The notes under the pieces are model-generated. The model had not been told where the DNA came from. It saw only the letters and a program-made list of their open reading frames with translations, and did no database searches. A DNA stretch of 63,623 nt, counting the filler, from Octopus bimaculoides (Eukaryota): assembly GCF_001194135.2 (NCBI RefSeq). It is 5 parts of 5 records of this genome, joined end to end, with 100 filler letters (N's around TTAATTAATTAA, not from the genome) between each part and the next. Parts side by side here need not be neighbours in the genome. Positions count along the whole stretch, not along the records: positions 1 to 14,976 come from NC_068986.1; 4 more parts are not named here. One strand, written 5' to 3'. Positions 1 through 63,623 of the stretch are shown here, one piece after another. The position numbers were made by a program, and so were the translations under genes. The stretch's first letter is position 1. The number at the start of each line of letters is the position of its first letter.

Positions 1-348
1 GCCTTTCTGGCACTTGTGCCCATGACATGTGTAAGGATTTTCGAGCGAGATCGTTGCCAGTGCCCCTGGACTGGCTCTTGTTTGGGTGGCACATAAAATA
101 CACCATTTTGAGCGTGGCCGTTGCCAGTACCGCCTGACTGGCCTTCGTGCGCGTGACACGTAAAAGCACCTACTACACTCTCTGAGTGGTTGGCGTTAGG
201 AAGGGCATCCAGCTGTAGAAACTCTGCCAAATCAGATTGGAGCCTGGTGTAGCCATCTGGTTTCGCCAGTCCTCAGTCAAATCGTCCAACCCATGCTAGC
301 ATGGAAAGCGGACGTTAAACGATGATGATGATGATGATGATGATGATG
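1..348 (+). mobile_element. 3' end of an RTE-clade LINE (or SINE sharing its tail), ending in (GAT)n
   Basis: Near-identical to the 3' UTR at 25395-25743, which follows an RTE ORF2 C-terminus. Ends in gcatggaaagcggacgttaaac(gat)n. Confidence 0.8.
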
Positions 349-414
349 CTCAAAAAGTAGATGTTCCATGGTCGAGACTACACATCGATGCAGCAGGTCT
401 TATTAGTAGTAGTT

Positions 415-1332
415 AATAATTTTTCAAAATGGCCTGAAAAAACCAACCTCATCAAATTTTTTACACGAATTGTTTGCAAGATTTAGCATCCCAGATAAGA
501 TAGTGTCTGACAATGGAATGCAATTTGTGTCTAAAGAATTTTTTAAATCTTGTGAAATATTCACAGTAGAACATATAACTATGGTGCCATACCATCCCAG
601 ATCTAATGGACAAGCAGAACACTTTGTCAATACCTTCAAAAGAGCTTAGAAAATCAAATAAGGAAAGCATAGATAAGGTAGCTTTAAAACAATTTTTAAG
701 AGGGTACTGTATAACATCAAATCCGAATACACCAGCAGGTAGCTCACCAGTGGAGCTGATGTTTGCAAGGAAAGTAAAATCAGTTTTTGATAAATTGCTA
801 CCTGGCAAGAAAAGAAAAAGTGCCAGGGAAGACATAGCAAGATTCTATAAAGCTGGTGAAAAGGTGTATATGAGGGCATACAAGACTATAAAACAGAGTT
901 GGGAAGATAGCATAATTACCACATGCATAGGTAAAATGTTTTATTGGGTAAAAAGTAAAAAAATGCATACAAAAGAGACACAGGAACCAATTGATTCATG
1001 GAAAGCAAACCAAAGAAGTTGGAGGAACACATGGAATGGTTGTACAATACATTCCAAGTACCAATGCCACTGCCGGTGATTGAACCCAGGCATACAAGTG
1101 AAAAGAAAAGAAAACATACAGAGCTCCTGAAAATAGATGCCAAGAGAAAAAAATATTAAATTGCCCGTAAAAAAAAATTAAAAATGTGAGGTGAGGTGAA
1201 AAATATTATTGCTAAATAAAATTACACTTCCTAAGAAAAACTCAAAAGGAGAGATATTGTAGGGAATTAGTAATAATGGCACACCACTCCAACATGATGA
1301 GTGGAATGATCCCAACTATAAGTAAAGTGACA
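415..1332 (+). mobile_element. Ty3/Gypsy LTR retrotransposon remnant: integrase C-terminal half, polypurine tract, start of 3' LTR
   Basis: Integrase-like TMVPYHPRSNGQAEHFVNTFKRA (~580-650) and TPNPNTPAGSSPVELMFARK-type motif in ORF 606-1079. Purine tract aaaaggagaga (~1245) is followed by tgtaggg.... Frameshifts and stops present. Confidence 0.75.
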
Positions 1333-1835
1333 TCAGCCAGTATCTACAGAATACATAGAGTATGAGAGTATGTGTAGACTGTGTTGATGGTCATGTCTGT
1401 GCTGATATTGTGGTTATACTGTGATACTGAGTGGATGTTATAACAACTCAACCCTTTGAGGATAATAACACTGTCCGACTGGAGGTCGTACAGTACTAGA
1501 TAGAAACATTCTATCAACGACTTCGGAATATAACATTGTCTGTCATACAAGGACAGATGCAACAGCGGCAAAGGACTGCTTTATAACAGTCTGCACTATA
1601 AAATTGTTGATAAGAAAGGTATCTATTTTAAGAATTATACATATAGATGGTATAGACTTATGTATATGTACATGATTTTTGATTTTGTTTTTGTTTATCT
1701 ATTAATGGTTTCCTCAAATTTTGATAGTAGATCAGAGATGTGAAACTCATTCACAAAATTTTTTCTTTCTTCTTTACATGTGTGTCTCAAGGTTATAGCT
1801 GAGATGGTAGTTATGGAGCCATTGCAGATTTCCAA

Positions 1836-3130
1836 TGTAACGGATATATAATTGTTAAAGAGAACAACAAATGTTAAGGTAAGGCAAACATCTCAAGTCA
1901 TATACATTATTATTATTGGAAAAAATTCGAAGTCTTACAACTGTTTATGGGATATCCCAGAGTATGGGATATTCCGTCATCGGAGACAAATAGGGTTAAT
2001 GAGAAGGGTATAGTGGTATAAGGGAGAGCATCCAGCATGTAGCTAACTCCATCCACCAAAGTATCAAGGTAACTATAGATTACCCCATTAGGTACCCTAA
2101 CAATAGACTCCCTGTCCTTGATACTGAACTTTGGTTAGAGACTGTGAACAAAAGAGTGCAGCTCCTCCACCTCTATTACATGAAACCTTTAGCTTCTAAA
2201 TATGTTATTCACAAGAACTCAGCTTTGTTACACAACATGAAAATCAACATAATGCTAGCAGACTGAGTTAGAATAATGAATAACGTGTCCCCACTATACA
2301 AACACTATGAATCAAGGAAACATGTACAGAACTTCATGCACCGCATGCAATTCTTTGGATATGATCAGAAAGATAGGGTATGGGTATACAGGGGAGCTAG
2401 AAAGAAGTTAGATAACATTTTATGTAATGAAACCAATGGTACCTGTCCTAGATATAGAAGTAAAGACTGGAATAGGATACAAAGTGTTTGTGACAAAGAA
2501 AACAGGATGAACACAAGGTAGAAGACCGACAAATATCAAGGAGTGGTGTTTGTAGGAGCCACAGCCCCTGGAGAACTAGCCCGAAGATTTAGAAAAGCTC
2601 TGAAGAAGGCCAAATTCAACATTAAGATGGTTGAAAAGCGAGGGAGCTCCATCAAATCACAACTATGTAGGATGTACTCCTATGAGAATACCACATGTAC
2701 CAATGAAAACTGCATGGTATGTAAGATTAACCCTGGCATTAACTATAGAACTAGAAATGTAGTCTACTGCATAAGGTACATAGAAGGTGCTTATAAAGAC
2801 AAGAACATGATATACAAAGGTGAGAGATCTAGAGGCATTGTGGAAAGACTAAATGAACATTTGAGACAATATGACAATGAAAAAACAGTCCTCCATATGC
2901 TATCAACATGTCAAAGACCAACATGGAGGCACACTGGGTCAACTTGACATCTGCATTTTATCCAAGTACCTGAAAGACCCAACACTCAGACAAATACAGG
3001 AATACGTCCTTATAAATGAAACATACCCAGTACTAAATTGGAAATATACTTAGAAGGTAGTCATACCCCAATACCCACAGCTTATATATACACAGGTAGG
3101 GTTGATAGTAGGCTGTTATGTAGACATATA
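1836..3130 (+). mobile_element. Degenerate Penelope-like element (RT thumb plus GIY-YIG endonuclease), probably with an inverted terminal piece at its 5' end
   Basis: LPVLDTELW...YMKP..SKYVIHK at ~2110. ORF 2543-2947 has CxxxxCxxC followed by NVVYCI...YKGERSRGIVERLNEHL, a GIY-YIG-type motif. The 3' side is interrupted by a Tc1 element. Confidence 0.75.
1932..1987 (-). ncRNA. Degenerate minimal hammerhead ribozyme remnant
   Basis: Minus strand reads gtct-CCGATGA-c-ggaatatccc-atactct-gggatatccc-ATAAAC-agtt-GTA-agac. Stem I (gtct/agac) and stem II pair, but both core boxes are mutated. Confidence 0.5.
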
Positions 3131-3132
3131 TA

Positions 3133-4345
3133 CAGGGATTGGACAAAATAATGGAAACACCTTAAAATTTCAAAACAAGTATTTTAATATGGGGTAGGAC
3201 TGCCTTTGGCAGTAATTACAGCTTGAATTCTACAAGGTATGGACTCATACAAAGTTTGAATTGTTTCCAAAGGAATTTTTATCCATTCTTCACCTAAAAC
3301 AGTCTCCAGTTCTTGTAGTGATGATGGTGGAGGATATCGGCTCCTTACTTGTTTTTCTAAAATGCAACATAAATATTCAATAATATTGAGATCTGGGGAC
3401 TGTGGTGGCCAGATAAGATGTTCAACTTCACTAGAATGTTCCTCATGCCATTCAGTAACAACTTTAGCTGTGTGAATTGGTGCCTTATCATCCTGAAAAA
3501 TTGCATTTCCCTCCGGAAACAGTTCCGCAACCATAGGATAAATTTGATCAGATAAAATGCTTAAATAGTCTTTACTATTAATTCTGTCATGAAGAGAAAC
3601 CATTGGGCCAGCAGTTTTCCAAGATATAGCCTGCCAGATCATCACAGATCCTCCTCCATGTTTAACAGTTGGAAGAAGGTAGTCTGAGTCACATGCTTCT
3701 TTTTGCTGTCTCCGCATGTATACTCAGCCAGTGGTTGGAAATAAGGTAAAGGATGACTCGTCTGAGAAAATATCATTCTTCCACTCCTCTAGGGACCAAT
3801 TCTATAGGTTTTTACTCCACTCTAAAGGCTTTGCAGCATTTGTTTTTGAAAGTAGTATTTTTCTGATTGCAGCCTTCCTGTGAAATCCGGCTTTGTGCAG
3901 CTCCTGGCGAACAGTTTTGTGGAAACTGGGTTCTCGAGGTGATCATTAAACTCTGCAGTAATTTTGGGAGCTGTACTTTTGTGATCCTTTCTAACAATTT
4001 GCATAAGAGTCCGACAGCCCCTATCTGAAACTTTTGCTTTCCTTGCGGAGTTTTGTTTCAACAAGGAGGTTTTTCCCCTCTTTCTCAAAGATTGTCATTA
4101 CTTTCAAGAGAAAGCTATATGAGCACCAACAATTTGACTTCTTTGAAAGTCTGATAGATCTGTAATTTTAATTACCCTTTTCTGATGATATCTGAAAAGA
4201 AACAGCAATTTTAACAAAACATGTTAAGCAACTATTATAATAAATCAAAAAACATAAAAGTAAACAAGCTTTTGACAGTTTTATAGATATTTCAAAATTA
4301 TGATGCTATGATGCTAAGTATTTCCATTATTTTGTACAACTCCTG
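3133..4345 (-). mobile_element. Tc1-family DNA transposon, decayed
   Basis: ORF 3184-3717 has KHGGGSVMIW, FQDDKAPIHT and WPPQSPDLNIIE motifs. HTH remnant in ORF 3822-4088. Imperfect TIRs: cagggattggacaaaataatggaaac (3133) and tttccattattttgtacaactcctg (ends 4345), with TA on the left. Confidence 0.9.
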
Positions 4346-4740
4346 AATGTATATACTCACACATCACACCACTCCTTCATACTTCCCCTTCAATGACGTG
4401 GCCAATTCTTGTCCACCATGCAGTCAATTTCCTGTTCACCATACGATATTTCCCAAGTAACTGTTGTCACTGAAATACCAACATAAAACTGTGACATCGT
4501 GTGACCTTTTTTGAACAACTCCAGCCCACGTTCCAGTAATAACAATTTTCCAGCTGATCTCTCATTCAAATTTCCAATAGCTGAGGATTAGCATCACACT
4601 TTGAAACGTAAAGTACCAAGATACTTGATTGAAACTGTTTTGATCCATATATATGTGTGTGTGTGTGTGTGTGTACACACATACACACACACACATTATA
4701 TATATATGTATGCATATATATATATATACACATACGTACA

Positions 4741-4780
4741 TATTGGCGCAACACCAACGAGGTCATTACATGGTTTAAGG

Positions 4781-4786
<6 letters not shown>
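4741..4786 (+). mobile_element. Isolated 46-bp Penelope RT fragment within TA microsatellite
   Basis: Encodes WRNTNEVITWFKAN and is nearly identical to 7473-7518, the 5' start of the downstream Penelope copy. Confidence 0.7.
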
Positions 4787-4814
<28 letters not shown>

Positions 4815-4989
4815 NNNNNNNNNNNNNNNNNNNNNNNNNNNNNNNNNNNNNNNNNNNNNNNNNNNNNNNNNNNNNNNNNNNNNNNNTGTGTGTGTGTGTG
4901 TGTACACACATACACACACACACATTATATATATATGTATGCATATATATATATATACAAGAAAAGAAATGGACCAATAATTAACAATG

Positions 4990-7184
4990 AGAAGTTGATC
5001 ATTGGTATTAAAAAGTCATAGTAGGTATTAAAAAGTCATATTGTAGTTCAGAACCATTTACAGCTGTTTCTGTTTACCAAATTGAGGTAAATTTGCATTT
5101 ATCTTGTTCCATTTAACAAACATCGTCAGAATGATTTAGAAGAATATAAATAGGAGAAAAAAGAAAAGAAAGGAAAAAGAAAAAGTTTGTTAAGTCTTTA
5201 GGCTTACATTTTAGTGACTTTTTGGGTTCCACGTGCATGTATGTTTCTTCAATTAGATGAATGGAGCAGTAAGTGGGAAAAATAACTAGTTGACCAGCGG
5301 TGTTAGTTGAAAGAGTTATACCTGGTGGAGATATCCGGTTTTGTTAATTGTAATATACAATGCTATTTGTAACTGCTAGGTTAGTCCCTATGATTACAAA
5401 TAATGCCCTATTAAAAACTAAGGATGCTTCTTAAAGTTAGTACGACAATGTATATATGGACTATGTACAGGAATAATAAAAAAGATAGAGTACATAAAAT
5501 CAATAAAAAAATCAATTAAAATCAATTAAAATATAATGTGCTATGTGAGTCGGCAATCTAGCTTGAAGGTGAATATATTATCGGGGATTATATGCCCGAG
5601 CATACAACGTAGATTTTAAATAGATAGTTCGGTTAATCAGGGTAATTCAAATTAGAATTGTGATTTGATGTTATATTATGCTCTGTGGTGAGTGGGATGG
5701 TTCGGGGAGGTAATAAGATGTTAGGTAGGTCAGCTAATAACCTGTAATGTAGGTATTAGTGGTATTTAGAGAATAAGAATTTATCTTTATTCAAACATGT
5801 TAAATTTTTCTTGTGTCATTTATTAAGTAATCTTGATTTGGCCATTAAAATGAAGAATTTCTTATTTATGCATTAATTACAGCGATTATTATTAAGGTTA
5901 TACAAAGATTTTTGGCTAGGATACGCCATTCTAATCTATAATTAATGTTGTTGTCTTTCAGTTTCCAGATGTAACCACTTAATCCAGTAGAGTTCACTTT
6001 ATTTATTTCTGAAACTTGAGCGATGAGAATTATATCTAAGCTTCATTTCATTTTTAGCTGCTCTAATATAAATTTTCTTGTAATTATTTGACAGTACATC
6101 ACATTGGTAGATTACGTTTTTAGTTTTACATTTATTTAAGAATTCACAAGTATTTTATCTCTGCAACCACATAGATTAGTAAGATTGTCTGTGCCTATGA
6201 CATGTTGAGGGGGATTATTATTTATAAGGTAGTTGTCCGAATTTTTAGAGGGAGAGTTATTTGGGGGTCACTTATTATATCAATCGATTGGTTGTTGTGC
6301 CTTTTATTGCTATTCTTCCTAGTTTCATAGAAGACATCTAGCTTTTTATTGTTGATAGAGACTATAATAGCAGCTTGGTTGTTGGTTAGGCTATGGCCTA
6401 CTCTAATTTTATTACTTAAGATTTCTGAGTATTTGGTATTCATATTGAAGTGCTTATTTATAAGTCTCATTATAGATTTAACTATATTGGTTTTTAGTTG
6501 CATCACGAAAGGGATTATTTGCCAGATGTTATCTTTATTCTGTTTATTTTTAATATTATTGTTTTTGGTGTAGAAACTGCCCTCAGTATTATTGTAGATC
6601 GCAAAGTTATGGTTATAATTATTATTCTCCTTTCTATTGTTATTTTTATTACTATTACTATCAGCTTTAGTGGTGTTGTTCCTGTACAATTTATTTATTT
6701 TATTTACATTGCTATTATTGCTTCTAACAGGGACTTTATTAGTTTTTCGAGGTGTGTTATTTTTATTTTTATTGTTATTATTTTTCTTGGTATTGTTATC
6801 AATCCCATTATTAGTATTTCTATCGTTATCATATTTAATGTTGTCATTAATCTTATGATGAATCTTATCATTCTTCCTACTATTTTTGTTATTACTACTA
6901 TTATTCCTATTATTGTTGTTTTTATTGCTTTTGTGATTATTATAGTCATTTTGGATATAATTCCTATTATCATAATTTTGAACATTTCTGTTATCTGGGT
7001 TATTTTTATAGGGTTCCGAGTAAAGGTACTTAATTTTTAGCTTATGACCTGCTTTTCCTAATGCCCTGTTGTAGAATTTCTTATACTTATTAAAGATATC
7101 TTTGTTGGATGAGAGATATGACGTTCTTTTGCTGATGCCTTGTACAAGTCCTCTTTTTATAAAGTTAGGGTGGTTGCTAAGTGC

Positions 7185-7185
<1 letters not shown>
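4990..7185 (-). mobile_element. Penelope-like element, family A (5'-truncated)
   Basis: Minus strand reads LSNHPNFIKRGLVQGISKRTSYLSSNKDIFNKYKKFYNRAL (RT thumb, ~7050-7180), then an Asn-rich linker, then IWQIIPF...LINKHFNMNTKYSEILSNKIRVGHSL. GIY-YIG remnants at ~5800-6200. Homologous to 46263-47910. Confidence 0.85.
5052..5136 (-). ncRNA. Minimal type I hammerhead ribozyme with complete core
   Basis: Minus strand reads aatcatt-CTGACGA-tgtttgttaaat-[28 nt]-atttggtaaaca-GAAAC-agct-GTA-aatggtt. Stem I 7 bp, stem II 12 bp including G-U pairs, palindromic stem III acagctgt. Lies at the 3' end of the Penelope copy. Confidence 0.8.
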
Positions 7186-7238
<53 letters not shown>

Positions 7239-7323
7239 NNNNNNNNNNNNNNNNNNNNNNNNNNNNNNNNNNNNNNNNNNNNNNNNNNNNNNNNNNNNNN
7301 NNNNNNNNNNNNNNNNNNNNNNN

Positions 7324-7361
<38 letters not shown>

Positions 7362-7435
7362 TTTATTTAAAAGCAGCAGAAATATAACAAAAAAACCGTT
7401 ACTCTGAGTTTCATCGGACAGTTTTGCTACTCCGG

Positions 7436-7471
<36 letters not shown>

Positions 7472-7472
7472 T

Positions 7473-9495
7473 ATATTGGTGCTACACCAACGAGGTCATT
7501 ACATGGTTTAAGGCCAATAGCGGTAGGGGTAGATCTTTAGATTTACCCAATTTGATATAGTGAATTTTTATCCATCTATATCAAGGGACCTCCTGTTAAA
7601 AGGCATTGGACTTTGCCAAGGCCCACACTGAAGTCAGTGATGAGGACATATGCATTATCATGCATGCCAGAAGAACCCTACTCTTCAGTAAGGGATCAGC
7701 TTAGGCCAAATGTACTAACCCAGAGGGCTCCCTCATCCTAAATACACTTAAAAAGAAATTCCCTTCAACTAGCTTTGGACTCTACAGAGATGACATGCTG
7801 GCAATATCAAGAAGGACCAATGGCCGGGCTCAGAAAGGACCTCACAAGCACCATGAACTCCCTTGGACTGAAGGTCACGATAGAGACTAACCTTGAAACA
7901 GTAGATTTCCTTGATGTGACCCTGGACCTGGTATGTGTTGCCTATAGGACCTTTAGAAAACCAAATGAGAAGCTGTCTTACATAAGCACAGGTTCCTGCC
8001 ATCCAGCCAGTGTACAGGAACCTAGTTAAGGGTGTCAGCATGAGCATCCCCAGCTTATCTTCAAGCAAAGAGATCTTTGATGCTGCTGCCCCTTACTACA
8101 ACCAGGCTCTGGCAGCCAGTGGTTTCAGGGATAGTATTAATTACATGCCAGACTGTAGAACCGCTCCCCCAACAGAAAGCACCACCAGAAAGTGCTGTGG
8201 TTCACCCTGCCCTTCTCTTTAAATATTAAGACCATAGTAGGTAAGATCTTCCTTAGTTAAGTTGATAAGCACTTTCCCCATATTAATAGATTCAATAAAA
8301 TATGTAATAGAAATACCCTGAGACTATCCTTTAGTTGTGCACCTAATGTAAAAATGATTTTAGTAGGTAGGCTACACCCAAGGCAGAGACAGGATGCTCA
8401 TGCAGGGGTAACACAACTTGTCCACTGAATAGCCAGTGCAACATGGAGGCAGTAACATACAAAGCAGAGGTAACAGCCACAGGACCAAATAGACAACCGA
8501 GTGTGCAGAAGTATGTGGGAGCAACAGAAGGCCCTTTTAGAACCCACTTTAACAACCACAAGTCCTCCTTCAATATCCCAGAGAGATGTAGCACAACAAC
8601 CCAAGCCAAACATGTTTGGCCTTTGAAAGAAAGCACCACAGAGTACAGCATAAAGTGGAAGATCCTGGAAAAATGCAAGTGGTACTTCAATAGCAGCAGG
8701 ATGTGCAGGTTATGCCTGGCTGAGAAGAGAGCACTTTTAAAGGGTACCCAATGCCCAGATGTTTACCTGGATAGCAGGAGTGAGGTGTTTAATCCCTGCC
8801 CACATGAAAGGAAGTACATCCTATCATACCTGCATCTCCAACATGACTGCAGTCACAGATCCCTGGCCTCGACCGTCCACCAATGCCCCCAGGATTGGCA
8901 AAGAATTTGACCAAAGCATACGTTAATGCACCCATGCATACACACACACACCTGTAAGGTGGACACACCACAAAACAGACTGTTTCTCACCATCCCCAAC
9001 ATATACCCCTTCACACATTGTACCCGACCACACACACATTACACACCACATGCTAACATAACCTCCACCCACGACCTTATCCTTTACAGAAAGAAAACAG
9101 ACCAACAAACACAGCCACATATGCCTACAACTCTGAAAACATTACGCACATGACACCACTACACATATCATACACCCCATCTCCACAAGAGCATCATATT
9201 TAATAATGCACACTTCCCCCATAAATGCTTTAAGATGGCTCTTACCGGCCTTACAGCAAACCCAACAAAAGGGCATAACTCCTAACCTAATCCCCAGGCC
9301 CTTTTTCATTTCACCACACTTTTTCAAATCAGCCGCTAATCAGTTGTGTTAATTCACCTCCGACAATAGAGAGCATTCACCATATTTCCTTCCATATCAG
9401 CTAACTCTGATGAGCGTAAGGTTATATAATCGGATTGTTACCTAACACTCCATTGTATTCATTGCATGAAACCAACTGGTAAGATAAGCCGTGAT
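7473..9495 (+). mobile_element. Penelope-like element, family B (5'-truncated, frameshifted)
   Basis: RT motifs FDIVNFYPS-like (~7555), GLKVTIETNLETVDFLDVTLDL and YNQALAASGF. GIY-YIG region YVGATEGPFRTHFNNHKSSF...CRLCLAEK in ORF 8443-8910. C/A-rich 3' UTR. Confidence 0.9.
9402..9486 (+). ncRNA. Minimal hammerhead ribozyme, partly degenerate
   Basis: taact-CTGATGA-gcgtaa...ttgcat-GAAAC-caactg-GTA-agata. Core boxes are intact. Stems I and II each have a mismatch, and stem III is near-palindromic (accaactggt). Confidence 0.65.
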
Positions 9496-9550
9496 GGATA
9501 TATATTATATATTTCAGATGATACATATGTGTGTGTGTGTGTATTATATA

Positions 9551-9591
<41 letters not shown>

Positions 9592-10088
9592 AATATATAT
9601 ATNNNNNNNNNNNNNNNNNNNNNNNNNNNNNNNNNNNNNNNNNNNNNNNNNNNNNNNNNNNNNNNNNNNNNNNNNNNNNNNNNNNNNNNNNNNNNNNNNN
9701 NNNNNNNNNNNNNNNNNNNNNNNNNNNNNNNNNNNNNNNNNNNNNNNNNNNNNNNNNNNNNNNNNNNNNNNNNNNNNNNNNNNNNNNNNNNNNNNNNNNN
9801 NNNNNNNNNNNNNNNNNNNNNNNNNNNNNNNNNNNNNNNNNNNNNNNNNNNNNNNNNNNNNNNNNNNNNNNNNNNNNNNNNNNNNNNNNNNNNNNNNNNN
9901 NNNNNNNNNNNNNNNNNNNNNNNNNNNNNNNNNNNNNNNNNNNNNNNNNNNNNNNNNNNNNNNNNNNNNNNNNNNNNNNNNNNNNNNNNNNNNNNNNNNN
10001 NNNNNNNNNNNNNNNNNNNNNNNNNNNNNNNNNNNNNNNNNNNNNNNNNNNNNNNNNNNNNNNNNNNNNNNNNNNNNNNNNNNNNNNN

Positions 10089-10389
10089 ACTCATCGTAAG
10101 GTAAATACCACCATGAGTGATATCCAAAATACAGTGGAGAAGGTTAGCCACTGGATTTGGTTAAAAAGAGACGATGAGCGATGGCTAGAGAAATATTGAG
10201 ATTTGTTTTTAATAACCAGTTGATCTAGCAAGCGGGGCCTCATATCAGTGAGGGTGTGCATTGATGCCGTCAAGAGGTAGGCCCCGAAACGGCACGCATT
10301 CCCTCCTGATGACCCCATACACTTGCTGGCTTCCGGTATGCAGAGTTCTCGACTGGTAGCACTTGCATGTGCGAGTTGTTTGCAAGACA
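10089..10389 (+). repeat. Copy of the 3' terminal ~300 bp of the downstream RLE element, joined directly to its 5' end
   Basis: Aligns to 13824-14132 (ORF end plus 3' UTR, both ending gcaagaca) with scattered substitutions and small indels. Left end is cut by an N gap. Confidence 0.9.
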
Positions 10390-13300
10390 TCTAAGACCTT
10401 GTGGTAGGTAGCCACTGACAGACCGGAAAGACGGTTAGGTATCTTGGAAAGACAAGAGGACTACTCGGAAAGACGAGCAGACAATAGGAAAGACTATCGA
10501 CACCAGGAGAGACTGGCGAAGGCTGCAGACTTACAATCCTCGCCTTTGTAATATATTGTAACAACTATGAAAGAGAATGACAGCCCCATGATTGACAGAG
10601 AAGGGGGAGTCGAGAAACAATCAAACCCAATTGACACGGATACGACCTTGGATACGAGTACGGCTATTCATTCGAACAGCGAACGAAGTGCAAACAACTT
10701 TGGATGCAAGCTGTGCTGTAGAACCTTTGCAACTATAAGAGGCTTGAAGATACATCAGGGAAAGACTTGTGAGAAGAAGACAGAGCAGTGTAGATCATCT
10801 GATCATAAAACACGTGGCAAATCATCCCCGGACGCAAACCATAGTGGATCGATAAATGTTACAGCAAAGACTTCTTCCCATCAGAAAACTGCAAGTCATG
10901 AGTCTGGTGTATCAGATAGTACTTGGAGGAGACCGAGGGTTTTGTGGCCTGCTGCTAATGAGAAAGAGAAATATAAAGAGTTTGAAAACAAGGTATGTCG
11001 AGCTCTTTATAAAATGACAGGCTCTACAGTGGAGAAACTGGGAAAATTAACATGCTCAATTTACAATACAGAGAAAGAATTGTTAGGACTGAAAGAGAAT
11101 ATCCGATTAGCGAAAGGAAAGTGTAGACCAAACAGGAGGATCAGGAAAATGAAACAGTTGAGGAAGGAAAAGACCAGCCTAAGAAAGCGGTGGAAATGTG
11201 CTGCAGAAGATGACAAACCTGGCCTCGCACTGCTGTATAACGATTTGAAAAGGAAATGTCGTTATGTGCAACAACATATACACCGATATGAGCATCGAAA
11301 GGAGAGTAAAAGGACTCGGGGGCAGTTTCTGAAGGACCCGTACAGGTTTACTAAGAAGCTATTCACTGAACCGAAGAGTGGTTCTTTATTGTGCACGAAA
11401 GAAGAATTGGATGCTCATGTCAAAGAAACCTACAGCAATCCGCACCGTAATCGGCCACTGCCACCTCTACATGGGCTAAACCATCTCTCAGAACCTGATA
11501 TCGAATTCCAAATTGGGGACATCACAGAGAGAGAGGTGAATGATTTCGTAAGAAAAGTTAGAGCAAAGAGTGCTCCAGGAGGTGATGGCGTCTCATATAA
11601 AGTCTATAAATATTGCAATCGTCTGCGAAAGAAGCTCTTTGTCCTACTCCGGCAACTGTGGCGTGAAGAGACTCTAGTAGAGGATTGGTGTAAGGCAGAA
11701 GGTATATACCTGCTGAAGGAGGCCAATGCAAAGACTTTAAAACAGTTCAGGCTGATATCCTTATTGAATGTGGAAGGCAAGAACTTTATGGGAATTCTTT
11801 CCAGGAGAACAGTGACACATTTACAAAATAATGGGTATGTTGATGAGTCTGTTCAAAAGGCCGGAATCCCCAGGATCCCTGGATGTGTTGAACATTGTTT
11901 TTCGATTTGGAAAGCAATCCAGGATGCCAAGGAGAAAATGAGAAGTCTGAACGTGGTATGGCTTGACCTAGCTAATGCACATGGCTCAGTGCCACACGAA
12001 TTACTGATAAGAGCCATGGACCACTTCCACATTCCAGACAAAGTGATCAAAATAATGAGGATATACTATGACAGTTTCGAAATGAGGTTTACAGCTGGAG
12101 ATTTTACAACAGATTGGCACCGATTGGAGACTGGCATTGCTGCTGGCTGTACAATATCTGTCACATGGTTTATCTTAGTTATGGAGTTGATTTTGAAAGC
12201 GGTGGATTTTTCGGTACAAATCGCCCATGTACAATCGCCTAAGAAAAGCCTTCATGGATGATGTGACACTTTTAGCTACAGATAAACAAGTCATGCAGAA
12301 TGCCCTCTTGAGATTAGATGAACTTGTGAGGTGGTCTAGGATGCGGTTTAGAGCAAAAAAGTCGCGTAGTCTGACATTTGTTAAGGGAGTGCAGAAAGAA
12401 TTCAAGTTTCAAATAACTGAAGAAACATTCCAACAGTCAAAGAAGAACCCGTCAAAAGCTTGGGGTGTGTATACGCTGGAACATTGTCAGATAGAAGTCG
12501 CGGAATGGAAATCATGAAACAAGCCGAGGCTGGATTTTCAGCGATTGATAACTTGAAGTTGCCAGGTAACTATAAAATTTGTTGCTTGCAGTTTGGCTTG
12601 TACCTGTAACTTTTGTGGCCACTTTTAATATATGAGGTAGCCTTGTCATGAGTTCAGATCATTGAACAAAAATGTAATATGTTCATTAGAAAGTGGCTAG
12701 GCCTACCTCAGATGTTGAACAGTTCAGCTCTTTATCGTAAAAGAGGTTCGTTGCAGTTACCACTAGCATCAATAGTCGAAATATACAAACTAGGGAAGAT
12801 ACGGATGGTGATGATGCTGAGAGAATTGAAGGATACGGAAATCAGGCGTAACCCACCAGAGGTGAAAACAGCCAGGAAGTCGAAAGCAGAAGCAGAGACT
12901 GATGACATCTTGTCTTCTCTTATACACAGAGATATGGTGGGTGCAACACAGAACCATTGGAGAGGACTTGGTTTTGGCGCAAATCAGTTCAAACCGTTTG
13001 CAGGTATGATGCGGAGCGAACGCAAATCTGTTGTTAGTAACAGCGTCAAAACAAGAGAAGCAAAGAGAAGAGAGCTTCATTTGATCCGATGTAGTCAACA
13101 AGGACAGATAAAGAGATGGGAAGAACATGTTGTTGAGAGGAAAGTACGTTGGGATGAAATATGGAAGTGGACGACATTGCGGCTAAGTTTTCTGATTTGT
13201 TCATCCTATGATGTTTTGCCGTCACCTAGGAATCTCGTAAGATGGAACGTCTCAGAGAATGACATATGCAAATGCAGAAAGGTCAGAACACTGAAACATA

Positions 13301-14132
13301 TTCTTTCCAACTGTTCCTTAGCATTGAATAGATAAACATGGAGACACAACCTGGTCCTGAAGGTTATCTTCAATGCTATGAAGAACCAAATTCATCTCAA
13401 CAACACAGAAAAAAACCGTTGAAAGAACCATCTGGAGATTTTATTACCTTCGTGCGCTCAGGTCAGTGGATCTGTTTCAAGAAAAAGAACAAGAAACTTC
13501 CTGTGAGAAATGAGAAGTGAAACGACTATTGGGAAGTGACTGCAGATTTACCTGGGTGCCAAGCATTCTTTCCCATCCCAGTTATGGAAAAAACGGACAT
13601 TTTAATGTGATGTGAAAGAAGGAAAGTTATAAATCTAGTCGAGTTAATGGTTCCTCATGAAGATAATATGAACGCCGCGCGGGCTCAAAAGATTGACCGT
13701 TATGTAAACCTCCTCGAGAAATGTGAAGATGCAGGCTGGAAAACGGAGCATTTTCCAACCGAAGTTGGATGTAGAAGGTTTGTAGGACACAGAGTGAGAC
13801 GACTGTTGTTATCGTTAGGCCTTACTCATCGTAAGGTAAATACCACCATGAGTGATATCCAAAATACAGTGGAGAAGGTTAACCACTGGATTTGGTTAAA
13901 AAGAGACGATGAGCGATGGCTAGAGAAATATTGAGCTTTGTTTTTAATAACCAGTTGATCTAGCAAACGGGGCCTCATATCAGTGAGGGGGGCCGGTGCG
14001 CATTGATGCCATCGAAAGGTAGGCCCCCGAAACGGCGCGCATTCTCTCCTGATGACCCCATACACTTGCTGGCTTCTGGTATGCAGAGTTCTCGACTGGT
14101 AGCACTTGCATGTGCGAGTTGTTTGCAAGACA
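10390..14132 (+). mobile_element. Near full-length restriction-like-endonuclease non-LTR retrotransposon (HERO/NeSL/R2-group-like), ORF disrupted
   Basis: N-terminal zinc finger CKLCCRTFATIRGLKIHQGKTC. RT motifs SAPGGDG, FRLISLLNVEGK, WLDLANAHGSVPH, GIAAGCTIS and AFMDDVT. C-terminal C-x-TLKHILSNC...TWRHN and RLE ELMVPHE...EVGCRRF. Several stops and frameshifts after ~12260. Confidence 0.9.
10422..10516 (+). other. Array of five short hairpins with a shared hexaloop in the 5' UTR of the RLE element
   Basis: accg-gaaaga-cggt (10422-35), tcttg-gaaaga-caaga (10442-57), ctcg-gaaaga-cgag (10464-77), atag-gaaaga-ctat (10484-97), ccag-gagaga-ctgg (10503-16). Confidence 0.85.
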
Positions 14133-15329
14133 CAATGCAAAAACTAATTTCTGTGTGTCAGTGTGTCACACTTCGACCCTCTCTCTCACTATTCATTGAC
14201 ACTCCTACTATTGCTCATGCTGGATGAGATTAATAGTAGGCATAGAGACGGTGAGGGCGGTGGTAAAGACAGAGAGAAAGAGAGAGAGAGAAGGAAAAGG
14301 AGAGGGAGAGAAAGATAGAGAAAGAAATTTAGGGAGAGTTGATGTTTTTGTTAAAAGTAGTAGTGTTGATGGTGGCAGTGGGAGTAATAATAAGAGAGAG
14401 AAAGAGTGGGTATGTGAGGGAAAGAGGGACTGAACACTGAACTAACATACTGAACACAATTCTTTTAGACACACATTTAGCCTTTTTTGTGATGGTAATG
14501 GTGTGATAGTAATAGTATGAGCTGTAGTTATGATAGAGGCAGAGGCAGCAGTGATCATGGTGGTGGTGGTGGTAGCTGAGGCGGTCAGGAATGGCTGTGA
14601 GAATAAGTGCTATGAAAGACAGTGATAATGATGGTGGAGGGGAAGACAGCAAAGTCAAAGTTATTGATGGTGGTGGCATCAGAAGTTTGAATGGCAGATG
14701 TGATGGCGATGGTGGTGGTACCGTTGTTTATCATGCAGCTTTGCAATAAGTTCCAAGTCAACAAATTATATCATTGTTTTGATGAAAATTGTTCATTGCT
14801 TGAAAAATGTTGTTTAATAAAAGTTTAATAAAATTCAATATGTACTCAATGCATGAAGTGTCGTTGTTGGGCCCAAGGCCTAATGAAGAGCCCTCCACAG
14901 GAACTAGCTTAAAAGCCACTTGATAGGACAGCTTTTAAGCTAGTATATATATATATGTATATATGTATATATATATNNNNNNNNNNNNNNNNNNNNNNNN
15001 NNNNNNNNNNNNNNNNNNNNTTAATTAATTAANNNNNNNNNNNNNNNNNNNNNNNNNNNNNNNNNNNNNNNNNNNNTATATATCGATATTAATTAATATA
15101 TGACTAATTACCAGATTTTATAATAATATTTTACCTATTGCCCATGTTCTCATACTGAATGTATATAATATATATATATAATATATATATATTATATGTG
15201 CGTGAGAAGACCCGGCAAGCCAAGTGAGACCTACATCCAAGGCATCTGCCAAGGGTGTAGCCAGCCCACTTATGCATACCTTCCTTCATTGGACACTAAA
15301 CTCCGCTTGCGAGAAATCTTAGAGAATTG

Positions 15330-17270
15330 AGGTAAGTGAAATCTTAGAGAATTTTTAGGACTCATTAATTTTTACAGACGTTTTATTCCATATTGCACAG
15401 AAAGTCTATTTCCTTTAACTGAATTATTAAAGAATAGGAAAAAGAAAAATGAAGCTATAACTTCAAAAGATGAAGAATTATAGGCTTTTCAAAGCATAAA
15501 AGAAAAACTGTGTGAAGCAACATTCTTAAACCATCCAGTTCTTGAAGCAAAATTATCGTTGCTAGTTGATGCTTCTAATGTTGGAATCGGTGGGGTTTTA
15601 CAACAGTTTCATTGTGGTTCTTGGCAACCATTATCATTCTTTAAAAAAAAATTCAAGGCACCAGAAATCAAATACAGCGTTTTCGGCAAAGAATTGTTGG
15701 CAGCTTACTTGTCAATTAAATACTTCAGACATCTTCTTGAAGGTAAGTCATTTACATTATTTATTGATCATAAACCATTGACACATGCACTAAAAAAATC
15801 TTCTGAAAAATATTCTCCCAGAGAAATTAGTCACCTTGGTTATACTGTGGATATACGGTATATCAAGGGTGTTGAAAATTCTGCAGTTGATGCACTTCCT
15901 CAAATGAATGTTGATGCATTACGTTCATTAAGTACTATTGATTTAGAAGAAATGTCTAAAGATCAAACTACTGATGAAGAATTTTCTTTATATAAAGATT
16001 CCAGTTCTACTTCTTTGAAAATTTCAAGATAACTTGAAACAGAACAATTCACAAACAGTGAACTTATGGTTGAGGAAAAGACCCACAAATCAATTTTAAA
16101 ATCACCTACCAGCAAAAAGAAAACTAGAAGCGGTAGAATTGTACATCTTCCCAAAAGACTTTCTCAGTTTGTTTGAATATATCCCTCATTGGCTTTTATA
16201 TTCCTGGAATTTTTTAAAAAAAAGATTTATAATGTTTTTTCCAGAGGAATTTGATAAACTTTACAAGAAAGCTGTGTTATTGTAAAACCGTGATGCGCAG
16301 TTATTTTCATAAGTTTAACATGTGGATACATTTGTAAATTTGATTTACTAAAAATATTAATTCCAACTATGTATTGAAATATATTTGTATTATTTTCTTT
16401 TTTTCACAAAATTTTAACAGTTTTTCTGGTTGAGAGCTTATGTAGCGACGCAAGTCATAATATATAACTTTTAGCGGCGGTAATATGACATAATGGTCAT
16501 GTTGCCCGAAGAGGTATGATTGTTAGTTTCCCATTGGTTAAAATTACTGCCCATATTTGAATTCTAAATTTTCATCAAAGAGAAATCACGAAATACGGTT
16601 CTTAGAATTCAGGTATGAGCAGTTATAAAAACCCTGATTTTGGGGAAATTAATCAGTGATCGTTGGTTGTTACTCAACTCCACAACACTTACACCCAGTG
16701 TTCGTTGGTTGTCACTTATTTCCACGATACTCACTCTTTTGAGATATTGGCTATTTTTATGTCATGTCTATTACTTAATTCAACAAGACTATTTTGAATT
16801 GCTGTGTAAAACTCTAGTGGCTTAGTACGGAAGAATTAGTAATATAAATTTTATGTTGTAATCCTCTATGATAGTTTTCTTTTGACTTATAAATGTTGTG
16901 TAAATATTAAACTAAAGTAAATAAACTAATTTAGTAAATAATTTCTCTTTCTTCATTTTCTTTAACCTGTTAATGAAATTTATTTCTGCAACTATGAAAC
17001 TGTTATTATAGCGGTAAAAAAGAGCTAGCTTATTTATCTTAAGCATACATGTGCATTTCAGCGTCTTGGTGTATATAATTCATCACAGCGTTTACGCAGC
17101 CTGAGTTAAGATTTATGTATAGTGATAATACTTATAATTAAGGTATAAGTGACGGGTTTATCACTATAGATTTCTACTCAATAAACATCTATATTTATTA
17201 CCTTTTCCAAGTCAAAAACATTTTAAACCAGATAATCCAACACAACATTATAAATTGGTGACGAACCGAC
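15330..17270 (+). mobile_element. Ty3/Gypsy remnant: RNase H region, pol 3' end, one LTR (~16441-17247) and a PBS-like sequence
   Basis: ORF 15559-16032 has VDASNVGIGGVLQQ...YSVFGKELLA...FIDHKPL (Ty3 RNase H). Pol ends RSGRIVHLPKRL. LTR-like segment begins tgtagcg, contains aataaa and is followed by tggtgacg at ~17256. Confidence 0.7.
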
Positions 17271-17399
17271 ATGGACTTAGAAAAGTCTATTCAGGAGAAT
17301 AATCACCATATAAATAAGATAATCTCAGCCTGTTATAAAAGTGGTAAAACCACCGCTTTATTAATGTGGTAACTCACCGTTATAAGACATTTGGTGTTT

Positions 17400-19610
17400 A
17401 AGGGAATTTGATTCTGCTGCCCTCTTCTGTACCTCATATCAGGCTGTTGGTTCATCCAGTATTGTGGAAAGGAGGATGTCTAGTTCCTTTTTGAAGACAT
17501 CTACTTCCACCTTATGCAAATTTCTTAATTTTTGTGGCAGGGCATTGAAGAGCTGTGGGCCTTTGAATCCTAGACTATTGCAGTACCTTGTCCTGAATTT
17601 AGGTGGAGTGGATGGTACCTTTGCTCCAATACAATGGAGACCAGTTCTGGCATTTCTATAAAACTCAATGCCAAAGTTAGGTACAGGCCCTTCTAGGATT
17701 TTCCATATGTTTATTACTGCATATCTCTCATGCAGATCCTGCTGTAAGCTTGTGACATTGTCTTGGTTTTTTATTGCCTGTGATAATTTTGTAACATCAG
17801 TATAGCTAGTGACAATGGCTGTCCGAGTGACCATGGGCATGTCTAAGAGGGCTGAACAGTAATGGTCCCAGAACAGTTACCTGGGGATTTGAGCTTCCTC
17901 AGAAAGGGCGCCATTGGCTGCAACTACCCGACTTCTGTTTTTAAGGAAGTCATGCAGCCACTCTCCCACTTTACTCCAGGGAGTAAAGCTGTAGTTATCT
18001 CAGCCTATCCCTGTAGTTCAACCACTGCACTATTTCAATCTTTTTAGTGTAGTGGCATTGGGCTGCTTGAAGCTCTGCTGTTAGTTTGACACTATGTGGT
18101 GACCATAACTGTGAGTAAGTAGTCCAGGTGGCTGAGAACAAAAGTTCTCCACAAGGTCAACATAGTTTCTTGGTCTCTTGTCTTGAAGGACCTCAGTATC
18201 CATCCTGCCAGTTGTTTGCACTTTGATGCAATCTAGCTTATGTGCAAATAAAATGATGTGTCATTGCACATACTGATCCCCAAGTCTTTCACTGCCTGTA
18301 ACTGGGATTGTAGTGCCTTTGGGTCCTGTAAATGTAGATTGTACTGTATTTGTGAGTTGATAGTGCAGTGCTTGAAATTTTCCAGCATTAAACTGCATGT
18401 TGCTTATTTCAGCCCACTTGTATATTGAATTTAGATCCTGCTGTAAGCTTGTGACATTGTCTTGGTTTTTTATTGCCGGTGATAATTTTGTAACATCAGT
18501 ATAGCTAGTGACAATGGCTGTCCGAGTGACCATGGGCATGTCTAAGAGGGCTGAACAGTAATGGTCCCAGAACAGTTACCTGGGGATTTGAGTTTCCTCA
18601 GAAAGGGCGCCATTGGCTGCAACTACCCGACTTCTGTTTTTAAGGAAGTCATGCAGCCACTCTCCCACTTTACCAGCAATGCTAAGGTCACATAGGTTAT
18701 GACTTATCATGCCATGATCTACTTCATCAAATGCCTTTGCAAAGTCAAGATATATCACAGACATCTGAATGGTCAAGCTGCTGCTTCCTGGACAGAATCC
18801 ATGCTGTGTATAGTTCAGTAGGTCATCTTCTAGGAACATTATCAACTTCTTTCTGATGATTCGCACCATGACTTTACTGATATGCAAAGTCAGAGAGATT
18901 GGCTTGTAGTTTTTGGCCTCGGCTCTACTTCCACCTTTGTGAATAAAGCATATAATACCTTCTTTCAGCTTTTTAGGAAGTATACCACTTGCAAGGAAAC
19001 TTTGGAAAAGTATCTGAAGTGGTTTTGCTAAAGCCTGCTTACATGACTTTAGGAGAATAGCTGGGAAGCCATCAGGACCAATGGCAGAGCATGAGTTCAT
19101 TTCATCTATGACTGCTATTACACCTGTCTCATCAATGTTGATGTAATCGATGGCTGGCGCCACCTTTTTTAGAGCTGCAATATCAAAGAATTCAGCCGGA
19201 TTTTTTATCTGCATGTGGACCAGCATCTCATGAGGACTTTTCTGTCCCTGGGAATCTTATTTGACAGTGTGCTGGCCTTTCTTTCTGGGATATATTTAGT
19301 GCACTGTTGACATAAATTGGCTGAATTTCAGACCAATGTCTTGCATACACAGAATGTTGGACCAGGTTTGTGTGTGGATCTCTTTGCAGATTGATTCCCA
19401 TTTTGCTTTATGGAAATTCAGGTTGGATAAGGCTTGAGTCCTCCTGATAGGGTAGATATCAACAGTTCGCACAGGACTATACATAGTTCAACAATGTTGT
19501 GATCTGAGAGTGGAAGAGTATGTTGATGTTCTGAAGTAGGTTTGTTAATAACTCCTTGATGTGTTTGAGGCTATCCTCAAATTTTCCATCTTATTTTGTG
19601 GCATTCGGCG
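17400..19610 (-). mobile_element. CR1/Jockey-group LINE ORF2 remnant with an internal 241-bp templated duplication
   Basis: SAIGPDGFP, YKPISLTLHISK, QHGFCPG and IYLDFAKAFD motifs (ORF 18576-19226). C-terminus RYCNSLGFKGPQLFNALP...FKKELD (ORF 17439-17840). 17734-17974 matches 18433-18673. Confidence 0.9.
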
Positions 19611-19701
19611 GACGATATGTTGTGCAAAGAGCTACATCAGCTTGCTTTATATTTATTATTAAGGTATCGCAAATTGAATTAGAATGTGACAGTTTATAAT
19701 A

Positions 19702-19734
<33 letters not shown>

Positions 19735-19738
<4 letters not shown>

Positions 19739-21106
19739 GTTGGCAACTAAGTTCCTGCCGTTTTTTTAAATTTTGGAATCTGTTTTTTTTTCGAGAAATC
19801 TATTTTAGAATCATTTGGGANNNNNNNNNNNNNNNNNNNNNNNNNNNNNNNNNNNNNNNNNNNNNNNNNNNNNNNNNNNNNNNNNNNNNNNNNNNNNNNN
19901 NNNNNNNNNNNNNNNNNNNNNNNNNNNNNNNNNNNNNNNNNNNNNNNNNNNNNNNNTTTTCTAGTTAATTTTTGTTTATTTTCAGATCATTAGAACAGAA
20001 GAAAAACAAGCATTTTCGACACCCCCTTCTTTCTGCATTCCATCAAGGTTCTAAGGCTGTAAAAGCTGCTTACGACATTTGTACTGTGTATGGAGAGGGT
20101 GCTATAGCTGAAAGAACCTCTCGTGATTGGTATGCCAAGTACAAAAATGGAAATTTTGACCTCAAAAAACGCACCTTGTTCTGGCTGCCAATTGAGTTCA
20201 ATGAAGAGCAATTAAACCAACTTTTGCACCAAAATTCTCATCAACGACAAGGGAACTGGTAGAGAAAATGGAATGCTCCCACAATGCTATAGAGAAGCAT
20301 CTTCACTCGATGGGAAAAGTTTAGAAGTACGGAGCATGGGTTCCACATGCTTTAAGTGACAACAACAAAAATCAACGAACCACAATCTCCACTGGTTTGC
20401 TTGCTTGTCACCGCTCAACTCATGGACACAAGCAATGATTTCTTTACCGAATTGTTACTGGCAATGAAAAATGGTGGCTGTACATCAATACGAAGCAGCG
20501 TAAGGAATGGCTTAGCCCTGGTAAACAAGCGACACCGCGCGTGAAACAATATCTTCATCTGCGTAAAACAATGTTGTAAGTATGGTGGGACTGGGAAGGG
20601 ATTATCCATTACGAATTGCTTGAATGGAACCAAACGGTCAATGCGGAACTCTATGTTCAACAGATGGAACAACTCAACATGGCTATTCAAGAGAAAAGAC
20701 CTAATCAGCAGCATGGAGTTCTTCTAATGCACGACAACGCCCGTCCTCATATCGCCAATATGACCAAGGAAGCCATTCAAACTCATGGCTGGGAAGTGCT
20801 GCCACACCCGCTATACTCTCTTGATTTGGCACCATCGGATTTCAACCTCTTTCGATCTCTTTCAAATGCTATGCGTGGTGTTTTGTTCAATACATATGCA
20901 GAATTGAGAGCTTGGTTGGTTTAATGTTTCAAGTCGAAATCGGGTGATTTCTACCAACGAGGTGTTGAAAATCTTGTTGAACGTTGGGAAAAAGTTGTAA
21001 ACAACAAGGATGAATACATTATTGATTAATCAGATGTTATTTTTTATTAAACCTTTTAAAAAATTTAAATTAAAAAAAAACTGCAAGAACTTAGTTGCCA
21101 ACCAAA
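19735..21106 (+). mobile_element. Mariner transposon, near full length, decayed
   Basis: TIRs ttgggttggcaactaagttc (19735) and gaacttagttgccaaccaaa (ends 21106), with TA nearby. Transposase remnants RDWYAKYKNGNFDL, MHDNARPH and HPLYSLDLAPSDFNLFRSL (D,D34D-type). Confidence 0.92.
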
Positions 21107-21124
21107 CATATAAAAAAAAAAATA

Positions 21125-21460
21125 TTGCTGAGACCCCTTTCGATCATGACTGACCATGGGATTGCACCTAGAAAGTTACCCTCCCAGGCACAACTCTAGA
21201 CAAGGTTGATTTTATAGAAGACCGGCAGATGCCCATGCATACCAGACTCCCTTCTCCACGCCACCAGTGTTATCCAAGGGAAAGGCAAAGGCTGATACAG
21301 CTTGGCACCTGTGACGTTGCAACTCATTTCTACAGCTGAGTGAACTGGAGCAACGGGAAATAAAGTGTCTTGCTCAAGAACACAACACACAGCCCGGTCT
21401 GGGAATCAAACTCACAACCTCACGATCGTAAGCTCGACGCCTAACCACTCAGCCATGCAC
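21125..21460 (-). mobile_element. tRNA-derived SINE
   Basis: Minus strand begins ggtgcatggctgagtggttagg...gtttgattccc (A- and B-box-like), followed by gtgttcttgagcaagacacttt. Confidence 0.7.
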
Positions 21461-21593
21461 CTTCACATATATGATATATATGTTATAAATATAATATATA
21501 TATATAAAATATATATACACATAATAAATATATATATATATTATATGTGATATATAAAATATATATATATACATATATAAGTATATACATATA

Positions 21594-21707
<114 letters not shown>

Positions 21708-21761
21708 ATATATACATATAATACATATATATGTACATATATAAATATATGTATATATATA

Positions 21762-21860
21762 TCATCATCATCATCATCATCATCGTTTAACGTCCGCTTT
21801 CCATGCTAGCAAGGGTTGGACGATTTGACTGAGGACTGGTGAAACCAGATGGCTACACCA
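21762..21860 (-). mobile_element. Short 3' fragment of the RTE-tail repeat
   Basis: (CAT)n followed by cgtttaacgtccgctttccatgctagc, the reverse complement of the tail at 290-348. Confidence 0.8.
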
Positions 21861-22329
21861 GATATATAATACATATATATGTACATATATAAATACAATT
21901 TATATACATATATATATATATATACATATAATACATATTATACTTACATACAATACATATATATATATACATAAAATATATATATATATATACAAATAAT
22001 ACATATATATGTACATATAATACATATATACATACATACGTATAATACATATAATACGCATATATACATATAATACATATACATATAATAGATAGGAGAC
22101 TAAGGGGGCCCACCCGCAACTACAATGCTATCGTTTATTTATTTATTTGTTTTTGTTAAAAGTATTCTTTTCAACTGTCTACAAACACAGCCAGGCTGAA
22201 ATAATTAATGCATTCTTCCAGGAGTGAATAAAAAACTTCTCAAACTTGAGGGGATGGGGCCCCCATATATGGATTCTAATGGCACAGGGGCCCACTTGCC
22301 ATCATGCAAGCTGGCGACCTGGCTAGTCT

Positions 22330-22600
22330 GCCACTGGGTGTGACTGTGTGGTAAGAAGCTTGCTTCCCAATCACATGCTTTCATGTTCAGCCCTACTGCA
22401 TGGCACCTTGGGCGAGTGTTTTCTACTATAGCGTCAGGCCAACCAAAGCCTTGTGAGTGGATTTGAGAGACAGAAACTGAAAGAAGCCTGTCATATACAC
22501 ACGCATGTTTATGTGTGTGTGTGTCTGTGTTTGTACCCCATTCATTGCTTGACAATTGATGTTGTGTGTAACCCCACAAAGAGGTGAAAGAAGAGAGACA
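22330..22600 (+). mobile_element. Degenerate SINE
   Basis: gcttgcttcccaa...caccttgggcgagtg...tatag...ccaaagcc...gaaactgaaagaagc is shared with 30535-30680. Confidence 0.55.
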
Positions 22601-24917
22601 GCATAGCGAAAGTTTTGGCTGACTGTCATCCTGTAGTCCCTTTGTTGCTGTGTGAGCAACTGGTTGTTTTAATGGCGGAACAAAGAGGAGATTTGCATTA
22701 GAAAAAGTTTTAATCGATTTTCTTGGTAAGTATGGGAGCTAGGAAAAAATAAAAGAGGCATTAAGAAGCTGACATTAAGAATTGCTTTAACAGTTAGAAA
22801 ATGTTTGACATTTCAATCATCACCAAAAAATGAAGCTGTAAGAATTTACGGGGAAATTGCATGTAAGAAGTAAAGCAGAAATGATTTGTAACTGTACTGC
22901 CAAAGTTCTGCAACTAAATAGGCAGACATATCCAATTTAAGAAAAGTGAAGATAAAAGCTAAGTGGAGAAGTATGTGCTTATAGAAAGAATAGACATGTA
23001 CCTTTTTAGAGATCATAATGTTGCTCAGAGCTATTGTATTAGACGTTTGTCTAATCAGAGAGCAGAAATTGAAAGAAGATATATGAAATGGACGTGTATG
23101 TGTGTGTGTATATGTGTGTGTTTTTGCAGATAATTTGGCGGGAGTTTTGCAGTCAGCACGAGGTGGTTTGTGTTTATCTCTTGAGTCGAATTGTTGTGAA
23201 TTTGTCTATAATAGCAATGCCTGGACAAGGGAAAATATTTTTTTAATATGTGGTTGGGGAAAAAAGGGGATCTTTTGAAGTTGGCGTGAAAGCGAAGGAG
23301 ACAAAGAAAGCACGGTTGTATCAGTGAAGTTCTTTTGAAGTTGCGTGAGACGGAAGAATTGATGGGCGTGCGGGCATGTGTGTGTGTGTGTGTTTGATGG
23401 GGTGTGCGAGACAGAATGTGTGATGTGTATATGAATTGCTTTTGTGAATGTGTGTAAAGAGATAGAGAGAGTAATGTTGATGGTGTGTGTGTATATGAGA
23501 GAGGGAGAGAGAAAGAGAGAGAGAGCCAGATAATGAAATTTTTCATTCAGTTTTTGTAGTGAGTGAATGAGAGAGAGAGAGAGAGAGACTGGTTATATAT
23601 GTATGTATGAATGGCTTCAGTGACACACACTCACACACACATGCACACACACGCAAGTTGTTTTAATTGATTTTCTCGGTAACTATGGGGGCTAGGAAAA
23701 AAAATACAAACCGCATTCCAATCTATGCACCCATCTCCACATGTGTGCCATTTTTCACGCGAATCCACCCAGCCATTTGGCTGTAAACCTCAAGGCAAGA
23801 AAGAATACAACGATCGCCCATGTCCAATTTATATTATAGACAGGCTGGTGTACCTGGTAATTCCCGGGGATAAAGATGTTCTATTGAAACGCCTTATTAC
23901 TCTGATATAAGAAAGCAATATCGTTGTAACTGCCACAAAAGGTGTATTTTCCGTCACGAAAAAGTACAAAAAACTGTTAGCTGGAGGAGGGAGAGATTGA
24001 AGGTTGGCGAGAGAGGTTTTCAGAGGTTGGCGAGAAAGATTATCGGAGGCTGGCGAAAGGCAAAAACATTATTCTGCTTAGCGAAGGCATCTGGGAAATG
24101 TATAACTGCTGTCATTCACAGAAAAACTCTTGTTTTCATTCGGTTTCCTTGTATGTCTCCACTGTCCTGCTTTTGTTCCCAACTTTCACCCTCCATAAAT
24201 CCCAAATTTAATCTTGGTACTTATGGGAGCAACCGTCTTCGAAGACTCATATTCTCGTTCAGTGTTCGAAATGAAGAGTAGATAGACAGCCGACAACTGA
24301 TGAAGTGTTGTTCTTTATGTTACTTGTCCTGTTTTCCATTTGTTTCTCTCGTTCTTTGCGTATTGAACTCATTTGTTTTCGTATTTCATGTTGTTAACTG
24401 TTGGTGATGTCCTAAACCCATATATGTANNNNNNNNNNNNNNNNNNNNNNNNNNNNNNNNNNNNNNNNNNNNNNNNNNNNNNNNNNNNNNNNNNNNNNNN
24501 NNNNNNNNNNNNNNNNNNNNNNNNNNNNNNNNNNNNNNNNNNNNNNNNNNNNNNNNNNNNNNNNNNNNNNNNNNNNNNNNNNNNNNNNNNNNNNNNNNNN
24601 NNNNNNNNNNNNNNNNNNNNNNNNNNNNNNNNNNNNNNNNNNNNNNNNNNNNNNNNNNNNNNNNNNNNNNNNNNNNNNNNNNNNNNNNNNNNNNNNNNNN
24701 NNNNNNNNNNNNNNNNNNNNNNNNNNNNNNNNNNNNNNNNNNNNNNNNNNNNNNNNNNNNNNNNNNNNNNNNNNNNNNNNNNNNNNNNNNNNNNNNNNNN
24801 NNNNNNNNNNNNNNNNNNNNNNNNNNNNNNNNNNNNNNNNNNNNNNNNNNNNNNNNNNNNNNNNNNNNNNNNNNNNNNNNNNNNNNNNNNNNNNNNNNNN
24901 NNNNNNNNNNNNNNNNN

Positions 24918-25743
24918 GGTGTGCAAGAGAGACGATTGCGCTAGTATGGACATGTGGCGAGAATGGACGAGGATAGCTGTGTGAAAAAGTGCCACACCCT
25001 AACAGTTGAGGGAACCTGTGGAAGAGGTAGGCGCAGGAAGGCCTGGGCTGAGGTGGTGAAGCAAGACTTCGAACATTGGGCCTCACCAAAGCGATGACTT
25101 CTGACCGAGACCTTTGGAAATATGCTGTGCGTGAGAAGACCCGGCAAGCCAAGTGAGACCTAAATCCAAGGCTTCTGCCAGGGGTGTAGCCAGCCCACTT
25201 ATGCATACCTTTCCTTCTTTGGACATTAAACTCCACTTGCGAAGACCTGTTGAGGCAAGTGAAATTGAAACTGAACTAAAATCGACACTGGCACCCATGC
25301 CAACGTCGTCTCCTTCATCGGACACGAAACTCAGCTTGCGAAGACTTATTGGGGCAAGCAAAAGCGAAATCGGGATGGCACCTGTGCCCAGCGTCGCCTT
25401 CCTGGCACTTGTGCCCGTGACATGTGTAATGGACTTTTGAGCAAGATCAATGCCAGTGCCCCTGGACTGGCTCTTGTGCAGGTGGCACATAAAATACACC
25501 ATTTGAGCGTGGCCGTTGCCATTACCGCCTGATTGGCCTTTGTGCGGGTGGCACGTAAAAGCACCCACTACACTCTCAGAGTGGTTGGCGTTAGGAAGGG
25601 CATCCAGCTGTAGATACTCTGCCAAATCAGATTGGAGCCTGGTGTAGCCATCCGGTTTCACCAGTCCTCAGTCAAATCGTCCAACCCATGCTAGCATGGA
25701 AAGTGGACGTTAAACGATGATGATGATGATGATGATGATGATG
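24918..25743 (+). mobile_element. RTE-clade LINE 3' end (ORF2 C-terminus, 3' UTR, (GAT)n tail)
   Basis: Translates to ERRLR*YGHVARMDEDSCVKK...EGTCGRGRRRKAW.EVVKQD...DRDLWKYAVREKTRQAK*, a typical RTE terminus, followed by the shared tail. Confidence 0.85.
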
Positions 25744-25819
25744 ATATATATATATATATATATAGATATAGATATATATATATATAGATAGATATATACA
25801 TATATAAATATAATATGTG

Positions 25820-26480
25820 TATAAATATAATCTATGACTTCCTTCCATCTATTTACAAGCTTTTTAATTCCATCAATGTAAAACTCTTTTGGTTTCAAAG
25901 CAAAGAACTCTGAAATGTCAGTTTCGACCTCCTCCTGGCTTACAAAAGTTATGTCACCCAAATGATTCTGTAAACTACGAAAGAAGTGGTAGTCTGAAGG
26001 AGCAAGATCAGGAGAATAAGGTGAATAAGGAATTTTTTCCCAACCAAGCTCTTTGATCTTTTGTGAAGTGATTTTTGCAGTGTTGGGTTGCACATTGTCC
26101 TGATGAAACATCACTCCTCAAAGCTTGGTTGAAACGCTCTAATTGCTGACAGTACACTTGAGCATTGATTGTTGCATTAGGTGGTAACAATTCAAAGTGA
26201 ATTACTCCTTTGCAATACCACCAGATAGAGAAAAGAACCTTTTTTCCATGAAGTTTCCTTCTCGGTTGCCGTCAAGCTTTTTCCCTATTACCAAGCCACT
26301 GTTTACAACGTTTAACATTTCGATAGAAGATCCATTTTTCGTCACCAGTCATAAGTCTATCCAAAAAGGGTAAAATGAGTTTGTGAGAATGGAGAGAAGA
26401 GCAGATGTCAACTCAGGATTTGCAGTTGCTTTCAGACAATTCATGAGGCACCCATTTTCCAAGTTTAGGAAACTTTACTA
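25820..26480 (-). mobile_element. Mariner transposase remnant
   Basis: ORF 25710-26114 has FHQDNVQPNTAK...PYSPDLAPSDYHFFRSLQNHL. Upstream INAQVYCQQLERF. Confidence 0.85.
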
Positions 26481-26879
26481 GTTGAAGAGGACGATAAACA
26501 GTTGTTATTCTTGACAATGAACAGTTTCTTATTCTTTACTTTACTAGAAGTAATAGCTTGTCCTATACTTTTATAGGTGTAATAACTTGTCCTGTACTTT
26601 CCCAGGTTTATAATCTTAAGAATATTACTTTTCCTGCTTGCATTTTTCCATGTAATCCATGATTTTTCAAGGCATTGCTGTTATAAGATAATTAATAATG
26701 TGTCAATTAATAATTTAAGATCTTACTTTATAAAATACTGAAGGATAATATTTCAATTTTTCCATGTAAGTGATGATNNNNNNNNNNNNNNNNNNNNNNN
26801 NNNNNNNNNNNNNNNNNNNNNNNNNNNNNNNNNNNNNNNNNNNNNNNNNNNNNNNNNNNNNNNNNNNNNNNNNNNNNAT

Positions 26880-27440
26880 ATATAAATTGTAGAACAAAAT
26901 GGAAAACCTGTAATTGTCATATACCTAATGCATGCCTGCTCAGAGGCTTTTGTCTGTGCAAAAATGTAGTTCATAAATGTCATGTAGAAACACCTATTCT
27001 CCATCTACACAACTCCTCGATATTAAATAAATTTTCTGACGCCATCTACTCTTGCAAACATAAGTTTTATTCAACAATGATGCATTATGATTCTGGATAG
27101 AGTTGAGCACCAGCATCCATACCCATCGAAACTATTTCTGAAAGATAAAACAACAACAACCTCCTCTTATCTCTACCTGTAGAGCCATCAGTAGCCTTAT
27201 CTTATTATGCAGTATCTCCTCCTCCAACCTCTCAAAAACACTTCCACTCCCTGATCTTTTGCATATAGCTCTATAAAAAAACACTCAGTAGGTAATTCCC
27301 ATTAGAAAAACGCAGTACATGTGAGCCTTTTGTAAAAATTCATATTCCCTGATGAAGGAGGTGGTGTTCAAAAATGGATGTAAATATCTTTTATATGTCT
27401 GAACAACCGGACCTCTAGAAACAGCTGTAAGATTATTAAC
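26880..27440 (+). mobile_element. Highly decayed Penelope-like 3' fragment ending in a hammerhead remnant
   Basis: KTCNCHIPNACLLRGFCLCKNVVHKC at ~26905 resembles the CxC...C linker preceding GIY-YIG. CTGATGA at 27349 and GAAACAGCTGTA at 27418-27429. Confidence 0.6.
27344..27434 (+). ncRNA. Degenerate minimal hammerhead ribozyme
   Basis: CTGATGA (27349-55), extended stem II (gaggt/acctc, ggt/acc, gttca/tgaac), GAAAC-agct-GTA. Stem I pairs poorly. Confidence 0.5.
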
Positions 27441-27458
27441 TGGATTAGTAACACCCAA

Positions 27459-27589
27459 ATATGGGTACAGGACATCAAAAAAATGTTAAACACAATGAGA
27501 AACGAAAACATAAAACAAACTTTTTTCAATGTTTTTATGTTTTCATTTCTCATTGTGTTTAACATTTTTTTGATGTCCTGTACCCATAT
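27459..27589. repeat. Long inverted repeat (foldback), arms ~55-60 bp
   Basis: atatgggtacaggacatcaaaaaaatgttaaacacaatgagaaa... is mirrored by ...tttctcattgtgtttaacatttttttgatgtcctgtacccatat. The right arm continues as a direct repeat of 28743-28920. Confidence 0.9.
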
Positions 27590-28946
27590 ATGCATGTATA
27601 TATACATATAGATGTAGGTATGTACATATATGTATGGATATATGCATATATTTATATATTATTTATATTATTATATGATCGAACGCCACACATCCTTTTC
27701 CAAGTAAGTTTTATCTTAATAATTACAATATGCACTCTTCTACTATCTCTTTTCTGTCTATCTCTCTCCCTCTCTTGTTCTCCATCCTTTCTGTCTCCCT
27801 TTCACAGTTCCCTCTCTCTCTCTCACTCTTCCTCCTTGACTCTCTTGTCGCTGACACATGACGAAAGGGGATCTCTCTTTCTGTCCACTGCCTTCCTAAA
27901 GAAAAGATGTGTTTTTTCTGTCTCTTCTCTCATGGTACGTCTACCTAGCGTTCATAATAATTTTTCTATCGTCTTGGCTCAACAGCCCTCACCATTTGTT
28001 TTTACTGTCTTGTTCTCACTGTCCTGTTCTTGTTAACACTTTCATCCTCTGCAAAAATTTCCAAATTTTATTTAATTTGCTTTATGGGAAGGACTCTGTT
28101 CCAACGAAGTCGCGTATTGTCCTTGCCTTCGAAACGCAGAGTAGATGGAACAGANNNNNNNNNNNNNNNNNNNNNNNNNNNNNNNNNNNNNNNNNNNNNN
28201 NNNNNNNNNNNNNNNNNNNNNNNNNNNNNNNNNNNNNNNNNNNNNNNNNNNNNNNNNNNNNNNNNNNNNNNNNNNNNNNNNNNNNNNNNNNNNNNNNNNN
28301 NNNNNNNNNNNNNNNNNNNNNNNNNNNNNNNNNCCTTGACTCTCTTGTCGCTGACACATGACGAAAGGGGATCTCTCTTTCTGTCCACTGCCTTCCTAAA
28401 GAAAAGATGTGTTTTTTCTGTCTCTTCTCTCATGGTACGTCTACCTAGCGTTCATAATAATTTTTCTATCGTCTTGGCTCAACAGCCCTCACCATTTGTT
28501 TTTACTGTCTTGTTCTCACTGTCCTGTTCTTGTTAACACTTTCATCCTCTGCAAAAATTTCCAAATTTTATTTAATTTGCTTTATGGGAAGGACTCTGTT
28601 CCAACGAAGTCGCGTATTGTCCTTGCCTTCGAAACGCAGAGTAGATGGAACAGAGACAACTGATGAAGGGGTATACTCTTTATGTTGCATGTTTCGTTTC
28701 TCTGTTCGTTATTTTCATTGTTCAAAAAAAGTTCGATTTCTGTTTTCGTTTCTCATTGTGTTTACCATTTTTTTTGATGTCCTGTACCCATATATGCATG
28801 TATGTATACATATAGATGTAGGTATGTACATATATGTATGGATATATGCATATATTTATATATTATTTATATTATTATATGATCGAACGCCACGCATCCT
28901 TTTCCAAGTAAGTTTTATCTATATATATATATCATATATATACAGT

Positions 28947-29325
28947 GGAGGCGCAATGGCCCAGTGGTTTGGGCAGTGGACTTGCAGTCGTAGGATCTCG
29001 GTTTCGATTCTCACACCAGGTGTTGTGAGTGTTTATTGAGTGAAAAGACCTAAATCTCCACGGGGTTCTGAAGGGGGTGGTGGCAAAACCTGTTGTACTC
29101 TTTCACCACAACTTTCTCTCACTCTTTCTTCCTGTTTCTGTTGTGCCTGTATTTCAAAGGGCCAGCCTTGTCACACTCCGTGTGACAGTGAATCTCCCCG
29201 AGAACTACGTTGACGGTACACGTGTCTGTGGAGTGTTGAGCCACTTGCACGTTAATTTCACAAGCAGGCTGTTCTGTTGATGGGATCAGCTGGAACCCTC
29301 GTCGTAACCGACGAAGTGCCACGTT
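28947..29325 (+). mobile_element. tRNA-derived SINE
   Basis: Head ggcgcaatggcccagtggtt...ggtttcgattc (A and B boxes). Colinear with the copy at 42896-43277. Confidence 0.85.
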
Positions 29326-29389
29326 ATATATGTGTGTGTGTGTGCGCGCACGCGCGCATGTATGCATGTGTGTCTATGTACGTCTATAG

Positions 29390-30200
29390 ATACCATAGTT
29401 AAATGGGCTGAAGAAAACAACATGCAAGTTAATGCATGTTACTATCAACCAGCTTGCGCTAAAGAGCCAGAGAAAGGTACTTTGGACCAAAAGGAGTGAC
29501 AATCCCAGAATCAAACACAGTGCATGATTTTGGGATTGATATGAGCAATGGCACCTCATTGCAAGAACATATCACCAAGCTTGTGTCAATGAGCAGGTGA
29601 ATGGCCAGATGGATTCTGAAAACTCTCAGTATAAGGGACCAAGAAACTAAACTGGTTCTATGGAAGACATTTGTCCTCAGTCATCTAGACTACTATGTTC
29701 AACTATAGTCAGCCCACTTGTTAAATTAATAGTGGTATTCAAGGTAGTTCAGCAATACTACACTAGGAAGATTGCATCAATGGAACTGAGCTATTCGGAG
29801 AGACTGAAAGAATTACTACTCCTTTGATTGAATACAGGAGAAATATGCAGTGATATACATAAGGAAGATACTAGAGGGGTTGGCACCAAATTTTGGCATC
29901 AAGAATTATATCAGCCCTCGAACTGGACATCACTGCACTCTTCCAAACGTTCCACCCTTCCCTTTTAGAGTGAGGACCAGAACTGCAATAGCTTGGGATT
30001 CAAAGGCCTATATCTATTTAATATCTTCCCCAAAACATCTGAGAGATCTACATGATGTTGGGGTAGATGTTTTCAAGAAACCATCTGCACTTAAAGATCC
30101 CAGATGAGCGTACATTATGGCAGGAAACTTAAAAGAGAGCAGCAATATCATACTGCAAATCACAAGAGAATGGCCATTGAAAAGGTGATGATACTGGCAG
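29390..30200 (+). mobile_element. Decayed CR1/Jockey-type LINE 3' fragment
   Basis: IYIRKILEGLAPNFGIK...RTG.HC and DLHDVGVDVFKK match the C-terminus of the element at 17400-19610. Confidence 0.7.
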
Positions 30201-30733
30201 TGCTTCAGCCTGGCCACAACTTTTGGACTGAAATGCATAAAAGGAAGAATGAAAGAATATATACATAAACATGCGAGGCCTAGTGGTTAGGGTATTGAGC
30301 TCATGATCATAAGGTTGTGGGTTCGATTCCTGGACTGGGCATTGTGTCCTTGATGGCCTATTACTTGCATTGTTCCACTCTAGTAAACTGAAAACAAGTA
30401 CCAGCTGACTGCTTATGCAACCCCTCTTGTGGTCACATTCTCAATGTTCCACTGGATCAAAGGTGAGAGAGCCAAGGGTATGTCAATGTCTGCTTGCAGT
30501 TATATAGGCAGCTGAAACAACTAGCAACAATGTGATACAAGCTTGCTTCCCAACCATGTAGTCTTGGGTTCAGTCCCACTGATTACAACCTTGGTCAAGT
30601 GTCTTCAACTATAGCCCCAAGCCAAACAAAGACTAGTGTGTGGACACAGTCGACAAAGACTGAAAGAAGCTTGTTGTGTGTGTGTGTGTGTAAATACCAT
30701 TATCTAGACATCACATGATTGATACAAATGAGG

Positions 30734-31026
30734 ATCATCATCATCATCATCATCATCATTGTTTAACGTCCGCTTTCCATGCTAGCATGGGTTGGACGAT
30801 TTGACTGAGGACTGGTGAAACCGGATGGCAACACCAGGCTCCAATCTGATTTGGCAGAGTTTCTACGGCTGGATGCCCTTCCTAACGCCAACCACTCAGA
30901 GAGAGTAGTGGGTGCTTTTACGTGTCACCTGCACGAAGGCCAGTCAGGCGGTACTGGCAACGGCCACACTCAAAATGGTGTATTTTATGTGCCACCCGCA
31001 CAAGAGCCAGTCCAGGGGCACTGGCA
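30734..31026 (-). mobile_element. RTE-tail repeat, minus strand
   Basis: Reverse complement of 60-348 and 25450-25743, starting at (CAT)n. Confidence 0.85.
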
Positions 31027-31126
31027 NNNNNNNNNNNNNNNNNNNNNNNNNNNNNNNNNNNNNNNNNNNNTTAATTAATTAANNNNNNNNNNNNNNNNNN
31101 NNNNNNNNNNNNNNNNNNNNNNNNNN

Positions 31127-31182
<56 letters not shown>

Positions 31183-32452
31183 TGCGTGTGTGTTTGCGTA
31201 CATATATATACATATAAGACAACATCTATCACTTAACATGAAGAGCAATATGGGTTCTTCGATTAAGACAACTACTCACTCTTTCAATTGTTGTTTAAAG
31301 TATTCCGCAGATTCTTAATCTCTTTAACCCCCTTCTCAAGCTGTATGAATGTAACTCAATATGTGACGAAGCTTATCGTCTGAAGTAGAATCCACTTTCA
31401 GGGAGTCCAAACATTTACTGTCTAGCCAATGTCACCGACAATGTAGTTTGGGTCGCCAAGAGCTAATAACATACTTGTCCAAGTTAATATACAGTTTAAT
31501 CGAACCCTGCTCTGTGATCATGATTGTATATATATAAATATNNNNNNNNNNNNNNNNNNNNNNNNNNNNNNNNNNNNNNNNNNNNNNNNNNNNNNNNNNN
31601 NNNNNNNNNNNNNNNNNNNNNNNNNNNNNNNNNNNNNNNNNNNNNNNNNATATATATGCCTGTACATGTGTGTGTTTTTCTCTGTGGGAGTGTGTTTGTG
31701 TGAATGTGTGTGTGTATGTATATACAGAAATCTATTCTACTGTGTGTTCTAATACTGTTCTTATACCAAGCAGATATAACATATATATCATATAGCAAAT
31801 ATTAATATAACTCATTGAGAAGTGGTAGGACGGATACCGCCAGAAATGGCAGCAAGTATCTGACTTTGACTTCAGTCATGTATTTAACCTCCAAGAGTAG
31901 AGCTCAATGTGTAAATGTTGAAAGCGCGTTTCAGTGTTTACGTGCAATTTATATTTATGTGTTCTTTTGTAACTTCCTCTCCAGACATTCTTTCCTGTCC
32001 CGCCTGTAAGCCTCTACATACTTACATCTATATCTATATCTTTATCTATCTCTCTATTCATATATATATATAAATATATATATATATGTATGTATTTGCA
32101 TGTGTGAGTGTGTGCACATGTCAGGGTGTGTGTGTGTGTTTGTGTGTATGCATGAGATCGTTGAAGAAATTATGTCGCTGAGTGCGTTTTTTTATTATTA
32201 TATTAAGCATGGTTCATTATATAACCAAAACTCCAACAAGCAGAGTCGACATAGTCCTGTTCTAATGATACTTATACACTTTGCCATCATATACAATATG
32301 TATACTAGATATATCTCAGAATTCATATCCATGTACTTCTTGAACATAACAAGCATTTATGAATGTGTATATATGCAAATATATGAATGCTTACATAGTG
32401 GAATCATGTGCTTAAATTTAATAAGTCTGTGTTTCTGTGTGGTGTGCATATA

Positions 32453-32492
<40 letters not shown>

Positions 32493-32609
32493 AAGTATGT
32501 GTGTGTGCGTGTAATGTATGTGTTTCGAAAGTAAAAACATGATATTAATTTGTATGAAAAAATATTTTATGAACAGAATTGTATTACACTTCGTATGAAA
32601 ACATGTCAT

Positions 32610-32745
<136 letters not shown>

Positions 32746-32820
32746 AAATATATTCATGTATATATTTACAGGTATCTTACGTGTACAACAAGATATGTAT
32801 TTATATATATATATGTATAT

Positions 32821-32854
<34 letters not shown>

Positions 32855-33310
32855 CATACACACAAGCATATTTGTTTTTGTATGTAATGAGGCATAATAA
32901 ACTAATAAACATAAATGCACAATCCACTTGATAGTTTGAGGTTCTCAGGATCAATAATACAATGTTGATATCATGTGACACATCCACAAATGCCCATACT
33001 TATGTACACTCGCTGATATATATGACAATATATAAAAAGACATTATAATACCATTTTGTATGTTTTAACGTATATACAGAACACATGCGCAAATTTTCAT
33101 ATATGTATGTATGTGTACTATGTGTGTGTGTGTATGTGTATAAATACTTATATATTTTACTTGTATGCATGTGTGCGTACATATTTTACATGCAGACTTG
33201 TCTTTCATAAATACATGAATAGTTATTTGTTCATACACTCGATTTGCTATTTGTAGATATCAGTTTCTGTGTGCAAGGGATTGCTAACAATATTATTTCA
33301 GGTTTGATTT

Positions 33311-33350
<40 letters not shown>

Positions 33351-34005
33351 CACGTTCACACACTGTCGACCTCACTTGCAGTTGTACTGGAATACATATC
33401 GTCATACATGGTAAATAAAAAAATGGCCGTCTTGTGTTTGATATCAACAAGTCTATGAGGTTTTCAGCAATCTCCAGAGACCGGTAGACCAAGAACTAAA
33501 TCTTTCAGTTATATCATTTTAATCTAAAGCCATCAGAATAATTATGTATGTATATGTGTGTGTGAGAGCTTGTGTATGTGTGTGCGCGCGCGCCTGTGTA
33601 CACATATGAATTTACGTATGTTTCCAAAATACGTACACATAAAATGCTAACATACACGCAAATATTCACACGCTAGCATTATAACGCTTCTGCGCATACA
33701 AATCAAGGGTTAAGATATGTAATATACGAAAGGTATTCTATATTCTATACTTGTAAATATCATCAGTCCGAAGATGAAAACATTACGACAATTGATTCCA
33801 TGACTTCCAAATCAGCCACAACGGTATTATCTGTTTTAATCTTCTCAAACAGATGCTTTAATATATATTATAACATATTATGTTATATTAGGTTATATTA
33901 TAATTATTATATTATGTTATATTATTTTATATTATGTATTACGTTATAGTATTATATTTTTCAAATGGTTATACATAATAGCAATGACCATTTTCAGTGG
34001 CCATG

Positions 34006-34036
<31 letters not shown>

Positions 34037-35486
34037 GTATATATATAAACACACACACACATATATATATTTGATTGTGTATATATAGATACATATTTAT
34101 GATTATATATATATAANNNNNNNNNNNNNNNNNNNNNNNNNNNNNNNNNNNNNNNNNNNNNNNNNNNNNNNNNNNNNNNNNNNNNNNNNNNNNNNNNNNN
34201 NNNNNNNNNNNNNNNNNNNNNNNNNNNNNNNNNNNNNNNNNNNNNNNNNNNNNNNNNNNNNNNNNNNNNNNNNNNNNNNNNNNNNNNNNNNNNNNNNNNN
34301 NNNNNNNNNNNNNNNNNNNNNNNNNNNNNNNNNNNNNNNNNNNNNNNNNNNNNNNNNNNNNNNNNNNNNNNNNNNNNNNNNNNNNNNNNNNNNNNNNNNN
34401 NNNNNNNNNNNNNNNNNNNNNNNNNNNNNNNNNNNNNNNNNNNNNNNNNNNNNNNNNNNNNNNNNNNNNNNNNNNNNNNNNNNNNNNNNNNNNNNNNNNN
34501 NNNNNNNNNNNNNNNNNNNNNNNNNNNNNNNNNNNNNNNNNNNNNNNNNNNNNNNNNNNNNNNNNNNNNNNNNNNNNNNNNNNNNNNNNNNNNNNNNNNN
34601 NNNNNNNNNNNNNNNNNNNNNNNNNNNNNNNNNNNNNNNNNNNNNNNNNNNNNNNNNNNNNNNNNNNNNNNNNNNNNNNNNNNNNNNNNNNNNNNNNNNN
34701 NNNNNNNNNNNNNNNNNNNNNNNNNNNNNNNNNNNNNNNNNNNNNNNNNNNNNNNNNNNNNNNNNNNNNNNNNNNNNNNNNNNNNNNNNNNNNNNNNNNN
34801 NNNNNNNNNNNNNNNNNNNNNNNNNNNNNNNNNNNNNNNNNNNNNNNNNNNNNNNNNNNNNNNNNNNNNNNNNNNNNNNNNNNNNNNNNNNNNNNNNNNN
34901 NNNNNNNNNNNNNNNNNNNNNNNNNNNNNNNNNNNNNNNNNNNNNNNNNNNNNNNNNNNNNNNATATATATATATTTATATATATATATATATATATATG
35001 TACACGTCTGTCTATATATACATGTCTGTGCACACAGGTACGCAATATGTGTATACGTATGTGTTTTTATATATATATTCATACACACATATTTATACAC
35101 ACACACACACGTTTATGTATAAAGATAGATATAAATATGTTCAATATATTATTATTATTGTTATTTTTCCAACCGCTACCCATTTAGTAGAAATCAGCCG
35201 CTGAATGTTAGTCATCTGTATATGGAAGTGAATACTTAAAACATTTTGTGTCAGAAAGAAACACCATTATTATATTGCCACTATTTTCGCAATCAATAGT
35301 TCAGTCTTTTCATTTGTTCTCATCTTTTCGTTTTACTTTCTTTTAACCCATTACATGAACAAACACTATTACTTATTTACACATAAGAATACGCCCATTC
35401 TCCACTCTCTCTCTGTCTCTCTCTCGCATGCATTTAGACCTACGTCATTATAAATACATATATATGCATATATACACACACACATT

Positions 35487-35535
<49 letters not shown>

Positions 35536-36357
35536 NNNNNNNNNNNNNNNNNNNNNNNNNNNNNNNNNNNNNNNNNNNNNNNNNNNNNNNNNNNNNNNNN
35601 NNNNNNNNNNNNNNNNNNNNNNNNNNNNNNNNNNNNNNNNNNNNNNNNNNNNNNNNNNNNNNNNNNNNNNNNNNNNNNNNNNNNNNNNNNNNNNNNNNNN
35701 NNNNNNNNNNNNNNNNNNNNNNNNNNNNNNNNNNNNNNNNNNNNNNNNNNNNNNNNNNNNNNNNNNNNNNNNNNNNNNNNNNNNNNNNNNNNNNNNNNNN
35801 NNNNNNNNNNNNNNNNNNNNNNNNNNNNNNNNNNNNNNNNNNNNNNNNNNNNNNNNNNNNNNNNNNNNNNNNNNNNNNNNNNNNNNNNNNNNNNNNNNNN
35901 NNNNNNNNNNNNNNNNNNNNNNNNNNNNNNNNNNNNNNNNNNNNNNNNNNNNNNNNNNNNNNNNNNNNNNNNNNNNNNNNNNNNNNNNNNNNNNNNNNNN
36001 NNNNNNNNNNNNNNNNNNNNNNNNNNNNNNNNNNNNNNNNNNNNNNNNNNNNNNNNNNNNNNNNNNNNNNNNNNNNNNNNNNNNNNNNNNNNNNNNNNNN
36101 NNNNNNNNNNNNNNNNNNNNNNNNNNNNNNNNNNNNNNNNNNNNNNNNNNNNNNNNNNNNNNNNNNNNNNNNNNNNNNNNNNNNNNNNNNNNNNNNNNNN
36201 NNNNNNNNNNNNNNNNNNNNNNNNNNNNNNNNNNNNNNNNNNNNNNNNNNNNNNNNNNNNNNNNNNNNNNNNNNNNNNNNNNNNNNNNNNNNNNNNNNNN
36301 NNNNNNNNNNNNNNNNNNNNNNNNNNNNNNNNNNNNNNNNNNNNNNNNNNNNNNNNN

Positions 36358-36390
<33 letters not shown>

Positions 36391-36794
36391 CACTTGTATA
36401 TAAGTAGTTTACGCTTTTTTTTAAAACATCCATGTATGTATATCTGTAATAATACTTGTGTATTATTATTATTAATATTATTATTATTTAATAATATGTA
36501 TATATTGTATATGTTGGAATATCTGAACCTTACTTTTCAATCTGCCTGCAATTGGTTTGCTACAAAATTTGAATTTTAGATTCCGCTCTTCTGTTACTTC
36601 CACCAAATGATCATTTTCTGTTATAGATAGGGTATCATGATTCATAATTCTTCTTGTTGAAGTTGAAGAGTCTCTGCTTAAATGGACTGTCAAGAGAGGT
36701 TTGGTTCTTTAAAGTATTGATATAAAGTCTTTAAAATGTAAAAAGCTTTTGGCAGAAAGTGAGTAGGTTTTCGTGAACATTGTTTTAGTGTTAT

Positions 36795-36858
<64 letters not shown>

Positions 36859-37159
36859 TTGTGTGAGTGTTTGTGTGTGTGTGTTTGTGATAAACCTTCA
36901 TGTTTTGTGTTTGTTATTTTTTTTTTTGGAGTGTCATAGGAATAAAATTTGGGAGTTAAGTTGTTAGAATATCATAGTTCATACTTCAAATACCTCTTTT
37001 TCAGTTCTTTTCATCATTCAACTTTTCTTCATCATCTTCTTCACTTTCTGCGTCTTCCTGTTCGTCTTCTTCATCTTCTTCTTCTTCTTATTGTTTTGTG
37101 GATAGTTGTTATAATAGTTGTAGTTTATTTTTATTTGAGTTTATTTGAAATGTTCTGTG

Positions 37160-38399
37160 TTATTTTTTTCCTAAACCAGCTCTCAAGGTCACTGGAACGA
37201 CAACCAGTGAAATTGAAATAATAACGACATAGAAAATAAAGAAAAGGCGATCAAATATCAAGGCAACTGCTTTCCATTCTCTTGCCAACTTTTCTTTGCG
37301 GTCGGATTCGGCGAGTCGGTACATACTTTCAGTCACAAACTTTCTAATTGCTTTCACGTCTCTCTCAATTTGAATAAGTTCCTTACGTTTCATCAGACTC
37401 TCACAGCTTCCAGAGCCACCGCTAGCAACACAAGCACCAGCACCACCACTAATACTACTACTACCAATACTACTACCATACGACGAACTACTNNNNNNNN
37501 NNNNNNNNNNNNNNNNNNNNNNNNNNNNNNNNNNNNNNNNNNNNNNNNNNNNNNNNNNNNNNNNNNNNNNNNNNNNNNNNNNNNNNNNNNNNNNNNNNNN
37601 NNNNNNNNNNNNNNNNNNNNNNNNNNNNNNNNNNNNNNNNNNNNNNNNNNNNNNNNNNNNNNNNNNNNNNNNNNNNNNNNNNNNNNNNNNNNNNNNNNNN
37701 NNNNNNNNNNNNNNNNNNNNCACCACCACCACCACCACCGGCATGTCCACCAACAGCATGCCCACCACCACTACCACCAACGACATGTCCACTACCACCA
37801 CCACTATGACAACCACCATGACCACCACCGTGACCACCACCATGACCACCACCACCGCCATGGTGGTGGTGGTCATGGCGTTCAGGATGCGCATGGCCGT
37901 GACCGTGACTTCCTCCACCATGACTATGACCTCCACCGCCATGACTATAACTATGGCCATGACCTCCCGCATGAGCATGACTTGCGGCATGAGCATGGCT
38001 ACCATGTGCATGACCTCCATGCGCATGACCGCCACTAGCACATCCGGTACCCTGGTAAACACCGCCACTGCTATGACTTCTGCCACCACTACCACTACCA
38101 CCTGTGTGGTAAATCCCAGGACCGTGTCCACCACGATGATGCAGTGCGCGACCGCAGCTACCCGGCATGTGTGAGTGGCCACCTGGACCTCCACTAATGA
38201 TACTTTTGCTGGCTTCGTGAGCTTCTCTCCAGCCGTCTGCCAGCCAGTTTGTTTCGGAATCTACTCCGACAAAATGATTTCCATTAGCCGTTGTTCGAGA
38301 TGGATTTTCTGAAGAAGTTTTCGTCTGTGTGTCTGATTCAGTTACATTTCCCACGAGCCTGTTCATAAAGAAGATTCGAGCGAAAATTTCGAATGCAAG
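37160..38399 (-). CDS. Last coding exon of a nicotinic acetylcholine receptor-like (Cys-loop, cation-type) subunit: MX helix, His/Gly-rich M3-M4 loop, MA helix, M4, stop
   Basis: Polypyrimidine tract and AG (tttcttttttttctttctttcccgcag) end at 38400. The exon opens LAFEIFARIFFMNR, resembling the post-M3 MX helix. After the gap it reads ELIQIERDVKAIRKF...DRKEKLAREWKAVALIFDRLFFIFYVVIISISLVVVP..GKK*, matching the nAChR EW..VA..xDRLF/M4 signature. The frames on either side of the 37493-37720 gap differ by a non-multiple of 3, which I attribute to the gap-size estimate. Confidence 0.85.
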
Positions 38400-39699
38400 C
38401 TGCGGGAAAGAAAGAAAAAAAAGAAATGTTAATGTCAATAATGAATAGTGTTCCACTTGTTTCTCTCTCTCTCTCTCAATCTCTCTCTCTNNNNNNNNNN
38501 NNNNNNNNNNNNNNNNNNNNNNNNNNNNNNNNNNNNNNNNNNNNNNNNNNNNNNNNNNNNNNNNNNNNNNNNNNNNNNNNNNNNNNNNNNNNNNNNNNNN
38601 NNNNNNNNNNNNNNNNNNNNNNNNNNNNNNNNNNNNNNNNNNNNNNNNNNNNNNNNNNNNNNNNNNNNNNNNNNNNNNNNNNNNNNNNNNNNNNNNNNNN
38701 NNNNNNNNNNNNNNNNNNNNNNNNNNNNNNNNNNNNNNNNNNNNNNNNNNNNNNNNNNNNNNNNNNNNNNNNNNNNNNNNNNNNNNNNNNNNNNNNNNNN
38801 NNNNNNNNNNNNNNNNNNNNNNNNNNNNNNNNNNNNNNNNNNNNNNNNNNNNNNNNNNNNNNNNNNNNNNNNNNNNNNNNNNNNNNNNNNNNNNNNNNNN
38901 NNNNNNNNNNNNNNNNNNNNNNNNNNNNNNNNNNNNNNNNNNNNNNNNNNNNNNNNNNNNNNNNNNNNNNNNNNNNNNNNNNNNNNNNNNNNNNNNNNNN
39001 NNNNNNNNNNNNNNNNNNNNNNNNNNNNNNNNNNNNNNNNNNNNNNNNNNNNNNNNNNNNNNNNNNNNNNNNNNNNNNNNNNNNNNNNNNNNNNNNNNNN
39101 NNNNNNNNNNNNNNNNNNNNNNNNNNNNNNNNNNNNNNNNNNNNNNNNNNNNNNNNNNNNNNNNNNNNNNNNNNNNNNNNNNNNNNNNNNNNNNNNNNNN
39201 NNNNNNNNNNNNNNNNNNNNNNNNNNNNNNNNNNNNNNNNNNNNNNNNNNNNNNNNNNNNNNNNNNNNNNNNNNNNNNNNNNNNNNNNNNNNNNNNNNNN
39301 NNNNNNNNNNNNNNNNNNNNNNNNNNNNNNNNNNNNNNNNNNNNNNNNNNNNNNNNNNNNNNNNNNNNNNNNNNNNNNNNNNNNNNNNNNNNNNNNNNNN
39401 NNNNNNNNNNNNNNNNNNNNNNNNNNNNNNNNNNNNNNNNNNNNNNNNNNNNNNNNNNNNNNNNNNNNNNNNNNATATGTTGTTGTACTTGGGGATGGTC
39501 ATATTGCCAGTTTAGCCAATAAAAAAAACACACGCACTGTATATTTGGTGTTAATTTGCTTCAGCTTTATATTACATTACATTACAATAATCCTATTTCA
39601 CTTCTGTGACCTCATCAGTGGTCCTTTGCTTTCTTCTTTCTTATGTGTGTCCCACCTTGCTAACTATCAGCCATTTTGTATTTTGTATTTTGGAGGAAA

Positions 39700-40220
39700 C
39701 AACATCTTTCGCCACAGCCATCAGACAAAGGAAATCTGCTTTGCTTGCCCGACCGAAGGAGGTCCGCGGTGCGATCACCACTAGAGACTTAGCCGACAGA
39801 CAGATCCGTCCCACACGTGACAGCAGCTGCTTGACATAACCCCACAGGTCGGCAATGCCCGGACACTGAACAAGGGTGTGCAGAACGGTTTCGTCACTGC
39901 GCGCACATCGGACAAGCCAGTCTGACAGCACATCCGTTCGTGTAGTGTTTATCTCAAACCAGTAGTGTTTCCCCCCATTGGTAGCCCTTCTAGGTCAAGG
40001 ACAACTGGAAATTATCCATGATAGTTCCCGACCGGAAAGTTCTTCCTTAACAGACTAGTCAGTTCGTTCGCGTCGCCGCCCAGAGTCTCCCCGAGAGTGT
40101 CGTTGTACTTTCCTTTCACTAATCCTCTATAAATTTCTAAAGCGGAACCGATCCCATTGCCCGACTGGTAGACGGCTGTGAGCACCCAACAACATTCTAG
40201 GTGCCAAGCGCCCAGTCTGG
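39700..40220 (-). mobile_element. L1/Tx1-type LINE ORF2 C-terminal fragment
   Basis: VRCARSDETVLHTLVQCPGIADLW (zf-RVT-like CCHC) preceded by IYRGLV..KYNDTLGE. Confidence 0.7.
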
Positions 40221-40241
40221 GTCTTTTCTTCAATAATGAAC

Positions 40242-40302
<61 letters not shown>

Positions 40303-40306
<4 letters not shown>

Positions 40307-40765
40307 CCTTTCTGCTAAAAGCACAAGGCCTGAAATTTGGGGGCAGGGAACTAGTCGATTATATTGACCCCACTGTTTCCCTGGCGCTTAATTTACGAGT
40401 GGATGAAAGGCAAAGTCAACCTCGGCGGAGTTTGAACGCAGAACGTAGCTACGGGCGAAATGCCGCTAAGCATTTCGTCCAGCATGCGAGCGATTCTGCC
40501 AGCTCACCGCCTTAATAATAATAGTAATAATAATTATTATTATTATCTTTGTTATTATTTCAAATTTTTGCCACAAGGGCAGCTTGGAGGAAGTGGAGAT
40601 AAGTCGATTACATCATCCTCAGTGTTCAACTGGTACTTAATTTAACTACCCCGAAACGATGAAAGGCAAAGTCGACCTCGGCGGAATTTGAACTCAGAAC
40701 GTAGCGACGGGCGAAATACCGCTAAGCATTTCGTCCAGCGTGCTAACAATTCTGCCACCTTGACG
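40303..40765 (-). mobile_element. Two tandem copies of a SINE family with a Nin/Deu-like central domain and (ATT)n tail
   Basis: Minus strand gagttcaaattccgccgaggtcgactttgcctttcatc...ggtc/gtagttaaattaagtacc. Other copies at 58483-58818, 60345-60558 and 61073-61285. The Nin/Deu assignment is from memory of that domain. Confidence 0.75.
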
Positions 40766-41085
40766 CCTCCTCCTCCTCAACAACAACAACAACAACAACA
40801 GCCTAGCGCAGCTACATAGTTTCCAGTTTTATCATTTATGGTCATGATCAATTTCTGTTGTGATTTAATTGGACATTAATTTTTAGCTTGAAATATTCAC
40901 TCTCACACTTCAATTATTATATTTGCGGGAAACATTGTTTTTTTTTCTCTGTGTCTTTCCCAGCTTCCATCTTTGTCTTCAATTCTTCTTTCCTTCTATC
41001 CTTTCATAATTTCTTTCTACTCTCTTCATTTCCACCATTCTCCTCCTCCCTTCTTCTCTCCTCCTCACGTCCATCCTCCCTCCCT

Positions 41086-41154
<69 letters not shown>

Positions 41155-41755
41155 TTTCTCTGTCTCTTCCTCTTTCATTATATCTCCTTTCTATCTCTTC
41201 CTCTCTCACACGGATGCACATAATTACATATTCACATGCACGCATACAAACATGCACGCATGCACACTCACATACGGACACAGACACATATGGACATGCA
41301 ATGACACATTCACAAATGCTACCTCACACACACCCACGCAAATACATACACGCCAAGACACATACAATTTACTATATATGCACACAAGAGTACGCACTTA
41401 CATACGTATACTCGCATATACGCACTAACACACGCACTAACACACGCACACACACACACACACATGTATACACGCAATCTGACTCAATTTAATCTCCGTT
41501 CAGACCTGCTCAACTATCAGTAATCACACTCGATGACCGAGACACTTTGAAGTTATGGGAGCAAAAGCCGACACATCATGACCTGGTTTTGTGAACTGGA
41601 AAGAAGTACAGAAAAGAAGACTTAAGTTACCGAGTAAGGCGGTCTTTATATTATTCTCGTGAATGACACTTCCCATATTGTGAACTGTTTTAATCAATAT
41701 ATGAGCATATGAAATAATCCAACTGGTTAGTTCGTTCGAAATATGAACACTTAAC

Positions 41756-41992
41756 TCGTAGCTAATCTGCCTCTGAGCATGCATCCCACGCATTGCAGAA
41801 GAAATTCATTCTTGAAAAATAAAAAAGCATTGCCGTAAAGTGAGGTTCTGTAACGCGAAACTTATGTACCAATCGTAGCTAATCTGCCTCTAAGCATGCA
41901 TCCCACGCATTGCAGAAGAAATTCATTCTTGAAAAATAAAAAAGCATTGCCGTAAAGTGAGGTTTTGTAACGCAAAACTTATGTACCAATCG
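41756..41992. repeat. Tandem duplication, 2 x 117 bp
   Basis: 41756-41872 and 41873-41989 differ at about 3 positions. Confidence 0.95.
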
Positions 41993-42895
41993 ACTTCTAT
42001 GCTACGTAACGTGGATGACATTCTTGATATATAATATGGAAGTGAAAGAAAAATGGGTTTCGCGCTACAGAACATCGTTACAAGGTTTTCAAGAGCGCTT
42101 TGTTTCTGTAACGTGCATGGTGCCTGTAACTTGTTGCATACTTCATCTAAACAAAGTTATCAGTTTCTATTCCTCATGTCCTTCATAACATGTTGCATGA
42201 CCTGTCCCCAGGCTCATTGGACTAATCACTTTCACAAAAATCTGTCTTTTCTGCTCAGCTTTTTGGAGTTCTCCCCTAAGCTGATGTATTTCATAAAAAT
42301 ATCAACGAAGTATAAATGTTCACGTTGGATATATCACTAATCTTCAATGGCCTGCAAAACTTACGGGTATTGCCTCTGTGTACTGATTTAACAATAAAAA
42401 ATGTTCATGTGTTTAAACATGCATAATTTATCGACAGACGAAAGTTAGAAGCCCCAGTCGGCTTAATTTTCGCTGTAAATACCATCAATAGATGTTTAGC
42501 TGTTATTCTTAAATACGCTTTTTACAACATTAATTTAGCATTTGTAGTTTTCTATATAAGAATATTGCTAGTCGGTTTGGATGTAATGAAACGAAGGCGA
42601 GATAATGTATTTATTTGAAAAAAAAAATAAACAAAGAGCGGTACAGTATGTTACTGGGTTCTTTTTCTATGACGTTCAGTGGAGTTTGAACACGGTGGTC
42701 TTTGTCACCAAATCCGATGTCTTAATTAATAATTTTGTTAACATATTTCTGTTGAAATACACTGCATTTATTTCAGTTAATTTCAAAAACAACGAGGAAC
42801 TAAACTGGTGCTAAGAGTATAAATTAATATGAAACTTTGAGCGGAGATTTTAATTTAGATCAGTTTAAATAAGAAGTTTATATCGTAGAACAGCA

Positions 42896-43277
42896 GAGGC
42901 GCAATGGCCCAGTGGTTAGGGCAGCGGACTCGCGGTCACAGGATCGTGGTTTTGATTCCCAGACCGGGCGTTGTGAGTGTTTATTGAGCGAAAACACCTA
43001 AAGCTCCACGAGGCTCCGGCAGGGGATGGTGGCGAACCCTGCTGTACTCTTTCACCACAACTTTCTCTTACTTCCTGTTTCTGTTGTGCCTGTAATTCAA
43101 AGGGTTAACCTTGTCACACTCTATGTCACGCTGAATATCCCCGAGAACTACGTTAAGGGTACACGTGTCTGTGGAGTGCTCAAACACTTGCACGTTAATT
43201 TCACGAGCAGGCTGTTCCGTTGATCGGATCAACTGGAATCCTCGACGTCGTAAGCGACGATGTGCCAACAACAAACA
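42896..43277 (+). mobile_element. tRNA-derived SINE, same family as 28947-29325
   Basis: ggcgcaatggcccagtggttagggcagcggac...gattcccagaccgggcg head, colinear body. Confidence 0.85.
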
Positions 43278-44302
43278 ATATTTCACTTAATCTTGAAAAT
43301 AATGAGGAACTAAACTGGTGCTAAGAGCATAAATTAATATGAAACTTTGAGCGGAAATTTTAATTTAGATCATTTTACTAAGGGATCACTTAAACGGAAT
43401 TTAAACTCTCTACCTTAGACAGACAGACTATATTATCGATAACCAGATATATTGAGTTGTAAATTTTAAACAAGACCAACAAATTCAAGAACAAAATAAG
43501 ATAACTACGACTCTGATGGATTTGAACTCAGAATTAGAGAGACGTAACATCAAAACACTCTGAGATATAAACTACTGCGTTTCCATTACCCTGCGACTTC
43601 AAAGAATTCGAATCGGTACACAAAATAACGAAATACTTGATAACTAGCAGAAACCGTGAAAATTCCACAGGTTCTTAAAAAGTTATTTGATAGTTGGAAG
43701 TTTAATAAGAATTACGAAATACAGTTTGAAAAAAATTTATATCTTTTCTGAAATATTTGTTTCTTGAGATGGTGTAAATTCAACATAGTACTGAAAGTAA
43801 AATCTTCGGGGAAAACATCTGTTATAGACATATGACACCTTTCCTACGCTGAAAATTGTTGTTTATTATATTTATCCTTATGTCATCAAATAAACAATCT
43901 TATCTGTGGACAGAAATCTTAGACGTGATCTATCTATGATATTTAGCTAAAGTATGACTACTTATTTTCGTATCAGAGACAAGTGTATATATCTGGAATC
44001 CACAATCCTAGTGACTGAAGTACAGTAGTTGCCTTACTGAGGTGTGAATTTCTAAACACAAGTGTAACACACGTGTAACACACGCACATACACACACACC
44101 TGCACGCACACATATACACCCACACATTACACACATTCTTTTAGAAATTCACACTTTAGTGAGGCAGCTGCTCTACTTCATATACAAATATATATATATA
44201 TANNNNNNNNNNNNNNNNNNNNNNNNNNNNNNNNNNNNNNNNNNNNTTAATTAATTAANNNNNNNNNNNNNNNNNNNNNNNNNNNNNNNNNNNNNNNNNN
44301 NN

Positions 44303-44640
44303 GGAAAAACTTTCAAAACCCAAAAAACCTGGAAATAGAGGTAACTCGAATGTGGAATCTAAAAACAGAAACAATTCCTATCATAGTAGGTGCATTAGGT
44401 ATAATAAAAACATATTCAGACAAATACATAACAAAAACACCAGGACTTACAAATATATATAACATACAGAAAATTGAACTACTGGGCACTGCACACATCC
44501 TACGCAAAACACTTTCAATACAGTAACCATAAGAGCACCACAGCAAACCACAGCACATACCCAAGGCACACAGAGCTGCGCTGGGTAATGAAGTGAAAGC
44601 ACGTTATAAAAATAAAACTACTGAACAATAATAATAATAA
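44303..44640 (+). mobile_element. R4/Dong/Rex6-like RLE retrotransposon 3' end with (AAT)n
   Basis: NLEIEVTRMWNLKTETIPIIVGALGII...IQKI.LLGTAHILRKTLSIQ*, followed by a short UTR and aataataat. Confidence 0.75.
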
Positions 44641-44690
44641 CATCGGAAAGAAACCTTAGGGATAAGAACCCAGGTTCACTATTTCCCCAA

Positions 44691-44736
44691 GACACCTGAT
44701 GAAGCCTGGAGGGTATATCAGCTGAAACGTTGTGCT
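44691..44736 (+). ncRNA. Minimal hammerhead ribozyme with extra A and ACGU palindrome, stem II partly mutated
   Basis: gacac-CTGATGA-a-gcctg-gagggtatat-cagct-GAAA-CGTT-gtgct. Stem I cac/gtg. Stem III is possible only as an intermolecular ACGU duplex. Confidence 0.55.
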
Positions 44737-44799
44737 AACAACAAACATGAGGACAGATATCGGTCAAATGTAAATCATGTACATAATTCCTCATCTCTT

Positions 44800-46097
44800 A
44801 AATAAAGAACTGAACTGCAATGTAGTTCAAATTAGGATTTTCTGATTTCAACGCACGTATTGGGACGCTCGAACCCCTTCGTGAAGTCTTCGAAAGTGCA
44901 AGTGTCCAAACCCTTGTCAGAACATCCTTTATCTTTTCAGACTCTTTAAAAGCACTGTCTTTGAGATTTTCCTTTAGTGTGGAGAACAACAGAAAGTCGC
45001 TGGGAGAAAGGTCTGGACTGTAGGAAATGTGAGGGTCATTTTGTGGCCCGTCTCTATTAAGTGTTTGGGTAGGAGCAAGGAATTGTATACTCGTGCATTG
45101 TTTTGGTGCCTGTGCTATCAATCTAGGAAGATCACAATATCTTTTCAAAAAATCATTTCCTCAGCTCTCTCACAACATATGGAATTGTAACTTCCGTTGG
45201 CCGCCTGGCCAGAGGGATCCAGTGTAAGTGGATGAGTCTGTGTTATCGAAAAGGGAATCATTATGAGCTCCCAGTGCATTCATTTGTCTGGCTGTCTTGG
45301 GTTTCGCAGAGCCAGGATTCTTCCATTAGGCACTGTCTTTTGGTCTCTGGATCATAGCAGTAGATCGACCTTTCGTCACTGGACATCAGAAACTCAATTA
45401 CCATCGGATCAGAGCTAATGAACTCAATCATCTTCCTGTTGTCTTTACTTCTGTTCGTCATTATACACTCTGTGAACTAACTTTGCCCTAACTTTTCGCC
45501 CGTTCAGATATTTACGAATAATTCTGTGAAGGTACAGTTGCCACACAAACTGAACACTATATGTTTCAATGGTTCTATAAACAGACAGCGGCTTTAATCC
45601 AGAAAATTGTGCACTTGCTCTGATGCTCTGACAACCCCTCACTCCCATGCATCTTATAGTTTCTTACCTCTTTTCTACTGTCCTCCTTCAAAATACTTGT
45701 GCCAGCAAAAACAGCTCATTGACACGTACAAGTGAATCCTTAACGCAAAAGTTTATTGCATAGCAAACTCCAAATTCCATTTAGGTCGGCCATTTTGGAA
45801 ACGTCGGAACCACTCGTACACTTGTGTGCGGCTCACTCTCCAAAACTTTCTTCAAATTTGCCTAGGTTTCTGAGTAGTGATCGCCATGACAACTTTCTCT
45901 GTCATTGTCAATACAACGATTACACGTTACACACCTTCATTCCAAGTGATGTTGTAAAGAGCGGAAGTGAGCGGGAACGTTCAAACTTAGTGCTCATATA
46001 CAGCAGAGTCCAAGGTTAATCCGCGCCAGGTGGCTTCACTCTGCGTGCCCCATCTTCATTACTATGGCAACCGTCCTGATACTTATGGATTAGACCT

Positions 46098-46103
<6 letters not shown>
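44800..46103 (-). mobile_element. Mariner transposon, decayed; 5' TIR at ~46065-46103
   Basis: Minus-strand remnants VYEWFRRFQNGR, ERSIYCYDPETKRQ and SYSPDLSPSDFLLFSTLK. End reads tataagaggtctaatccataagtatcaggacggttgccatag. Confidence 0.85.
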
Positions 46104-46145
<42 letters not shown>

Positions 46146-46159
46146 TATATATATATACA

Positions 46160-46265
46160 TATAAGAGGTATAATCCATAAGTATCAGGACTGTTGCCATA
46201 GTAATGAAGATGGAGCACGCAGAGTGAAGCCGCCTGGCACGGATTGACCTTGGACTCTGCTGTAT
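46160..46265 (+). mobile_element. 5' ~105 bp of a second copy of the same mariner, head-to-head, truncated by Penelope
   Basis: Inverted match to 45995-46103 with about 6 mismatches. Confidence 0.85.
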
Positions 46266-47910
46266 GACAAAGATAAACATAACACATGTAATGGAAATAC
46301 AACACGTCCGAATACCAAACCACATAACACCAAAAATACCAACAACAATATAAACACAAATACCAATAATATTAAAAGGACGATTAAGGCTAACAACGAG
46401 ACGAAACAGAAATGCAATAACCACCTGAACAGAACCAACATTAAGCAATACAACGATAAGTTTAGCTTAAATTACAGGGAAACCCAGAAGACTAAAAGGA
46501 ACCATATATCGGGCCCACTAAAACCTAACAATACTAGCAGGGAAAATAATGAAAAGACACATATTAAAAATAAACCCAAATATACAAATAAATTAGACAG
46601 CCGGAGAGAAAAATTCACCAGCCTCCCCAGTTATGATGGCAGGTTCTATACCAGATATGGCCGTAATAGCAGCAAAAACAATAACGATACGACCTGGCTA
46701 ATCATTCCCGATAACATGGGCATCAAAACCAACATAGTCCGCTCACTAGTGAACTTAATAGATAAACACCTCAATGTGAACAATAAATACGCAGAAATAT
46801 TTAAGAACAAAATAAGAATAGGCCACAGCCTAACATGTAACTTAGCTACCATAATAGCATCTATTAATAATAAGAAATTAGACGCATTCTATACAGCTAG
46901 AAACACCACGAACAAACAAATCAACAACCCTCTAAACAATAGGAATAAATCCAACCCTAGGCCAACACCCCTTACTAGGAGGGATGCACACCGAAAAAAC
47001 AATAGCGCCACACAACAACACACATACATAGACACCTCTTATAACCTATGTGGCTGTAGAGATAGGAACAAATGCAATTTCTCCAATAGGTGCAAGACAG
47101 ATAATATAGTTTACCAATGTGATGTACAAACAAATAGCCACACTAAATCTTACATTGGGGGAACGAGTAACCAAATACGTTTAAGATATAATGAGCACCT
47201 AGCGAGTTTTAAAAACAGAAATAAGGCAAATTCTACAAGGCTTAGTAGGTATATCTGGGAACTAAACGACAATAAGATAGAATATAGACTAAAGTGGCAC
47301 ATACTAAAAGTAGCTAATTCCTATAACCCAACTAAAAGACGGTGCAATCTCTGTGTAACAGATCGTATCGAAATCCTAACAGCTAAGAACGAATTATTAA
47401 ACAGGAGATATGAATCTAGTCTAATCTGTCTTCACGCTACTAAATATTCATTCTCTAAGTATAATTAAGTATATAATACATTACACCTCCTAAGCAAAAC
47501 TAAATATGCATAAAATAGCTTTACTTCTAAGTAGATATGAATAAGACAAAAGTTAGCCCCATTTTCACCTAAATCTTAGGGTTGCTTCCCTGTACTAACA
47601 CCGCCGGTGCTATAAAAACACAGCGCATCCAGCAATCACAAACATCACGTGGAGATGCGCTTGACTAAACCTGCAACAATGTTCTTAAATAGCACCCACC
47701 CTATATCCCCTTACAAGAAGACCAACGCAACAACTAAAACGTAGGGCTCTATTTACCTATCACCACTATCACACCACCACATATATTACACCCAATAATT
47801 ACTTCTCCTCCATTTCGCACACCACAAACTTCGAATATACCCTTCAACACTCTGAAGAGATCGGCCAAACTACTGGCTGGATCGAAACGTACGTAAGTGA
47901 CTAAGATATA
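46263..47910 (+). mobile_element. Penelope-like element, family A, 5'-truncated; stop-free frame 46263-47468 (Asn-rich linker plus GIY-YIG)
   Basis: I read the frame upstream of ORF 46716 without stops back to ~46263. It contains CGCRDRNKC..SNRCKTDNIVYQC..SYIGGTSNQIRLRYNEHLASF and CNLC...LLNRRYE. Hammerhead at the 3' end. Confidence 0.92.
47848..47899 (+). ncRNA. Minimal type I hammerhead ribozyme with complete core
   Basis: cact-CTGAAGA-gatcggcca-aactac-tggctggatc-GAAAC-gtac-GTA-agtg. Stem I 4 bp, stem II ~9 bp with one bulge, palindromic stem III acgtacgt. Predicted cleavage after A47895. Confidence 0.85.
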
Positions 47911-48855
47911 ANNNNNNNNNNNNNNNNNNNNNNNNNNNNNNNNNNNNNNNNNNNNNNNNNNNNNNNNNNNNNNNNNNNNNNNNNNNNNNNNNNNNNNNNN
48001 NNNNNNNNNNNNNNNNNNNNNNNNNNNNNNNNNNNNNNNNNNNNNNNNNNNNNNNNNNNNNNNNNNNNNNNNNNNNNNNNNNNNNNNNNNNNNNNNNNNN
48101 NNNNNNNNNNNNNNNNNNNNNNNNNNNNNNNNNNNNNNNNNNNNNNNNNNNNNNNNNNNNNNNNNNNNNNNNNNNNNNNNNNNNNNNNNNNNNNNNNNNN
48201 NNNNNNNNNNNNNNNNNNNNNNNNNNNNNNNNNNNNNNNNNNNNNNNNNNNNNNNNNNNNNNNNNNNNNNNNNNNNNNNNNNNNNNNNNNNNNNNNNNNN
48301 NNNNNNNNNNNNNNNNNNNNNNNNNNNNNNNNNNNNNNNNNNNNNNNNNNNNNNNNNNNNNNNNNNNNNNNNNNNNNNNNNNNNNNNNNNNNNNNNNNNN
48401 NNNNNNNNNNNNNNNNNNNNNNNNNNNNNNNNNNNNNNNNNNNNNNNNNNNNNNNNNNNNNNNNNNNNNNNNNNNNNNNNNNNNNNNNNNNNNNNNNNNN
48501 NNNNNNNNNNNNNNNNNNNNNNNNNNNNNNNNNNNNNNNNNNNNNNNNNNNNNNNNNNNNNNNNNNNNNNNNNNNNNNNNNNNNNNNNNNNNNNNNNNNN
48601 NNNNNNNNNNNNNNNNNNNNNNNNNNNNNNNNNNNNNNNNNNNNNNNNNNNNNNNNNNNNNNNNNNNNNNNNNNNNNNNNNNNNNNNNNNNNNNNNNNNN
48701 NNNNNNNNNNNNNNNNNNNNNNNNNNNNNNNNNNNNNNNNNNNNNNNNNNNNNNNNNNNNNNNNNNNNNNNNNNNNNNNNNNNNNNNNNNNNNNNNNNNN
48801 NNNNNNNNNNNNNNNNNNNNNNNNNNNNNNNNNNCCTTGCTAACTATCAGCCCAA

Positions 48856-48892
<37 letters not shown>

Positions 48893-48969
48893 CAAATAAT
48901 ATGTGAGTATGTGCATATATACGTACATGTATGTACGTACCTACATCTAAATACATATATAGATGCATA

Positions 48970-49020
<51 letters not shown>

Positions 49021-50082
49021 ATTAATGTATGTATGTAAGTATGTACATATGCATGTGCGTATGTGCGTATGTATGTATGTGTGTATGTATTTATGTGAGG
49101 ATGCATGTCGGTATGTATCTATGTATGTGTTTCCGAATTGATGCTCACCATCTATTCCCGTATGCTAACATCTATATGCATTATTTCCAGACATAGCTAC
49201 AATACATATTTCGTGCCAAGTCAGCTGATATGTGTTTGAATTAGCATATCTGTAGGCATAAATATATTCACACAGACACACACACACACACACGCACGCA
49301 CATTTATCTGCATGTATACTCATGTATGTACACACACCACATACACATCAGTCACATGTATACGTACAACACAAATATGTGTGTATGTGTATAAAGTATG
49401 ATGGGTGTGTTGGAGGTATATGCATGTACGTACGGATGTCTGCATGAGGGGTATATACGAATGAACGTATAGTTCATGAGTTTTTTGTTTGGGAATTTTT
49501 CAAAACCAGACATGAAATTAAAGGAACGTCTCTCGTGAATTGAGATGTTTATTCTTTCAATTTTAAATTAAGTTTGGTTTTTGCTGAATACACACACACA
49601 CAAATATTTATATAAATATATACATACATATATATATATATTCACACACACACACATATTTATATGTATGTATATAGGTACGTATCGATATACATGTAGA
49701 TAAGTATGTAAATGGTTAAAGACATTGCGTATATGTGAGTGTGTTTGTATATCTGTATGCATACACACACACAAATATACGTAGGCACAAATACATGTTT
49801 GTATATAAATATAATTGTGTACACTTGTTTGGGTAGGTGTGTGGAGGAGTGTGGGGGAAACTCAATTCAGTGTTACGAATTTTTTGATTCGGTATGCAAT
49901 GCTTTATGTAATGAAAATATGGATGGTTTACTTTATACAACTGATGATGATAATGATGCTGATTATTATGATGGTGATGATGATGATGATGATGATGGCG
50001 AAGTCGATGATGGTTATTTTGCTTAGACGTAAACAATCGTTCAGAAATAGTAATTAATAGATAGATGGACAGACAGACAGAC

Positions 50083-50113
<31 letters not shown>

Positions 50114-51163
50114 AAGGGAGATAGACAGAAATGTGTGTGTCTATATATATACGTGTATGTATATATATATGCGTATGTATATANNNNNNNNNNNNNNNNN
50201 NNNNNNNNNNNNNNNNNNNNNNNNNNNNNNNNNNNNNNNNNNNNNNNNNNNNNNNNNNNNNNNNNNNNNNNNNNNNNNNNNNNNNNNNNNNNNNNNNNNN
50301 NNNNNNNNNNNNNNNNNATATATATATATATATATAAAATATGCGTTTGCACTTGGCACGAGAGGCAGAGGCGAACACAGACACATCTACACAAACATAA
50401 AAACATATATATATGGGTATATATGTATGTGTGTGTATATATATCTTTAGATATGTGTGTTTGTATGAATATATGTATGCATGTGTGCATGTGTGTGTAT
50501 GAATGTATGTATGCGTGTATGTATGTACATATATATGTACATATATTTGTGTGTATATGTATGTATCTACGTATGTATGTGTGTAAGCATCTGTGTATGT
50601 ATTTATATATTTTTATATGTATATGTGTGCATATGTATGTATATATATATATATGTTTGTATGTATGCATATGTGTGCATATGCATGTGTGTATGTATGC
50701 AGCCTTTAATAATCTTCTCTGACATATCGCTTTCTTTCTTTTGTCCCTAGAGAGCAAAATCGAGAAATGTTATTAAAAATTTATGCCAAATCAAGCGAAA
50801 CTAAAATTGCACTTTTGCAATTTATGTAACATCGCAGGTAGTGATTCTCTGGATGTAGAAATAGCATAAATCACAGTTTGGTTGAGAATAATTTGAAATA
50901 TATCACATATATTCTTACTTTTTTTTGAGATCTTTGTTTTTTTTTTCTTGTTTTTGTTTTTTTGTTTTTTTATTAGCAAGCATTCATTTTGCGTTTCGCA
51001 AAAATGTTAGATGCGTGACTTTATCAATTTTTCATCACTTAATATACATAAAATACGATCAATGTAGCAGGACTGTGGACAGACCGTATTCTTTCTGTAT
51101 TTTGCTATTTCATTTATTAGTGTCTCTCACTTAATATCTGAGTATCTGTATCAATGCGTGTGT

Positions 51164-51256
<93 letters not shown>

Positions 51257-51263
51257 TGTGTGT

Positions 51264-51304
<41 letters not shown>

Positions 51305-51918
51305 CAGACGTATGTTATTGCGTCAAATACATGTTTGAACATTTAAAAACATTCAGAAAAGTGTGACAGTGACTTCGAAGATTCTGCTTTTACCTGACTG
51401 TTTTTTATTTGTGCTCTTTTCCTTTTGACATTATATCGATTTATTCATTTCCTCTTCGACAGCGTACGCCGAGTACTTACATCTGTGAAAGTAATAATTC
51501 GGTGGGATCTAGGAAGAAGCGATGGAGTAGTTTTTCTTTTCTGGAAATGTGTTGTCTGATGTCACTGAAATTTAAACAATAACTTGATTCTCATATCAAA
51601 CAAAATTATCATTCACACCTTAACTTTATTCCAACAGACACAATTTAAATAACTGCTTTTTTTTTTAATCTTCCTCTCTTCTTCACTTCCTTCACAAAAA
51701 TGTTGCCGGTATAAATAAACCACAACTGATTTCATTCACGTAGATCCAGTTGCCTAAAATATAATTTAACAACAATTATGTAACACCCGCCAAAATAACA
51801 CACAGTTGAATTGAAGGTGAGAAAGCCGAAATTTCAAGTCAATATCCAACTTTTCCATGTGATCTTTCAGTTAAATTTTAAATCACAATTGTATCAAACT
51901 TGATAAATAATCATATAT

Positions 51919-51959
<41 letters not shown>

Positions 51960-52259
51960 NNNNNNNNNNTGTGTGTGTGTGCGTGTGCATATATATATGT
52001 ATATGTATACATATATATGTATGTATGTGTATATGAATGCATATATACACATAATATATACTTATATTTATATATATACATATATATATATATGTATGTA
52101 CATGTATATATATACATATATATATATATNNNNNNNNNNATACATAAATACGAAGATGCGTGTGCGTGTGTATAAGAGAGTATGCATATGCCTGTGGAAG
52201 TGGTCTGGTGACCTTGACGTGTGTATGTATGTATGTGCACGTGCGAAGATGTGGGCTGG

Positions 52260-52870
52260 TTAGTGGTCAATGCTAGTGTGTGCGTAGTGGTGTGATGTGA
52301 TGTAATGTGTGGTATGTTGCTGTATGATGTAGCGGTGTGTGGTGAGGTGTGGTTTGATGCTGGTGAGGTGGTGGACGCAAGAGTGGGGGAAGCAAGGGTG
52401 GGGTGTGTGTTAGGTTGCGTGTGGGGGTAGAGGTGGGATATGTAGGTAANNNNNNNNNNNNNNNNNNNNNNNNNNNNNNNNNNNNNNNNNNNNNNNNNNN
52501 NNNNNNNNNNNNNNNNNNNNNNNNNNNNNNNNNNNNNNNNNNNNNNNNNNNNNNNNNNNNNNNNNNNNNNNNNNNNNNNNNNNNNNNNNNNNNNNNNNNN
52601 NNNGAGGAGAGAGGCGAGGGGAAGAGGTTAGAGGAAGAGGAGAAGACAGCTGAGCCCATGTGGCGCAAAGGAGCGAAGAGAGAAGATTAGTTCTTGTTCA
52701 CGGCGCAAACGGGAATCTGGATGGTCCCTGTGCAAGGACAATCCAAACACGAACAGGTGTTGCAAAGAGTGACCGGTAGAGCAGAAATGGCGCGAGGCCG
52801 GTGTGTCATTGCCGAGTCGGATGTCTCGGAGGTGTTCCGCGAACCGGTCAGCCAAGCAAAAGGATTTGCG
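52260..52870 (-). mobile_element. Penelope-like 3' fragment (GIY-YIG C-terminus plus 3' UTR)
   Basis: DRFAEHLRDIR..NDTPASRHF...GHSL...RLRREQELIFSLRSFAPHGL. Confidence 0.75.
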
Positions 52871-54017
52871 CAAAATTCAGTTGAGCAAGCATCTAGAAAT
52901 ATGCAGCGAAGGAAAGTTCAAATGTTTATCCTTTTACAAATGTTCAAGAGATAAGCCAAATCTCCAAAACGCAAAATTAAAATGTTTGAAAGAGAAGCAG
53001 AGGAACGACATTTTTTCAAAAAGATTGGAAAGATAAACAGAGACAATATGCCTGAACACCTCTCCGAATAAAACAAACTATGAACATTCCATGGTTAGCT
53101 AGCACAGATGGTGTGCCAAGTTAATACGACTGGGGCGAAATGATGCACATGAATGCTCCGATGAACGCTATATTGCTGTCTAACAATATCACCATACCAT
53201 GCATAGTGAGGTCAATGTGATAGATGTAAGTTGACATCAGTGTGTTTGTCGGATTTTGACGACTGTTGTTCCTATAGAACTTACATATACCTGAAAAAGA
53301 ACACTAGAATCATTTATGGTTTTATGGTCTAATGTAGTTGCTTGGCAAAGTAATTCGTGAAAAAGATCTCCTTTGAATTATTTTATCCAAGCAAGCAAGA
53401 TACGAAAACATAATCCTACAAAAGGATGAAATCTGCTTAAAATTCTATTTAAGCAGGCCCTTCTTTGTTATGTAATTTATATCCTACAGATTCGCTTCCA
53501 GCTAAATACACATGTTATTGCACATCTCATTTATGCTGTTTGCTTAAATGAACACAGAGAATAAATTGAGTTATAAACAGTACCGAACTCAAATTATTTT
53601 TTATATTCTAACTACTAATATTTAATGCGTATTCGTACAAAAACATGGAACTACACAGAATATGGGATTTGACTCGATAAGTGTAAAGAATATACATTTT
53701 CATAGGACTTTGAACCCTTTATTTTCAGCGATGACCGCACCCTCCTCTCTCTTCTAATACTTCCCATCCTACTTGCTAATATTGACATCATGAAAGGTCA
53801 TCTAGCCCTTGTGAGAAATGTCTTTATTTATAGATATGTTCATAGGTATACATCGAGAAAGGAAACAGGAGGGAGAGAGAAAAATCAAATATTTTGCAAT
53901 GAAATTTCAATGGGTTGACCACATCAAATTGAAAACAAACCGCTCTCTCTCTATCTCTCTCTCTCTCTCTCTCCCCCTCTCTCTCTCTCTCTCTCTCACG
54001 CTCTTTCTCTCTGTCTC

Positions 54018-54049
<32 letters not shown>

Positions 54050-54619
54050 ACTCTTTCTCTCTCTGTCTGTCTCTCTCNNNNNNNNNNNNNNNNNNNNNNN
54101 NNNNNNNNNNNNNNNNNNNNNNNNNNNNNNNNNNNNNNNNNNNNNNNNNNNNNNNNNNNNNNNNNNNNNNNNNNNNNNNNNNNNNNNNNNNNNNNNNNNN
54201 NNNNNNNNNNNNNNNNNNNNNNNNNNNNNNNNNNNNNNNNNNNNNNNNNNNNNNNNNNNNNNNNNNNNNNNNNNNNNNNNNNNNNNNNNNNNNNNNNNNN
54301 NNNNNNNNNNNNNNNNNNNNNNNNNNNNNNNNNNNNNNNNNNNNNNNNNNNNNNNNNNNNNNNNNNNNNNNNNNNNNNNNNNNNNNNNNNNNNNNNNNNN
54401 NNNNNNNNNNNNNNNNNNNNNNNNNNNNNNNNNNNNNNNNNNNNNNNNNNNNNNNNNNNNNNNNNNNNNNNNNNNNNNNNNNNNNNNNNNNNNNNNNNNN
54501 NNNNNNNNNNNNNNNNNNNNNNNNNNNNNNNNNNNNNNNNNNNNNNNNNNNNNNNNNNNNNNNNNNNNNNNNNNNNNNNNNNNNNNNNNNNNNNNNNNNN
54601 NNNNNNNNNNNNNTATATA

Positions 54620-55360
54620 TACTTGGTCTAATCAATAAGTATCAGGACTGTTGCCATAGTAACGAATCTAAAGCACACAGTGAACCCGTTTGGAACAGAT
54701 TCACCTTGAAATCTGCTGTGCATGCGCACTACGGTTCGACGCTCTAGCTCACTTCCGCTGTTTAGAGCATTGCCAGAAAAGAAAGCGAGTAGCGTGTGAT
54801 ATTTGCACTGAACACGATAGAAAGTTGAGCAGAGAATCTGCATCAAATTTTGCCTAAGGTTTGGTGGTACCAGCTCAGAGGTCTAGGCAAAGGTTTCAAA
54901 AAGCTTTCATCGTTTTCGATACATTCAAACGGATCTGTGCAACTGAAGCTCGGGTTTCTTTTTGGTCAAGCACATCTACGATTTCTTTCTCAGTTCTGCT
55001 GGTTGCGAGACTCTTATGCTTGCAGAACTTTCGTCAATATCGATACATTTTCGGCCATCTTGGAACTGTCTGAACCACTCGTACACTTGTGCGCGGTTCA
55101 TACATCCCTTTCCATACACTTCCATCAACTTTGCGTACGCATCTGAGCATGTATCACCAGGTAAACTTTCTCTGCCATGGCCAATGTGACGATCACACGA
55201 TACAAACCTTCATTCGAAGCACTGCTGTAAATAGCAGAAGTGAGCTAGAATGTTAAAACTTGGAGCGAATGCACAACAGTATTCAAGGTCAATCTTTTTC
55301 AAGCGGCTTCACCCCGTGTCCTTTATCATCGTTACTATGGCAATAGTCCGGATGCGTAAT
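54620..55360. mobile_element. Non-autonomous mariner derivative built from two convergent 5' ends
   Basis: Left end tatcaggactgttgccatagtaac leads into KVEQRICIKFCLRFG (+). Right end gttactatggcaatagtccggatgc leads into VYEWFRQFQDGR (-). Confidence 0.7.
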
Positions 55361-55839
55361 AATCGGAGCTCGTTTTTTAACTTTGTCTTTTTACTTACTG
55401 GGTACGTTGTTACTGTGTCTTTCTCCCTTTTTTTCTTCTACTTTTTGTCTGCTAAATCAACAATTCTTTTTATTCTCTCTCTATTTATTTTCTCTGTTCA
55501 AGAGCGTGTGTCTGGAAACGTAAAAGACTTTCTCACTTTCCCAAGAGATAAACTCATACACCTTCTTGTTTTTCATACACCTGCCTTCGTCTTTTGTTTT
55601 TCTATAAATGTCAACTATAGATAGATAGATAGATAGATACATACATACATACATACATACATGCATACATACATACATACATATATATATATATAAGTAT
55701 GTATTTATATGTTTGTATATATGTATGTATGTATGTATGTATGTACGAGTACTTTTTCAAGCCTGGTATTTATTTCATCGGATTGCTTTGCCGAACCGGT
55801 AAGATAGCGAAGACACACACAAATATGTATATATCCGTC

Positions 55840-55879
<40 letters not shown>

Positions 55880-55979
55880 NNNNNNNNNNNNNNNNNNNNN
55901 NNNNNNNNNNNNNNNNNNNNNNNTTAATTAATTAANNNNNNNNNNNNNNNNNNNNNNNNNNNNNNNNNNNNNNNNNNNN

Positions 55980-56255
55980 GAAGAAGAAGAAGAAAAAGAA
56001 GAAGAAAATGATGATGATGATGATGATGAAGAAAAAGATGAAGAAAAAGAAAAAGAAGAAAAGTAGATGAAGAAGAAGAAAAAGAAAATGAAGAAGCAGA
56101 AGGACAAAAGGAAGAAGAAGAAGAAGAAAGAGAAGAAGAAGAAGAAGAAGAAGAAGAAGAAGAAGAAGAAGAAGAAGAAAGAGAAGAAGAAGAAGAAGAA
56201 GAAGAAGAAGAAGAAGAAAGAGAAGAAGAAGACGAAGAAGAAGAAGAAGAAGAAG

Positions 56256-56287
<32 letters not shown>

Positions 56288-56310
56288 GAAGAAGAAGAAG
56301 AAGAAGGATT
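55980..56310. repeat. (GAA)n-rich polypurine microsatellite
   Basis: Directly visible. Confidence 0.95.
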
Positions 56311-56457
56311 CTGATGACACATAAATTCCTATACATACTCAGGATTCCATACAGGCATATGGAGGACTACACCTACCCATATAATACGAAACATAGACAT
56401 ACGTATACAGAATCACACATAGACATACATACAAGACCATACACAAACACACGCTCG

Positions 56458-56493
<36 letters not shown>

Positions 56494-56750
56494 CTCATCC
56501 ATGCAAACATACCAAAAAACCTTTTGCACATACACGCATGCACAACCATCGTTACAAACATGTCTAAACATCACACTTACATATAAGCGTATACATTTAT
56601 AGATAACACACATATACACACACACATATACACATCCATACAAACACATAAAAATCACTTGCACATATATAGGCATCTCGGCATACGCAGCCACCTTTAC
56701 AAACATGTATAAACACATAAGCATATACATTTATACATAACACGCACACA

Positions 56751-56831
<81 letters not shown>

Positions 56832-57913
56832 GCGCGCATCTTCGCTACTTAAACACCGCATCAGAATCAAGCAACACTTGAAGCGGTTTATAATAAATTT
56901 ATTTCTGCTTTAATATAATTAACCAGATACAATTTAATTACTCATCTGTAATTAAATCACTCAGCACAATTCTGAGCACTCTCGGCTATCCTTCATGATC
57001 ATGATTGTGAACACGATCATCATCAGCAGCACCCTTCTTCTTCTTCTTCTTCTTCAACTATTTGCATTTGTTGCTGTTGTTCTTCTTCTTCTCAGATAAT
57101 TTCGATAAAATACTTTTCTTTTACGCTCTCGAAATAAACCTTAGTTTATAGTGATTTTTGATCGATTGAACAAAAAATAAAAAAAATAAATAAAAAATAA
57201 AAATTAAAAGTTTTAAAGAAAATCAAAATTTAAAATTTAAAAATGAAAAGCATTGTTTTTCAACGTGAATTACTATTTAGTTTATTTCCTTATTTTGATT
57301 ATGATTTGTTGTGATTTACATTTAGATCTTCGGAAAATATTTATTATATTCTACATGTGTCATTAATTAATGTTTGCTGCATAACAATGTTGTGTTCCTT
57401 TTTATATTGTCATTCTTTTATTATTATTATTATGGTGCAGAGGGAAGTGTTCTCTCTCTCTCTAAGTGGATTTCTAAAAAAGGTGGATGGCTGGGGCAAA
57501 AATAGTCAGGGTGAACGGACCTCTATGGGTGGCTTCAATAGATAGAAAAACAACAGTTGAGCCTTTTGTGACCAGAGTGATTCTGGATTTCTGGGCTTCC
57601 TTAAATGGCCTTAGTTGAAGGTTCTCCTGTATCAAGAGGATTGAACCATTTCCACCCCTATCTTTCATGTTTTCTCTATCTACTGTCCTCGTAATGCCTC
57701 CTTCATCTGATGCCGCTGTAGCAAATAAAAGAAATCACTATTATTATCATTATTATTATTCAAATTACGATAAACGTAAACAAACAAACGAAGTTTGCTT
57801 TTAGAATCGTTGAGATGTCTTAGAAAGTTAAAGAAGTGATTTTTTAAAATTCTCAAACGCAGGATAATGCTAATAATATAGCCTGAACAGGATAAACTAC
57901 CCCTAAACTAAAC

Positions 57914-57979
<66 letters not shown>

Positions 57980-58482
57980 NNNNNNNNNNNNNNNNNNNNN
58001 NNNNNNNNNNNNNNNNNNNNNNNNNNNNNNNNNNNNNNNNNNNNNNNNNNNNNNNNNNNNNNNNNNNNNNNNNNNNNNNNNNNNNNNNNNNNNNNNNNNN
58101 NNNNNNNNNNNNNNNNNNNNNNNNNNNNNNNNNNNNNNNNNNNNNNNNNNNNNNNNNNNNNNNNNNNNNNNNNNNNNNNNNNNNNNNNNNNNNNNNNNNN
58201 NNNNNNNNNNNNNNNNNNNNNNNNNNNNNNNNNNNNNNNNNNNNNNNNNNNNNNNNNNNNNNNNNNNNNNNNNNNNNNNNNNNNNNNNNNNNNNNNNNNN
58301 NNNNNNNNNNNNNNNNNNNNNNNNNNNNNNNNNNNNNNNNNNNNNNNNNNNNNNNNNNNNNNNNNNNNNNNNNNNNNNNNNNNNNNNNNNNNNNNNNNNN
58401 NNNNNNNNNNNNNNNNNNNNNNNNNNNNNNNNNNNNNNNNNNNNNNNNNNNNNNNNNNNNNNNNNNNNNNNNNNNNNNNNNN

Positions 58483-58818
58483 CGAACCGAAAAGTGAGAG
58501 GCAAAGTCACCCTCGGCGGAATTTGAACTCAGAACGTAACGGCAGACGAACTACTGCTAAGCATTTCGCTCGGCGTGCTAAAGTTTCTTATTTCTTTATT
58601 GCTTACAAGGGGCTAAACATAGAGGGGAAAACAAGGACAGACAAAGAGATAAGTCGGTTACATCGACCCCAATGCGTAACTGGTACTTAATTTATCGACC
58701 CCGAAAGGATGAAAGGTAAAATCGACCTCGGCGGAATTTGAACTCAGAACGTACCGGCAGACGAAATACCGCTAAGCATTTCGACCGGCTTGCTAACGAT
58801 TCTGCCAGCTCACCACCC
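58483..58818 (-). mobile_element. Tandem pair of Nin/Deu-like SINE copies
   Basis: Two colinear matches to 40575-40765. Confidence 0.75.
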
Positions 58819-59989
58819 TTATATCAGAAATAATTGTTAGCACTATTCTGTTACCGAAGGCTGATCCGTAGGTTTGATAGTACCATTGAATAGTTGTGTT
58901 TGAAATCTATAATAATGTATATAGATTCTAAATTTGGTGTAAGATGATTCAGCCTGATGCAATCTGAAATCGAAACCAACTTGCTAGTATTTGTTGTGCA
59001 GTACTCGACACAAAAGCTTACAAACGTACACACATTCATGCACATATATGCACGCATATGTACATGATTATATTGATAACGTAAAGAAATCCTCACCAAT
59101 TTTCTTTATATAAATCCACGTTAACACATGCGTGTACACAGCTGTTATCTCGAAATGAAACTATTATATTAAGTAAAGAATCTATCACTGTTCAAATGCG
59201 ACAGATCTATCACCATAGCGTTTCTCAGCAGTTGCCAAAGCAAAGTGTTATCTATTTAGCTAATACACTTCTCACCTCAACAAAACGTGTTATTTATGCA
59301 AATCTTTTGTTGTCATCGCCGTCATGTGGCTTTATTTGAAGAAAAAAGAAAAGAATAACAAAACAACTAAACAAAGCAAAAACACATAATTGTGTTTTTA
59401 ATTATTATGAAAGAATATCAGATGGCTAAGTTTGATTATCTTATATAGTATTCTGAGCTTGTATTGCATCACCAGTATTTATTTCTCTGCGTCTACGGCT
59501 GGAGCGCTAAACATATAAACAAGTAATTTGCAGATATGATATGGACAACTAATAGTTGTGATTAAATTATAAACTGATTCGTTAGACGGCAGTTTTGAGT
59601 TCAATCATTCATAGAGTTGGCATTGATCTGTCAGAGTGGTCCTTGAACTGATTTATGAAAAGGAAAGCATTAATAGTCTTCCAACCTCTCAAAGAATTCT
59701 AAGATTTGCCATCGACATAATTAATTCAAACGAGAGATGAAGTAAGAGTTTGTTTTGTAGACTTGTTTGTGTTTAAGAAAAATCATTGAGAAACTTAATT
59801 TTAATTTCCGTCTCGATGTTCTCAAGTTTCAGTTCTTGCATGGTCAGCTTTAAAATAATTTTTCTTGAAAAAAGTAGAATGAAAAAAAAAAAAACGAAAA
59901 ATATGAAGGCAGTTTCATCTCTGTGGTTTTCACATGCAAAAATCTGACACTTTTGATAGCTAGTTCTACTTATTTTCTTCCTTTGTGAC

Positions 59990-60250
59990 GGACAAATCTC
60001 GCAAATTCCTCGTGAGTTACCCGTTTTTTTTCTGCTGTGATACTGAAATTATTTCTTCAGATTCTTCAGCAAGGAGTTCTTCAGCCAGAATTTTAAGTAA
60101 TTCATGTCTAGATTGGAGTTTGGTCCTCTGTTTGAATTGTAGGCATTATATGCTGTTGTATCAATCAGGTTGAAGAAAAACCAAAACACGTCCACTGGCC
60201 ATCTTCGTGTGACTCGTTTCATCGAAAAGTATTCAAGTGTTGTCATAGAA
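59990..60250 (-). mobile_element. piggyBac transposase C-terminal fragment
   Basis: YFSMKRVTRRWPVDVFWFFFNLIDTTAYNAY resembles the piggyBac Y..KR.TRRWP....ID....NAY motif. Confidence 0.65.
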
Positions 60251-60344
60251 GTTCTTGAACATTAAGGAATTCGTGAACATTAAAGAAAACTCGAGAACAT
60301 ATTTCCTGATATGAATTTACTATTTTTATCTTCACAATAAGACA

Positions 60345-60558
60345 TACTATTCTTTTCTACTTTAGGCACAAGGCCCAACATTTTTGGGGAGGGGACCAGT
60401 CCGTTTGATCGACCCCAGTACGCAACTGGTACTTAATTTATCGACCCCGAAAGGATGAAAGACAAAGTCTACCTTGGCGGAATTTGAACTCAGAACGTAA
60501 AGACAGACCAAATACCGCTAAACCCGGCATGCTAACGTTTCTGCCAGCTCGCCGCCTT
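60345..60558 (-). mobile_element. Nin/Deu-like SINE copy
   Basis: Colinear with 58590-58818. Confidence 0.75.
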
Positions 60559-61072
60559 ACAATAAGACATACTATTGACAAGATCACAGCAGTTTAGTCT
60601 GTGTTTTCACAGAACATTTATAAAATTTAAAACTCAAAATGAAAAACAGATTTTACCTAAAACCTTGGGATAAAAAGTTCAAGATATAGCATTAATTTAC
60701 AGCCCCATTGATTTAAATTAAATATTTTACATTAAAAAAAATGGCTTCAACACAAAATGGACCATTGCGGTCACTTCCTTGTTTTTTGAGGGTTAAATAT
60801 GTGTGTTCAATGCATCTTTTTCCTTGTTCCTTAATTTCAGATTCAAACTTCTTGATTGTTGTTTTACTAATAAAATTATGCAAAGGGCTTTTATGTCCTT
60901 GTTATAGCTGTTTAACCCTAGGTCAGTCCTGATCGAACGACCTTATGGCAAAAAGCGATTCAGCAGTATTTTCTTTTCTTTCTTCAAATATCCTGTATGA
61001 TGACTAAACTGTTTAATACGTCTTGTTTAATACGGTGTGATTATGAAAATTTGATTGTTATTTATATCAGTT

Positions 61073-61285
61073 CGGAGGCGGGTGAGTTGGCGTATTCAGC
61101 AGACTGTCGGAAAAAGGAAAAGCTTTGCGACAGTTGTTCTATCTATTTACGTTCCGAGTTCAAATCCCGCCGAAGTCAACTTTGCATCTCATCATTTCGG
61201 TTTTATAAAGTACCTCTCAAGTACTAGAGTTGATGGTATGGTCAAACACTCTCCTTTCAAAATTGCTGGCCTTGTACCTAAGTGA
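61073..61285 (+). mobile_element. Degenerate Nin/Deu-like SINE copy, plus strand
   Basis: gagttcaaatcccgccgaagtcaactttgcatctcatcatttcgg...aagtacc...ggccttgtacc. Confidence 0.6.
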
Positions 61286-63086
61286 GAAACCGCTGATAGC
61301 AATTCGAGCCACTGTGAAGAGACCGCCTTCTCTCGTAGGCTGTTGTGTTGGTTGTGGTTGTGTTGGTGGTTCGTATCATTGTTGTTGTTGCTGGTGTTGT
61401 TTAACTCTAAGTCAGCGTTAATCGAGCAGAGGCTATGATCCAATACACTCCAAGCTTCTTTTAGATATAATTTCTAAAGAAGGTAGAGTGAAATCTGAAA
61501 GATATTTTGGCTGCTATTTCTAGCCGTTCGAATTACCACATACCGTTTGTCACGTTAGCTGGATACATTTCTATTTGCAGACGTTACCAGCGTATCCTTG
61601 AAGTGAATTTATGAGTAAGGATTTGTATAAGTATCTAGTTCCTCTCTCGATACCGCACCATATACCTGGAATATTTACCATACCTACCACAACCTGGAGA
61701 ACCTTACATATAGTAAAGAAAAGTAGATGAAAAATAAGAAGTACCATAAAGTCTTAAGAGACAGAAGGTTTCACATTGGACATTGTTGTCCTAGAAAAAC
61801 AAGAGCCAAAAAGAAAAACCGATTTGATCAAAACTGACATGATAAAGTAGTCCAGATATTGATCTTTCGTGATCATAAATATCCTTCAAAGGAAGAACAG
61901 CATTATCGATTTTACATGGTGTGGGATGGGCAGTTTTGACGATCATGTCTTTTCAAAGGTTAATTACATATAAATTAGCCAAAGATAAAAATCGAACCTA
62001 AGATCGATAAGTAGTTTGCTATTAACTCATATGACTGCCCAACCGATGCTGATTTAGGTACGAGACAAACATCAACCTTGCAAACCCACTCAGACCAATA
62101 TTTTCATTTGACCCCAAAAAGGGGACCTTTACATAGCCACTCTGTCTACCAGAGATAGTAGCGAAATCGTCATAAAATGACCCTTAATTTCCTTTAAAAA
62201 AGGAAAATAACGTTACATAATGCTCATTTTCAAGTCTTGCTTTCCTAGTTTTTATAAAATTTTATTTTGCTTGCGGCACAATTTATAAAAAATAAAAAGT
62301 AATTTAATTCACTTAGCAGATGAAGGAATGGAAAATATTTGACTTAAAAAAAAAAAAAAAGAAAACGGTCCAATCACCTTATTACGCAATTTTTGGTATT
62401 GCTTAACCTTATCTGACTAACTAACAAAATTATAATTCATAATACAGATACGCCAGAATAAAACGAACCCCTATATATAAAAGCAAACGAACAAACAACT
62501 TGTTCAAGAAACGGGAATTCTAACACGAATGTTCCAAATATTGCCTTCAATCTCTTTTATACACACCTTACCTTGTTGTTAATCTGCTCTCCAGGTTGTT
62601 AAACCAGCCTTAATCATAACTAATCCGATTACTAGGTTAACCGTTCTTACAAGAAGTATTAGATCGGGAAGTTAAATATAGAAGAATTTCTAAGTCAAAA
62701 CACTATGAATGCATTTGGCTGACGATTGCAATGTTTTGTAACATTCATAAATGTATGTATGTATTATATACAACATATATATGTACATACATATATATAC
62801 ACACAAACTCTCTCTTTCTCTCTCACACACACACATATATATACACAGAGACATACATATATATGTATATATATGCATACACATAAGTATATATGTATAT
62901 ATGTTTATATGCATATATATATATATCTTTATATATATATGTGTATACACAAATACACATGAGTATATATATGTGTGTGTATATATATACATACATATAC
63001 ATATATATAATCTACATAAACATATATACACATACATATACGTGTATAACCTACATAAATATACATACATAGATATATACATATTC

Positions 63087-63175
<89 letters not shown>

Positions 63176-63352
63176 TTGCCCACTCTTTTTATATATATAA
63201 TAATGAATGCATAAAGCCGTATGTATGTGATGTAAGGATAAGGGTGCATAAATATGTGTACGTCAGCATGTGTTTGTGAATTCAATCTTGTGTATATGCA
63301 TACCTGTATGCATATACATATCAAACACGTGATATATGCATATTTATATGTT

Positions 63353-63393
<41 letters not shown>

Positions 63394-63623
63394 ACATGCA
63401 TACATATATATGGAAGTATATAAGTGTGAATGGATGGGTTGATGTATGTACGTACGTATGTATGTATGTATGTATGTATGTATGTATGTATGTATGTGTT
63501 CATGATGAAGGTGAATGACCTGGCAATGAAGGCGCTTCATGTATTACGTATATAGAAGAACTTTGATTCTTGACTTCATCCTTATCAGCATACCGCCATG
63601 GTGAGAACAAAAATATAGCACAG

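What the first reader, a model, noticed from the sequence alone, without database searches (positions are those of the whole stretch)
10422..10516. Five tandem covarying hairpins with a shared G-GAAAGA-C loop in the 5' UTR of an RLE retrotransposon
Seen: five units about 20 nt apart. The stems all differ in sequence (accg/cggt, tcttg/caaga, ctcg/cgag, atag/ctat, ccag/ctgg) yet every one pairs perfectly. Loop GAAAGA (GAGAGA once) and the closing G-C pair are constant, and spacers are 5-6 nt, often containing gac. Sequence turnover with pairing retained is the signature of selection on structure, not simple tandem duplication. Inference: a multivalent RNA landing pad, analogous in principle to lambda boxB or MS2 arrays. 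It could serve cis-preferential loading of the element's own protein (basic tract RPNRRIRKMKQLRKEKTSLRKRWK near 11130-11190), translation control or 5'-end protection. I know of no description of such an array in HERO/NeSL-type elements, but I could not search.
Basis: partly seen in the sequence, partly recalled or inferred. Interest (0 to 1): 0.8.

Follow-up and report, generated by a model that had tools for sequence, protein, structure and literature searches.

The report
Conserved hairpin array in retrotransposon leader
Five small RNA hairpins with the same purine loop lie in the leader of a dead octopus-type retrotransposon copy; the array is conserved across this family from molluscs to fish, and the same hairpin design recurs in bacterial tmRNA, rRNA and tRNA spacers, phage gene leaders and a picorna-like virus, so it looks like an undescribed, widely reused RNA module.

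Summary
Window 10421-10516 holds five hairpins with different 4-5 bp stems, a constant G-GARAGA-C top, a 19-21 nt period and GAC-containing spacers.

They lie about 32 nt into the 177-nt 5' UTR of an R2-superfamily (restriction-like endonuclease, RLE) non-LTR retrotransposon. This copy is degenerate.

All nine related elements whose 5' region was fetched by protein similarity alone (31-60% aa identity; oyster, mussel, fish, amphioxus, metagenomes) carry the array at the same place. Three more were found by a DNA pattern. Stems covary: 86.8% of cells pair against 57.7% in shuffles.

The same grammar (GAC spacer, variable stem, GGAAAGAC) also occurs in Acidimicrobiia tmRNAs, rRNA-operon leader and spacer, tRNA clusters, phage head-gene leaders and a picorna-like virus 5' UTR. 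Three composition-matched control cores gave no such arrays. Rfam and the searched literature hold no match.

So selection on RNA structure is supported. Binding of the element's own protein is untested, and the cross-domain recurrence makes it less likely. My best guess is a multivalent platform or insulator next to the start codon that works with the translation apparatus (confidence about 0.35). The partner is unknown.

The parts
10421..10436 (+). Hairpin U1: stem (g)accg/cggt(t), loop GAAAGA, core GGAAAGAC at 10425-10432
   Evidence: 23.6 bits
10442..10457 (+). Hairpin U2: stem tcttg/caaga, loop GAAAGA, core at 10446-10453. The stem is identical in relative L001.
10464..10477 (+). Hairpin U3: stem ctcg/cgag, loop GAAAGA (GAGAGA in L001), core at 10467-10474
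10484..10497 (+). Hairpin U4: stem atag/ctat, loop GAAAGA, core at 10487-10494. L001 has atgg/ccat, a compensatory A-T to G-C change.
10503..10516 (+). Hairpin U5: stem ccag/ctgg, loop GAGAGA, core at 10506-10513
   Evidence: 13.7 bits
10401..10415 (+). 'Hairpin 0' before the array: gtgg-taggtag-ccac followed by tgac. Relatives have GUGG/CCAC or CUGG/CCAG with varied loops at the same place.
   Evidence: read; no statistics run
10390..10566 (+). 5' UTR of the full-length unit. It begins where the 3'-end homology stops (10389|10390) and runs to the first ATG at 10567.
10584..10607 (+). Start-codon-proximal hairpin CCCC...GAGA...GGGG(G). It is conserved as RNA in all relatives and usually lies directly before the AUG. 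Here it is just inside the ORF and contains a second AUG at 10588.
   Evidence: read; amino acids and spacing differ between loci while the C-run, GAGA and G-run are kept
10567..13934 (+). Degenerate ORF: C2H2 finger, basic tract, reverse transcriptase (RT), CCHC finger and PD..E..K restriction-like endonuclease. It has frame changes near 12250, 12361-12424 and 13410, and 5 in-frame stops in the C-terminal half.
13935..14132 (+). 3' UTR, including the family-conserved block CGAAAC...CUGAUGA (14028-14061). The element ends near 14132.
10089..10389 (+). Second copy (97-98% identical) of the last ~100 nt of the ORF plus the 3' UTR, joined head-to-tail to the 5' UTR. It is cut upstream by the assembly gap N 9603-10088.

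Best explanation
The array is a conserved cis-acting element of the sense RNA of an R2-superfamily (RLE) retrotransposon family. It consists of 3-11 short hairpins (4-6 bp). Each presents the purine hexaloop GARAGA, and the hairpins are separated by GAC-containing spacers. The array sits between the RNA 5' end and the start codon.

Shown:
- The structure itself.
- Its conservation and covariation across the family.
- Its strand.
- Its position.
- That the same module is reused in unrelated RNAs of bacteria, phages and a picorna-like virus.

Inferred:
- The module recurs next to start codons of strongly expressed or cap-independent messages (phage head genes, Chloroflexota secreted-protein genes, picorna-like ORF1).
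- It also recurs in RNAs that work on or are built into ribosomes (tmRNA, pre-rRNA).
- I therefore think it acts in the cytoplasm as a multivalent, locally folding platform.
- The platform would engage a ubiquitous component of the translation or RNA-handling machinery, and at the same time keep the initiation region free of long-range pairing.
- The effect would be to promote ribosome loading on an element RNA that may lack a normal cap, for example one derived from tandem or read-through transcripts.

The partner is not identified.
For: Structure:
- Five perfect hairpins with fold z = -4.2.
- Core enrichment of 7 against 0.66 expected.

Family conservation:
- The array sits at the same 5' UTR position in L001.
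- It is also there in L243-L246 and L247-L249. All of these were fetched by protein similarity only, at 31-60% aa identity.
- It is also present in L046, L079 and L102, found by the DNA pattern.

Covariation:
- 44 distinct units: 86.8% of cells paired against 57.7% in shuffles.
- Covariation score 0.784 against 0.208 (0 of 500 shuffles reach it); slid controls 0.05-0.25.
- 36 of 44 units have at least 3 pairs beyond the closing G-C, against a shuffled mean of 5.4.

Spacers: GAC is present in 94% of inter-core segments in the family and 73% in bacterial or phage hairpin arrays, against about 20% expected.

Specificity of the core in viral contigs: 21 of 67 arrays are hairpin-flanked (19 with different arms), against 0/75, 0/164 and 2/22 trivial repeats for three composition-matched cores.

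Contexts:
- tmRNA.
- 23S leader and tRNA clusters.
- rrn leader.
- Phage: array, then ribosome-binding site, then a PHROG 13908 gene, then the capsid gene.
- Picorna-like virus: array about 16 nt before the ORF1 AUG.

The RNA-virus case rules out a purely DNA-level, RNA-polymerase-level or nuclear explanation for the module as such.
Against: - No binding, translation or stability experiment exists, so function is inferred from context only.
- tRNA-cluster and rRNA-spacer occurrences are not next to start codons, and in tmRNA the array lies after the tag reading frame.
- In the retrotransposons the array ends 50-150 nt before the AUG, further away than in the phages and the virus.
- No sequence complementary to the loop was found in the 16S or 23S rRNA of one array-bearing bacterium, so direct rRNA pairing is not supported.
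- The bacterial, phage and virus cases were found with a pattern taken from this window. They show recurrence of this exact core, not that all contexts share one function.
- Convergence on a simple stable hairpin cannot be excluded.
Confidence: 0.35

Rival explanations
1. The array is a multivalent landing pad for the element's own protein. It would be the functional counterpart of the R2 5' protein-binding motif (PBM) RNA, marking full-length RNA in cis and coordinating the late steps of integration.
For: - In R2, a structured 5' RNA segment binds the element's protein and controls downstream DNA binding and second-strand cleavage (PMC6895275).
- The array is close to the RNA 5' end and is conserved throughout the family.
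- The ORF has a C2H2 finger, a long basic tract and a CCHC finger.
- Repeat number varies from 3 to 11, as expected for additive binding sites.
Against: The identical module (loop, closing pair, GAC spacer, period) occurs in bacterial tmRNA, rRNA and tRNA spacers, phage leaders and a picorna-like virus, none of which encodes such a protein. Those would all have to be coincidences. The R2 5' PBM is a pseudoknotted domain, not an array of mini-hairpins. No binding test was possible.
Confidence: 0.2
2. The module needs no specific partner. It is an intrinsically well-behaved structural unit: a compact purine hexaloop on a short stem, with loops and spacers that cannot pair with each other. Evolution reuses it as a nuclease-resistant, non-interfering spacer. 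In the element it would protect the 5' end from exonuclease and prevent misfolding.
For: - In Acidimicrobiia tmRNA three such hairpins lie downstream of the tag reading frame. From memory that is the region where pseudoknots usually lie, and they mainly serve folding and stability.
- Occurrences in spacers of rRNA and tRNA precursors.
- Loops and spacers are almost only G, A and C.
- The array starts about 32 nt from the RNA 5' end in the window and in L001.
Against: Passive structure does not explain why the same 6-nt loop and the GAC spacer are kept from bacteria to chordates while the stems change freely, nor why composition-matched cores give no hairpin arrays. Stems of 4-5 bp are weak barriers. 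In the phages the array is internal to a long late transcript rather than at its 5' end.
Confidence: 0.2
3. The repeats act as DNA. They would form part of the internal promoter of the element: tandem GGAA/GAAA or AGAC(G) boxes about two helical turns apart for a transcription factor or core-promoter factor, like the monomers of the mouse L1 5' UTR.
For: Non-LTR elements often carry internal promoters in the 5' UTR, and the period of 19-21 bp is near two turns of DNA (established knowledge). The GGAAAGAC core is asymmetric, like a factor-binding site.
Against: - A DNA site does not need its variable flanks to be reverse complements, yet 98%, 98% and 86% of the first three flanking positions pair.
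- The same module lies inside RNA genes in the RNA sense orientation.
- It also lies in an RNA virus genome.
Confidence: 0.05
4. The hairpins mimic, or are substrates related to, the 23S rRNA segment 2056-2063 (GGAAAGAC, the A2058 site). Alternatively they are adenine-methylation sites, since GAC is the core of the animal m6A motif. They would act through an RNA-modifying or rRNA-binding protein.
For: - GGAAAGAC is identical to E. coli 23S 2056-2063.
- Short hairpins carrying this segment are substrates of Erm methyltransferases and ligands of TLR13 (PMC7449152; PMC12887398).
- The 23S sequence upstream reads GACAGGAC-GGAAAGAC, which resembles a spacer plus unit.
- The 23S of an array-bearing bacterium has the 8-mer once, at the expected place.
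Against: - An 8-mer match to a 2.9-kb rRNA is weak evidence on its own.
- The register differs: in 23S, G2057 closes helix 73, whereas here the preceding G pairs with the C.
- Family members tolerate loops such as GAAAGU, GAAAAG, GGAAGA and GAACAG.
- Nothing was tested.
Confidence: 0.07
5. It is a neutral minisatellite: a tandem duplication of one palindromic unit with no function.
For: Tandem Repeats Finder reports a 19-nt repeat at 10467-10514. Some arrays elsewhere (L044, L112, L169) are near-identical tandem copies.
Against: The five stems share no sequence. The array is kept at one position in elements only 31% identical in protein, with compensatory changes. Control cores form tandem repeats but not hairpins.
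Confidence: 0.02

Closest known systems
R2 retrotransposon 5' RNA elements (5' protein-binding motif; HDV-like ribozyme)
   Same: Structured, conserved RNA at the 5' end of an RLE retrotransposon transcript, evolving under structural constraint. In R2 it binds the element protein and takes part in non-canonical expression (PMC6895275; PMC13580325).
   Different: R2 uses a large pseudoknotted domain and a ribozyme fold. Here there is a repetitive array of 14-16-nt hairpins with one constant loop. No Rfam ribozyme or other family matches. The same hairpin also occurs outside retroelements.
Lambda-type N/boxB (nut) hairpins and engineered MS2/PP7/boxB arrays
   Same: A short stem with free sequence under a constant purine-rich loop beginning GA, read by a peptide or protein. 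It is used in several copies, and occurs in bacteria and phages, including leader regions.
   Different: From memory, boxB is a pentaloop with a GNRA-like fold, occurs singly and is paired with boxA. Here the loop has six bases (GARAGA), a GAC spacer is conserved, no boxA was seen, there are 3-11 copies, and no N-like protein is known. Natural multi-copy arrays of this kind are not described.
CsrB/RsmZ-type sponge RNAs and MAT2A 3' UTR METTL16 hairpins
   Same: Natural RNAs with many small hairpins that share a loop motif over variable stems and act by binding several copies of one protein.
   Different: From memory, those loop motifs are ANGGA and UACAGAGAA, which differ from GARAGA. They have no fixed 19-23-nt period or GAC spacer, and each is restricted to one lineage. 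This module spans bacteria, phages, a picorna-like virus and animal retrotransposons.
ANTAR dual-hexaloop and guanidine-II (mini-ykkC) tandem mini-hairpins
   Same: Very small hairpins with covarying stems and constant loops that lie upstream of bacterial genes and are functional despite their size.
   Different: ANTAR loops need A at position 1 and G at position 4 (PMC3369931); here position 1 is G and position 4 is A. Both known motifs have exactly two hairpins, and (from memory) guanidine-II has ACGR tetraloops.
Tandem 5' UTR monomers of mouse L1
   Same: Tandem repeats in the 5' UTR of a non-LTR retrotransposon, with variable copy number.
   Different: L1 monomers are about 200 bp and act as DNA promoters (from memory). 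Here the units are 20 nt and the constraint is on RNA pairing.

Membership tests
R2-superfamily (RLE) non-LTR retrotransposon (the host element) | Reverse transcriptase domain in a single long ORF | tested here: met
   RVT_1 E = 3e-9 in 10567-12261 and its continuation in 12227-12517. There are 138 homologues, all RT proteins of animals.
R2-superfamily (RLE) non-LTR retrotransposon (the host element) | C-terminal CCHC finger followed by a PD-(D/E)xK restriction-like endonuclease | tested here: met
   Motifs C-x-C...H...C and KKPD...ELTVPHE...K were read in the intact relative L001 and, broken, in the window. Weak PDB hits to R2 proteins 9nl3_A and 9dou_A, E about 1e-3. zf-RVT E = 6e-4, below the Pfam cut-off.
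R2-superfamily (RLE) non-LTR retrotransposon (the host element) | Assignment to the HERO or NeSL clade by RT phylogeny | not tested
   No reference HERO or NeSL sequences were at hand. The taxon spread (molluscs, fish, amphioxus, brittle star) fits HERO as I remember it.
R2 5' protein-binding motif RNA | Binds the element-encoded protein | not testable with these tools
   Needs EMSA or CLIP.
R2 5' protein-binding motif RNA | Pseudoknotted domain near the 5' end or ORF start | tested here: not met
   The fold is five independent hairpins. The position near the 5' end does fit.
Lambda N / boxB | Five-base GNRA-like loop on a 5-bp stem, next to boxA | tested here: not met
   The loop is six bases, GARAGA. 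No boxA-like sequence was seen beside the arrays read.
ANTAR target RNA | Two hairpins with hexaloops carrying A at position 1 and G at position 4 | tested here: not met
   The loop is G1 A2 R3 A4 G5 A6, and there are 3-11 hairpins. Criterion taken from PMC3369931.
CsrA/RsmE-binding sponge hairpins | GGA in the centre of the loop (ANGGA) | tested here: not met
   GGA here spans the closing G and the first two loop bases. The arrays occur in Acidimicrobiia and Bacteroidales, which as far as I recall lack CsrA.
Any Rfam 15 family | Covariance-model match at the gathering score or at E <= 1 | tested here: not met
   No match over the arrays in the window, in 19 loci at gathering score or in 9 loci at E <= 1.
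Hammerhead ribozyme (for the 3' UTR block CGAAAC...CUGAUGA) | Core boxes in the order CUGANGA - helix II - GAAA - helix III - UH, with pairing helices | tested here: not met
   The order is GAAAC then CUGAUGA. No helix II pairing is possible in any permutation checked by hand (sequences). Rfam is negative. The alignment fold was inconclusive.
23S rRNA A2058-region mimic / Erm substrate | Helix-73-like stem closed by G2057-C2611 with A2058 unpaired | tested here: inconclusive
   The 8-mer is identical, but the pairing register differs and relatives tolerate other loops.

The most novel reading that the evidence does not exclude
The unit 'GAC spacer + variable 4-6 bp stem + G-GARAGA-C' is a single ancient RNA module used in all three settings: cellular RNAs of bacteria (tmRNA, pre-rRNA, pre-tRNA), viruses (phage late leaders, a picorna-like 5' UTR) and animal retrotransposons. 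It would persist because it is read by a universally conserved component of the ribosome or translation machinery. One possibility is that it mimics the peptidyl-transferase-centre segment GGAAAGAC of large-subunit rRNA. It would then be a cross-domain 'ribosome handle' missed by motif surveys because each unit is so small.
Probability: 0.2. Interest if true: 0.92.

Novelty: new variant of a known kind. Interest (0 to 1): 0.8.

Why it matters
For retrotransposon biology, it adds a clearly constrained 5' UTR RNA element to a poorly studied branch of the R2 superfamily. That superfamily is now of practical interest for gene insertion. How these RNAs are translated and how their 5' ends are handled are open questions. 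The R2 review read here states that R2 protein is translated by an unknown, non-canonical mechanism (PMC13580325).

For RNA biology, a 20-nt unit with one loop, one spacer triplet and free stems turns up in:
- Acidimicrobiia tmRNA,
- rRNA and tRNA operon spacers,
- phage head-gene leaders,
- a picorna-like virus,
- animal retrotransposons.

It is absent from Rfam. If these share a partner, the partner must be very widely conserved and is easy to fish for, because the array is multivalent and small. If they do not, this is an unusually precise case of convergence on one mini-hairpin. Either way the module could serve as a compact natural tag or insulator.

Tried and rejected
1. Known RNA families. 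Rfam scans of the window and of 28 array-bearing loci found nothing over the arrays.

2. Literature. Searches for GGAAAGAC with hairpin, tandem or stem-loop, for a GAAAGA hexaloop, for HERO/NeSL, and for tandem hairpins in non-LTR elements gave no description of the array.

3. Hammerhead or other ribozyme in the conserved 3' UTR block. The box order and helix II pairing fail, Rfam is negative, and the alignment fold was uninformative because the alignment is poor.

4. Pairing of the loop with rRNA. There is no GUCUUUCC or close variant in the 16S or 23S of an array-bearing Roseobacter-group genome.

5. ANTAR, CsrA and boxB membership. The loop rules are not met.

6. Neutral tandem repeat. Rejected by the family comparison and by control cores.

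7. Closer copies from the octopus genome. The only near relative retrieved (L002, O. bimaculoides, 91% aa identity) is 5'-truncated and has no UTR. The Aplysia gene model was too long to fetch.

8. Naming the phage gene downstream of the arrays. It matches PHROG 13908 (function unknown) and no Pfam family. Only gene order (terminase, portal, small Prp-like protein, array, this gene, capsid-like gene with the same N-terminal LNLRLFDG motif) suggests a scaffold role. The names for the neighbouring genes come from my reading of the sequences and were not tested.
Full report
**1. The observation**

The sequence at 10421-10516 contains five units of the form stem, GARAGA, stem:
- accg/cggt
- tcttg/caaga
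- ctcg/cgag
- atag/ctat
- ccag/ctgg

The 8-mer GGARAGAC starts at 10425, 10446, 10467, 10487 and 10506. The window holds 7 copies against 0.66 expected, and none of 200 shuffles reached 7.

The minimum-free-energy and centroid folds of 10410-10530 show all five hairpins, with z = -4.2. The opposite strand folds as well, z = -4.6, as palindromes must. Strand therefore has to be decided by the conserved loop and by context.

Tandem Repeats Finder sees only a weak 19-nt repeat over the last 2.5 units, because the stems share no sequence. A covariance model of one unit finds these five sites and one more inside the ORF at 10753-10772. That site encodes IHQGKTC and is not present in the closest full-length relative.

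**2. The element**

The reading frame continues, broken, to a stop at 13932-13934.

Compared with the intact relative L001, this copy has frame changes near 12250, 12361-12424 and 13410, and five in-frame stops. The C-terminal part carries a CCHC finger and a PD...E.T...K restriction-like endonuclease motif. It matches solved R2 proteins weakly. This is therefore a dead copy of an R2-superfamily (RLE) non-LTR retrotransposon.

The nearest protein in the databases is from Octopus bimaculoides, at 91% identity over a 5'-truncated copy.

Segment 10089-10389 repeats 13824-14132 at 97-98% identity. That is the end of the ORF plus the 3' UTR, placed directly in front of the 5' UTR. An assembly gap (N 9603-10088) cuts it upstream.

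Relatives also have a piece of the 3' end in front of the 5' UTR:
- about 100 nt in L001, measured by homology;
- roughly 100-150 nt in the oyster copy L245, judged by eye where an unrelated sequence upstream gives way to the conserved 3' UTR block;
- longer pieces in the others.

This fits tandem copies or end-to-end template jumping, which R2-type reverse transcriptases are known to do (PMC6895275). I did not test that.

The junction defines the unit's 5' end at about 10390. The 5' UTR is therefore 177 nt, and the array starts about 32 nt into it.

**3. Conservation in the family**

Nine relatives were fetched by protein similarity alone:
- L001 (60% aa identity)
- L243 (48%)
- L249 (45%)
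- L244 (36%)
- L245, the oyster Saccostrea (35%)
- L248, the mussel Mytilus (37%)
- L247, the fish Labeo (34%)
- L246, the amphioxus Branchiostoma (31%)
- L002 (5'-truncated, so no UTR)

Every one that includes the 5' region has 3-6 such hairpins between a 'hairpin 0' and the start codon. Three further elements (L046, L079, L102; 27-45% identity) came from a DNA pattern scan and have 6-11 hairpins.

Loops in the distant members vary within a purine theme: GAAAGA, GAGAGA, GAAAGU, GAAAAG, GGAAGA and GAACAG(U/G). The closing pair is usually G-C but can be A-U or U-A. Spacers read (U/G)GAC(A).

Between the window and L001:
- Unit 2 has an identical stem and loop, and unit 3 has the same stem with one loop base changed (GAAAGA against GAGAGA).
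- Unit 1 has a wholly different paired stem (accg/cggt against atcctg/caggat).
- Unit 4 shows a compensatory change (atag/ctat against atgg/ccat).
- Unit 5 is partly broken in L001.

**4. Statistics**

For 44 distinct units defined only by the core, the first three positions outside the closing pair are paired in 98%, 98% and 86% of units. 36 of 44 units have all three pairs, against a shuffled mean of 5.4 and a maximum of 14 in 10,000 shuffles.

On the alignment, 86.8% of cells pair against 57.7% in shuffles. The covariation score is 0.784 against 0.208 (0 of 500 shuffles reach it). Sliding the partner by 1-3 columns drops the score to 0.05-0.25. Each variable pair shows five or six pair types.

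The units are a mix of paralogues and orthologues, so these numbers measure constraint on the unit rather than independent events at one site.

**5. The module outside retroelements**

The pattern GGAAAGAC-N10-15-GGARAGAC-N10-15-GGARAGAC was scanned over metagenome, prokaryotic-genome and viral collections. About a third of the arrays have the same architecture, although neither the stems nor the spacer were part of the pattern. The contexts are:

(a) tmRNA genes of Acidimicrobiia. Three hairpins lie downstream of the tag reading frame. There are 63 arrays and 77 distinct units, of which 57 have at least 3 extra pairs, against 9.4 in shuffles.

(b) The leader of an rRNA operon in Roseobacter-group bacteria, about 370-440 nt before 16S. 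Also the spacer about 55 nt before 23S in Bacteroidales.

(c) tRNA gene clusters.

(d) The leaders of genes for signal-peptide proteins in Chloroflexota.

(e) Many phages, directly before the ribosome-binding site of a PHROG 13908 gene. That gene lies between a small Prp-like gene and the capsid gene, so it is probably the scaffold gene.

(f) A 9.5-kb dicistronic picorna-like virus genome. Four hairpins end about 16 nt before the ORF1 start codon, at the end of an 880-nt 5' UTR.

In all annotated cases the GGAAAGAC strand is the RNA sense strand.

GAC is present in 94% of inter-core segments in the retroelement family and in 73% of those in the bacterial and phage hairpin arrays, against about 20% expected.

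As a control, three cores with the same composition were scanned over the same viral collection:

| Core | Tandem arrays | Hairpin-flanked arrays |
|---|---|---|
| GGARAGAC (real) | 67 | 21 (19 with different arms) |
| GAAGRGAC | 75 | 0 |
| GGAGARAC | 164 | 0 |
| GARAGGAC | 22 | 2 (both trivial 10-nt repeats) |

**6. What it is not**

- No Rfam family matches.
- It is not an ANTAR target: the loop rule A1/G4 is not met.
- It is not a CsrA-type or boxB hairpin by loop rule.
- The conserved 3' UTR block CGAAAC...CUGAUGA recalls hammerhead boxes but cannot form the hammerhead helices.
- No paper describing the array was found.

The 8-mer equals E. coli 23S rRNA 2056-2063, the A2058 macrolide, Erm and TLR13 site. 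I keep this as a lead only.

**7. Mechanism**

Firm conclusions:
- This is an RNA-level, sense-strand, conserved, multivalent structure.
- The constraint falls on pairing, on the loop and on the spacer triplet, not on stem sequence.

Consequences of the contexts:
- The occurrence in an RNA virus and inside mature tmRNA excludes explanations that need DNA, a DNA-dependent RNA polymerase or the nucleus for the module as such.
- The recurrence beside start codons of heavily expressed or cap-independent messages, and in RNAs of the translation system, makes a translation-linked role the best single guess (0.35).
- That role would be recruitment of a ubiquitous factor or ribosomal component, combined with local insulation of the initiation region.
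It has a precedent in the R2 5' protein-binding motif.
- A partner-free structural or stability module is comparably likely (0.2).
- A DNA promoter role, an rRNA mimic or methylation role, and a neutral repeat are minor alternatives.

**8. Novelty and verdict**

The array in this retrotransposon family appears to be undescribed. The cross-domain recurrence of the same 20-nt unit appears to be undescribed too. The kind of thing (small hairpins with a constant loop in several copies) is known, so I rate it a new variant of a known kind with high interest.

Limits:
- Function is inferred.
- The non-retroelement cases were ascertained with this window's own core.
- Clade assignment (HERO or NeSL) was not tested.

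Noticed in passing
window 10089-10389 and 13824-14132; N run 9603-10088: The last ~100 nt of the ORF plus the whole 3' UTR are repeated (97-98% identical) directly in front of the 5' UTR, cut upstream by an assembly gap. Relatives also carry a 3'-end piece of variable length there (about 100 nt in L001, roughly 100-150 nt by eye in L245, longer in others). This suggests tandem copies or end-to-end template jumping.
   Followed up: partly
window 13960-14070 (and 10225-10320); L001 4330-4430; L243-L249, L102: The 3' UTR block with the boxes CGAAAC and CUGAUGA is conserved across the whole family, even where the surrounding sequence is not. It resembles hammerhead core boxes but fails the hammerhead topology. 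In the window it can form a long irregular stem. It may be the RT-binding 3' element.
   Followed up: partly
window 10584-10607; same position in L001, L102, L244-L248: A hairpin with a C4-5 run, an inner GAGA or GAAA, and a G4-5 run lies at or just before the start codon in all family members. The encoded amino acids and the spacing differ, so the conservation looks like RNA. In most relatives the AUG follows it directly (GGGGGAGGAUG).
   Followed up: partly
window 10401-15; L245 ~2825-2840, L248, L246, L244, L247, L102: A 'hairpin 0' (GUGG/CCAC or CUGG/CCAG, with a variable loop that is GAAA in oyster and mussel) followed by UGAC always precedes the array.
   Followed up: no
L003 10132-10178 within tmRNA 9926-10304; about 60 further loci (L005, L015, L133-L241): tmRNAs of Acidimicrobiia carry three GGAAAGAC hairpins with covarying 5-7 bp stems downstream of the tag reading frame. 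From memory, that is where pseudoknots usually lie.
   Followed up: partly
L233 6361-6429 (minus strand); L124, L130, L174, L207; L014 254-302; L192: Four to six such hairpins lie in the rRNA-operon leader of Roseobacter-group bacteria, about 370-440 nt before 16S. Three lie about 55 nt before 23S in Bacteroidales.
   Followed up: partly
L294 (minus strand, reverse-complement coordinates 8864-8960), L259, L303, L254, L276, L277, L283, L288, L290, L108, L013, L175: In many phages the array lies just before the ribosome-binding site of a PHROG 13908 gene. Gene order is terminase, portal, small Prp-like protein, array, this gene, capsid-like gene. This gene and the capsid-like gene both begin with ...LNLRLFDGEGG, which I recognise from memory as a Prp protease cleavage motif shared with ribosomal protein L27.
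   Followed up: partly
L308 787-865 (ORF1 starts at 881): A dicistronic picorna-like virus genome from a metatranscriptome has four of these hairpins at the very end of its 880-nt 5' UTR. None lie in the intergenic region before ORF2.
   Followed up: partly
L044 1122-1213, L112, L106, L041, L256: Arrays (some nearly identical tandem copies) lie between tRNA genes in dense tRNA clusters of low-GC contigs, possibly from phages.
   Followed up: no
window 10425-10432 and the other cores: GGAAAGAC is identical to E. coli 23S rRNA 2056-2063 (the A2058 Erm, macrolide and TLR13 site). The rRNA reads GACAGGAC just upstream, which is similar to a spacer plus stem.
   Followed up: partly
window 10753-10772: A sixth unit-like site (21.4 bits) lies inside the ORF in the codons for IHQGKTC of the zinc finger. 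The core is absent at this place in L001, so it is probably chance.
   Followed up: partly
window 9521-9592: A weak mir-297 match (41 bits against a gathering score of 90) lies on a TG/TA dinucleotide repeat next to the assembly gap. It is almost certainly a low-complexity artefact. The window holds many TA/TG/AC microsatellites and three N gaps.
   Followed up: no
L031 (minus strand, reverse-complement coordinates 1714-2185), L070, L048, L099/L270, L120, L306: Further metagenome and 'giant-virus bin' contigs carry long arrays (up to 11 units) with no RT detected on the short contig. L070 has two copies of an L046-like leader about 990 nt apart.
   Followed up: no
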